DNA of 61,346 bases, the filler included, from Sphacelaria rigidula (lineage: Eukaryota): NCBI GenBank assembly GCA_964200075.2. It is 8 parts of 8 records of this genome, joined end to end, with 100 filler letters (N's around TTAATTAATTAA, not from the genome) between each part and the next. Parts side by side here need not be neighbours in the genome. Positions count along the whole stretch, not along the records: positions 15,363 to 22,943 come from CAXNAA020014233.1; 7 more parts are not named here. The stretch is one strand, 5' to 3'. The position numbers and the translations under genes were made by a program. The notes below the pieces were generated by a model. That model saw only the letters and a program-made list of their open reading frames with translations. It was not told the origin of the DNA and did no database searches. Shown in pieces: positions 1 through 61,346 of the stretch; positions within the stretch are counted from its first letter, which is position 1; every line of letters starts with the position of its first letter.

Positions 1-94
1 TACGGTTTATACAGCATGACTGCTTGCGCGTCATGGCGAGCCGACTCGTAAAAATCTTGATTTGTCCTAACCGTGAAACGGTTTACGGACAGCC

Positions 95-645
95 CAGAGC
101 GGTCAACAAGATCAAGGACTTCTCCGGACTGGATGGGATCGTTTCTGCACGGTGTTTAGATTCCCTACGTGGTCTAAATCGACAGAGCGGTCAACAAGAT
201 CAAGGATTTCTCCGGACTGGATGGGATCGTTTCTGCACGGTGTTTAGATTCGTTACGTGGTTTAAATCGGCAGAGCGATCAACAAGATCAAGGACTTCTC
301 CGGACTGGATGGGATCGTTCCTGCACGGTGTTTAGATTCCCTACGTGGTCTAAATCGACAGAGCGATCAACAAGATCAAGGATTTCTCCGGTTTGAATGG
401 GATCATTTCTGCACGGTGTTTAGATTCCCTACGTGGTCTAACCCGGCGGAGCGATCAACGAGATCAAGGATTTCTCCGAAGTGGATGAGATCGTTCCTGT
501 ACGGTGTTTAGATTCCCTACGTGGTCTAAGCCGGCAGAGAGATCTACAAGAGCAGGAGTTGCCGAAACTGTTCGAGATTGTTCTGCACGGTGTTTAAATT
601 CCCTACGTGGTCTAAATCGGCAGAACGGTTACCAAGATCGACGGC
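95..645. repeat. Tandem array, 88-bp unit, about 6.5 copies
   Basis: The (g/gg)atcaacaagatcaagga anchor recurs at 101, 189, 277, 365, 453 and 541 (period 88), with a degenerate copy near 627. Confidence 0.95.
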
Positions 646-746
646 TACACGAAACCAACGCCGAATACTCGAGGACGAGGAACATGGTAACGCGACGATC
701 CATCGTTGAACCACGTTCAACCCCAGGGTTTGTCAACCCTAGGCCT

Positions 747-960
747 GAGGGGGGGTGTTATGGATCGCGGCATACATGGAGGTAGGGCAGTACGATGATG
801 GGCCCGTCTATCTGATGGAAAAGTCCCGGAGGACTGACTGCAGGAACTGGCAATTTGCCGCAGTCAGGGGTGAGGATGTTTGATCCGTACGAAGACGGTT
901 ACATAAACATGCCTCTTTACATCCGGCTTGAACTCGATTCTTATGAGAATTCGATGTCAA
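747..960 (+). mobile_element. Putative polypurine tract plus start of the 3' LTR of an LTR retrotransposon
   Basis: GAGGGGGGG (747-755) is directly followed by TGTTATGG (756), the typical PPT-LTR junction. The LTR's right end is not defined. Confidence 0.45.
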
Positions 961-3900
961 CCGGCACCCTGGTTTTTACTCCTATGAAAGGGAACGAAGT
1001 GACCTGAAAAATGAGATTCAAAACCACCGTTGCAAAAGAGAAATGCCATCACCTGAAGCTGTGAACAAGACAACCTGACATTCAGGATGAACTGTTCCTC
1101 GTTAAACTGATCATCCCTTGTGCTGCAAAACCGTTTTGCCCTGCGATAAATGGTGAGCGAGTACGTACGAATCACTGCATACTGTACTGCACATGGATGA
1201 ATATGCCTCATGTTTGGTTGAAGTAGGAAATTTCACTTCATGCCCCGTCTTGTGAAGATCCGTCATCACAGTGCTTGAGCAGCGATCATGGTAACCATAA
1301 CAATTGAGACAGTAGTAAACAACGAACTAGTGCACGGACAAGCCAGAGAGGCTACTATACCGTCTGTTTGTAACATGGTGCTTCCGACGTGGGACTTTTG
1401 TGTCCACAGTTGTCATCCTTGACGTGTTGATCACTGCTCTTGCGGTTCCCCAAAATGCGCTTTTTCAACGATGTTTCGGGTGCGTCCATAACAGCGGTTA
1501 CAGCTGTTCAGGTGGTGTTCATACTTCATATCGTACAGTCAACATGAAGTGTCCGTATAGTCTATACATTTTCTTGCGTGATGTGTCGATGAATCTGGCG
1601 ATGTGATCATCCAACCTTACTTTCTGTCATGACAAGCTACAACCAAGGGAAGGGAAGGAAATGAAGAGTTCAGCCTGAAGACATCGTGCTATCCGCTTTG
1701 GATTGATCTCATCGTACACTGGATAGTCGCGTGGATAACGCTTGCCTCATAATGCATCTGGGTAGGAGCCAATGTGATGAACCGTGAATGCTGTCAAACG
1801 CTGGACTGTTTGTTCTTGTAGCCCGAGATATACCGAACTGATGCGCTGATGCTGTCGCTCCGAGTGAAGCTACCACATGCATGCAGCGGTTATTCTTGTC
1901 TACGGGAGGCCGCGTTCCTACGGCATCTATGCACGACTGCAACATGTCTGTAGCAAGCGCACACATGTATGCCTCTATTATGGTCCAGGGATACTGGTGG
2001 AATGTTGTCCGCTGGACTTTGAGCTTGCTGATCACTGATCATACAGCTAAAATCCGGCTACCTAGACTGTTTTTACGTACTACTGTCTATCTGTTGCCGT
2101 TGAAATGGGGGTATAAAAGCAGGTCATCTGCTGTGTGTGCACCCCATCACCTGAAATAGCGTTGTCACAATGTTTGCGCAGTGCATAAACCAAGTTGATA
2201 CCCATCTTTCTGCAACCTGCATGATATCATCAATCATTCTCCTACTGATCAACTGATACTGGTATGCATTAGACCATAAACCGACTGAGTGTGATGCTTG
2301 GGGTGCATGTTGCATGACAGCGGTGCCATATATATAGACATTCAACAGGATAGTGGGCATTTAAAGTGTAATTCCCCGCCCCAAGTAGCCACATGGATCA
2401 GTCGACAAGCGTTGTTTCAAGCATCATCGATCTGCAACCTTGTTTTTGCCTTGACACGTTGTAACCGAGAGGCAAACTGCCAAACAGATAGTGAGTGAGG
2501 CGCACGCAGGCGTACACGGGGAAACACGATGTTACACGAAGCTAGGGGAGGTATCACCTGCGACCAGGTATAAGACCATGCTATGCTTGCTTTACACGCC
2601 GTGGCAGGTCAGATCCTCCGCACACAGCAATGAAAACGTTGAAGCGATGAATCTTTACACCCCGTCATCATGTGAATGAAACAAACAATGCTCCGCTATA
2701 AACTGCACAGATGTGCCTGTACGCCGCCCTGTCGTTGTGAGTATGAAGATGCTGTACTGTATTGTGAACTACTACTGTCTGTACTACTACTTGCTACCGC
2801 CATCCTGGCTGTGCACACAATTTTGTATTGCTGCATTCACGTCTAGACTGAGTGTTTGTTGGCCTTGGTGTGAATGTGCAAACACGCGCTCTTCCAACAA
2901 CTAAATGTCTTATTTTGCACCGACAGCCGAATGCTTGACAGAGTGAACTTTCCTGCTTCATGATTCACCCTGCACATAAGTCGTACTACGATACTTTTGG
3001 ATACCGACGCGATACCCCATCTTCCTGTAACCTGATGCGGCGTACTGTTGTCATTTGAATGTTACTAGTTATCCCTCACCATTATCCTGCATCAATCGTG
3101 CCTTACTGTGCGGTGATATGTTACCCCGTGTCGCTCAAAAACCGACGCAATTGAGGCAAATTTTCGCTCACCATGCATTAAGTACGCCCTATACACATTG
3201 CCATATAAATTCGGAGTATTTTGATATTTTTTCGCGTACCGCGTGCTAGCTGTCCCGCACTTGCTGGTTCGCGACATGAAGATTTGTGTATTACGAGTGG
3301 ACACCTGATGATAAGCGACTGTACTGTGTTGTACTGTACTGTACTGTACTGCTGCTGGATTTTGCATTGCACAAACGTTTGCACCGATGCTTGCGTACTT
3401 CTGTCAGTCGTCCTGCATTTGCTTGCTCCCAACGTGATTATTCGTGTGCTGTGGAACCAATCTAACATACAGTCAGATGACCGAGAAACTACAATGTGGG
3501 TACCGATTTGCGCGACGCTGAATATATATATCGTTCACCATTGTTGTCACGCGGTTCGATACCGTGGTTGTTCCTAACCAGCACAGCTTCACCACACGCC
3601 CGCCGTTACTCGATTCAAGAATCAATTCCGTGATAGCGGCATACACCAAACATGTCATGTTACTAGCTGTATTTTTCACTCCCGCCTCCGAGGGCGGGTC
3701 GAATGGGAAAGAGAAGCAGCGATACAGTTTTTGAGTATCAACGGCGATGATGTGGGCACGGTAGTCCGATTGGATACTGTTACTATATAGGGGTCAAATC
3801 TTTTCGTGTAGACCTGAATGAGTAGAGTCACGGTGGATGCTAGGATTGCATGATTTTCTATACTGCTTTACTAAATATTTCCATACAACAGCTGCTGTGT

Positions 3901-4629
3901 GCTTTCTGCTGTGCGATGCCGCTGAAAGGAGCAATATAACCCTATGCCGTCTTCACCCATCAAGCTTGTGCTTACTGTATTTACCACACGGGAGTTTGCA
4001 TCGCGTTCGCACGCCAGAAACGGGATGGTGTATATAGACGAGTTTGACATTAAATATCAGCTGAACTACTGATTCGAGTATAATCTATCGGCATTTGCCG
4101 CGAAATGGAGTAACGTTAATCTTGTTCACAACTGATGCTGCGGTTGCTATACGCCAGGATTTTGTAGTTTGATACAGCTGAAATGGGACCGCGCTATCCT
4201 GCTCCACATATACTTAAACGCGACAAGACCCGCTGGATGAAAAAAATCGCTTGTGTCTCCGCACATTGGGTTGGATGTCACCCTTCGATTTTACCACATG
4301 CTACCATTTTATTTATTGTGATGCTGTTTCAGGATGGCTGTATAAAATGACTGTACTGATTTTATAGGGCCTGCACTATCTCCTCTTTGAAACCCCACCT
4401 ATGTACTCAATCTAACAGTTCATAGGTAAACAGTGCATGAGTAATGTGCTTTCACTGTGGGAACAGAAGTGTTCCGAATCACCATCGAATATCAAATGTC
4501 AGACTATGCATGCGGAAGAACCTCTCTCGTGTACTGTTTACTCGAGTCTATATACTGTGGGGACACATAGGGTAGTGATGGCCGTATTACCTGAGTGAAA
4601 CTACTGAACGCGATATTTAAGCAGCAAAT

Positions 4630-4928
4630 AACAAGGTTTTCGTGAGATTGAGAGTTGGGTGCGGATTGAGAGTGGCTTTGATCCTTCGCTTGAACTTGGC
4701 CAATTTTTCATTCCGTGTGTGTTTTTCGTCGTCTCATCACTGCCATATGCTTACAGCTACACGGTGATATCTTACTCAGGGGTATCGAGGGCCCCAGTGG
4801 CGAGCTACTACAGAGAGAATATTGGGCCTGGTGGAGGTGCATTTCGGGACTGAAACGGCTTCTTCACTCATCGACCGCTTTTCACTCTCAATCGTACCTT
4901 CAACTCTCAATTTCATGAAAACATTGTT
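4630..4928. mobile_element. MITE (~300 bp), copy 1
   Basis: TIRs aacaaggttttcgtgagattgagag ... ctctcaatttcatgaaaacattgtt; non-coding interior; second copy at 24678-24977. Confidence 0.85.
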
Positions 4929-4939
4929 GAATGTGTGTT

Positions 4940-5630
4940 ATTGTCATGGAAATTGAATGTAACTTCAACGTGGTTCCCCCTGATTGATAGTTTTGCCCTT
5001 GGTGGATAGCTCCAAAGGGTATGGGCCAGTCATACATGCTTGAGAACTTCGGGGCTATGTGATGTCTGCTCCGATTTTGAAGAAATCAGACTCAACCATG
5101 TACTTTGACTTTACTTCACGACTTTCAATACACGGGTTATCGTTTCCGTGTGCACCTAATAACCGCACCTCGTACATGGCCGTGTGTGCAACTTATAGAG
5201 AATGACATTGTTACGCTGCCGTCCGCTAATGCACGAAAATCTGTTTGTGTAACCGTAATGTCATACTGTCTGCATACATGCTACCAGGCACGGTACTATG
5301 TAAGCCGATTAGCGGTGAACAGAAGTTGCGAGGTTTGAATGAACGAAACATGAGGTATTTATCCTACCCCCTGGTCAGGGGGGGCAAATCATTAATGCTC
5401 GAAATGCTATTTTGTCATGAAAAATGGATGTAATCCCTACGTGGTTCCCCCTGTTTGATCGTTTAAGCCCTTGGTAGATATCTTCAAAGAGTATAAACGA
5501 ACCATGCATGCGTTAAAAAAATGGAGAGTTATGTGAAGCTGTTTCGATTCTAAGAGATCAAACCCAACCATGTACTTCTAGCTTACATTTCGACTGTGAA
5601 TACGTAGGTGGGTATTTCCACGTGCACTGT
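4940..5630. repeat. Diverged direct duplication (~220 bp; 4940-5160 vs 5412-5630)
   Basis: Shared blocks gtcatg..aatgtaa..acgtggttccccctg..tgat..gcccttggt.gata..caaccatgtactt. Confidence 0.75.
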
Positions 5631-5845
5631 TGAACATACCATTGTTTGATTAATATTACCCGCAGCCGTGTGTCACAGGACTGCATGAAGCCTGCAACAG
5701 TTGCTCGTCAACAATTATTGTTGGTGCCCGCCAGCCAATTTCTATTTAGCTACTCATGAGTGTGATAATCAACCCAGATCCACAACGATTGAGCGGCTAT
5801 AAGTGAAGCTGCATGCTAATGTGTTTGTATGAGGCCACCAGACGG

Positions 5846-6010
5846 ATGCTCCGTCAGTTCCCGCTGATCGTCTATACTCGTGCGCGCTCCGGCAATCAAT
5901 TCGAAGATGACTGTCTTCTTGTGCACGCTCTGACGATCCATTCGAAGATAACCGTCTACATGTGCGTGCTCCGTCAGTCAATTCGAAGATGGCCGTCTAC
6001 CTGTGCGCGT
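5846..6010. repeat. Minisatellite, ~40-bp unit, about 4 copies
   Basis: Recurring gctccgtcagtcaattcgaagatg.ccgtcta.tgtgcg. Confidence 0.8.
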
Positions 6011-6326
6011 TATGACCGTCCCGGGGGCAGGGCTACATTCTTCTGGTCTTGAGAGCCCATAGGTTCCACACATTCCTTTGCCGAGATTTACACCGGAAAT
6101 AATCGGAGGAAAGTTGTTGGTTTGTAATGAACGACTCGTGTGTTTATCGTGGAGACTATGCAAATTGTTAACATACAAGCCGGACATCGAATGCATGAAC
6201 GAGACAGTTGTATAAACCATATATATATATATATATACATGCTTGCACCATACAGCGAACAAGCAGGATTTGATTGCACACGGGAAAATGGGCGAGGACG
6301 AAGACTCAAGATGTCAAGACCATGCT

Positions 6327-6690
6327 TGTTCGAACAGGTTGACAGGGGAGCGAGGATTTTCCATGCGTTTTCGAACAGGTTGACAGGGGGCCAGGAGTTT
6401 CCCACGCGTGTTCGAACAGGTTGCCATGGATCCAGGACTTCCCATGTGTTTCGAACAGGTTGACAGGAGGCCAGGAGTTTCCCATGCGTGTCCGAACAGG
6501 TTGCCATGGGTCCAAGATTTTCCATGTATTTTCGAACAGGTTGACAAGGGGGCCAAGATTTTCCCATGCGTGTTCGAACAGGTTGACAGGCATCCAGGGA
6601 TGCCTATGCTGTCCGAACAGGTTGACAGGGGGCCAGGGTTTTTCCATGTATCTTCGAACAGGTTGACATGGACCCAGAGTTCCCTTGGGA
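6327..6690. repeat. Minisatellite, ~41-bp unit, about 9 copies
   Basis: Recurring ttcgaacaggttg(a/c)caggggg/atgg..ccaggagtttcccatgcgtg; explains the repetitive spurious ORFs in several frames. Confidence 0.95.
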
Positions 6691-7581
6691 GTCCATACAT
6701 TTATACCTGGCTGTCCCCGACACGTGATACCCTTGCCAAATGCACACGCGTGAATCTGTTTTGTCCGGTTCTATTGCTGTTCCCTTCGTTCTCCTCCTTC
6801 CCCTTTATTTTGTTTTGTTCCCTATCGTTATACTGGTAAAGCGCTGCTATTTATGTTACTGATTCCATCGTTTTTCACGCCGTTGATGACTGAGAATGTT
6901 TCTTCCAGACACCGCCCTCGTGACTCTTGAATCATGGAGATTGCAATACACTGCAATGAATCATCCATAATTATTTTAGTCGGTGTTTTTACATCTATGT
7001 GGCACGTGCGTGCAGATTTAACGCGTCGATTATCACATAGCTAACCCCAAATCGGTGAAAAATGAGTGGAAACCCCGTGAACCCTCGAGCCCGGCCCTTA
7101 TACCCGGCGGGATCCGTCCAACAGCCTCCCGTGCAAGCACCTTTCCATGCAGCAGCAGGTTGACGTACCTTCCCACGCGGCAGAACGTTTCCGCACCTCC
7201 TCAGCAGCATCAATCTTTTGTGCGTCCGCCACTGCAGCAGTATTCTGCGCCACGACGATAACAGCAGTATTTTTCCGCCTTTGCAATAGAACGCCGCCGA
7301 AGCGCCGCAAATGAATTTGCTTAGTGCTCCTGACTAACGGTTTGCACAACCGATCTTTCCTCCGTTTTTCTTCAGCGGATATTTCCAGTAACTAAGTCTC
7401 CGTTGACATTGTTCATCCCAAGCCAGGCGCAACCAGCAGGGTACATATTCCATTCTCAGCTGCCGCCGCCGCTGCCGCCGCCTCTGTAGCATCGATCTAG
7501 GGACTAGGTTCCACCTAACCCGATGGGTACGCATACAAATATTTCACCCGTCCGGGGCTACCCCTCCTTCGAACGCCATTT

Positions 7582-7681
7582 NNNNNNNNNNNNNNNNNNN
7601 NNNNNNNNNNNNNNNNNNNNNNNNNTTAATTAATTAANNNNNNNNNNNNNNNNNNNNNNNNNNNNNNNNNNNNNNNNNNNN
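7582..7681. other. Artificial scaffold linker
   Basis: 44 N + TTAATTAATTAA (stops in all six frames) + 44 N. Confidence 0.97.
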
Positions 7682-8559
7682 TGGTGTTGGACGGGGTGGT
7701 GGGGTCCAGCGAATACCGGGCCCCCCTTTGATTATCAAAGTATTCTCTAGCCCGGGCCCCCCCCCCCCCCCGCAGCATCGAGACCATAGGTATGGGCCTT
7801 TGCGTGTGATGCCGGTCAATCAAAAACTATTCTAATGAAGCTATTATGTGGTGACGTGTAATGCCGACTGCTGTATTCACGAAGAGTCATGCACCATCAG
7901 GAGGTTTGAGCATTGCATCTTTCGCGGTGCTTGTCCGTATTATTTACTCCTTGTGCTGTGGTCCGTGAACAACTATCGCGCTGTACCCACCCATATCGGT
8001 GATGGGAATTCGCTCGCGCCAACCGTCTGCGCGCTGGTCGCAAATGTGCGCTGTTGAGGCGGTGCGGGCGACCTCCGTTTGATGCTTCGCGGCATCCCAG
8101 CTCAAAAAGCAGCTGCGGGTGCTCCTCTACTGCTGCTGCAGCAGCATCACAGATATATACTATTACCGACAGAGCGCCGCTCTTTTTCCCTACTACCCCG
8201 CCCTCTTCCGACGCGCAATGTTTCCTTGTCGAGGGTACGAAGCTTGCCTTTCTAGCTATCTGTGCGTTTGCATCCAAGTACGAAGGTTCGTTTTCGCCGT
8301 ACTGAGAATCATTGTTGTCTTTTGCCCGTCTGACGGACGACCTGTACGGACTCTGACATTTAATTTTCTAAATTGAATTTTTCCGCTCCGCGGCGACTGT
8401 GCGTGGTGGTTTTTAACGATTTATGAGGAGACCAGCATAAAGAGCCCACCGCTGATATAAGTCAATGGCCGATAAGAGAAGACAGAGGCAGGTTACTTCC
8501 CGTGTTAACCCCGCTTCTCGCACTCATTCCTAGTCTGAGTCAAAGCGGGACACTCTCTA

Positions 8560-9600
8560 AAGCATTTCCACCCTGGATTCCTCGCGAGCTGTCGTTCTAT
8601 CAGCTGGGGAAACGGTCCGATTGGCTGCTCTCGACGCTAGCAGCGCCTCGTTTGTGGCGAAGGTTCGACTTGAGTTTACAGTCGCGTCGCCACGTATCCT
8701 CGAACTCTTCCGCCCCTCTTTCGACCCTGAGGTGTCATTCGCCGCAGTGGCCCAATCGTGTGCCTTTGACCTCCACACCGCAGATGAACCATTTTCGCAG
8801 TGCTCCTCTTGTGTAGAGGAGCCCCTTGTGCACTCAGGTTCTCCTAGACGCGGTCCCCCCAGTGTTCGGAGGGCCGGCCAGCCTCCTCGGACCCTTGTGC
8901 GTCTGATCGCACGAACGTGATGCGCTTTGGAAGACTGTTTTGTCCCGCCGGGCAAGCGCTCCCGCCAACCAGAGTCGACGTTGGCGGATAATCATCGCGA
9001 CATGTTCACAGCGGGTGATTTCGAGCACATCTCTGTATGACGGAGTCTTGTAGTCAGTTCCCTTATTCCTGCTGAAGCCAACCACTCGCAGCCGAAGCTT
9101 GCAGTAGGCAGCGCGCAGACTGTCGAAGTCCTCGGGATACAGCATCCATGTAGCACATCCTTAGGGCATAGCTTCCGCCATATCTGCCTGAAGCAGTCGG
9201 ATGTTCAGAGGACGCTGGCTGCTGGGATGATCGTAGAGTTGAAACCTTTACTTTCGGAGGCGTGCGCACGCAGGGCTGATGCGGCGATTGATCTCGATGG
9301 GAATACTCGCACCTGCCCTGACAGCACCATCAAAGTAGACACATCCGACCGTCTGCTCATGCCGTCTGCCGCCCGAGTCGATGTGTAGCGCAGTCTCTGC
9401 GGAGCTGGGTACTGACCACAGGCTCACGGACTCTGTCTTACCCTCCGATACCATCAATCCGAACTTCTGACCGGCCACCACTATCATGACCATCATTTTG
9501 GCAAGCCCGTGCGGGGATCTCGAGACTCTTCCAGCGTCATCCGTGTCTGGCATTCCCCGTACTGCGCGCTGCACCTTCTCCGGAGGCGCCTCTTCCAGGG
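8560..9600 (-). mobile_element. 5'-truncated, degenerate RTE-type LINE (RT C-terminal half and thumb)
   Basis: VQRAVRGMPDTDDAG (degenerate YADD), then SRSPHGLAKMM..FGLMVSEGKTE..VYFDG..EINRRI and IIRQRRLWLAGALAR, split by frameshifts. Confidence 0.85.
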
Positions 9601-10799
9601 GGTCACCATCGTCACCTACCCATGGGAAGCAAAGCAACAAAACGGAAACACATGCTCAAACGAAATTCAAGAAAGGGAGATGACAAGAAGAGATATATAA
9701 AACGAACGGAGTAGATTGAACGAAAACGAGAGATTGATAAACTTTATGTCTGGAACCACAAAATGTGGGCAAGAACTCTTATCCACGAGCGGTGCAGGAG
9801 CGTGACACAACCAAGCTGTTGCGCATGATAATGCGACCCTTGATGCGATCTATTCATTTGTGGGATACATGCGTACTCTACTATTGGTTCCCGATCCACA
9901 TACGTCAGATCGAGCTACGTTCGATATTCCACGTGGTGTTTTTTTTGTTTCATGCATTTTTGCCTCAGAAGTTGAAGCAACCCGTATGGGTGGATGGTAG
10001 CTAGTGCGATATCGCGGAAGTTGAGGGCGTACGGTACTGCGCAAAACGACACATAACGCATGTACATCACCTGAGATATCGACCGGCACGGTTCTGTTTG
10101 TTTTGACTTTTCATTGCCCAAGAATTGAAATTTCTCCGCCCTCTCCAGGGGAGGGTGCCTGGGGGTACACACGAACTAAGTAACTAACCGTGAAAAGTAA
10201 ACACAGTAACGGAGGTAATACTGTGTGATATTGTATAAACACGTGAGACGTATTGTAGCGTTCCGTCTCTTCCCCTGTGGGGGTCTGGTCCAGAAGACCC
10301 CTCCACCCCGCCTCCTTGATTTTTCTCCTCATAATATTTTCGCCTCCCCTTCTTCGGGAGAGTCCGTAGGCTCAAGTATTCGACCCTCATCTCCCTCGGT
10401 GCCTCCATGACATTTTCCTTTCGAGGATTACATCAGCACTCCCGCATACCGATGCCATTCGAGTTTTCTTTGCTACTCACGTTCTCGCGCTTTCAATGCC
10501 GCAAACGAGATGACTCCCTAAAAACTGTTGCTCCATGAACGACGTAATAATCGCGTTGGCCGAAAAGCAGCTGGGGCATTCCGAAAAGAAGAACTCTCCG
10601 AGTACTTCCGGTCTGCACCAGCTGCAGAAGTGACCTCATGCAAACAAATATTCGATGCTGATTTTCCCCCGTATCCTGTTCCTGTTCCATTGTATGAGGG
10701 TATGTATCTCACCAGGCAGTTCAGCTACTCCGCCAGTATCTCCTCTTTGTATAGTCACCACGTAAATTCTGATTTTCTGACGCGCGGTCCTCTTGTCGA

Positions 10800-11900
10800 T
10801 CCTTCGAAACAGTACGCGCCCTTTACGTCAAGTCCTTCAACAGGCTCTTCATAACCCGAGTCCACTCAAGTCTAGGGGTCTGACTCCGTCGTAAGGCTAT
10901 AGGATCACTTGGATCCAGAGAACTCTCATCTTTCCTGTAATTCCTGTTGAGAGTAGATATGTCGTCAGTCATCCAGGAACCGACGACATTTTTGCGCCAG
11001 CGCATACCACAATAGTACTTACAAGACGTACTGGATATCGTGGGTACTACTCGTCCTCAAACCAATGTAGCGTGCCTTGCCGTCCCATGTCTCCTTCAAA
11101 AGAGTGTATGTTGGGACGGCAAGTTGGCCCGCGAGATGTGCATCCTGATCTCCATCGATACGGTCGCGATGGACAGTACTGGGTTACGACCCTCGAGCAG
11201 TCGAACAGTTCCCTTGAAATCATGCACATGTCTTTACGTGCGTGCACGGCGGTAGCGATGTAATGTAAGTGTGATCGACTCAACTCGGCGAGGGGCAGAC
11301 ACGTCTCCACGCGGCACTTTCACATGAGAACAGAACTCTAAACTCTCACGATGGCAGCGTGCGCCACATCAGTCCATCCGCGCTGTATATTGTTTCTTGA
11401 CATCAAACAAATACCGGCGTATTGACTAGTGTGCAATTTTTTTGAGTGCCGCCTACGCCCAAAAGTTTGAGACGGTATTGCCCATTTCGAGACATGAGAT
11501 ACGTCATTACCACGTCGACCAGTGTTTATTTCTATTCAGAATAAGTTGTTGTCCAGAGATGTGCATGTAAAATGGGGTATTTTTGTAGTGGTCGTTGATA
11601 AAACAGGTCTAATCGGACAATAGAATGAACGCGTCTGGAATACACATGTTCACGGAGCCTCCAAGAGTATGCCCAGACTATCCGCACCGCACAGACATTG
11701 GCTCCCAGTATTGCCCCTACTCACCTTCAGACGATACTCCTTGTTTGAAATCCAATATTGGAAAAGGGGCGGTAGTCTGCATGCAAGAAAAAACGCGAAA
11801 AATGCAGGTATTCACGATTTGTGCTTATTTCTTCGCGGCGCGTGCTCGACGAAAAGGATCGTCTCTCAGTTCATCTGCGAACATATTCCACCCTCAAATA
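10800..11900 (-). pseudogene. Heavily decayed reverse-transcriptase remnant, probably DIRS/Ngaro-type
   Basis: Minus-strand frames give, in order, ILDFKQGVS, VDHTYI, IDGDQDAHL..TLLKETWDGKARYIGLRTSS and VLLWYALAQKCRRFLDD. This resembles the DIRS RT motif order D(L)xDAY...LGFxWxG..FGLxxSP...YLDD; many stops and frameshifts. Confidence 0.4.
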
Positions 11901-14900
11901 AGCATATCGTGCCCAGCCAACCAACAGCTATGTCAGTAACCGAGAAAGTGGATATTTTAAGTTTTGCGTGGTCATGCTTCAGGTAGGTGTCACACCTCTG
12001 TGTGCGCCGCCAGCGGTCGCTTTTGTTCATGTTATCCTACAAGCAAGATGTTTGTAAAACAACCCATAATTGTATCCAACATCTTCCGGAAGATGCTTTG
12101 CATGCTCCCACGTTGTTTCTGCAGATCCAAGAAGACCTATAACAACTTTATTCATTTATTTTTTCTGTCGTGGAAAGGTTGTATCCCAGCGACCGATCCC
12201 AATTTTCTTTTCTTTTTCAAGAGCATGCCGACTTGTATCAGAAGACCCTTTCCATCACTCTCAGAAGACGAGGAGCACGTCAACCCCGGGTCTGCTCTCT
12301 GCGCATCTCGGCCTAGACCCGCACTTTATTCCCTCTACGCGTCAGACTGACGTACGTTTGAGCCTTGAAGGCCATACCAGTCGCGATGGTGATGACTCAT
12401 TGCTTAAATGAGAACCGTCGTCTTTGCGTGTTTATGGACCATGGCTCAGGTGTGCTGGCATGATGGAGGACACGAAGAACCCTTTCTGTAGAGATGGGGG
12501 CTGCTACAATTGCGAGGTTGAAGTAGTCGAAGCTTTGGAATTGGTGAGTATCGATCAGCGAAGGTCCCATCTGTGAATATGCTGCATTAGATCCGACTCT
12601 ACAGCGTTGATCATGACACTTGAAACTTTCAAGTGTAGTTTTGCGCTATTTCGTGTCGCGTTCACTACAGCGGCAGCCAAGGTTTGGGTCCCTTCTTCTG
12701 TGAGAAGCGTCCATGACTACATGACAGAATGCACATCGTGAGGGTTTTGTCGACAATGTTAATCCTACTAGGATTTGCGTCTTGGAACTCATGAGCTGCA
12801 TTCGCAGAGCCTTGCATGAAGACATCGTGAGAATTTCGCCCGTCAGTGACCGCGTGGTCGACTCGAGTGGCCCCGACCGGCTGGCAAATCAACGCGACTC
12901 CCACTATATGCGCTGACACCAAAATACGTTGCAGTGTTTTCATATTTCGCTTGAAAGGCACTTTCAAATTGGTTTCCATCGTGCTGACTGCTGCGCTGCG
13001 AAGGGTTTGGAAGATAACTTGGTTCGGGCGTGCATGTTCAAGGTCCCGGAAGGAGCCAAGCAACTCACCCTCATCCAGGTGATTCCTCCGCTCTGTCTTT
13101 GCTTGAAACACTTGCTAATGTGCTGCCTTGCTCTTCGTCGCCTGAACAACTTGGTAGTGGAATCCACATACCCCATCGATGGCGGAGTCCAGTTTGGTAC
13201 CGCGTATCAATATCATCGATTTGTTTTCGACACGATTCGGTAGAAAATGTATGCTTCACGAAGACGGGACCCCTACACGCAATCTCTACCGTACAGAGCA
13301 ATGAACACTCCGCATTTGCCTTTGCCCGCTCATTCTCCCATCCCCAACCTTGCGAATTGGCTCAGATGTCGAGCGACGAAGCGTTTGACGGCATGCTCTA
13401 GCTCAGCTTCTGGATTTGCCTACGTGGGAGCACGGTAGTACCCGGTCGATGATATCTTGGAGGTTACGAGGGGGTGTTTTGCGAACAACTCATGTACGGT
13501 TGACCGGTCCGCGAGGGTTCGTGGTGCAGTTGGCCACTGGTTGATGTTACCCATCGTGAGGGGGCACTAGCTTACAGTCGTTTTGCTTGCTAGATCGCAG
13601 AACCTTACATGAAGATAATGCGTAGTGCTAGGGGGTTGCCGTGAGCGCTGGGTCGTGCATTTTTGTATATACGTACGGTTTTCGAACAGCAGGACATTTG
13701 GGACCTGCCCTCTGCAAAACATCTGCTATTAATCGTAGGGTTGAATGAGCACTTGGGATTTGGGATTCGGAATGTGGTCCCCGCCAGCAGAAGAAGCTGC
13801 GCAAAGACCAACAAGTGCAGGGACACTGGTTACACCCATCTTAGGTCGGAAAGCATGCTGCATGACGCTTTTGTTGCTTTTTCGTGTTGTGAGGCTTGCC
13901 TCTACGCGTCGCCGCTATCCATCTCCATAGACTCAAGTTTCACGATCTTTCTTTGTAGCTCACGTGTGCGTTGCTATGCTTACGCCAAAGATCTGTGCGT
14001 GCTACCTTGAAAAAAAAATTGAATCCGTTAAGATATAATCAGCAGGACTGGTACTCAACCAAAGCGTGATGTGTAAGTCTGGAGGGACGACTAGGGCTAG
14101 ACCTCAGCTTTGCTTCGGATCGTCGCCATCCTCATTTCGTAGCGACAACTCGTAGCGTGTTTTCAATACACAGTGTGTTGACCTTGGCGAGTGTACTCTC
14201 GCACGGAATCCTGATCGCTGCGTTCATAGCTTGTGGCCGTTGAAATTAGTGGGTGCCCTGTGAAGGGATCATGTGGTTCATGATGGTCCACAAGCAAAGG
14301 TGTGTCAAGGGTTAGTCTCCGAAACGACGAGGATGGTGTTGTGCACGTCCGTCGTGAAGTTGCGGCTGTTTAAAAGTTGGGAGCAATTTTTCGTTGGAAC
14401 CTTACATGAAAAGGGTGTTCAGTCGGACCTTTTGGCCATGCATGCGGCCCTACTGCATAGACCTGCCTAGGATGTAAGCTCTTCGTTGAATTCGGGAGGA
14501 TACACAGCCTCTAGTTCGCACGGTACACGTGGACACCGACGCATGAGGCACTGCAATCCCACAGCGCTTAGCCAGCTAGCGCTGAGCATGTCACCATGCG
14601 CAAACTTCAATGAGTGGTTCCTGGCAGGGTCGTGCGATGTGTGCGATGTAGCCGGAAGCAAGAAAGAACTGGATCCATCGATCCGAACAGGCCTTGAGAG
14701 CCATTTGAATTGTGTGGATGAAGTTGAGAAAAATCAACTGTTGAGCTTTCATACCCGTTGCGAACTCCGGTCGGGAGTGAGTACGGTAGCAACGAAAGCT
14801 AGCTATGATAGGGTTTGCCTGCCGTACTACGGACAGCGTTGCGTGAAAGCCACAAGACATTCGCTGTCGGCGGTTGATGGCGTGGATCTCAAATGCAACG

Positions 14901-15262
14901 ACAAGGGATTGATCGTAGAGCACTCTCGTCCCAGCTTGTAATGCATTATCTCCTCACATCGGAACAATTCTGGAAAAGCTACTCGTAGTGTACCCAGATG
15001 TTCACGCGACCAGCGTGTGCTCCAGATTGCAGCATGGACGGACTCCTACGCGCCACACTAGCAACAGTTAGGTCACCACCATAGGTATCTTTTTTCACTC
15101 CGCATGTCAAAAAGGTCTCTACAAGTGTTTGATCTCTCATACACCCCCCTCAACTGGCGTGTGGCAGGCTGTTCTCGTCGGGCACCCAGAGGATCAGATG
15201 TGGGTAAACTCAATGATGAATAACACCCCCCAAGTTCAGATTGAAGCTATCTGTTATGGCCG

Positions 15263-15362
15263 NNNNNNNNNNNNNNNNNNNNNNNNNNNNNNNNNNNNNN
15301 NNNNNNTTAATTAATTAANNNNNNNNNNNNNNNNNNNNNNNNNNNNNNNNNNNNNNNNNNNN
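15263..15362. other. Artificial scaffold linker
   Basis: 44 N + TTAATTAATTAA + 44 N. Confidence 0.97.
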
Positions 15363-15510
15363 ACCGATGATCTTGCATTTGGATGACAGCCAACAATGAG
15401 TTGCTTTATTCTGTGGTATTGCCACTTCCAGAGACAGTCACGGCTTTTACACTGCCTCATGGGTGTCTAACCGTTGGGGGGAGGGGGGGGGGGTACTCAT
15501 TTGGTGCTTG
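15363..15510. repeat. Copy of the dispersed composite repeat (see 22161-22943)
   Basis: gcatttggatgacagccaacaatgagttgctttattct..ccacttccagagacag also opens the scaffolds at 38406 and 53767 and occurs inverted at about 22520-22620. Confidence 0.85.
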
Positions 15511-17763
15511 CGTTAGTTATTTGACCATTGACCACGCATCCGCTGCCAGACGAAGCACATGGAGCTGGGGAGAGATGTCTGAGAAGAGGTCTGAGTTGGA
15601 GTAATGTTATTTGGGTGCGTCGGTGCGTCGGTGTGTGCCTGTGATGGCATTTTTTCACTGACTGACTTGATTTGTTTTGGTGCGTGCTCCCGCGTACATG
15701 CGTTCGACATTGAAGTCTTGCCACATGCTTTTTCACGCGCCAACCTGTAACAACCCGTGTTTCTGGTCTGGTTTGAACATGGGTCAGTTGACACGTGTGG
15801 GATGTGTGCAGTTTGTATATTCACCTGAATGTGTTTTTTGTTCGCCTAGACGGTAGTTTATCGTTGCGTTTCGCCGTTGCACTTCATGACCAGCTTGCGG
15901 AAGGTTGCGCGAATGGTGGTTGCGGAAAGCACCGTTTTTTCGCGCGTATGAATGTACAAAGAATAATAACACCCGTCTGCAAAGGAAGGGAACACTGCTA
16001 TCAGAGCAGGCCGAGAATCGATGTCCTGCGTCCCGATGCAGCGAAAAGAGCTGCAGCCTTTTGGTGCACACGTGACACCCACAGGGGCATATAGATGAAG
16101 GAACTGAAAATCGATTGTAATATTTTTTTCTCGTCAAATCCTTGACGGCGAGGGTAGGTCATCTGGATCAGGCAGTGATTCTCCGAGTGAAAGTGATGCC
16201 GATTTAACAGATGACCTGACCTGAGGTGGTCACACGCTTGACAAACGGCTACATCCCATACCACTCCAAGACTCTTCCAATACACCAACTTGCACCCGCG
16301 GCTGCCCCTTCCTCGCGCTCTCCGTCACAATCAAAACAGTGTCTCCACCCTCGCCCATCCCAAAAAAACTCCCCCTCGACTTGCGCGCGCTGCCGGGCGC
16401 TCTCCGTAGGTGGCGACCGTTGCCTGCCTTGCGCTCTTTACCTCCTTGCCCGCGCTCGGAAGGTGTTTACCCGTCGCACCATAATGTTTTAATTCTATCT
16501 CGAGACAGCGGCGATTTGTACGTTTTGACGCGAACAACATCCGTGACAGACGTGTCCATTGATATTGTGCAAATCTCGTACTTCGAGAGGAATGACTTCA
16601 CCAACTGCTGGTGGATCGGCACAAGCGAAGGAACTAGGTTTTTCCCTTGCCTGTCTTGACATCAACCTCTTCGTCACCCACCGCAGAATCCGCGTACTGT
16701 TCTAGAGCATTCCTCAAACATGTATCCCTACCAAAAAGCGATAAGAGCCCACACGTAATCTCATCTTTCATTCTTGCGTCGAGAAGACTTTTTGGGCGTA
16801 GGTGACAGTTATGGGGGTGATTGGGGCCCGATTTTGGGCACTAAATACCTGGAAAATGGACCGACCAACTCCACAGTCGGTTGGATGCAGAAGAAATGAA
16901 ACCTAAATGAGCCAATCGGTATCAATCACAAGTACACGCGTCACTCCAAATGACGACGGCGCTCATGCAAAATGTACTATTGCAACAATATATTCTAGAA
17001 CAAACCTGTGACTGGCGTTGCTGTACACCTGTACACAGGGTTACAACAACTGGAGGATAGAAGCTGCTGCTCGTGTTGTTACCGTGCCCCTCTTGTTGCA
17101 GTATGTTGTTGTGCTTATCTTTCAACTCTATTTCCTCGGCAACGAAGCAGAGGATTGGACTGCAGTTTGATGCATGCGCTTCCCACACACCAGAACTATT
17201 AAGTGTTGAAAGCAGGTTTCCGTAACGCGTGCCGCGGAGGCCGCAGCACTTCGCAAACCGCTGCACCAAACACAGAATGTACTGAAAATGCGTTTCCTAC
17301 AACGTTCTGAGGCTTTTCGGATCCGCTGTGGCAAATTGGGCAAATCCGCTTACGGCGCTGAAAAGGTCTAGTGTGTGTGCGGAGGGCTGTGAAGTTCCAG
17401 AGGCCGCTGTGCTTCTTGTCTCGAGATAATTGCGATGACAAAATTACATCTGTCGCATATAAAACCTAGGTAACTTTGGATGGAGAGTCTGTTATGCTCG
17501 GCACAGGTTCGGCACAGGTCCGAACAGTCCATGACGTCTTCAATACGTCTTCAATATCCCTCCGCATTCATTTTATTTTTTGTGGGAAACGGAGTTTTGG
17601 CCGGTGAGGCCTTGATTCACCCCCATACCACTGTTTCGACTCGATTCTCCACTCGTAGCGAGAGTGGCCGTGGGGCCGCCAACCGGCTGCTGTGCGGTTT
17701 TGTATGGGACATGATGTGCAGACCAATGATTGCGCTCTCCCGCCTGTACGGCGGCTGCCCGCG

Positions 17764-17948
17764 GCCGTACGCAGTGCAGCAGGGCCGCGTGTATGTCTTG
17801 TGCGAAACAGGCCGTTCGGGGTTCTCTTCAAACCGACCGGACCGATTCCACGTATCTCACTGGCGATTTTTCCATGAGGAGTTTCCATGAGGAAGATCCC
17901 GGACACTTGACAAATATATTTTCCCCTTGCTGATTTTTGACCGATTCG
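17764..17948 (+). repeat. ~180-bp dispersed repeat, left inverted copy flanking the TPR exon array
   Basis: cagcagggc..tgtgcg..ggggttctcttc..cgaccggac..catgaggaag..ttgaccgattcg aligns with the reverse complement of 20379-20552 and with about 50335-50485. Confidence 0.75.
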
Positions 17949-17965
17949 TATGACCACTATCGCAG

Positions 17966-18091
17966 GGCAAGTACGCCGAAGCGGTGCCACTCTACGAGCG
18001 GTGCCAGGCGATGCAAGAGAAGGCTCTTGGCCCGGAGCACCCGAGCTTGGCGGCAACGCTCCACAACCGTGCGCGGTTGTTGCAAGCTCAG
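17966..18091 (+). CDS. TPR exon 1 (42-aa kinesin-light-chain/NB-ARC-TPR-type repeat)
   Basis: cgcag|GGCAAG...GCTCAG|gtgag; 126 nt; GKYAEAVPLYERCQAMQEKALGPEHPSLAATLHNRARLLQAQ. Confidence 0.9.
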
Positions 18092-18365
18092 GTGAGAGCC
18101 GATGGAGCGTTGTCGTAGTCGTTTTCTGTGTGGAAAACATCGTGTGGTTATTGCCGTCGGTCGCTTGTCCTTTGGGCCAATGTTGACTGAGAAGGTGAGT
18201 GCAAAGCCACCCCGTCCTACCTACCAGGCGTGGAGATCGAACATCGTGCCCTCTCGTGCACACATCGCTCGCTCGAGGGTGGGGTGAGGACGCGAGCGTC
18301 TTGCTACCGTCGCAGGATCGCCCTTGACTGTTTTGAGCTGCCTCTGCGTGTATACTTTATTGCAG

Positions 18366-18491
18366 GGCAAGTACGCCGAAGCTGAGCCACTCTATGAGCG
18401 GTGCCAGGCGATACTGGAGAAAGTTCTTGCTCCGGAGCATCCTGATTTGGCTGTAACACTGGGCAGCCGTGCGCGCTTGTTTCAAGCTCAG
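18366..18491 (+). CDS. TPR exon 2
   Basis: tgcag|...|gtgag; GKYAEAEPLYERCQAILEKVLAPEHPDLAVTLGSRARLFQAQ. Confidence 0.9.
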
Positions 18492-18785
18492 GTGAGAGCC
18501 GATGGAACTTTCTCGTTGTAGGGTGTCGACGTGTGAACGGCATTTTGTGGGGTTGAATATTATTCGCTGGCCCTGTGGGCCAACGTAGACTGAGCGGGTG
18601 ACTGCGACGAAGCGTATCCGTGGTACCTCCGAGCCGTGGAAATCGGGCATGGTACCCTTGGCCCTGTACACACATCACTCGCCGGTTGTAGACCTGGGCA
18701 GGGTGGTGACCCAAGCGCCTCGCCATTGTTGTAGGTCCGCCGTTGACTGTCATGAGATGCTTCTGCACCATTCATTACATTGCAG

Positions 18786-18911
18786 GGCAAGTACGCCGAG
18801 GCCAAGGCACTCTTCGAGCGTTGCCAGGCAATGCAGGAGAAAGTTCTCGGCCCTGAACACCCAAACTTGGCGAAAACACTCAACTACCATGCGGAGTTGT
18901 TACAAGCTCAG
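18786..18911 (+). CDS. TPR exon 3
   Basis: tgcag|...|gtaag; GKYAEAKALFERCQAMQEKVLGPEHPNLAKTLNYHAELLQAQ. Confidence 0.9.
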
Positions 18912-19204
18912 GTAAGAGCCGAAGGAGCTTTGTCGTTGCTGTGTGTCGACGTTTGAACAATATCGTGTGGTATTGGATGTTGCTTGCTAGTCAGCGGGCC
19001 AACGGTGGCTGAGAGGGTCAGTTCGGCGATGTCAACCCGTGGTACCTTTGAGTAGTGGAGATTGGGCGTAGTACCCTCGGCCCTGCACATACGCTGCTCG
19101 CCGGATGTACACTTGGGTCGCGCGGTGGCACGAGTGTCTCACCGCCGTTGTAGGTCGGACGTCGACTGTTATAGGCTTCTTCTGCGTCGTGTATTACATT
19201 TCAG

Positions 19205-19330
19205 GGCAAGTACGCCGGGGCGGAGCGACTCTACAAGCGGTGCCAGGCGATACAAGAGAAAGTTCTCGGCCTTGGGCACCCGAGTTTGGCCTCCACGCTC
19301 CACAACCGTGCAGGGTTGTTGCAAGCTCAG
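19205..19330 (+). CDS. TPR exon 4
   Basis: ttcag|...|gtgag; GKYAGAERLYKRCQAIQEKVLGLGHPSLASTLHNRAGLLQAQ. Confidence 0.9.
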
Positions 19331-20378
19331 GTGAGAGCTGATGAGACTTTGTCGTATCACGTCGTGTGTTGAGGTGTGGATATCTTGTAGTGTCGATGTC
19401 GTTCGCCGGCCCTGTGTGCCAATGTTGACTGAGGGGGTGAGTGCGGTGAGGCCAAGCTGTGTACCTCCGATCCACGTAGATGGGGCATAATATACTTGGG
19501 CCTGTAAATATATCGCGCGTTGGCTGCACACTTGTGTTAGACGGTAGCGAGAGCTCCCTTCGGCTGGCGCAAGGCTCACCGTTACTGAGTTCGGTGCTCC
19601 CACGCCGTCGACGAATTTCAGAGAAGCGGCCGTCCAATGAAGGCTTCAGCGTGTCACAAGAAAGCATTGTTGTCAGCAGTGCAAACGGCGATGAGGTTGT
19701 CTTTCCGGCACCGGGTTGTGACTTTGCCGTGTCATTGCTTTTCAATATGACGGACGTGGTTAACTAATTTTCAATTTAAAGGGCCGGGTTGCATTCGAAA
19801 TGGTCATGCTCCACAGCGTGAAGTATGTTGAGGTTAAAGGGGCGCACCTCGTCGAAAGAAGGGGCTCCACATCAGGACAGACCCTTGGCAACACAGGCGA
19901 CGCCCATGGCTGAAGTACCCGGATGGCAAAGGGTTCATGTCACTGGGGAGCGACCACGCGCTTCATATACGTGAAAAATGCAGATTGCTCTCCGTCGTGC
20001 TCGTTTCATGTGATCTCAAAGCCATTTATTTGCTTGATGAGACCATGTTTTTGTTCGGGTTTGCTTTTCGTTTCCACTTGTTTCTCCGTTTTTTCTCAAG
20101 CGAGCGCTTCGTTTTGTTCCACTTGGGTACGTTTATGTTGAGACCACGGCTGCATCCCTCAGGAATCAATCAATGTACAAGACTAGTCACTCCAGCGGAT
20201 CGAATGAATCAGAACTGTATCATTGCGTTTTCGGGTGGCTGGCGTGTTCTTGGGCGGTCATGGTCCAAAGGTTTACCCTTGAAGATTCTGTGAGGCTCAG
20301 GCCTGTCCCACGATGGACAGACTGTATTGTATGTCAGTACCACACGCACACAAGATACACACACATTTTTAAGACGAG

Positions 20379-20552
20379 CGAACTGCTCAAAGTAGATATG
20401 GGAAGAAAGTTCAAAAGATGCCCCGACCCTTCCTGATGAAGAATCCAACAAGCCGGTCAGAAACGAAGGATCTGTCCGGTCGATCAGAAGAGAACCCCAG
20501 AAAGCCTTCTGCGCACATGATATGCACACTGCCCTGCTGTCTTGCTCACGGC
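20379..20552 (-). repeat. ~180-bp dispersed repeat, right inverted copy flanking the TPR exon array
   Basis: Reverse complement reads cagcagggcagtgtgcatatcatgtgcgcagaaggctttctggggttctcttctgatcgaccggacagat..catcaggaag.., matching 17764-17948. Confidence 0.75.
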
Positions 20553-21546
20553 GGTATTATCTATACACCATCATTCATCTTCCAAGTGAAATTTATGCCG
20601 ATGCAACAGAAAGCCCACCGTGGGGGTGACTGTATCGATGGACGAAGCCCAACTAAAATGCACAGTCCAATCCAGTCCAGTCCAGTCCGATGTTGTCTTC
20701 TCCCCCCACCTCCACCCCGCCCCCCCTGCTTCGTGCCTTCCCTTTGTCCATGAATATCATGAAAGATTAGACCACATCAAACCTCTGGAGAGCGTGGCAT
20801 CTTCCTGCCGCCAGCTCTAAAATTGAACGTTTTGACCGTGCGTCATCTGGATCTTGCCCTCATTTTCCAAGTGAAAATCAATGAATGCAAGAGATGACTC
20901 ACCCTGGGGGTGACACTCGCTTCATGTTTCCCCAAGAAACAAAACTGATGCTGTACAGACGGTACGGGGCACATGGCGTTACCGATAGGCTCAACCCAAC
21001 GAGAAACAGAAGAGTACACTACATTCAATATGATGTATTGTCCAGGACATGCCACGCCCTCTATGTTGGGTTCCCTATGCGGCCGGGTACACAAGCAGTA
21101 GCTATCTTCTCTTCATACTTTCTCGGAGTACGTTATACACGGTCAAACGCACGCACCGAAAAAAAATACTCCGACTCAGACCTCTCTTCCGAGATGGCGG
21201 GTTGGTCGGGAGACTCCTTGCAGGGGTCGACTCTGGCACCGCTGTTCTTCTTTGCGAAGTGTGCGATTCGGGCGCTGTTTTTTGTGTTTTGTGCTTCAAA
21301 TCTGTGTGCAGACGGCTTTGTCCTCCCTTTCATGGAACATCCCGCGATTAGCATAATGAAGCGGAACATGGCTGTTTCTTGCAGGATTTGAGGGTACACG
21401 TTTGAAAGCGCTCAAAAAAATAGGTTCGAATCTCCCCTTGTGTCCGCGGTGTGGAGGTGTACGTGGCTTCTGACGAAGGAGGACGTCGTCTGAACGTACG
21501 GTTCCTCCATCAAAAGGGTGTATGATAAACATAAACCAAGTCTATT

Positions 21547-21901
21547 GTGTGTGTTGTGTTTTTTGTCGTTCCATTTACTCTGGACGCGGGTCTACACCTT
21601 TCGGTATATGCGGGCGCATCAGCCGGGGTCACACAGGAGGAAGGCTAACACAGGAGTGTTTTCTTCTTTGTTTTAGTTCTCTACCTTCCTTCTGCGATGC
21701 TTGCTTTGTTTTATCGCGAGAGGGGTCCAGCAGTCCCTTTCCCTCGTCAACCATGCAGTCGAATTTTGTGTACCCACGACATGGCCGCTCTCCACTGTGA
21801 GGCATTTTGTGAAAAAAATCCCAGATCGCTCCGAGATTCGAACCCACGACCCAACCGTCAGGAGGTTTCGAGGTTACCAACTGAGTCACCGGGGCGATCG
21901 G
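21547..21901 (-). mobile_element. tRNA-derived SINE, near full length
   Basis: Minus-strand head ccgatcgccccggTGACTCAGTTGG (A box) ... GGTTCGAATCTC (B box), a ~270-bp body and a (CA)-rich tail; body shared with 30431-30624 and 48826-49017. Confidence 0.85.
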
Positions 21902-22160
21902 TATATTCATTTCAAAAAGGGGAGGAGAAATATGGGTTGCCTATGGTCGGAAAATACCGTCGAACAACCTGGACACTTTTCGGAGCCCCCCCCCCCCCCA
22001 CCCCATTCGCACACCTAACTGTCCATAGGAGAACCCGTAGCTCGCAAGTCAAAACCACCAAGAGACAAGTTTCTGGGCGAGAGGGTGAACGAGTTCCTTC
22101 ATCGCATCTACATAACACAGGCAGCGATGGTGATACATCCCTTTTGACCCCCCCCGCTCA

Positions 22161-22943
22161 GCCTGGTCTGGCGAAAACCCGGCGTGCTCCGTCCCGGCTT
22201 TGTAGGGATGCGAGGTCAATGTTCATACTTCGTATGACTACAGCATGCAAAATCATGAGTACACTCCGTATGGGGGTTGGCGTTGGTTGGTGATGACGCT
22301 GTAAAACACGCCACTCACTGCGTAAGCTATGCAACCAGGTTACCGATTGTCTTTGTGCGCTTGCGTTTTGTTTTGCGGTAACCATGATGGTGGTCGAGCT
22401 AGATCATATATTATGGAGTGAGAGAAGTCAACTCCGCTCGAAGAGTATGATAATACCACGTAGTATTCAAATGGTGAGGTACTCATGATCATACCACGTA
22501 GTATTCAAATGGTGCGGTACTCATGAGGCAGTATGTAAGCCGTGGCTGTCTCTGGAAGTGGTGATACCAGAAAATGAAGCAAGTCATCGGAGGCTGTCAT
22601 CCAAATGCAAGATAATCAATCGCATTCGGGCCGAACAGTCCTATATAGCAGGATGCAGCTCACCAATCATGCGACTTGCCAAACACATCACGGCGCTTCG
22701 CGCTTGGTGATTGGTTGCTAGCCTGGTCTGGTGAAAACTCGGCGTGCTCCATCCTGGCTTTGTAGAGATGCGAGGTCAATGGTCATATGACTACGGCATG
22801 CAAGATCATGAGTCCCCCCCCCCCCCCCGACACCTGATCCGGCGAGAACCCGGCGTGCTCCGTCCCGGCTTTGTAGGGGCGGACCCCCGATGGGGTTGGC
22901 GTCGCTTGGCGATGACGCTATAAAACACGCCACTTACTGCGGA
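22161..22943. repeat. Composite dispersed/tandem repeat, ~560-bp period
   Basis: gcctggtctgg.gaaaac.cggcgtgctcc..aaaacacgccact occurs at 22161 and 22721. Pieces recur at scaffold starts 15363, 23044, 38406, 46087 and 53767. Internal 38-bp tandem duplication at about 22447-22525. Confidence 0.8.
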
Positions 22944-23043
22944 NNNNNNNNNNNNNNNNNNNNNNNNNNNNNNNNNNNNNNNNNNNNTTAATTAATTAAN
23001 NNNNNNNNNNNNNNNNNNNNNNNNNNNNNNNNNNNNNNNNNNN
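22944..23043. other. Artificial scaffold linker
   Basis: 44 N + TTAATTAATTAA + 44 N. Confidence 0.97.
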
Positions 23044-24677
23044 GTGCTCCGTCTCGAAAGGGATGCGTGGTCAATGGTCAAACGACAAAGGCAAGCAACA
23101 CATGAGAACACCCCCATGTAAGAAGCAATATGTCTGGTTTGGTTTTTTGCCCCATCCTGCGCTGCGTTGCAGCAGTGCCGCTTGGAGTGCCCCGAACGAC
23201 CAGTGTTGGTTCAGAACGACCACATCCATTTGCGACCAATAGGATGGCCTGACAGAAGACGCAGGGTCGTATTGTACAGAGCGTATTACCGGGGGATGAG
23301 CGCTGTCGCCCGCGTGTTGAGTGTTGACCGAAAAAGGACGGACCGACGGCATCCCGTCTACTCACTCGGCAACAAGCTCGCCTCCATCACGGAGGACGGA
23401 GTTTCCGTTATCGCCGTCGTTTCCATCACTCAACTACACACCATCGCTGCTACCCATGCCCAACCTCTCTCGGGTACGAGCCCACGATTTTGCTGTGGTG
23501 CAATGACGCCGGCTCGACATCGACACTCGAGCTGTGTCGGACTGTGTCACTCTACCCTCTCTACATCACCCGCATAGCAGTTGCAGCAGCGGCAGGTGTG
23601 TTGCGCAACTGCTACAGTACTTGAATGCGTTGATATTTCCTTCCGCTGACTCACATATTGTTTTTCTTCTTTTCTTTTGTTCCCCTGTCTGCCGTATTGT
23701 ACCACTTGATTTTGCTGCCATTTTTCTCCTCTTGCTTTTCACATTTTCCGTTCTGTTCTCTCTACTTCCCGCGGTAATTTCACTTTACAGCAATTTCCGC
23801 TATTTCAACTGCTACTTTCATACTGCAGGCGTATAGCTCGTCCATCCATGGTGTCATTTGGGCGAGTATTTTGTGAGCGCCGTTGCCTGATGCACGAAAG
23901 TACACCTCAGGTACATCTGTCTGGAGAAACCTACGATGGCAAACTTCAGGGACGAGCGCTGAGCGCAACGAAGGCCAACTCGAGGTTCCGGGTGAGATCC
24001 GGCATCGACAGCGGCTCCACTAATCGCGGCCAATGGAGGTTTTGCTAGACATCAGAGAAGGTGGTGGAACTATATGTCGGTAATGTTGTAGCGTAAGGTC
24101 AACAGGTGGGACGGAACTCTTAACCTTTGCGTGGCAGGCGTTTCTACGCTACCATCCCTGCTCAGAGTAAGGTTTCCCCCATGCACGTAGTTGGATCCGT
24201 ATTCGTATCCCCGCCTCTGACCTTCCGACGCATGGGTCCGTAACATACTTGTGAGAGTACACACGTGGACAGATAGCATTCTGTGGGGTGCACTGTGCAG
24301 GGTCCGTGCAGGGTTCTCCACAGTCCTTGTGAAAAACCATGACAGTGAAAACGCAAATCTGTACCTGTCATAGCTTTTTTTTCGAAACCCTGCAAGCAAC
24401 CCTGTGGAGAGGCCCTCCCGATTTTGAAAATTCCATTTTTTTTTTTTTTTTTATTTCAAAATATTTTGGTACAAAATCTTTAATTTTATATTTTTGAATG
24501 CTGGCATCAGATAAACGAATGTGACAGAGCACCGGACCACCGTCGATCTTCGTGTCTCAATCCTGGTACTTCGTACGTGAGACTGGAAATACTCGGTACA
24601 CCATCAAATTGGACTAGATTGCGGTACGAACAGGAAGTCCAACAGAAATGTCACGATTCATCGGGGGACCGACCACT

Positions 24678-24977
24678 AACAAGGTTTTCGTGAGATTGAG
24701 GTAAGAGCGTGGATTGCGAGCGGTTCTCATCATTCGCTTTAACTTGGCCAGTTTTTCCTTCCGTGTGTGCTTTTTCTTGCCTGTAACACTGACGGCTGCT
24801 TACAGCTACACGTCCATATCCTACTCAGGGATATCAGAGGTTTTAGTGGCAAGCTACTACAGCAAGGATATCGGGCCTCGTGGAGGGTCATTTCGGAGCT
24901 GGAATGATTCATTCATTGATTGATCGCTTCTCACTCTCAATCGTATCCTGTACTCTCAATCTCACGAAAACACTGTT
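24678..24977. mobile_element. MITE (~300 bp), copy 2
   Basis: TIRs aacaaggttttcgtgagattgag ... ctcaatctcacgaaaacactgtt; colinear with 4630-4928. Confidence 0.85.
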
Positions 24978-25220
24978 TACCACAGTACGCCCATTTTTGC
25001 TCTACTCGCAACCTCACGACCACCTCTGTATCAAGAGAATAAAGTACCCAATGTCAGTCGCTCCATGTTTAAAAGTGCCAATGGTCCACGTTAGCACACG
25101 CCTGTATACTCCGCGTCGAATCCGAGAGCCAAATTCAGAAGGGGTAGCATTATTCATCACCTATCGGACGTCCAACAGGAGGAAAACTAGACACTCTTGG
25201 CTCCGACTTCACGTTCCATT

Positions 25221-26730
25221 TCACCTCTGCCCCTTCAGCTTGTATATGATCAAACGCGCCAAACACCCGGACACCACTACCGACGAATCATATAGCCATC
25301 CCGTATCCACACCACTACTGCTACTACTAGAGCTACTACTAACACCTACGCTGCTCGAACCACTTGAACAGGTAACCTGTTCCCTACGATCACTTACCCA
25401 AGTGCCACAGTGCGCTGAAAAATGGGCTGCCGGCTCTACCTTTATTCCTGCCCCTGTCCTTGCCTCCGGAGATACCTGAGCATCAGCTCCCGAGGGTACC
25501 TGAGCCGAGGGCAACGGTAGCGTTGTACCACCCCGTCTGGTACGTTGACACACACAACGGCGAGTGCCAACAACGGCACATGAACCAGAAGCCGAGCACC
25601 CGGCACGTGTGCATCCTATTCCATGTACGTCAGCAACAAAGCTTCCGCCAACGTCCGTCGGGCGACGGCTGGTGGGGTCCACCATAATGTTGAGTTTCGC
25701 GGCGTTGTGCACTGTACCTGCGTTGTGTGTAATATTATGCTGTCGGCAACACTGTGCCTCATCAAGGTTGTGTCCCTTGGAGGCACATGGCTCGGAGTAT
25801 CCCTTCTTGCCGGAATTGACATGCTTTGTGCCAACAATTCCCGCCTCGACATGCTCGGAGAAGTACTTCGCCTCCTTGTTCCTCGTCTCACCATACCATG
25901 GGTGCTTGAGGCAGGCCTCGTGATAGCACCTTCTCTTCACATTCACCATTCCCGCCCTGGCGTGCTCGAAGCAGAACTCTCTCTTCTTGCTTCCCGCTAC
26001 ACCATACGACGGATACTTGAAGCAGCCTTCGTCGCTGTACTTCTTGTTCCCCACATGTGCCATCCCCTCCCTGGCGTGCGCGGAGCAGAGCACCGCCTTC
26101 TTGCTTCCTGCTACACTATACGACGGATGCTTGAGGCAACCCTCGTCGCCGCACCTCTTGCTCACCACATTTATCATTCCCGCCGCGGCGTGCTCGAAGC
26201 AGAACTCCGTCTTCTTGCTTCCTGCTACACCAAATGATGGACGCTTGAGGCAGCGCTTCTCGCCGCATCTCTTGCCCACCACATTTATCATTCCCGCCCT
26301 GGCGTGCTCGGAGCAGAGCACCGCCTCCTTCCTTCCTGCTTCACCATACGATGGATGCTTGGGGGCAACCCTCGTCGCCGCACCTATTGCTCTTCACATT
26401 CACCATTCCCACCCTGGCGTGCTCGGAGCAGAACACCGCCTTCTTGCTTCCTGCTACACCAAATGATGGACGCTTGAGGCAGCGCTCGTCGCCGCATCTC
26501 TTGCCCGCCACAGTTACCATTCCCGCTGCGGCGTGCGCGGAGCAGAACACCGCCTCCTTGCTTCCTGCTTTACCATACGATGGACGCTGGAGGCAACCCT
26601 CGTCGCCGCACCTCTTGCTCACCACATTCACCATTCCCGCCCTGGCGTGCTCGGAGCAGAACTCCGCTTCGTAGCCTATTCACTCGTGCGATAACCGGTT
26701 GAAGCAGCCCTCGTTGATGCAATTTCTCTG
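25221..26730 (-). pseudogene. EsV-1-7-domain repeat protein (IMM-like family), intronless, frameshifted
   Basis: About 7-8 tandem 120-nt (40-aa) units KRCGDEGCxKxPSYGVAGSKKAxFCSEHARAGMVNV. A +1 G at 26361-26365 (ttgggggcaacc vs ttgaggcaacc) splits ORFs 26341-26634 and 25221-26321; the first unit is degenerate with a stop. Confidence 0.85.
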
Positions 26731-28149
26731 TCACGTCGGCCGTCAGCTTCCTCTTCGGGTCCTCCTCCTTCGAGAACCGGAATCTGCCGGCATCACGATC
26801 ACCAAAACGCCGAAAAGCTGATCGTCAGCTACAGGTGGCAGCAAGTAAAGTTCATTTGTAGAAACGATGAAATTGCATTCGTTGCGCATAACTTAGAAGA
26901 GCACGAGACATCTGCATCTACGTAGACGATGCTCGATATGCACTGACCCATACAAACCTATTGTTGGACGAGGATGTCCTCTACATCACCGTAGTATGCA
27001 TACAACATACAACATACAACATACAGCATACAACACACAACATACCCACCCCTATGCATCGGGAGCAACAACAGGACTGATATAGTACGTGAGTAAAATT
27101 CCATTGCCAAATCGTGCTTGGCCGTGAAAAGGACACGTGGCAGAACGAGACATGCCGTATCATGTTGCACCATCCTGCCGACGCTTGGGGAGGTTGATTT
27201 CCACTTTCGAACTACCTGACAGCGTTGGTGGAAGTGTTTCCATGCGCACAGAACACTAGTACACGTTTGGAAAAACCATCCGGAACTCGCAAGTACCTGA
27301 CAAGATTTTCGAACTACGGATATGCAATGATTTCATTCTATTTGGTAGTCAGAAATAAAAAAGGGGTACCCTGCTTTCTCAACAGCGCTTCGCGTGATCA
27401 TCAAAAGCCAGTTATTTTGGTTCTCGTGTTCAACGTGATATATGCACATGCGAAGAGAAGAACAAGTATCTGACTGCTGCCGAGATAGCCCCCCCCCAAA
27501 CCGGCCATAACCGTGCACGGAGGCGATGATCATAAAGGCCGTTAGAGCTGGTTTCGTGCTGCACGACGCGACTCATTTGGGCGCTTTAGCTGATTTCGGA
27601 GTGCAACACGCCTCTCATGTGGGCGAAATCGCTGGAAACGAGCCCAATGGTGAAATCGCAGCCGGCTTGTCGGACGGTCTCCGGTGCACTTTTTGTGGGA
27701 GGACTACCTCGGCATTAGTCATTCGCTGAATCCCAACACACACGCGCGCATATGGCACGTCCAATAGAGTGTATTTGATTTTTCTGTCGTACGCATGCGC
27801 GTATTGGTTTCAATAAATAAAACCTGATACCTATCAGTTATCGTCGCAAACTCCAGTGCTTTGCCGTTTTGGTTGCCACTTGACCGCAAGTGGGTATTCA
27901 TTATTTGTGCAACCGGTCGTAATGAGGGATTCGGGTACTGCTCGTATCGTGTCTGCACGACGCGCATGATGTTTTACATGCTTCCTTCCGCCGGTTCGAA
28001 GTGTCCTGTCACGGATGTGCCCAAAGTTAAGGGGGACGCGAGATAGATGAGGGGCACAGAGATATTAAGTACAGTGCATTTCAATTTTTTTGGATCTGTA
28101 CACCATAGATGTATACGATAGGTGCCAATATCCTAGACAGCGCGAAAAC

Positions 28150-28965
28150 GATTATCGTCATTGTAGACATCGTTGCTACTAGACCTGTTCTGGAGAAAAC
28201 ATGTTCTGATCTCAAACATATCTGGAAAACATTTACACCCTGGACAACAGAGTATGTAAAATGTTGACGAATGGCCTTGAAAAGGTATACCTTCTCGTAT
28301 TTTGCCCAAGGTACAAAAAATGGCCAGAAACGCGTAAACAGCAAAACACGCAATCTAGACCGGTTACTACGACTTTTTCACGCACAGCAATCGGAGGGCT
28401 CCTCGGCACCCGCGCCTTGAAAAAAAAATGGAAAAAACGTTACTCGCGAGATATGGCCATGCGCAGAAGGAAGCCTCGCCTCCAGAAACCTTCCGCTCCC
28501 TAGGCCAAATTACGGCCAGGTATACCTGATCTAGGAATTATTTTTCAATCGTACCTCATCTAGGCCACCACTCTGCCCAGAAAGTACCTATCCTGGGCCA
28601 TCGCTTCACACGCTGTACCTGATGAGGCGCACTGCGCGGAAGGGAAAACTACGCGCCAATTCCAACAATGGCGCCCACACATTCGACTCTTTTCCCGCCC
28701 ATTTCTGTTCACGAACGCCACGACCGTTGACCCCTTTCTCCCCGGAAGTGGTTCCCCAGTCTCTCCGCATCGACACTAGAACTGGACTTGAAACTCACAG
28801 CGCGTCGGTCTTTTGCGTTTGCGGTGTGCTACGTATCGTCGTGCCGTTGCGATCTGGGGATGGTATCATGTTCTGTATCAACCCTTGCGGGACCCTTTTC
28901 CCCCACAATCGTATGTTTGTGGCAGGTGTCAATCCGTATTTTTCCAAGTCAAAATGATGCCAATC
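28150..28965 (+). mobile_element. Long (~800-bp) arm of a foldback/long-TIR element
   Basis: Colinear with the reverse complement of about 31050-31930 (e.g. ttactcgcgagatatggccatgcgcagaagg; atggcgcccacacatt..tcttttcccgccc). Confidence 0.75.
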
Positions 28966-29387
28966 ATTCGACAATTCTCCATGGCCATGCACGCGAACTT
29001 TCGCGGCTTCTTTTCGAGCTTTTCCCAATCTGCACGGGCTCCGGCATCCATCGCATCGGGATCTTTTTCAAACCATAAACCATTTTTGTAATATCGCATG
29101 GCCTTCGAGGTTAGCGGAATCGTGCAGTGCCGATGTCCCTGCAGGACCGCGATGTTGGCGATTGCCGTCTTCTTGATGGCCTTCGATACACGGGATGTTG
29201 CCGCAACCGGTTGACGCGGCAAGACGGCACAGTCATTGTCCCTCGACCCCTGAAAGATCCCGCAACTGCCCTCATCGTCTAGCCTTGTCGAACCACCATA
29301 CTCGCCACTAGCGGCCGGCCCACCAGCTTTACTCAGAAATGCATCCATTTTCAACTGTTTTTTATTGTCTTTGGTCGACGGAAACAA
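28929..29387 (-). pseudogene. ORF fragment, possible transposase N-terminus, truncated at the foldback arm
   Basis: 152-aa ORF with a PIP-box-like QLKMDAF and a low-complexity N-terminus, running into the repeat arm; no catalytic motif seen. Confidence 0.3.
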
Positions 29388-30430
29388 TCACCTTGCTCTT
29401 CCGCTTTGCGGTGGAGGGAGGGATGTTGGTGGATGGTCTGTAGGGGGACGGAGCGCCACAGATACATGTTTTCCCGTGGACAGCTAAGAGCCGCAGAGGG
29501 ATGATTTTCGGTGGGACGCTGGCAGCCATTAAGATTTTTGCAGCTGACAGTCACAAACTAGTACATACCCCGACAGCTGACGAGCTCGTACACAACAGAG
29601 GTATCTCAAACTCGAAGCTCCTCGTTTATATAACAGTAATTTACAGTGAGAAATACCGGACCTTCGAGTTCAAAAAATCTCCAACGTTCCTGGTTTGTAT
29701 GCTGGCCCTGGTTCAAGGCATTGTTTCAATAAAACAATGACGCCGATTCATCAGCCAATATGACTTGACAGCCCGAGGGTCAGGTAACCTATGAACCGGA
29801 TCACTTTCCCTCGAAGAATTACTTCGAAATATTCCGAAGGAACGACGCACCACTCTCGCCTACTTTTTTTGTCGAAATGATTCGAAATGGGTCCCGCATT
29901 AACATCCTACACGCCAACGAAAATATCGAAACATTTACTTGTTGAACTACACTTGAAGAGAGATTCGTTAGACCGGATGACTTTCAGGACGCGGCATAAC
30001 ACAGTACTCAAATATACATGATTCGGTGTAACACACACTCGACATCGATGCGCCCAACGCATATATAATGGGTGGGTAATATATTTTAACACACGCTATC
30101 CCGATATCTATGGTTGTACTGATACCCTGACCGGGCAAGATATTCGAACCCATACGACCCCAACATGTATCGACCGACCAATGTATTGGCACCCACGCGG
30201 TCGCAATATATATTGACCGGTCGATATGTTTTCATTGATTCTACTCTAATATATGTTGGTCGTGCAAAATGTCTTCGCCCACACTACCCCAATATATTGT
30301 GACGGGACGATATGTGTGCAATCCCACGGTACCGATATATATATATATATATATATATGAGGCGGGCAGTATGTTTGCAGTCCCACGACACCAAAATATT
30401 TTGGGCGGGCAATACATGTGCAGTCCAAGG

Positions 30431-30624
30431 GTGTGTGTGTGTGTGTGTGTGTTGTCATCCCATTTATTCTGGGCACCAGTATACACCTTTCGGGATATGT
30501 GGGTGCATCAGCCGGGGTCACACAGGAGGAACGTCAACACAGGAGCTTTTCCTTTTTTTATTTGTTTTTAGTACCCCACCTTCTTTCTGCGGTGCTTGCC
30601 TTTTTATTTTTATCGCGAGAGGGG
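30431..30624 (-). mobile_element. SINE 3' half (cut by scaffold end) with (CA)n tail
   Basis: tacacctttcgg.atatg.ggg.gcatcagccggggtcacacaggaggaa..ttatcgcgagagggg matches 21593-21725. Confidence 0.85.
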
Positions 30625-30724
30625 NNNNNNNNNNNNNNNNNNNNNNNNNNNNNNNNNNNNNNNNNNNNTTAATTAATTAANNNNNNNNNNNNNNNNNNNN
30701 NNNNNNNNNNNNNNNNNNNNNNNN
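30625..30724. other. Artificial scaffold linker
   Basis: 44 N + TTAATTAATTAA + 44 N. Confidence 0.97.
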
Positions 30725-31930
30725 CTTCCCACACTGTACCTGATGTGGCACACTGCGCGCAAGGGAATCGACACGTCAACTCCAACCATGGCGCCCACAC
30801 ATTTGGCTCTTTTCCCGCCCGTTTGCGGTTCACGAACGAACGCCACAACGACCACATGTCACTAACCCTGACGCCACAACGTCGCTGTCTAAGAGTTGAC
30901 CCTTCAGGGATCGGACTCCCCACAATAGTATGTTTGTGACACTTTCCCCCACTTTCCCCCCCCACAAATCGTGTGTCAGTGGCAGGTGTTCATTGCTGTT
31001 ATTTTCAAGTCGAAATTATGCCAAGTCACAAAGAGATGTGAATTGGCATCAATTCGACTTGAAAACAACACCATCAATGTACGACTGCCACTGACACACG
31101 ATTGTGGCGGGGAAGGGTCAGGGTTACAGTAATACAGAACATGACACCAGCCCCGGATGGCGACGGCACGATGTTGCATAATACTCCAGTAAACACTACG
31201 CAAGCGCAAAAGATCAACGCGTCATGATGAATTGTGAGTCCAATTCTCGTGTCGATGCGGAGAGACTCGGGAACCGTTCCTGGGGAGAAAGGGGTGTGGT
31301 AGTTTTGGTGTTCGTTCGTGAACGGCAAACGGGCGGGAAAAGAGCCAAATGTGTGGGCGCCATGGTTGGAGTTGACGTGTCGATTCCCTTGCGCGCAGTG
31401 TGCCACATCAGGTACAGTGTGGGAAGCGATGGCCCATCATAAATACTTTCGGGGCCGACTAATGGCCCAGATCAGGTACGATTGAAAAATAATTCCTACA
31501 TCATGTATACCTGGCCGAAATCTGGCCTAGAAAGAAGAAGTGGACTGTGGAGGCGATACGCCCTTCTGCGCATGGCCATATCTCGCGAGTAACATGTATT
31601 TTTCTGTACTGTTTTCGAGGCCCGGGTGCCGAGGAGCCAGCCCCCCGATTGCTGTGCGTGAAAAATTTGGAGCGAAATCGGTCCAGATTGTGATTTTGCT
31701 GTTTTCGCGTTTCTTGTTCTTTTTCGTACCTCTCTTAAGAAACATACGATGAGGTATATTTTTTCTAGGCCATTGACCATTTTTTTTCTTCTGAAACACA
31801 AAAGAGTACTTTGGCTCCTCCGGGTTTTCCATCCTCTTTGATCACGAGTCTCCACGCGAAACAGGACGAGCGTGATGTCGATGATGAGGCTTGTTGCACC
31901 GTATGTCAACATAACTCTTGCGATACAGTA
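30725..31930. mobile_element. Foldback element: imperfect palindrome centred at about 31035
   Basis: 30725-30840 is the near-exact reverse complement of about 31310-31426; 30960-31025 pairs with about 31050-31115. Confidence 0.8.
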
Positions 31931-34900
31931 GTTTTCAGCTGAAATTGCGTAATTTTCAGGGCTGCGAACTGACTGCTCTGGCCAGTTGAGCTTAACCTGG
32001 GCGCGCCAGCGGCGAGAAAACTTGCGTCATTTGGCTTGTTGTTTCGTAAAAAAATGTTGATAATTGTAGAAAATGTGACCTTTCACATTGAGGAGCAAAA
32101 AGTCTTAGATGACATTCAAATCTCACTCAAAGCGGTGAGCGATTCGAAGATCATTCATCTGTAATACGACGTGGGCCAGCCAAGAGTAGGTGTGAATCTC
32201 GCTCAGGCGACGCACGGCGCGATATTAGGAGTTGGACGCTAAAATTTCAACAGCAGCTTTTTATGATCGAAATGCAGAAGATCACGTGACCAGCACAGAA
32301 AAAAAATACAAAATAAAGTTATGGGCATTTGAAATTTCAGCAAAACAAGATCATGTCATAAGTCCAGGAAAAAAAGGAGAATCTGCAGTTGCTCGTGTGA
32401 AGTATCAGTCTCTTGGGTGCAGAAGGTCTACCTGAAATTTCAGCGCAAGAGTCGTCGAATTGGGCCGTGCATTCAACACTTTCCGTGACGCTGCTGCGCC
32501 CCTATAAATCAAGTGATGAGAGACTCCAATTATGGAGGGCATGAATTCGAATCCCGACAGATTATCTTTTTTTCGTCCGTCGTTCAGGTCACACATTGTT
32601 GTTGTTGTTGTTGTCTTCACATCAAAAGTCGTTCCGGTCAGACATTATGCAGTACATTTTCTTCATTTTTTTTTCATTCAGCGGCGGTGCCGTGTGTTAC
32701 CAGGTTGGTCTACACTTCGCAGTGACATGCTTACATCGGGTTCATTCGGGAACCTAGGGAAGCTGTGGTTTGAGCAAGTTTTAGCAGCTTTTACGCTGGC
32801 CCAGCTCGTATCCAGCAGCAGACTCTCCGTGGGGAGAGAAGAATGGAAACAAGCCAATGCTGGCAGCACGAGGGGATACGGTATGCTAAGAAAAATATAT
32901 GTTGACCTTCATTTTGGGGCGGGGGGGAGAGGTTTGGATGTTCTCGTAAAAATATGATCGTTACTATACTAAAATGCTGTAAACCAGGGAAACATAAAAA
33001 GAGAACAACCTGATTCACTTTTTTGTTCAATATACCCTAGCGAGGTCCCCCACAAAATTTCAATTCACAAATACGCAACGTGAGCCAGTGAGTGGCCTGC
33101 AAAATATTGTTCCGAATTTTACCGAACCGGTTTCTAGAGGGCCCTTTCGCAATTAATACTTAGAGTTGGAATCTAAAATTGGTGAGGACAATAATTAGGA
33201 AATAATGAAAAGAGTTGTGCGTGCAGCCAATCCTTTTTTTAATGAGTTCAAGGCAATATGATTAGTTTTCAGGCATCAGTAAAATACCGTTAAATCAAGA
33301 AGAAAAATATTTGGGTCCATGCTCGGTCCATGCTTTTTTTATCATGCCCTATTGCTTGTCCATACAAAATTTTAGGGTCCAACTTTGAATATTACAATAC
33401 TGGGCGCCTGACCAATTAATTTTGTAATTTCTTCGTAATTGGCGATTTTCCTGGGCTCTTCCACTTGCCACCGCTCGTTACATTGGGGAGAAAATACTTG
33501 TATCCGCTCCAAATTCGTAGAAAAAAAAATGTACTCAATATTGAGTGACTTACAGGCTGACCAGTCATCGGGGGTCCTGACACGTTTCAGCCCAGATTCC
33601 GACTCTTCGGTATTTTTCGGTCGATCGAGCCTGTCCCGATCGTGTTCGTGAAAAAATGTACAGGTTCGTTTCTTCAAAATTTCACCTACTCATTGCACTA
33701 GAGCCGAACAAGTGTGTGTTGACGTTCAATAGCATCCTCCTGATAAACGGGGTATCAACGCGTATCGCCCGATAACACCAACTAACACCAACTTGGGCAC
33801 TGGGAGGGGGGGAAGACGATCTGTTCATTTTACCAAAATCTACCGACGCTAGCACTTTCGAGTTCTATCGAAGAGTAATCGCGGGGGAAAACCCTTGTGA
33901 AAAAAAGCAGTTCAGGCGCCCAGTACTATACATTGCGAGCGGGCCTACAAACCCCAAATCCGCTTCTAGGCTGACCCAGCTCGTACCACGAGTACTGTCT
34001 GTACTTGTACTGCTGTCAGATACAGGCCCAAATTCTACTGTCATGATGTTCGTAATATTGTAAGCATCTTTGTGATAAAACCACCATACTAAAATTGGTA
34101 TAAACACAGCCGGTAACGGCAAACTTCAAATTAACTGGAAAAACTGGAGTCCTCATCACCGCCTCCAGTTTAATCGCCAATACAAACTGGTCCAGTTCAC
34201 AGCCTTAGGATTTTGATTTTTTTTTCGTAGTCGAGAACATTCGACAACGTTTTCGCGTACCACCGTTCAACCCAGTGGATGTCTCATCCAATAGCTTGGA
34301 GATCGGGAGATACTAGACATCCCCTCCCCGTTCCGAAATAATATAATATCTGCTCATAATTGATCGACCTACGGGCTGACCGGTTTTCGGTGGCCCTGCG
34401 ACTACCCAGCCCCAGATTTTGACTCTTCAGTACTTTTTTATTTTTATTTCCACCTGTTTATTGGCTTGAACCAAAAACTGTGTTTTGTTACCAGTGACGG
34501 TCGATAACACCCCCTGATGAACGACGTACTTACACATCGAAAACACCAATTGAGGGTTGCGTTCTGAGCATGATCTGCTTCTCTCCCCAATATCGATGCT
34601 AGGAGTTTCGAGTGCTAAGGACGACTACTGTGGTACAAGAGAAAATCCAGGAACGTACCCAAGAAATTGTTTTGTCCATCCGAGTTTTGCATAGCACAGG
34701 CGGGGGTAAACCAATCTCTATTACTCTTATAAATAATTTCACACTCATCATTTTAATTTCACCTGCTCATTGCGCTAGAGCCGAATAGAAATGAGTTTCG
34801 GACCGAAAACGCCCAATAACAACCTCTGTAAATTCCGCCGGAAGTCGTTCAATCTCGAGCGCAGATTCCAGTTTGTTTTGGAATGTGGAGTAGATGCTTA

Positions 34901-35456
34901 TTATCTCCCGATTCCCAAACATCGGAATCATGCGTTGACTGATATGAGCGGTGGCACGCGAGAAAAACTGTTGGAAGTCGCCGACTACGAAACAGTTACA
35001 AAAATTCCCGACGACTTCAGTTGAAAACTGCTATTTACCGATCAACAGGAATAGACAAGTGCTAGGATCTAGGACCGGCGAGGCTTGAAAGACCCAAAAA
35101 AACAATGGTATGGACACGACGCACAACCCATGCTGTAATCTTCGACACGAGCAATCACAAGCCGTTCTGTTTTCATGGTTGACAATGCCATTAGCTGATT
35201 TAGCCTTTTCTAAACTTCAAGTACTCATGTCTCCCTCATGACGATCCAGGCTGGGGTTCACAGGGGATCAGCTCATGCGAGAAAATCAGTCAACCAGTCA
35301 AATAATCAATCAATCGATCATCCCGCCAACACAAAACAAGATAATCGACAGGAGAAAGTGGTAATCAGCAGAGGAGCGGAAGTCACTTCACTGGAAAAAT
35401 ACGCGCCCCAATTTTTTTTCATTATTTGAAGCAAAAGGACATCGATCAGCCCTCAC

Positions 35457-37650
35457 CTCGTCCCCACAGCCTTCCCTTAATCCCCGAGCGATGTTCTCCT
35501 TAATCGAGGTCCCCTCTCGCGCCAATACCTTTACAGCCCCCGACGCCCAAACGCCTCCACCAGACGAGGCCGTATTGTGTGACACCACGGTCGCCCCGTC
35601 TAGGACGATCTGGGCACGGGCAGAATGAATTTTCCCCAGCGAGCGCCCAAGCAATGGTCGCGATTTATCACCAACACCGACGGTGCCATATCTTCGGAGA
35701 GTTGGTGCGCCTGGCGGAACGTTTGGTGGGAGATATTGTGTCAAACCATTGTCTGCGACGTCGCCGTTTGGGACACCAAGGGGATCTAAACTTTTCCCGT
35801 TCCACTCAGACTCCGCTGCCGCTGCGGTCACCACATGTGTAGGTGCACGGATTACCGCACCAGACCGAAAATCAAGCCACGAAAAGTCACCTCTCTCGCC
35901 GTCGACCTGTCTCGCAGCTTCTGAGCGGATTGGCCCAGCAGGCAGCGAATCGAAACCTATCCCACCGCCTAGCTGCGCTGTGTTGTTGGAGATTAAACAT
36001 CCGGTGACAGTCAGCATCGCCGCCACATCTCCACCCGGGAGTCGACCCCCGTTCTCCATGGACACCCTCCCTCCATAGCCATAACTCTGCTCTAGTGCAC
36101 CCGTCGCGTGTGTGATGTACAGACCGCCTCCGTATCGGCAGTCACTGCCGCCGTTTCCAATTATTTGGACAGAGGATAGGGTTGCCGAGATTGCGCCTCC
36201 TGAGGCTGCTGCCGACGCTCTGTCCCCAGCAATGTGGTGGTTGAATGTGTCCGATGTCGATAAGTTCACGCCTATCCCACCACCAGGACAATCTGTTGTG
36301 AACACAAGTGCACCCCCCCCCCCAAGCAACGACAAAAGCATATACAAGACAAGCGAAAAAATTACTGTCTCTTGCTTCGGGTGTTCGTTGCTGTGAAGCA
36401 AAACGAGCCGAGTCCCTTTGTGCGGACCAGCTGCGGCGCAGCGCACGCGCGTTGTCCATCAGTTCCCATACATTTGATTACTCCCAATACAAGTCCAATC
36501 GCTCAGACCCGCTGTCACAAGATACGTTGCCCAAGGCGAGGCACGAACTGATCTGCTGACATCGTTTCACGCAGCAGAAGCGAAGGCCCGGGAACAAAAA
36601 CAGATTACTCGGACACGAGCAAGCACGTAGGGTGCTCCATTCTTCCCCGCTGCCCCCCCGTTCATCTCACCGGTTACCGTCAGATTTGCGAGCTGTGTGA
36701 TACGCCCACCGTGTAGCCATACACCTCGTTCTAGGGAAGATGAGGACAACGAGGTTTCGTTTGGCGAAAGACGACCCTCACAAGAGAGCACAACGGCCGT
36801 GGCATCGAGGCTCCCGAGATGGCTGAAATGAGTTCCTTCCGGCTGTGCGCCCTGCCCGGTAGCTACGTGCTGGCTGGTTGTCCAGCCAACGAGGCGTACA
36901 TCTCTGATATAATGGATTACAGAAGGGATTTACAAGGTAAGAATACACAACATATGTATCGGCCTACGCTATGTTCTCTGGCGAGAACATACGTTTGGAA
37001 CGACAACGAGGCTACGTTCGCGGGTCGCTTAGTCCTCTCACGAAAAAAAAAGCGAGTAAAAAGGAATGGTTGGTTAACTGCGTCTGCTGAAGCACGTGGA
37101 GTGCTTGTAAAGGTAAATAGGGTGTACATCCTGGGCGCTTGGGGCATTCGCTGCTCTTGATGATGGTCTGCAAGCTAACTAGTTGGTACCGAATTTTATT
37201 ACTTTTACAAAAATATTGCGCTGCCTCTGTTCCATATTATATCGAGTACAGCGTAACTACGGAGTATGTACAGTGTGACCTATGTTGGTGTACCGCAATA
37301 GTGCAGCCCAGTGCCCCGCCGTAGCGCGATCAGATAGCTTGTCACAAGTCCGATCCGCTCTAGTATTGTCAAGGAGTGGCACTACCTCAGTGCTGTGCAC
37401 GATTCCTCCCCAGTGCGATCAAGCTGTGCTGGCAACCCATCACATCCTCAGTAGAAGTGAAGGAAGACAACTCTAATGTTCTGTCGCCGTACCTGATAAA
37501 GTCGGGAAGCTCACTGTCTGCTGGGCCGCCGAAGAAGACGTTGTTGTCCCCGGTGTATAATCCCGGGAGCAGGCGCAACTCCGGCGATTGTCCGCTCGGG
37601 AGATCTTTCGGTATGGCCTTCAACCCTCTACGAGCTCGGAAAAAACGCAC
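35457..37650 (-). CDS. Multi-exon polymorphic-membrane-protein-like parallel beta-helix protein (partial; exons about 37650-37492, 36904-36620, 36330-35457)
   Basis: LRLLPGLYTGDNNV (ending ATCAG|gtacgg); then ASGGAI, YGGGLY, ISNNTAQLGGGI, VSHNTASSGGGVW and IKENIA, ending GAG|gtgagg. Exon limits approximate; may be a pseudogene. Confidence 0.65.
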
Positions 37651-38305
37651 AAAGATCGCGACTCATCGGTGAGCGAAGGACTAGGATTTCGTCCAGAATC
37701 AAGTCAGGCAACAGATTTTACTATATGGACGAAATGTATTTTATGGAGAATGTATCCAGTTTACTCTGTAGTACGTAGGCGCGCTTGAGGCAGCTACAAA
37801 CGTTGAAAAAAAGTACAAAAATAGATTTTCTCGTTTGGGATGCTGCAAAACCTCATTCTTCAGCGATGGAGGAAGACTTTTGTGATCGACGTTGGCACGA
37901 AGGTCGCACAGAAAAGGTCGAGGCAGCCCGAGGTCTGACCCGGCTGATCACTTGAACAAGAAGCCACATATAGTCAAACAGTTACTCCGCCAAAATTCAT
38001 GCTGCGGCCACCCGCAACCGATCACGACAACTAGTGATGGGTAGCATTACCGCGGTTCGGGCTCTGCGAGCGTCGCTACACACACAGGACCATGGTGCAG
38101 TGCGGGGATGCTACAAACGTCTGATATCGCAATGGGGCATTACAGCGGCTACTCCTACTTTTTTTCTTTTTTTTTTCGTCCCCAGAGGACAGGAAGGAAC
38201 CTTTTATCCGTACACTTCGCTATTTCTAGTTTCGTGCAGCGCCTCGAGTCGCTCCACCCGACAAACATGCCCACCCGAGGGTGGACATGCTCCGCGGATG
38301 TATGA

Positions 38306-38405
38306 NNNNNNNNNNNNNNNNNNNNNNNNNNNNNNNNNNNNNNNNNNNNTTAATTAATTAANNNNNNNNNNNNNNNNNNNNNNNNNNNNNNNNNNNNNNN
38401 NNNNN
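38306..38405. other. Artificial scaffold linker
   Basis: 44 N + TTAATTAATTAA + 44 N. Confidence 0.97.
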
Positions 38406-38956
38406 AGCCAACAATGAGTTGCTTTATTCTATGGTTTCGCCACTTCCAGAGACAGCCACAACTTTTACACTGCCTCATGTGTGTACAACCATAGTGATCA
38501 CCGTGGGGTGATCAGTCACCTCGGGGGGTGCAGGGTCATCCTGAGATCAGGCTCTTTCTGGTACCACCCCGAGTTGTCTAGTATCGTTGGCATTATGGGG
38601 TCTCGGTAACCTGGTCTTTTCGGACCGTTCCTACCTTGCACCTTCATGCGCTGGTTCTTCATATTTATGTGGCATTAATCTCTGATATGTCACTGCAAAG
38701 AGGTATCTTCCACACTTCCCCCCCCTCTATGCGCCTCAAACCCATCAGGGCTGTGGCTGGTGGGACGAGGCGATCATCAGCTTCGTTGAGTGATAGTCAT
38801 TGTTTGAGTCACGCCACTGCTAATCGCGAAGGTAGCCCTTCCCTATACTGTGGCATTGATTGAACACCTCCAGTACATTTTACACACGCCGGACGAGCAC
38901 GAGTATGACTCGTGGCAATCGCACTCGTTGGGCTGCTCGTCGGCCGTAGAAATAAA

Positions 38957-40530
38957 TAGGGCGAACACTCGAGTCATTGCTCGTTGTGGAAAAAAATTGA
39001 TGGGGCGAGCACTCGAGTCATTGCTCGTTGCGGAAAAAAATCAACAGGGCGAGCACTCGAGTCATTGCTCGTTGTGGAAAAAATTAAGCCCTTTGGGACC
39101 GGGCCTCCAAAAACGACCAGTGAGGCTGGTTGGGAATGACGTGTCTGGCATCTGGAAAAACTATTAAGCCCTTTGGGACCCGGCCTCCAGAACGACCAAT
39201 GAGGCTGATTAGGAATGACGTGTCTGGCGTCTGGACGAAACAGTGGCATGTTGCTGAAAATCTGCGTATGTAACCGCAAGGATATGAGGAAGACCGGGAG
39301 TTTCATCCAATCTATTTTCAGATGCAGGGTGCGCTCTAGGTAATGTACATCTGATGAGCAAGCAGCATGTGTCGCCGTAGAGAGCTTTCAACAGGATGCG
39401 GCGTCCGGCGGGCCACCCGCCACTTGTGACTTTGGATGATACTATTGTCCCTATCACCTTGCCACACGGCTCTTTGTGGTCGGAGTGGGCCGCCATTTCC
39501 CAGTTTGTTGCATGCGACAAATTCTCTTCGAAGGGTATGGGCGCAGCGGCGCACATACATATAGTACAGTACAGTGCAGTACCCCCCTTCGACTGCAGCA
39601 GCAACTGCCGCTGCATACTCCCTTGCACGTTCTGGGCAGTTCTCAGCGACGGAGATCAACTGCCTATACACAGCTTGTTCATCCCCGCCCGCTACATACA
39701 TGTTCACAGTTCTGCAAGTCATCGGCGGAGGGATATGCAGAATTCATGACGATAGCTCCTCTTGTCTTTCCACGGCCCACCTGGGTTTAGTGCCTCGTGG
39801 AAATGACCACATTGTGGCATGTACGCTCCTTCCCGATTTTTCCCACTTCACCCTATGTTAGTGTGAGTACTACGTTTAGTATAGGCTAGCGACCCCAAAA
39901 AACTTCCGGGGAATCCCGGGAGCGCTATACTGAATGCAAGTAATACGATAAGCCATGCTCCGAGCATCCTGGCTTTGGAAACCTGGGAAGACTTATCTGG
40001 GCCAGGGATAGGGCCCCAACACGATCTTTGCAGTGACATCACACTCGGCAACAGAACCCGCGCTGGTCGTTCGGATGTGGTCGATAAATTTCGCCTCGCC
40101 GGGTTTGAGCAGGTGGCTCCCTGACATATTTTTTTATTATTTCACCAACACATGGTCAACCCCGTGTTATAGTGGGGGGGTCGATCCCAAAAGGGTTAAT
40201 AGGGCGAGTACTCGAGTCATTGCTCGTTGTGGATAAAAAAATGATAGGGTGAGCACTCGAGTCATTGCTCGTTGTGGAAACAAAGTTATAGGGCGAGCAC
40301 TTGAGTCATTGCTCGTTGCGAAAAAAAATAATAGGGCGAGCACTCAAGTCATTGCTCATTGTGGAAAAAAATAATAGGGCAAGCACTCGAGTCATTGCTC
40401 GATAAAACAAAAGTGATGACTCGAGCACACGAGTCATTGCTCGTTGTAAAAAGAGGTAACGGCGCGAGCACACGAGTCATTGCTCGTTAAAAACAAAGTA
40501 ATGACTCGAGCACACGAGTCATGCTCGATG
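38957..40530. repeat. About 11 copies of agggcgagcactcgagtcattgctcgttgtggaaaaaa (3 left and 8 right of the piggyBac-like insert)
   Basis: Direct count; each unit holds the hairpin cgagca-ctcgagtcat-tgctcg. Confidence 0.9.
39088..40195. mobile_element. piggyBac-like non-autonomous element
   Basis: TTAA at 39084-39087 and 40196-40199; ends gccctttgggacc / (reverse complement) cccttttgggatc; removing it restores a repeat unit (aaaaattaatagggcgag). Confidence 0.8.
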
Positions 40531-41053
40531 TGTTTTCAAAAAACATCCACGAGGGCACTCGTTTCGACGAGTAATGACGAGTGCGACGGGTGAAATTGTA
40601 GCTACCTGTGGTCATAAACAGTGCATGCATTGCAAAACCCTTTCATTTCGATATTTTCTGTCATGTAACTGTGTCATGTGTGACATATTTCCATTAGATG
40701 CATTTGCACTTCAGTGCTGGTTGCATCTGCCGGTTATACATGACTGGGCACTGGGACGCTGTTCGGTCTAAGGGCGCCTGGGTTATTTATGCCCGGGTTC
40801 TGGGATGCTTTCGGTTCCGCTGACACCGGAGTAGGACGAAGTCCTCGCGTTAGTAACAAAGCGGTGGATACGGTGTTTTTATCCTGTGAGCATTGTGCTC
40901 CCTCGGCGGAACATCGTCAAAATGAGCCTTGCTTCTTGTCAGCAACTACCCTCATTGCTGAGAGGCCATCTGCCTTGGGAAGTTCTACCCCCGTCACCAC
41001 TGACACGTCAAATGTTATTCCGTTCATGCCTGTACTGTTCTAACGTCGTTTTA

Positions 41054-44000
41054 TGTGAGGAAGGCATATCGCTAGAGTGGTCAGAGACCTACGGGGAGAC
41101 TGCCGTCCTGATGCCGAAGGAACTCCGAGGCTGGCGATGATTTCCTCTTGTATATGTAGGCAAGAAGTGGGGTCAGACTAGAAGTGGTCGCCAGGGGCGA
41201 CCAGGACCTTGCGGGATGTTGGACCGTCCTATTTTAGGCTCTTCATCACCCCAAGTTGTCTAGTTACGTCGGCATTACAGGGTCCTCGGTAATCTGGTCC
41301 TTTCGGACTGCTCCCACCTTGTCCCTGCTTGCGCTGCTTCTTCATAAATGTGTGGCATCAGTCTCTGACATGTCACTGCAAAGAGGTGTCCTCCACATTT
41401 CCCCCCCCTTAATGCGCCTCAAGCCCATCGAGGCTATGGCTGGTGGGACGACGCGATCATCAGCTTCACTGATGATATAATTATGGAGTTTTTTTGAGTG
41501 ACAAATCATTGATTGAGTCACGCCACCACCAATCGCAAAGGTAGCCCTTCTCTATACTGTGGTATTGAGTAAACACCCCCAGTAAATTTTAGCTACCTTT
41601 GGTCAGTAACAGTGCATGTATTCCAAACCCTCTAATTTGTTATTTTTTCTGTCACGCAGCTGTCATATGTGACATGTTTCCATCAGATGTATTTGCACTT
41701 CGGTGCTGGTTGCATCTGCTGGTGTGCATGACTGGGCACTGGGACACTGATCGGTCCACGAGCGCCTGGGTTATTCCTGCCTGGGTTCTGGGATGCCTTC
41801 GGTTCCGCGTTCACCTGAGTAGGGTTAAGTCTTGGGTTAGTAACAAGGCGGTGTTGAAGTTACATATGTGTTTTGTTTTTTTCACCTGTGAGCATTGTGC
41901 TCCTTTGGCTGAACACCGTCAAAATGACCCTTGCTTCTTGTATTGTGTCAAATACCTGCATGGTGTGTGACACATTTTTTATGGGATGCTTTTGCACTTT
42001 GGTGCAGGCTGCATCAGTCAGGTATACCTGACTAGGCACTGGAGCACCGACCGGTCCACGGGCGCTTGAGGTATTCTTGCCCGGGTTCTGGGATGCCTTT
42101 GGTTCCGCGGACACCGGAGTATAGGACACAGTCCCCGCGTTAGTACCAAAGCGGTGGGTCTGATGTTTATTTTGCGAGCATTGTGCTCTTTGGTGAAACA
42201 TCGACATGTTATTTGCTTCGTATCATTTCGTGGCATAAAAGTGTGTCCCATGTGATGTATTTCCACAAGATGCGTCGCACTTTGGTGCTGGATGCATCTA
42301 CTGTTTCTACATGTTTGGGCACTGGGAAACTGGTCGGTCCACGGGCGCCTGGGTTTTTCATGTCCGGGTTCTGAGATACCTTCGGTTCCGCTGACACCGA
42401 AATAGTACAACGCCCTCGTGTCAGTAACAAAGCGGTGGATACGATGTTTTCGGCCTGTGAGCATTGTGCTTTTTTATCTGAACATCGACAAAATGATCCG
42501 CACTATCCCGATTGCTGGGAGGCTATCTTCCTTGGGAAGTTGCACCCCAGTCACCGTTAACATGTCAGATATTTTTCCCTTCATGTTTGCATTTTTCTAA
42601 CGTCGTGTTTTCGTTTTCTTCTCTTGTGACTCTCCTTCATCTCCGAATTGTGACCCCGAGCTACTGCTCAACCCTTGAGCGTTTTGCTAGGACGCTCGAA
42701 TAGTCTGTTGAACAATCACATCCGTTTCCGTTACCCGGTATTTTTGGGGGAGTTTCTACTCCGAATGTGAGCGCTTTGCTGACCCGTTGTCATGACGGTA
42801 TACATCGAGGTGTCTACCTTGTGTTATTTCGTCAGCTCGATAGTTTAGATCAGCTGCTGGGCTGTAGCTTTTGAGTCTCATTGATCTCCGAATTTTGACC
42901 TCAGGTTAATGCTCAACCCTTGAGCGTTCTGCTAGGACGCTCGAACAGTCTGTTAAACAGTCACATCCGTTTCCGTTTCCCTGTAGTTTTGGATTTCGAG
43001 TCCGGATGTGAGCATTCAGCTAACCCCTTGTCAATGTCCGGCGCTGAGCAATGCTACGGTAGATCAGGTCAGCCGCTGGGCCGTAGCCCTGGAGTCTCAA
43101 CAGATATTGATAGTTGTACCGACTTCTTCGACCTGGGCCTAGCGCGTGACCCACCACTTTTTCGACAGCGTAACGTTTCATTGTAAGCAACGTTTCGTGT
43201 GGTTGGTCTCTCTGGTAGAGGTATCTATTTGTCTAGGAACAACTCGCTCGATTTATCGACATACGATGCGGGTGGTGTTTCCCGCAGGTGATATTTCTTC
43301 AAGTGAGCGGGATGTGCTGACATTTCTTTCGAGTCGTCGCCTATTTTGATTATGTACACAACCGGCGATCGTCTCTCGGTTATCATGAACGGTTCTCTCC
43401 ATGGTAACTGGAGTTTGGTTTCGACCTTCCTAATTCCTGGTATGGTGGGTACAAGTGTACCTTTTGGCCGGGTTTGAACACTGGGATAGATTTGAATTTG
43501 TTCTTTTTTCTTGCTCGTTCGCTCTTTCTCGTGAGGCTTGTCTCGCAATTTCAAATCCAAACTATAGGTTTTCCCGTGTTTCTTTGGAAAATTCTTTGGG
43601 TGTTGCTGCTTGGCTCTCTTCAGGTATGCCGAGTATAATGTCGATTGGTGATCTGGGCTGTCTTCCGAACAAAAACAAATACGTTCTCTTGTACTGTATT
43701 ATGATATGAAGTGTTGTACGCCATTTGGACGAATGGAAGCATGGATACCCGGTTTTTGTTCCCGACTTACATATGTATAGCTAACATCGCGTGCATGGTG
43801 GAGTGGACTCGTTCCGACACTGAATTACCTTGCGGGCGTAGCGGTGTCGTGCGAGTTTTATTTAAATCCAACTCCTGTTGCAGTGCGTATATTAGGTTGT
43901 TCTCGATTTTGGCTCTTTAATTGAAACACAGCTTTCCCGGGATGCCAAATGCGGTGAGGACTCTGTCAAAAAGAGTTTTTTGAGAGGTGGTCCACTACGG

Positions 44001-45986
44001 ACAGTACATATTTACCTAGTACTCCAGCGTTTGACACAATATTCGTTTCGCATTCGACTAGGTTTGCCGGCACTCTTTCGTCTAGCCGTCCTACCGGAAC
44101 GTGTCCCATCGGCACATTCTGGCCGGTTGACTGACAGCTCTCGGTCGCTTTGTACTGACTTCAAACAGTCTGTAATCTTAGCTGATATTTGACGGTGATA
44201 TGTGGCTCAGCTATTTGCAGCGCATGGTCTTTTGGCACATTACCACATAGTTGTAGTAGCGCAAACAGTCGTGAGATGATGTGCGGAAAAGCATGAAGTT
44301 TCTCCGGTTTTTGTCTATCATCACTATCATGAAGTTTTACCGGGGTTTACATGTCGGCCCAAAGGGTTGGCGATTTGTACCATTTCCGTTTTATTCGTCG
44401 ACTACGCTGTACGTCTATGCTGTTCTTGAAGCAATGATGCGCGTGAATGCTTGAGGTACGTCAGGCGATCGAGTATCTTCCTCGGTTATTATGCGTGGCT
44501 GCACGACAGCTGTTGTTGTTAACGGGGTATTTTCTGTTTCAGCTAATGCTGCCACTTTATGCCGGAACCCTCGGATTTTTATGGGGGAACCGTCCCCGCT
44601 TCTGAGATCGATGGGTCCTGGCAGTACTGGTTTTGTGTCATCAGCTGCCATGGTGGCCTGTTGTTCATCTATGAACTTTTACTGATACACGGTACGTCTG
44701 CTGCGGCATCGACTGTGATTTTTTTCAGCGAGGGTACCGTTTACTCTGGCTGCGACTCTAACGCGGGCTGGTGCACAGGATAGCGCTAGGGGCGCATCTG
44801 TATACCTGGCGGGTGATGATGCGTTGTATGAGTCATAACAGTGATCGTCCGAAATCGGGTTGCAAACGGGAGACTGGTGTTTCGATATGGAATCAACACC
44901 CCCTGCTTATAACATCGCTGTTTTTTTGGCTGCCGGTTGAAAATTTGTTCGCGCGGAATGTAACGTTATCGATTCATTGGGGTACGGCGGAGAATGTAAC
45001 ATGATGAGAGCCTCCACAAGCTGAGCTTCAATTTCGGCGATGATGGCCCTTTGTGTGGTGTACTCCTTTTCCACGGCTGCTCTGATGACTGCTTAGGGAT
45101 CGACCCTCATCGTGCTCTCTCCAGCTTCTGCTCCTAGTATGTACTTTCACACCACAACTGAGGGCTGTTTTGGTGCCCCTCTGGAGGAGTGGGTTACTGT
45201 ACTGAACGAGAAACCCGCTTTCCTCCGATATGTTTTCTTCACCCGACGGTTGAGACTTCCTACATTTCATGCGTGATGAGGTGTGGGACTTTGAACTGTC
45301 TGCACTTTTCAACTTCTCTCAGCTTGTGGGCTGGGATGTGGTGAGATCATCCGATACACCTCTTTCTTTCGCTCGCTACATGGTAGGGAATGACAAGGTC
45401 GTGCATTCGCAGATCAGGTAACTTATTTGTTATGCTATTTCGAGTCACCGCGTTTCCAGAGGTCGACCTGCTTGATTAATTGCCGTGCCTTTCGCGCGAT
45501 GGTGGTGGAAAGTTAGTTGACAAGTGTGGATTCGCTGTTCAATCAGCCATTCTGGTGACATATAGTGCACGCTGAAGAGACTAATTTCGCGTTTCAGCTG
45601 TTTGACTAGCCGTACAGGTGACATATACTGCACCCTGAGGAGTCTAACTTCGCGTTTCGCTCTTTGATTAGTCATGCGGGTGACATATAAATGCACATTG
45701 AGGGGGCTAATTTCGCGTTAATCCAAACACATGACTCCAATAACGTCTCAACTCGGATAATTAAGCACATGACCCATACGTTTCACCTGGAGTAGCGTTC
45801 CTTGGGGGACCTACTGTTTCCGGTGTCGGGGAGCAGTCGGTTCTCGTTCCAATTTTTACTTCTAAGGCCTGTCTTGCTTGATTTCTGTTCTGGTGTCGCC
45901 AGTGTGAGGAAGGCATATCGCTAGAGTGGTCAGAGACCTACGGGGAGACTGCCGTCCTGATGCCGAAGGAACTCCGAGGCTGGCGA
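41054..45986 (-). mobile_element. Ty3/Gypsy LTR retrotransposon, internally deleted and degenerate
   Basis: 3' LTR 41054-41397 (TG...CA); PPT aagggggggaaa adjoining it; PBS TGGCGACACCAG at 45901-45890; 5' LTR from 45903, cut by the scaffold end. Confidence 0.9.
43225..43975 (-). pseudogene. Gypsy integrase remnant (core and GPY/F region)
   Basis: VLTAFGIPGKL..KTRTTPLRPQGNSVSERVHSTMHAML, and KLQLPWREPFMITERRSPVVYII..HPAHLKKYH; contains stops and frameshifts. Confidence 0.85.
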
Positions 45987-46086
45987 NNNNNNNNNNNNNN
46001 NNNNNNNNNNNNNNNNNNNNNNNNNNNNNNTTAATTAATTAANNNNNNNNNNNNNNNNNNNNNNNNNNNNNNNNNNNNNNNNNNNN
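45987..46086. other. Artificial scaffold linker
   Basis: 44 N + TTAATTAATTAA + 44 N. Confidence 0.97.
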
Positions 46087-46581
46087 GGTGCTTCGCTCTC
46101 CTCGTTTACGCGGGGGGGTGTCGGGGCGCGGTTGGGTGGGGGGGTGGTGGGGGGGGGGGGGGGGGGGGGGGGGTGTACTCATGGTTTTGCATGCATGCCG
46201 TAGTCACACGACCATCGACCCCGAGAGGGAAGGGAGGGGTGCGGCGCCGGAGCTGAAAATTGTGATTTCCGTTGTTTTGGCACTCAAATTTGGTTACAAA
46301 CCGTACCCCTGACGATGCCGCACGCAATCAGCACAATCGTTTTTTCTCCCCCTCTCACCTCGTCGTGGATAGCGCAAATACTCCAGTGCTGCAACCGTCG
46401 CAAGCACCCAATCAAACATGCCCCCTCGCATTCCGCAGGGCTTCAACCGCGGGTCGGACAGGAGCAAGGCATGGAAATGGAGGATGACATGTAAGTAAGA
46501 CACTGAGAAATGAAAAAGGTAGGTTGCACCATCGGAGCTCAGCGTCCTGCAATCACGAGGTCTAGCAGATTTTGACATTTG

Positions 46582-46930
46582 TGTGGAAGACTCCTCTTTG
46601 CAGTGACATATCAGATACTGATGCCACACATTTATGATGAATCAGCGCAAGCAGGTACAAGGTAGGCACGGTCCGGATGGACCAGATTACCGAGGACCCT
46701 GTAATGCCAACGAAACTAATAAACTCGGGGTGATGCCAGGAAGAGCCTAATATTTGGACGATCCAACATCCCTCGAGAAACTGGTCGCCATTGGCGACCA
46801 CTTTTCGTTTGACCCCTTCTTGCCTACATATACAAGAGGAAATCATCGCCAGCCTCGGAGTTCCTTCGGCATTAGGACGGCAGTCTCCCCCGTAGGTCTC
46901 AGACTACTCTAGCGATACGCCTTCCTCACA
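46582..46930 (+). mobile_element. Solo LTR of the same Gypsy family
   Basis: TGTGGAAGAC...CTTCCTCACA with 4-bp TSD tttg/tttg. Confidence 0.9.
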
Positions 46931-47630
46931 TTTGCTTTCTTTCTTGACGGGACCAGTCGATGGGCTCAGCCTCCGGAGTTTCAGCTAATACCGGTAAAAC
47001 CATAGTTGTCGTTTTCGCCATATTGGCGTGAATGAACACCATAAACAACATATAGGTCCCCACGATGCCTACACTCTGAATGTCTTCGTTCCGAGGCTAT
47101 TGGCCATGCTACGCGAACGCAGCCTGAGGGGGGACGTACGTAGCCCCTCATCTACCCGGATACGCTTCTCTGCACCGTGCATAAACAACCTATACGAGAA
47201 CGTACCCGTCTAGCAGCAACATGGGTTGATTGTCGGCGTCGAGAAGGAGCTCCAGAGATTCTTTGGCCGCCTCTTCCCACAGGTCATACGGGCCGTCGAA
47301 TGCTTCCAGGGAGCGAGGTGATAACTGATAGATTTTCAGTGAAGCACACATGGACATAACCGGAGACATGATGAGCGGGGAAAAAACAGAGCTAAGGAGT
47401 GAAAAGGGTAACTCAGCTTTCGAAAAAAAGAAGCACCCACGAGATCCGGGGAAGATGGCTTGGCTATAGAGGAGCGAAAAATAAAGGGAACCACGAAGGT
47501 ACATGGGAACAAAAAATGCGGCGAAATTTTGTAGAGTGAAAAGTCATCCACTTATTCGGTGCTGGTGTCGACGAGACGTTTCACCTCCGAACAACAGAAA
47601 TGTGTTGTTCAAGGATTCTATTCGTGACGA

Positions 47631-47994
47631 TGTGGAAGACACTTCTTTGCAGTGACATATCAGAGATTGATGCCACACATGTGTGGAGAACCAGCGCATG
47701 CGGGTACAAGGTAGGAACGGTTCGAAAGGATCCGATTGCCGACATACCGTAATGCCCAAGAAACTAGACAACTCGGGGTGATGCCAGGAAGAGCCGGATC
47801 TTGAGACGACCCGACATCCCCCGAGGGGCTGGTCACCCCCCTGTGATCACATTCTCGTCTGGCCCACTTCTTGCTTACATATCACAAGAGGGAATCATCG
47901 CCAGCCCCGGAGTTCCTTCGGTATCAGGACGACATCTCCAACGAGAGTCTACCCCGTAGGTCTCTGTCTACCCTAGCGATACGCCTTCGTCATA
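47631..47994 (+). mobile_element. Solo LTR of the same Gypsy family (older)
   Basis: TGTGGAAGAC...CTTCGTCATA; flanks acga/acaa (4-bp TSD with one mismatch). Confidence 0.85.
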
Positions 47995-48825
47995 ACAACA
48001 CCAGCTTCTCTCTGAGAGGAGGACCTAATTATAAGGGTCACCGAGGAAAACAAGATTATTTAGGCTTTGGAAACATCCAGCACGACCAAGCCGACACGGT
48101 AGTGACAAAAGCAGCCTTGCCTACGTCCACGAGGCGCTGGCGGCCGAAAAGAATCGATAACGGGGATTCGACAATACCCTACTATTGGACGTGATACAAG
48201 CGCGTGACTCGGAGCATTCGCGTAAATCCAAGAATGCGATGTGATAGTAAAACGAGAGCGTACATTGCTTATATCCAATGCTTCAAACCTAGGACACTGA
48301 TCATTGGATTGCCTCTCACCCCTCCGCTCACGCCCCCTTCCCCTCAAAGAGAAAATAAGGAACTTCCTCACCAATGCAACGCCAGACGACCGGAAAAATT
48401 CGATTGCCTTGTCGTGCAACGGCTCTGCCGAGAGGTTGATGGCCGACCGTAGGTTTAGCTGCGATAAAAACGGGAAGCTCCCGGTCTGATCGATACGGTA
48501 GAGAAACAAAAAAACGGAAGAACGAAAAACAGAAATAGGAGTGACTGGAACGATTTGCGCAAAAATAAGCTTTTCTTTAAATCGCGCGAATGTCATCTAT
48601 AGATCAATCCATTGACCGCCTATGTCCCTAATTCTAGGCCAATTCAATAGACTCCGGGAGGTTTGGGGTAGTGGTCTCTTTTGGAGATACAGCAGCTGCA
48701 TAGATTCAGATGGGCTCGGGCTATACAGGACTGTGCTATGCGTACATCCTTGGCCGTAACTATCGTTTCGCGCGAGTCAAGACCAGGCGCATCGGCTGTG
48801 ACGTGCATCATCTCTCGATCGTGAA

Positions 48826-49017
48826 AGGGGCTCAGCAGTCCCTGTTCCTCGTCGACCGTGAAGTCGACTTTTGTGTACCTACGACATAGTCGCTATCCAC
48901 TGTTGGACATGGTGTGAGAAAGAACAAAACAATCGTGTGATTGCACAGAGATTCGAACCCATGACCCAACCGTCGGGAGGATTTGAAGGTACGAACTACG
49001 CCACCGGGGCGACTGGC
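48826..49017 (-). mobile_element. SINE 5' half (tRNA-derived head)
   Basis: gagattcgaacccatgacccaaccgtc..caccggggcga, colinear with 21721-21901. Confidence 0.85.
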
Positions 49018-50334
49018 CATTGATCCTTGTGTCACCGCTATCAACATTTACGACAGTGTAAGCCTCCCATTCGAGGTTCATCCACATTCATCCACTGTGT
49101 TAATGTTTCACAGTATGCTTATTTTTGTACGGGAGCTTCCTCGGTAGTTGCATTTCGGTCCGGGACTTGAAGGTCATCAACAGCGACAAAAGATAATCGA
49201 CAGGCTGAGAGCCTCTTGGCAAAACACCCTGGATTGTGCTAAAAAGAGCAGGAGGTTTTGGCTTGACCGCATCGGCGAAGTGAACTAGTGGGCAAGGACG
49301 GCATCCCTAGGGTTACAGTGCCCCTGCAGGTCGCTCATTTGAATCACAACCGTCTACACCAGAGTCACCAACGACTTGGCGTCAGGATAAAAGACGAATG
49401 CGTTTCAGAGGCAGCTCTACAGTGAGTAACGACATAGGACATCCCTTGATACTTTCTTGTCTGTTCCGGCGCAGATGCCTCCCTTTACAACAACGCGGAC
49501 CGCTTCAACAAGTCCAGTTCGCGCTCTGTGACACGAACGATGGCCGCATAATGATGTTACGGACCTGGAAGACGTTTCACAGTTCGCACGGCGATCAGCA
49601 GAAGCACTGCTCGTGTCTATCATCTGATTTCGTTCGAGATGGTTTCTTCGCAGATTCGATTTCCTGCTCTGAGCACAAACGACCTGGCGCCACTGCCGCG
49701 TGTACCGCATACGCGGAGAGACCCCAAACGTTTGAGTAGCGTTTCCAAGGTCCTTGGCCAGGGCTGTGGTGCACTTCGCTACGTTTTGCTCTGCTTCGGG
49801 TAGTAGCTGCTTTCAAAACACGAACGCAAATACCGTTCGCAGGTAGAGAACAGGCGGGGGTGCCATGAGCACGGGAGAAGGCGCGGTAGTAGAAAACACC
49901 CCCTTGCAGCAGGACGGAACAGAGGCGCACAGGGCACGAGAAACAAGAAACTTGCAACAGATTTAGGGGAGGGGAGCGCTGGGACACAGTGGGGGCGCGA
50001 TACCTCTGGGTTCTACTGTACGCCCACGGTCGTTTTCGGCTGCCTATAGCCGCAACTCCCACCGCTTCAAGCATTGTGACTAATGCGCTTGGATGCTATT
50101 ATCGCACTAGCTCAGAAGGAAACAATAAAACGAGATAGGGCGGAGATCTTGACGTTCCCGACTTCTGTCTGGGGGTTCAACAGCAGGAGGCGGCTGAAGC
50201 ACTGATCTCCTGAGGAGATCTACTCGAGGAACACGAAATGAAGAAACTTGTGTTAGGAGAGCGAGGTAACAACTTGTATCACCACCCGCACTGTCAAGCT
50301 CTAGAATAATGACGCACAGACGGTTTTGCGCACT

Positions 50335-50485
50335 AGGGTTTGTGCCATGTGCGCAGTGGGCCTTCTCGGTTCTCTTCGAACCGACCGGACGCACCCTTTG
50401 TTCCTGACTGGCTAGCTTGATTTCCCGTCAAGAGCCGGGACACCTTGGTGGAATTTTTTCTCATATTTTTAGTGAGCGACTAGTG
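50335..50485 (+). repeat. Third, diverged copy of the repeat that flanks the TPR array
   Basis: atgtgcgcagtgggccttctcggttctcttcgaaccgaccggac..ccgggacacctt. Confidence 0.65.
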
Positions 50486-51083
50486 TGCCGTGGAAGGTAC
50501 AACACAGCTTTTCGGAGAGAATTGCGGACTGCATGCGTGCTGCTGTACGGAACAGTCGTGACTTTACAGTACTGACTATGCAGCATGGCACTGCAGTGTA
50601 CTGGTTTCCTGCGGGGAGTGCATGCACCGCGAGGCTCACAGCATCTCACACTGCGCATGGGACGTTAGAGGCACTGATTCTGAAAGTTGGGACTTATTCT
50701 TTTTTGGGGGGGGATATTTCCGATTGGTTGCGAGTTGATGCCAGATTCTCATCTCCCCCGAAATCACTCTCAGGAAAATAATGATTTGAAAATTAATTTT
50801 CGTGACAGCGGATGAACATTCGCGTGAGAATGCAAAAAGGAACGTTACATGGTTGCGAGGCATGGGCTGTTCGGCTCTTCATGGGGCACACAGCTAGCTT
50901 TCCCATCACCAGGAGTAGCCACGCTGCCTGTAATCCCTTCAACAACATTAGCCACGCGTGAGAGACACACCCGACGCGCAGAGCTCCCACAGAGAGATAC
51001 GCACAGCTATATCGCCCAGTGCTTCGCCGAGTGAGCAAGCATGGGCCCATCCGCGGTTCGTACGGACCAGCGAATCCAGCACG

Positions 51084-51371
51084 GTGGCAATCATGCGCAA
51101 GGTGGACGTTGTCGCATGTTCGGAACGCGGACCGCTCTTGCATGAGGAAGAGCAGAAGCAGCAGCAGCAGCAGCTGAACCACCAGCAATAGCATCGGCAC
51201 CGGCACCTGATTCAGCCCCCGCCCCCAACCGTACACACCTGCTGTTGGTAATAAAGGTGGTGATGTTCCTGCTGCTGCTGCTGCTGCTATTGCTTATTCT
51301 CCTTCTCGTGCGGAAAGTGGTCCACGTTTCGATCTGCGACAATGCCCATACACCTTGCGCGTTATTGCCGC
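51084..51371. repeat. Imperfect inverted repeat, ~105-125-bp arms containing CAG/CTG tracts
   Basis: gcgcaaggtggacgttgtcgca..gcagcagcag pairs with ctgctgctg..tgcgacaatg..caccttgcgc. Confidence 0.8.
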
Positions 51372-52840
51372 CCTATTTGAGATTGCTGGCCTGTTCGCGT
51401 GTTGTTACCGTCGCTGCATTTTCAGTACGTATCACTTGCTTCCCCGCCTAGATTGGAACGGCGCGCGATTTCTCGTGATGATAAAGTTGTGAAGCGTCAT
51501 TTCACGATCACCATCACGAAATGACTCACTTTCCGTGTTTCGTGAAAGCGCCGCCTTCAGTGTTCCACAACACTATTACAGACAGTGTGAAGCTGACAAC
51601 ACATGATGGGTCAGGCAGGCGGCATGGACCACGAGCACGGTGAACAGCACGTTATCTGTATCCGTATACTCTGTGATCGACTTGCCATGGCCAAATTGAG
51701 AAATGCGGCTAGTCAGGGAAGTAGTCCAGCTGTAGTCCATCTGTAGGGGAACAAAGTGGTCATTTTGATAGCCGTGATTGGTCAGAATGGGCCTATAACT
51801 TTCCGTGGAAAATTTTCAAGCACACTTGACTTGGTGAGCTTTATGGGTTGTTCTGCGAACAGGCCTCCACCCCCCCGTCAAAAAGCACCACCCCCCCCCC
51901 CCGGAAACCCCCAGATGTCCCTGGACTGCCAACCTGTGAAACCGTTCCGAGGCGACGCTCGTTGTCTCACGGTCAAAAGTGCTCAGGTATACCAGGGCGG
52001 AACTGCCCTTCTTGTCGAAGGGGATTTTTCCCTTCATCAAAATCCCCTTTTTCAAAATCGACCGCTGATTGGTCGCTGCGATATCACCCCCCCCAAAAAA
52101 ACAAAATCCCCAAAACGTGCAGAGCAATCCCCATTTTTGGAGGGTTCCAGGAAGTGCGAAACACTCTCTGAAATCCCCTTTTCGAAAGGGGATTTTCGGA
52201 CACCTTGACGGGGAATATACATGTCCAGTTGACAGGGGCACATGCAAGGGCTTATCACACACCCCAACAAAATCCAAGCTGAACCTGAGCAACTTGGTGC
52301 CCCCGCGACCCAAAAACGTCAGCTCGAGCCGTAGCTGCTCATCAGCTGAGCAAGCTCTGCGTGACCTTGCTCAAATCTGTTCAGCATTCATTGAGAAATG
52401 ATGATCTGTGTGGGACGCGCGCACAGCACACGCTTACAACTTGTCAGCAACGACACATTTTTCGGTTGTTTTTGACACGCACGCGGCCGCCATTCGTCCA
52501 ATACAGAAGGGCTTTCCGTCAAACAAAGACTGCCATGTGTAGATTAGCAAGGGCTACGAGGTCGTGGCGATGAAACTGATGCGCGTGAGTTGTGGGTGTC
52601 TGTACGTGATTTTTCGGGGCTGGGTGTGTAGGTGTTTTGTTGACTCATGGCGTTTCTCTGTAGCATTACAGAGACGTTGGACTACCGACCACTTCCAGAC
52701 CCGCCGCATTCCTGAACCTGCATGCAGATCTGGGGTTTGATCTGTACAAAACTATTTCTCGGTAGGACTCAGAACTGGTCGTTATGGGGCCAATCCCCTG
52801 TCAGAGGGGGATTTTGAAAAAGGAGAAAATCCCCTTCGAT

Positions 52841-53510
52841 AATGTCGCCACCGAGATCCATAGCCGCACTGGCCAGGTCTGGACGTGCTTCTACAAGTAC
52901 AGCAGAGCGATATACGATAACCCGTACATCGCCCTAGTCACCAAGGTTCGTCCCCTAAAAACTGAAGTGATCGAGGTAATCCTGTACGGCTGCGTGACCT
53001 GGACGATCGCACGCGACAATTTCGGCGCGTTACGGGAGGCCCATCGAGGATTCCTGCTGCGGTACCTCAAAAAACATACCTCAAGCCGCAGCTCCCCTGA
53101 CTACCACATGCTGCCATACCACGAGGTCCTCGGAAGAAGTACCTGCGGGTGCATTGAGGCCACCGTGATGAAGCGAACCCTCCTACACGCCCGCCGAGAT
53201 TGTGCCCATGCACGATGAACGCCTCCCCAACATCGTCATGCATGGAATCATGGTTGGAGGGAAGAGGAGGGCAGGCCGACCGGCAAGGCGCCTACAACAC
53301 TGGATTACAGACTACTATTCGTACTTCGGAATAAATGCGACATCATGGACGCAGGTTGCTCTAGATGTGTCTGAATGGTTCTGCGTTGTAGAAGAGGGGG
53401 CTAACATGTACATGGCAGCCTGGACGAAAGCACGCCACGCCAAGAAACTGTTTGCTGTGCTACCACTAGGGCCCCCCCAGTGCCTACCGAGGACTTCCAA
53501 CAAGTAACCA
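52841..53510 (+). mobile_element. RTE-type LINE 3' fragment
   Basis: EIHSR..KVRPLKTEVIEVILYGCVTWT..EAHRGFLLR..IEATVMKRTL, a frameshift, then DERLPNIVMHG..GRPARR..W..A.D..EW...VEEG. Confidence 0.88.
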
Positions 53511-53614
53511 GTAATCCATCGGGTAGTACACTCGCTAGTACATCTGCGACCTTCCCGAGCAGCTGTGGTAGTTGTCTATGAGGGTGCCTGGGGTTTGTGA
53601 CGGTTTAAGAGACA

Positions 53615-53666
53615 ACCAACTAGACTACTGACCAGTCAGCACTGACTGGTCAGTAGCCTAGTTGGT
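53615..53666. repeat. 52-bp near-perfect palindrome at scaffold end
   Basis: accaactagactactgaccagtcag-ca-ctgactggtcagtagcctagttggt (one mismatch between the arms). Confidence 0.9.
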
Positions 53667-53766
53667 NNNNNNNNNNNNNNNNNNNNNNNNNNNNNNNNNN
53701 NNNNNNNNNNTTAATTAATTAANNNNNNNNNNNNNNNNNNNNNNNNNNNNNNNNNNNNNNNNNNNN
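53667..53766. other. Artificial scaffold linker
   Basis: 44 N + TTAATTAATTAA + 44 N. Confidence 0.97.
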
Positions 53767-55722
53767 AGCGCACTGATTATCTCGCATTTGGATGACAGCC
53801 TACAATGAGTTGCTTTACTTTCTGGTATCGCAACTTCAAGGGGCCATAGGGGGGGGCAGAGGGAATCATTGGCTTGGTTTGCAACATCCACTACTGCATA
53901 CTCACCATGTGTTATTGGACGCTTCTCCTGTGTATCTGTAAGAACCCGCATCCTCGACAATAGATTACAGTGTCACAAAGTGTACTGCGTACAGTATGGA
54001 ATCCATTGTCTACTCCAATGAGCGCAATAGTCGATACTGAGTACACTTTTTGACAATATCGTCTACTGTGATCATCCAGGGCGTGTAAGAATCACGGGGG
54101 GGGGGGGGGGGGTATTTGCAAGTGCGACGCAGATGTACTTGTCAATTTTTTTTTTTTTTCTCACATTTTCTTATACNNNNNNNNNNTTGTCTCTTTTTGT
54201 CGAAGCTAGTTCGACACGATGGGGGAGAGGGAGGGGAGCGGCGGGGGGGGGGGGGGGGGGGGGTATTCGCAAGTGCGACGCAGATGCTACTGCTATAATT
54301 TATTGATCATCGCACATTGACTGATACCCGCGGGATCTAGTCTTGGTCATTATCTACAAGACAGGCGTACTCGAAGATATCAACAAAACGGAAACACTCG
54401 CTGGATAAAAGTGAGTATTATAAAAAACATTACTCAGAGCAACATCATGTTTCCGAGCGAATATATGTTTAATGTCCATGACAAGGACAGCCGCTTCAAC
54501 AGCTCGTGGATGAAAATGGTCGTCGAAAAATATCCATCGCATCACATACTTCACGTCATGCTCCGCAGGAGTGTTAGTTACGAATCTTTTCCTGTTGCAT
54601 TGGGCGCGAACACGCTATCGTACTCACCTCTTCTTCCATCAGCCTTTGTTGTTCGGGGGTGGTGGCCTCCGTGCTCATGTACGCAACCGTCACATGCCGC
54701 CGACAAACTCTGCTGTTTTCACTTGAAAAAAAAATCACGGGACGAGTCGAGGCGACAACCATTAGTAGAGCTTACGCATTGGTCATCAAACATGTTTGGT
54801 ATCGTCGATTACTTGATTTTAGTGGAAACATCGATATTCGCATCTTTAGAGGGGCTGACAGTCCCAAGTGCCCCATGAGTTGCCCAGATCATGTTATTGC
54901 CCAATCAGCGCCTGCGGCGTCGATTTGAGGTCTGTCAACGCATGCTTTGCCTAGAGCAACCGTTGCACCTCCTTCGCCCGAGGGTTCTCGTATACCTTGG
55001 TCGGGGTTAGGGCGAGCGTTGGTTCAAAACCATAATTTCCTGGGAAACGCTCTGTCAACCATGTTTCACGACCGATGCGTGAACAGGACTGAAAGCCAGA
55101 AATGACCGCACAGAAACCCCCCACCCCAAAAAAATTCAAAAATGATGATGATGATTATCGGAGGGGAGGTTGAAATCTCTTCCTCAACCGACCGTCTACA
55201 CTTGGAGGCGTGTAGCACCTCGGGATTTGGGGAACACCAATGTGATCTACACCCGCCCCGAAGCGTATCTGCCCCACGGAAGCTCTCCGAGGTTCCGTGT
55301 ATCTACATACGAAGATCCTATATCTGCGCAATGCTCGTGGCCTGCGAGTCTGAGGAAGGGAGTACTGCAAACGCCTCTTCACCTGATGACACTAGCCCAC
55401 CCAGACGAGCCTCCATTACACTTGCAATGAAGAAGAAATCATCCAAGCAACGAAAGTTGAGTTTTTTTCTTTACTCGTGGAGTCATGAATGGAATGAAGG
55501 CGACCCAAAAACAAATACAACAGAGACACAGTCCTCAACAGGGCGATGGCCAGTCCTTTGCCCGATCCTTCCACACCTCGAACAAGAAAATCAAATACTC
55601 CTACCAAGAGGCGCAATTGCGCAATTGCGCTGAAAAGCGCAGGATAACACAATGCTGCTACGGCTAGGGATGAAACGGAGGGGCACACAATGCTATGACG
55701 CGCTAGCTAGAAAGAACACGAC

Positions 55723-56475
55723 GTGTGGCGCAACGGCAGTGGCCGACGGAGGCCCAATGCCGTTGCGCCCACTGACGCGCCGACTCAGTCTCCCGGGCCT
55801 TCGCCCCCACTGTCCGCGCCCCCGGCCACCGCAGTGACGACCGCGGCCGCTCCAACGCCGCCTCTTGCTTCACTCCCCGCGGCAGATATCGACGACCGCC
55901 CTCTCCTGGGTGTTGAACATTGCCCGCCCGGCCTCCTGCCGCCCATCTTTTTAGCCGGCCCACGGGCCGAACAGGATCAACTATTGCAGGATTACGCGGC
56001 GCTGGCTGCGTCCCCGGCCCCTGCCCCATCCACGTCCACGAGCACCGCGGCCGCCGATCAGTTGGCCAACCAGCTCGTCCAGGACAATCTCTCGGCCAGG
56101 TTGGATGCGCAACAGTCCGCCGTGCGCCGCGCGCGCACCAGCACAGAGGCAGCGAGTAAGACCCTTCAAGAACGCCGCCTTGAAGCCCGGGCTCTACAGG
56201 CCATTATCGAAGAGGATGAACGCCGACTTCATGCGTACACCGACGCCTCGGATGACGCGGAGCGACAATTACGCAGCATTGAGGCAGACCGGAGACTTCC
56301 ACCAATTCATACACCTTCATCGTCGGCCCCGCGTCCCCATCCTACACCTACAACCAACTCCAATTACCGCATTTCCCGGCGCGCGGATGGCTCGACATCA
56401 TCTCCTCCACCAGCTCCGGCCGCATACTCCGCCGATAGGATCCCGGCGACCACATGTTTTTTCGAAAACTTCTGA
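55723..56475 (+). CDS. Pro/Ala-rich ORF with a coiled-coil segment, probably a retroelement gag-like fragment
   Basis: 250-aa GC-rich ORF with the heptad-like stretch QLANQLVQDNL..LQERRLEARALQAIIEEDERRL; no diagnostic motif. Confidence 0.35.
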   Translation: MWRNGSGRRRPNAVAPTDAPTQSPGPSPPLSAPPATAVTTAAAPTPPLASLPAADIDDRPLLGVEHCPPGLLPPIFLAGPRAEQDQLLQDYAALAASPAPAPSTSTSTAAADQLANQLVQDNLSARLDAQQSAVRRARTSTEAASKTLQERRLEARALQAIIEEDERRLHAYTDASDDAERQLRSIEADRRLPPIHTPSSSAPRPHPTPTTNSNYRISRRADGSTSSPPPAPAAYSADRIPATTCFFENF

Positions 56476-57516
56476 TTGCATTTTGAAAAGGTCTGATTGG
56501 TTCTGAAAATATATTCTAAAAAAAAACGAAGCACTTTTCTGTCACAGAAATCTAGCCGAATCTGAAATGGCCTGAGACAACAACCAATTTGAAAATTGGA
56601 ACAAGAATAGGCACTTTTTTTTTTTTCATGTACGGAGTCCCGTGCGGCACTGAGGCTTTTTCCTAGACGGGTCTGAAAAACACGGCTCGGGCTATGGTTT
56701 TGCGTGAAAGCTGTGAATACTCAACCATATGTCGTTCAAAACGCAGCACGTTGAAATCCACACTTTTCCATTACCAGTACCAAAATATAGTCACCGTAGC
56801 TGCATCAAATACGAAGTGTGGTGGGCTCAATTTTTAGTCGAGTCCAGATTGGTACAAACATTGATTGTGGATACAAGGGGTGCTATCGGGGTATAGTGGA
56901 GTATGGCCGTAGAACCGCATTGGGTAGATTTCGACAGTTTCAAGAGGTTTGACACAGATGGGGTTGATGTGAATGCGAGAGGGTCAAGAGTCTGGAACCT
57001 ATCCCTTAGCCAGGAGTGTTCGATTAGGTGATTAGGGGCGGTTGGAGGGCGAATAGAGCAACGAGGAGCTGTAGACGTGGAAGATAAAATGTGACGACCG
57101 GGTGCGGAGCATCTTCTCGTGGTGTTTTGGAGTGGGCCATGCAGAGTTTGGCACGCCCCACCCTCGTTCAGTTCTCACCATCCCCTCAGCCACAGCGCTT
57201 TGGTTTTCTGCTAAAATACTGTAATAGGTGCATGATAAAAGATTCATGAACACTTTACACGACTCAAGTCTTGGCCACTTTCCTGCAGCAAATTACACCC
57301 TTCCACTAAGGAACATCTCCAGCAACCACCTCAGCAGCTCGCCTCAGCATCGATTGCCAGTCCCACAACAGCAACACAGACAAAATAATCTACACGCGAG
57401 AAGAAGGAACATCCGTGTCTCGAGAGTCAAATTCAGGCTCCTCGGAGTTGCGTCGACGGTAGGATTGCTGTGCTGCTGCTTGGGGGATTCCGGCTGTCTG
57501 CTTGAGTGCGTGAGTC

Positions 57517-60060
57517 ATGTCAGGTGCGACGGGTACTCGTGGTACGGGTGGGGGAAAACGTCCGGCTACGCTGTCCCAGCGGCCTGCTGCGGCCCCGCGT
57601 CTGGCCGTATCTCCGAGTCTGGTTGAGGCCCGCGCTGCGCGAGCAGCGAGTAGTGAGTCCGGTTCCGATTCGTCCATTCGTAGTGTCCATGCTGCTCGTT
57701 TGCCGGCTAGTTCGGAACGTTGGCCTCCCGAGGGTGATACCCTGCCTGTGCATGCTGGTGAGAATTCCCCTTCATCGCCGGAGGGTAAGGCGAGTGCGTC
57801 GGGGTCGACCCCGCTTGGGAAGGGTATGGTTGGTAAGGTTGAAGGGGGTAAGGTTACCATTGGTACGGGTGGGGGAAAGGGCGGTTTCGGCCCCCCGAAC
57901 CCCCGGTGAAGGGTCTCGAGGCAGGGTGGGCTTTCGCATTTTGGGCCCCGAGGGACGGCTAATTCGATAGTTGATGAAACGCCCGACCTTGAAGTGGCTC
58001 TTTCAGCGCAGATCGATGCAGAGGGAAGTTCTGCATACTCGAATAGTTGCGGTCAAGAGGAGGCAGTTCCGCCGTTGGAGGTAGGTCGTGGTACGACGAT
58101 GGTCGCGAGTGGCCGCGTTTATGTTCGTGTCTGGAGTTCTGGCGTGCCTCCTGCACGGCGTGCGACGGTTGCGGAGGGTTTTGCTGAGGAGTCGTCTGTA
58201 TCCCTCAGCGCGCCTGTTGGCCCCCGTCGTGCCGTTTCTGCTCCGAATGTGGCTGACACGACGGAACAGTCCGTTGACCTGGCGGAGCACGCTGTCCCCG
58301 CTGCGGATGAAGTAGCCGCAGCGGAGCCTGCGTCGCGACGGGGTTGTCGTGTAATGGGCAACGACGACCGTCGTTCGCCCTCTCCACCGCCTATATTGAC
58401 TATTCAAGAACAGGAGGTGAGACGGGAATTGGTTTCGGAGGCAGGTAAAGTTTCTGGCCCGATTGACCGTGGAAAAGCGTTGGTTGACAGAGGGTAATGC
58501 GTTGGCGGCGGATGAATTGTTAGCGCGACGGTTGCAGGCGGAGGAGGACCGTTGTGGTCGCACAGAGGTTTCTAAGGTCGAAAACGGATCCTCCGCCGCT
58601 AGGGAGGGTCCTTCCTAGCGGCTCCCGATCGCCTGGGGTCGTCAAGCCCGTGGTACGTGACGAAGGTTGGAAGCAGGTGTCGGGTTCCTGCACGTATGCG
58701 GAGGCGTTTGATGTGTTAAAGGATTCGACCCCGGACGATTTGTTTTGTCCCCCACAGGAGGCCATGGCCGGCATTGCGGTTGCGGCTTCTCGGGAGGCGG
58801 TGTGGGACAGTGTCCTCGAGAGGAACGATGCGGCCGGGGTCGCGTCTCAGACAGCGGCTCGTCGAGTGGCCGCCGCAGAACTCGAACTCGGGGCGGCGCA
58901 GTTCGAAAAGGATCAGGTGGATGCGATCCAGGGGAGATCGCGTCTCCGATCCGAGCCACGATACCCGGGGCTTCCGGCGCCCCCGGCCGCACCGCCCGTC
59001 GCAAGTGTTTTTGGAGGATTTTTTCCCAGTCCCGCGTCCACCGCGTGGGGTGGGTATTCCCTACAATGAGACGCACAGCGGACACCGAATCCTCCACACC
59101 TTCGATCAGCGGCACTGACTGTTGCATGTTACGCGTAGAGGACAACGGCAACTTTGGCAGGTCCGCCAGCAAATGAAGCTCAAGCTTTGAGTAACCCTGC
59201 GCAATATGAGCAGTATGTAACGTGGGGAAACCGTCACCCAAGTCTGTCGTTCCCTGTGATTTGGCTACTCCCGCCCCCGCCCAGCTCCCCCCGCCCCCCC
59301 CCCCGCCCACCCCCCCCGACCNNNNNNNNNNTATGTAACGTGGGGAAACCCTCCCCCAAGTCTTTCGTTCCCTTTGATTCCCCCCCCCCCCCCCGCCCTC
59401 AAACCCTACTCCCTGGGAGCTCCCATGAGCAACCCAACCCTCAAACCCAACCCCGGTTCCATTAGAAATCACCCATCTCCTCGCGTCCCGGCGCTCTTGC
59501 CCCCACGACCGAAAACCCGGCTGGATCCGGGCCCCCTCCGATTGCGCCGGCGCCCCGCTCCCTTGAGCATCCAACACCGCGAGCCTCGCCAAGACTCCCA
59601 CGCCGCTGCGCAGAAGATCTCGCTGCTCGTGCTCCCAACCCTGTAACGCCTGGTGCGGCGGGCAAGAACCCTTCAAGGCCCGGATTTGGCGGCAAAACCC
59701 CGGTAAGGACGCCCCCAGGGGGCAACGGGAGAATCTCTAATCGACTCCCACATCATAGAGTCTAGGCAACGAAAGCTCTCCGCCCCCCCCCAACTCGCCA
59801 GTAGGCCGAGGCGTTGTGTCGAGGCCACCGCCGCTCGCCCACCCCGAGGGAGGGGCCGGTGTTCCGCGCGACACATCGTGCGCCACTCGTGAGGCTTTCC
59901 CCCCCGCGCCAGCGGCCGCGGTTCCGCCCGGCGCACTGGAGGCACACCTGCCGGCATCCCCCGCCCCCCCGCGGGCCGAAAAGGGAGCTGCCGCATCTAA
60001 TCGGCCCGTGTCAACCGCAAACGGCGGTACGGAAGTAGCAAACGCAATGCCGTTCCCCGC
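57517..60060 (+). pseudogene. Fragmented GC-rich, low-complexity gag-like coding region of a retroelement
   Basis: Chain of Ser/Pro/Ala-rich ORFs (57517-57909, 57994-58497, 58554-59069, 59816-60127) directly upstream of an integrase C-terminal-like segment. Confidence 0.35.
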
Positions 60061-60064
60061 TCCG

Positions 60065-60572
60065 AGCCTCACGCATTGGGGCAGTTTGGACGTTCCGCGG
60101 TGGGAGCATGAAGCCGACCTTGAGTAGTACCGTCGGCAGGTAATCTTGAAATATTGGTTGGGCGAACCAATACAGCTTAAAGGTGACAACGCGCAATACC
60201 GTAAATATCGCACTCATTTGTCGCGGCGCATAACGGGGCACGAACGGGGTGGATATTACGTGGCGCCGGGGTATAGGGTGTCGGGACGAAGGAATGATGG
60301 GCCAGATGTGTACAACTCTGACATTGTGGGCTCTTATGTGTATTTTAAAAACGGCCTCCGCAGGTTGGCAGTTGTCCGAGGTGGTTGGGCTTGAGGAGAA
60401 CCCAGGTCAGCAGGAGCGTCCACACAGTCTCCGCACGATGGACTTGGGTCGAAAATACGCGTTGCATCTCAAGTGGGCCGCCCTCGATGAGAGCCGTGGT
60501 CAACCGGGGGACTGGTGCTGGCATATTCACATGCTGCGGAAAACCGCCAAATATTTTGCGCATGGCTGGTAA
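60065..60572 (+). pseudogene. Chromodomain-like plus C-terminal extension typical of Gypsy pol ends, disrupted
   Basis: THWGSLDVPRWEHEADL (chromo-like W..WExE), a stop, then ILKYWLGEP..YR..APGY..GSYVYFK, a frameshift, then GWQL..PGDWCWHIH. Confidence 0.55.
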
Positions 60573-61346
60573 ATGGGCAGGGTTTTTTGTTCGGTGTTGG
60601 TACTGGTGCGGGCACTTTCACATGCGGTGGAACCGTCAGATATTGGGACTGGGCGGATTGAGGTGGAACTAGACGTGGCGGACGTGCGAGTTTGATGTTT
60701 AAAATCTGGCAATCATGGAGGAGGGGGGCTATCCGGAGCGCGCCGACGGGAGCCAGGTGGAGCGCCGCGGAGCTGCAAGCAAGAACGAGCAGGAGGACGA
60801 GGCGAATGATCGATGCAATGGCTGGAGCTTGTAGAAAATTCAACTCATATCCATTTGTTGTCTTCGCGGGGACTTTCATTGGGGGAATGGAATCTGGAGC
60901 CGGAGTTACCGCCTCTTCCGATTACCCTACTCCTTGCGAGCGGATGTATCCAGAGGTGGTGACTTTGGAAATTAGTACTCGTAGCAATATGAAATGTCTT
61001 TTCTATTTTCAGGATGTCATCATTTCTCTTCTTAGTTTTTTTTTCTTTTTTTTCTGTTGATTCTCGTAGTATTTAGACGGCGCGACCGTACTCTCGTCGA
61101 GTGTTTTCTTCTGGTTTTATTCCGTCGTGGGTTGGATATCGGAGCCGGAGCGGTTATCTCCGTCGATTTCCCACTCCTTAGAGGCGAACGTATCAGGAGT
61201 CAGTCGATGTTCGGGTTCGGGATTATCCATGTTAGATACGGGAATAAAGTACAAACAAGCGCGCGCGCGGGGGGGGGGGGGGGGGGGGAAAAACAAAAAA
61301 CCTGGCGAGGGGTGGTGGTTGGGGGACAAGAAAGTGTGGTGCAAAA

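Follow-up and report, generated by a model that had tools for sequence, protein, structure and literature searches.

Four expressed TPR exons of Sphacelaria rigidula, most probably the 3' end of an ordinary NB-ARC-TPR gene, and the fossil exon carried in their repeat unit

The window analysed here is a 61,346-nt stretch of Sphacelaria rigidula DNA made up of eight unrelated contigs separated by N spacers, and the array under study sits on one of them, G000:C14233 (7,581 bp, henceforth C14233). It comprises four 126-nt exons, open in frame 0, preceded by AG and followed by GT and spaced 400, 420 and 419 nt apart, just as the first-pass annotation had described them (Table 1). Pairwise identity among the four is 75–86%; three pass the Pfam cut-off for TPR_12 and three that for TPR_10, every exon passing at least one. 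The homology claimed for the introns was equally borne out, since the three introns (274, 294 and 293 nt) and the stretch after exon 4 are 64–72% identical pairwise, with scores of 185–335 per intron pair versus a maximum of 103.5 in shuffled sequences (200 per pair). A TPR domain encoded by 42-aa, phase-0 exons and inactivated TPR exons lying in introns on the coding strand (see below) are thus both found in this array.

Table 1. Coordinates, in the window, of the features on contig C14233.
Feature	Position	Strand	Remarks
Whole contig G000:C14233	15363..22943	.	Both ends within high-copy repeat
Repeat of high copy number before exon 1, probably part of a transposon	16805..17634	.	
TPR exon 1	17966..18091	+	42 aa, phase 0-0
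Fossil TPR exon, intron 1	18194..18299	+	Shortened to 106 nt; placed by consensus alignment; HMM alone 0.3 bits
TPR exon 2	18366..18491	+	Groups with third-from-last exons of C3, C710, C8765
Fossil TPR exon, intron 2	18597..18718	+	LRAIEIG class, 122 nt, frameshifted, splice sites lost; 21.0 bits, E 7.7e-8
TPR exon 3	18786..18911	+	Clusters with the penultimate exons of C3, C710, C8765; joined to exon 4 by splicing
Fossil TPR exon, intron 3	19016..19137	+	Stop at codon 12; 11.5 bits
TPR exon 4, last repeat exon	19205..19330	+	RNA contig departs from the genome sequence here
Start of the family's long last intron	19331..20365	+	Homology to DNA past the last repeat exon in paralogues
Fossil TPR exon after exon 4	19436..19556	+	Placed by alignment to family intron consensus
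High-copy repeat, 3' end of C14233	22153..22943	+	C9454 begins in the same repeat, same strand

Of 42 long ORFs in the window, 28 were covered by the Pfam scan, which gave a single match, on another contig. Elsewhere in the window, positions 25224–26393 (minus strand) hold an open frame of 390 aa in which tandem 114-nt repeats encode EsV-1-7 cysteine-rich motifs (PF19114, E 4.9e-57); brown algae are known for an expansion of this family. Other contigs carry tandem arrays at 95–639 (88-nt unit), 5880–6684 (41 nt) and 38950–40531 (43–44 nt).

DNA depth on C14233 exceeds 10^5 at the ends compared to about 35 across its unique parts, and the high-copy repeat is the likely cause of the assembly breaks there. 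A copy of the repeat upstream of exon 1 (76–86% identical) was found inside an array intron of another family contig, C5394. A dispersed repeat brackets the array with inverted copies (73%) at 17764–17864 and 20452–20552, and recurs at 50346–50466. On the 3' side, the blocks 19331–19683, 20081–20182 and 20228–20365 match the DNA that follows the array in C710, C8765 and/or C3 (67–76%). On the 5' side, the DNA next to exon 1 is no more similar to the unit intron than chance (114 of 200 shuffles score equally high), and it was never matched by a leave-one-out profile of the family's first intron that picked up nine of ten true first introns with E values no worse than 3.3e-9. Because it resembles neither intron type, the native intron before exon 1 seems to have been replaced; the silence of the first-intron profile also led us to reject the idea that exon 1 is the first repeat exon of the family. 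Searches of the contig located no NB-ARC exon, pre-array exon or terminal exon, in agreement with the first-pass annotation.

That annotation had proposed a gene-less reservoir of interchangeable modules and had suggested mapping RNA to the locus. The RNA evidence consists of assembled contigs from one study, in runs labelled RNA by guess, none being recorded as such; three of the four guessed-RNA runs and one of the five main DNA or unlabelled runs were compared, and parts of C14233 without run coverage were not counted as evidence. Contigs of runs X6 (record 12) and X9 (record 27) align to 18783–18907 and then to 19201–19331 with no differences, the 4-nt shift at the join being the TCAG common to both junctions, and DNA run X3 reads straight through the intron between exons 3 and 4. 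Exon 3 is spliced exactly to exon 4, in at least two of the three RNA-type runs among the matches listed, and the transcript continues past the array: the X9 contig is 1,503 nt long and extends 1,238 nt beyond exon 4. Exon 1 is matched without differences by RNA-type contigs of X6 and X7 that leave the genome sequence at the donor, and exon 2 is likewise covered, again without differences, by RNA-type pieces ending at its donor; among the matches listed, the junction on the 5' side of exon 1 does not appear. The array is spliced and expressed. A join of exon 1 to exon 4 was set aside: it appears in a single X6 contig, with a side of only 23 nt and a depth far above that of the locus, and may derive from paralogues. 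Among database proteins, 85 of 91 candidates could be scored for the exact exon 3; the best identity was 76% and none came from this locus, a search that bears no information on expression. The exact pattern of exon plus splice sites gave no match in metagenome contigs.

The closest proteins to the four exons are brown-algal NB-ARC-TPR proteins. P0005, a protein that its source assigns to Sphacelaria rigidula, has a Pfam NB-ARC match of 58 bits and is encoded, at 98–100% identity, by exons on contig C1255. A DNA search gave 220 matches, and in the 38 contigs examined we mapped at least 214 repeat exons on 23 contigs, a lower bound for the family; of these 214, 203 are intact and not one has the opposite orientation. 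Family members combine a helical N-terminus with NB-ARC, as many as 25 exons of one repeat each and a terminal capping exon. C3 carries a whole gene of about 51 kb, with NB-ARC exons (53312–50499), a 24.7-kb intron, 25 repeat exons (all intact, with a recent internal three-exon duplication), a 12,641-bp intron and the terminal exon. Other loci are less regular. C12236 holds a family pseudogene (none of its three exons intact); at C1123:9492–10265 an NB-ARC-TPR array has collapsed into an N gap flanked on either side by the same 127 nt; and the TPR genes on C7805 and C4479 combine intact 126-nt exons of several classes, live LRAIEIG-like ones among them, with unrelated introns of roughly 110–380 nt. 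These two are the un-homogenised form of the family.

The spacing of these genes bears on what C14233 could be expected to contain. The distance from the pre-array exon to the first repeat is 3,440–24,672 bp in all seven contigs that have both, and C14233 offers 2,603 bp; NB-ARC lies upstream on the same strand in seven paralogous contigs, always beyond that distance. Terminal exons lie 1,109–12,641 bp downstream of the array in six contigs, and in four of these the distance (1.1–2.9 kb) is shorter than the 3,613 bp available on C14233; the tail of C14233, however, is homologous to the long last intron of the C3, C710 and C8765 group. Head and terminal exon are both missing from eleven of the 23 array contigs; among contigs without arrays, eight carry NB-ARC heads (three of the eight read only to 10 kb) and six carry terminal exons. 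Orphaned arrays are the normal state in this assembly, and are to be expected wherever contigs are short.

Candidates for the missing parts could be named. C9454, which has an open terminal exon at 1878, starts in the repeat where C14233 ends and on the same strand; a high-copy repeat begins 1,204 nt past the terminal acceptor, so that an RNA tail of 1,239 nt would stop after 35 nt of that repeat, as expected of a 31-mer contig. Only one of the 12 terminal exons examined fits in this way. The intron pieces of C9454 overlap the tails of both C710 and C8765 at 66–72%, and it therefore continues neither of them. By elimination and from the length of the tail, the terminal exon of the C14233 gene is probably the one on C9454. 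At the other end, C7864 (16 exons) finishes in the repeat where C14233 begins, in a compatible orientation, and supplies the best matches to introns 1–3; upstream repeats of the gene may lie there, a link that is only a candidate because many contig ends fall in this same repeat. In the runs and contigs compared, neither C9454 nor any NB-ARC head is joined directly to C14233 by a read or contig.

If the array were a store of cassettes, copies of its exons might be sought inside complete genes, as the first-pass annotation had advised. None was identical to any C14233 exon among the 214 exons on 23 contigs (best 87–89%), and the only identical pair among them, exons 10 and 16 of C3, shows that recent copying occurs within a gene. 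In a FastTree phylogeny, exons 2 and 3 cluster with the exons at the same position in C3, C710 and C8765 (support 0.91 and 0.86, respectively). Exon 4 does not cluster with the last exons of paralogues; exons 1 and 4 group weakly with exons of C7864, and some turnover has therefore occurred. Exon order was also compared with a second DNA sample, by contigs, which drop rare variants, and was the same over 18481–19337 (the end of exon 2, and exons 3 and 4). By pairwise counts, used here in place of a codon model, the four exons have a dN/dS of 0.27 and the 158 nearest pairs one of 0.38, and the per-site pN/pS reaches 0.9–1.1 at positions 8, 27, 30 and 37 with no site clearly above 1. The C14233 exons thus appear to be under purifying selection. 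Repeat positions 27, 30, 34, 37 and 41 show helical spacing, and by analogy with kinesin light chain structures they would line the binding groove.

The introns of the array hold remnants of a further TPR exon, which the first-pass annotation had not noticed and which were first detected by tblastn with proteins of other species. A 293-nt consensus of 110 family introns contains an LRAIEIG-class TPR from base 105, with a stop and a frameshift, that scores 21.4 bits against a custom HMM built from 116 repeats of other species; with this HMM, 22 of 163 single introns reach 10 bits in the sense direction, compared to none of the 163 antisense or shuffled. Pfam alone misses the fossil, including the best copy on C14233 (the first 29 codons of 18597..18718 went undetected), and its detection relies on the custom HMM with these controls and on the alignment to C2 described below. 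The fossil region can be aligned in 179 of 211 introns. Of these, 103 have the stop at codon 12 and 15 keep the ancestral codon; 82 share a length of 122 nt, and eight are open and in frame by length. Identity to the consensus is flat across codon positions in the fossil (0.76/0.78/0.75) versus 0.87/0.88/0.75 in live exons, a pattern that suggests neutral decay.

A template for this arrangement survives in a single-copy pseudogene on C2 (54439–54745), in which a short intron is followed by an LRAIEIG exon with an acceptor and without a donor, then by 64 nt and an ERCQA exon. The repeat unit aligns to it over 499 nt (64%, E 3e-44), and the intron alone scores 175 versus a maximum of 85 in 1,000 shuffles. 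The decayed gene to which it belongs (C2:54069–55500) has mixed TPR exon classes and short introns, with no NB-ARC found in the 8 kb upstream. Since this pseudogene keeps the ancestral two-exon template, the donor was probably lost first and the 419-nt unit amplified later, as DNA. Mild support for an ancestral LRAIEIG-then-ERCQA pair comes from exon-class order in other species, where three of nine LRAIEIG-like units directly precede an ER(C/S)QA unit and two more precede near forms (scored by eye). The similarity of introns A and B, considered under the idea that the fossil lost its polypyrimidine tract from an intron copy, is weak (16 of 2,000 shuffles equal it).

We propose the following order of events. 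In an ancestral pair, an exon of the LRAIEIG class followed by one of the ERCQA class, the first exon would have lost its donor; the live exon and the intron holding the dead one (about 419 nt) would then have multiplied by tandem duplication, probably through unequal crossing-over. Judged from sequence comparison, then, the arrays would have grown by genomic tandem duplication after the death of the LRAIEIG exon, and most dead TPR exons would trace back to the loss of a single exon that was then copied at least 179 times, which together with neutral decay points to DNA-level duplication of exon plus intron. The phase-0 exons may, by analogy, allow repeats to be added, lost or possibly skipped in frame. 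Two further observations concern these introns. The 5' edge of the fossil resembles a strong donor in introns 1 and 4 (18192–18200 and 19433–19441) and in the family consensus, and its use would be predicted to introduce a stop. The last 150 nt of the first introns of C3, C21895, C10160, C7864, C5738, C14202, C26892 and C1255 hold an apparent second fossil TPR exon of another class, seen as a weak HMM match on C21895 and in cross-matches between the first-intron profile and live exons; several ancestral exons may therefore have been lost.

Taken together, the four exons most probably make up the 3' end of the TPR array in one gene of NB-ARC-TPR (NLR-like) type, ordinary and expressed, the rest of which lies on other contigs, with the NB-ARC head presumably further upstream. 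By analogy with the NLR/STAND model, the 42-aa repeats would stack into a solenoid that keeps the NB-ARC switch shut until a ligand binds in the groove. The first-pass annotation was right about the family, an Ectocarpus-type NB-ARC-TPR with one 42-aa repeat per exon, and it had named as fatal to its reservoir the finding of ordinary internal exons of a single gene; on this point splicing and the exon 2–3 order common to three paralogues now largely speak for such a gene, save for a physical link to an NB-ARC head. The reservoir itself, a gene-less, VLR-like set of cassettes copied or recombined into NB-ARC-TPR genes as hypothesised by Zambounis et al., found no support and seems to us very improbable. 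The lack of a head and a terminal exon on C14233, the uniform phase and homologous flanks of the exons and the within-gene copying in C3 would all suit it, but it sits badly with a spliced RNA that runs far past exon 4, with missing parts that lie at a distance in paralogues too, with purifying selection, with the absence of identical copies or of any exon on the opposite strand among the 214, with the inherited order of exons 2 and 3 and with an order unchanged in a second DNA sample. That the locus is what remains of a recently dead NB-ARC-TPR gene, still transcribed, is scarcely credible either: family pseudogenes do exist (C12236 and the C2 locus) and the flanks are rich in repeats, yet every one of the four exons is still intact and is spliced, and an open frame runs through the candidate terminal exon on C9454.

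The sequence ahead of exon 1, matching neither the unit intron nor the first-intron type, leaves room for a gene without a head, in which a transposon insertion cut off NB-ARC and the four repeats and the terminal exon are expressed from a new 5' exon; its product would be a decoy, a free sensor or a young pseudogene. Loci with TPR or LRR repeats only are mentioned in the available text of PMC3341825 and PMC11378527. Long repeat insertions are, however, common inside arrays (20 of 191 array introns exceed 450 nt, the longest reaching 3,630), eight NB-ARC heads have no array on their own contig, and C7864 ends in the very repeat in which C14233 starts, in a compatible orientation and with the best intron matches, so we regard such a TPR-only gene as unlikely. 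Distinctly unlikely, in our judgement, is a bolder reading in which the dead exon forms a standing TPR-like pool that either provides a pad of homology for unequal crossing-over or switches splicing, and/or in which the locus encodes a head-less TPR-only sensor. If it were true, receptors would diversify through a module of live and dead exons. The fossil exons, in neutral decay, offer markers with which recombination within candidate immune-receptor arrays can be dated and traced.

The C14233 gene is a further member of the family described in 2012 by Zambounis et al. (PMC3341825), who, in the available text, report that 13 of 24 Ectocarpus NB-ARC genes contain 42-aa TPR exons, that introns hold inactivated TPR exons on the coding strand, proposed to be a reservoir of excised modules for reuse, and that TPR exons show positive selection with PAML; immune function of the family is there described as unproven. 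An expansion of the family appears in the available part of a genome survey (bioRxiv 10.1101/2024.02.19.579948). The reservoir idea is repeated for LRR-only loci in the accessible portion of PMC11378527, which, citing Teng et al. 2023 (Plant J 114:246), favours alternative splicing and holds combinatorial splicing to be simpler than somatic recombination for brown-algal NB-ARC-TPR genes; the genes of Teng et al., as presented there, belong to the same family as the C14233 array. What we add is a modest detail: the repeat unit includes a dead exon, duplicated together with its live neighbour. Within the texts available, our literature searches returned no account of such a unit.

A more distant likeness is to kinesin light chain and the "Anserina putative kinesin light chain" (PDB 7ai4, 4y6c, 4y6w), which have the same 42-residue repeat length and motif (E 6e-24 and 7e-19 for whole-chain matches); the repeat alone is shared, with no kinesin link implied. 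The likeness to Ectocarpus is far closer. As far as the available text of PMC3341825 goes, both systems have 126-nt phase-0 exons of one repeat each, in a family that fuses NB-ARC to a C-terminal TPR domain, and both show inactivated intronic TPR exons that lie solely on the coding strand, local exon duplications and pseudogenes. They differ in three respects from that account: our pairwise test, unlike the PAML result, shows no site clearly above 1; in Sphacelaria one exon class has replaced the mixed array; and nearly every intron of the Sphacelaria arrays bears the same dead exon with shared lesions, so that the dead exons here are best seen as passengers of one old loss and not as separately excised cassettes.
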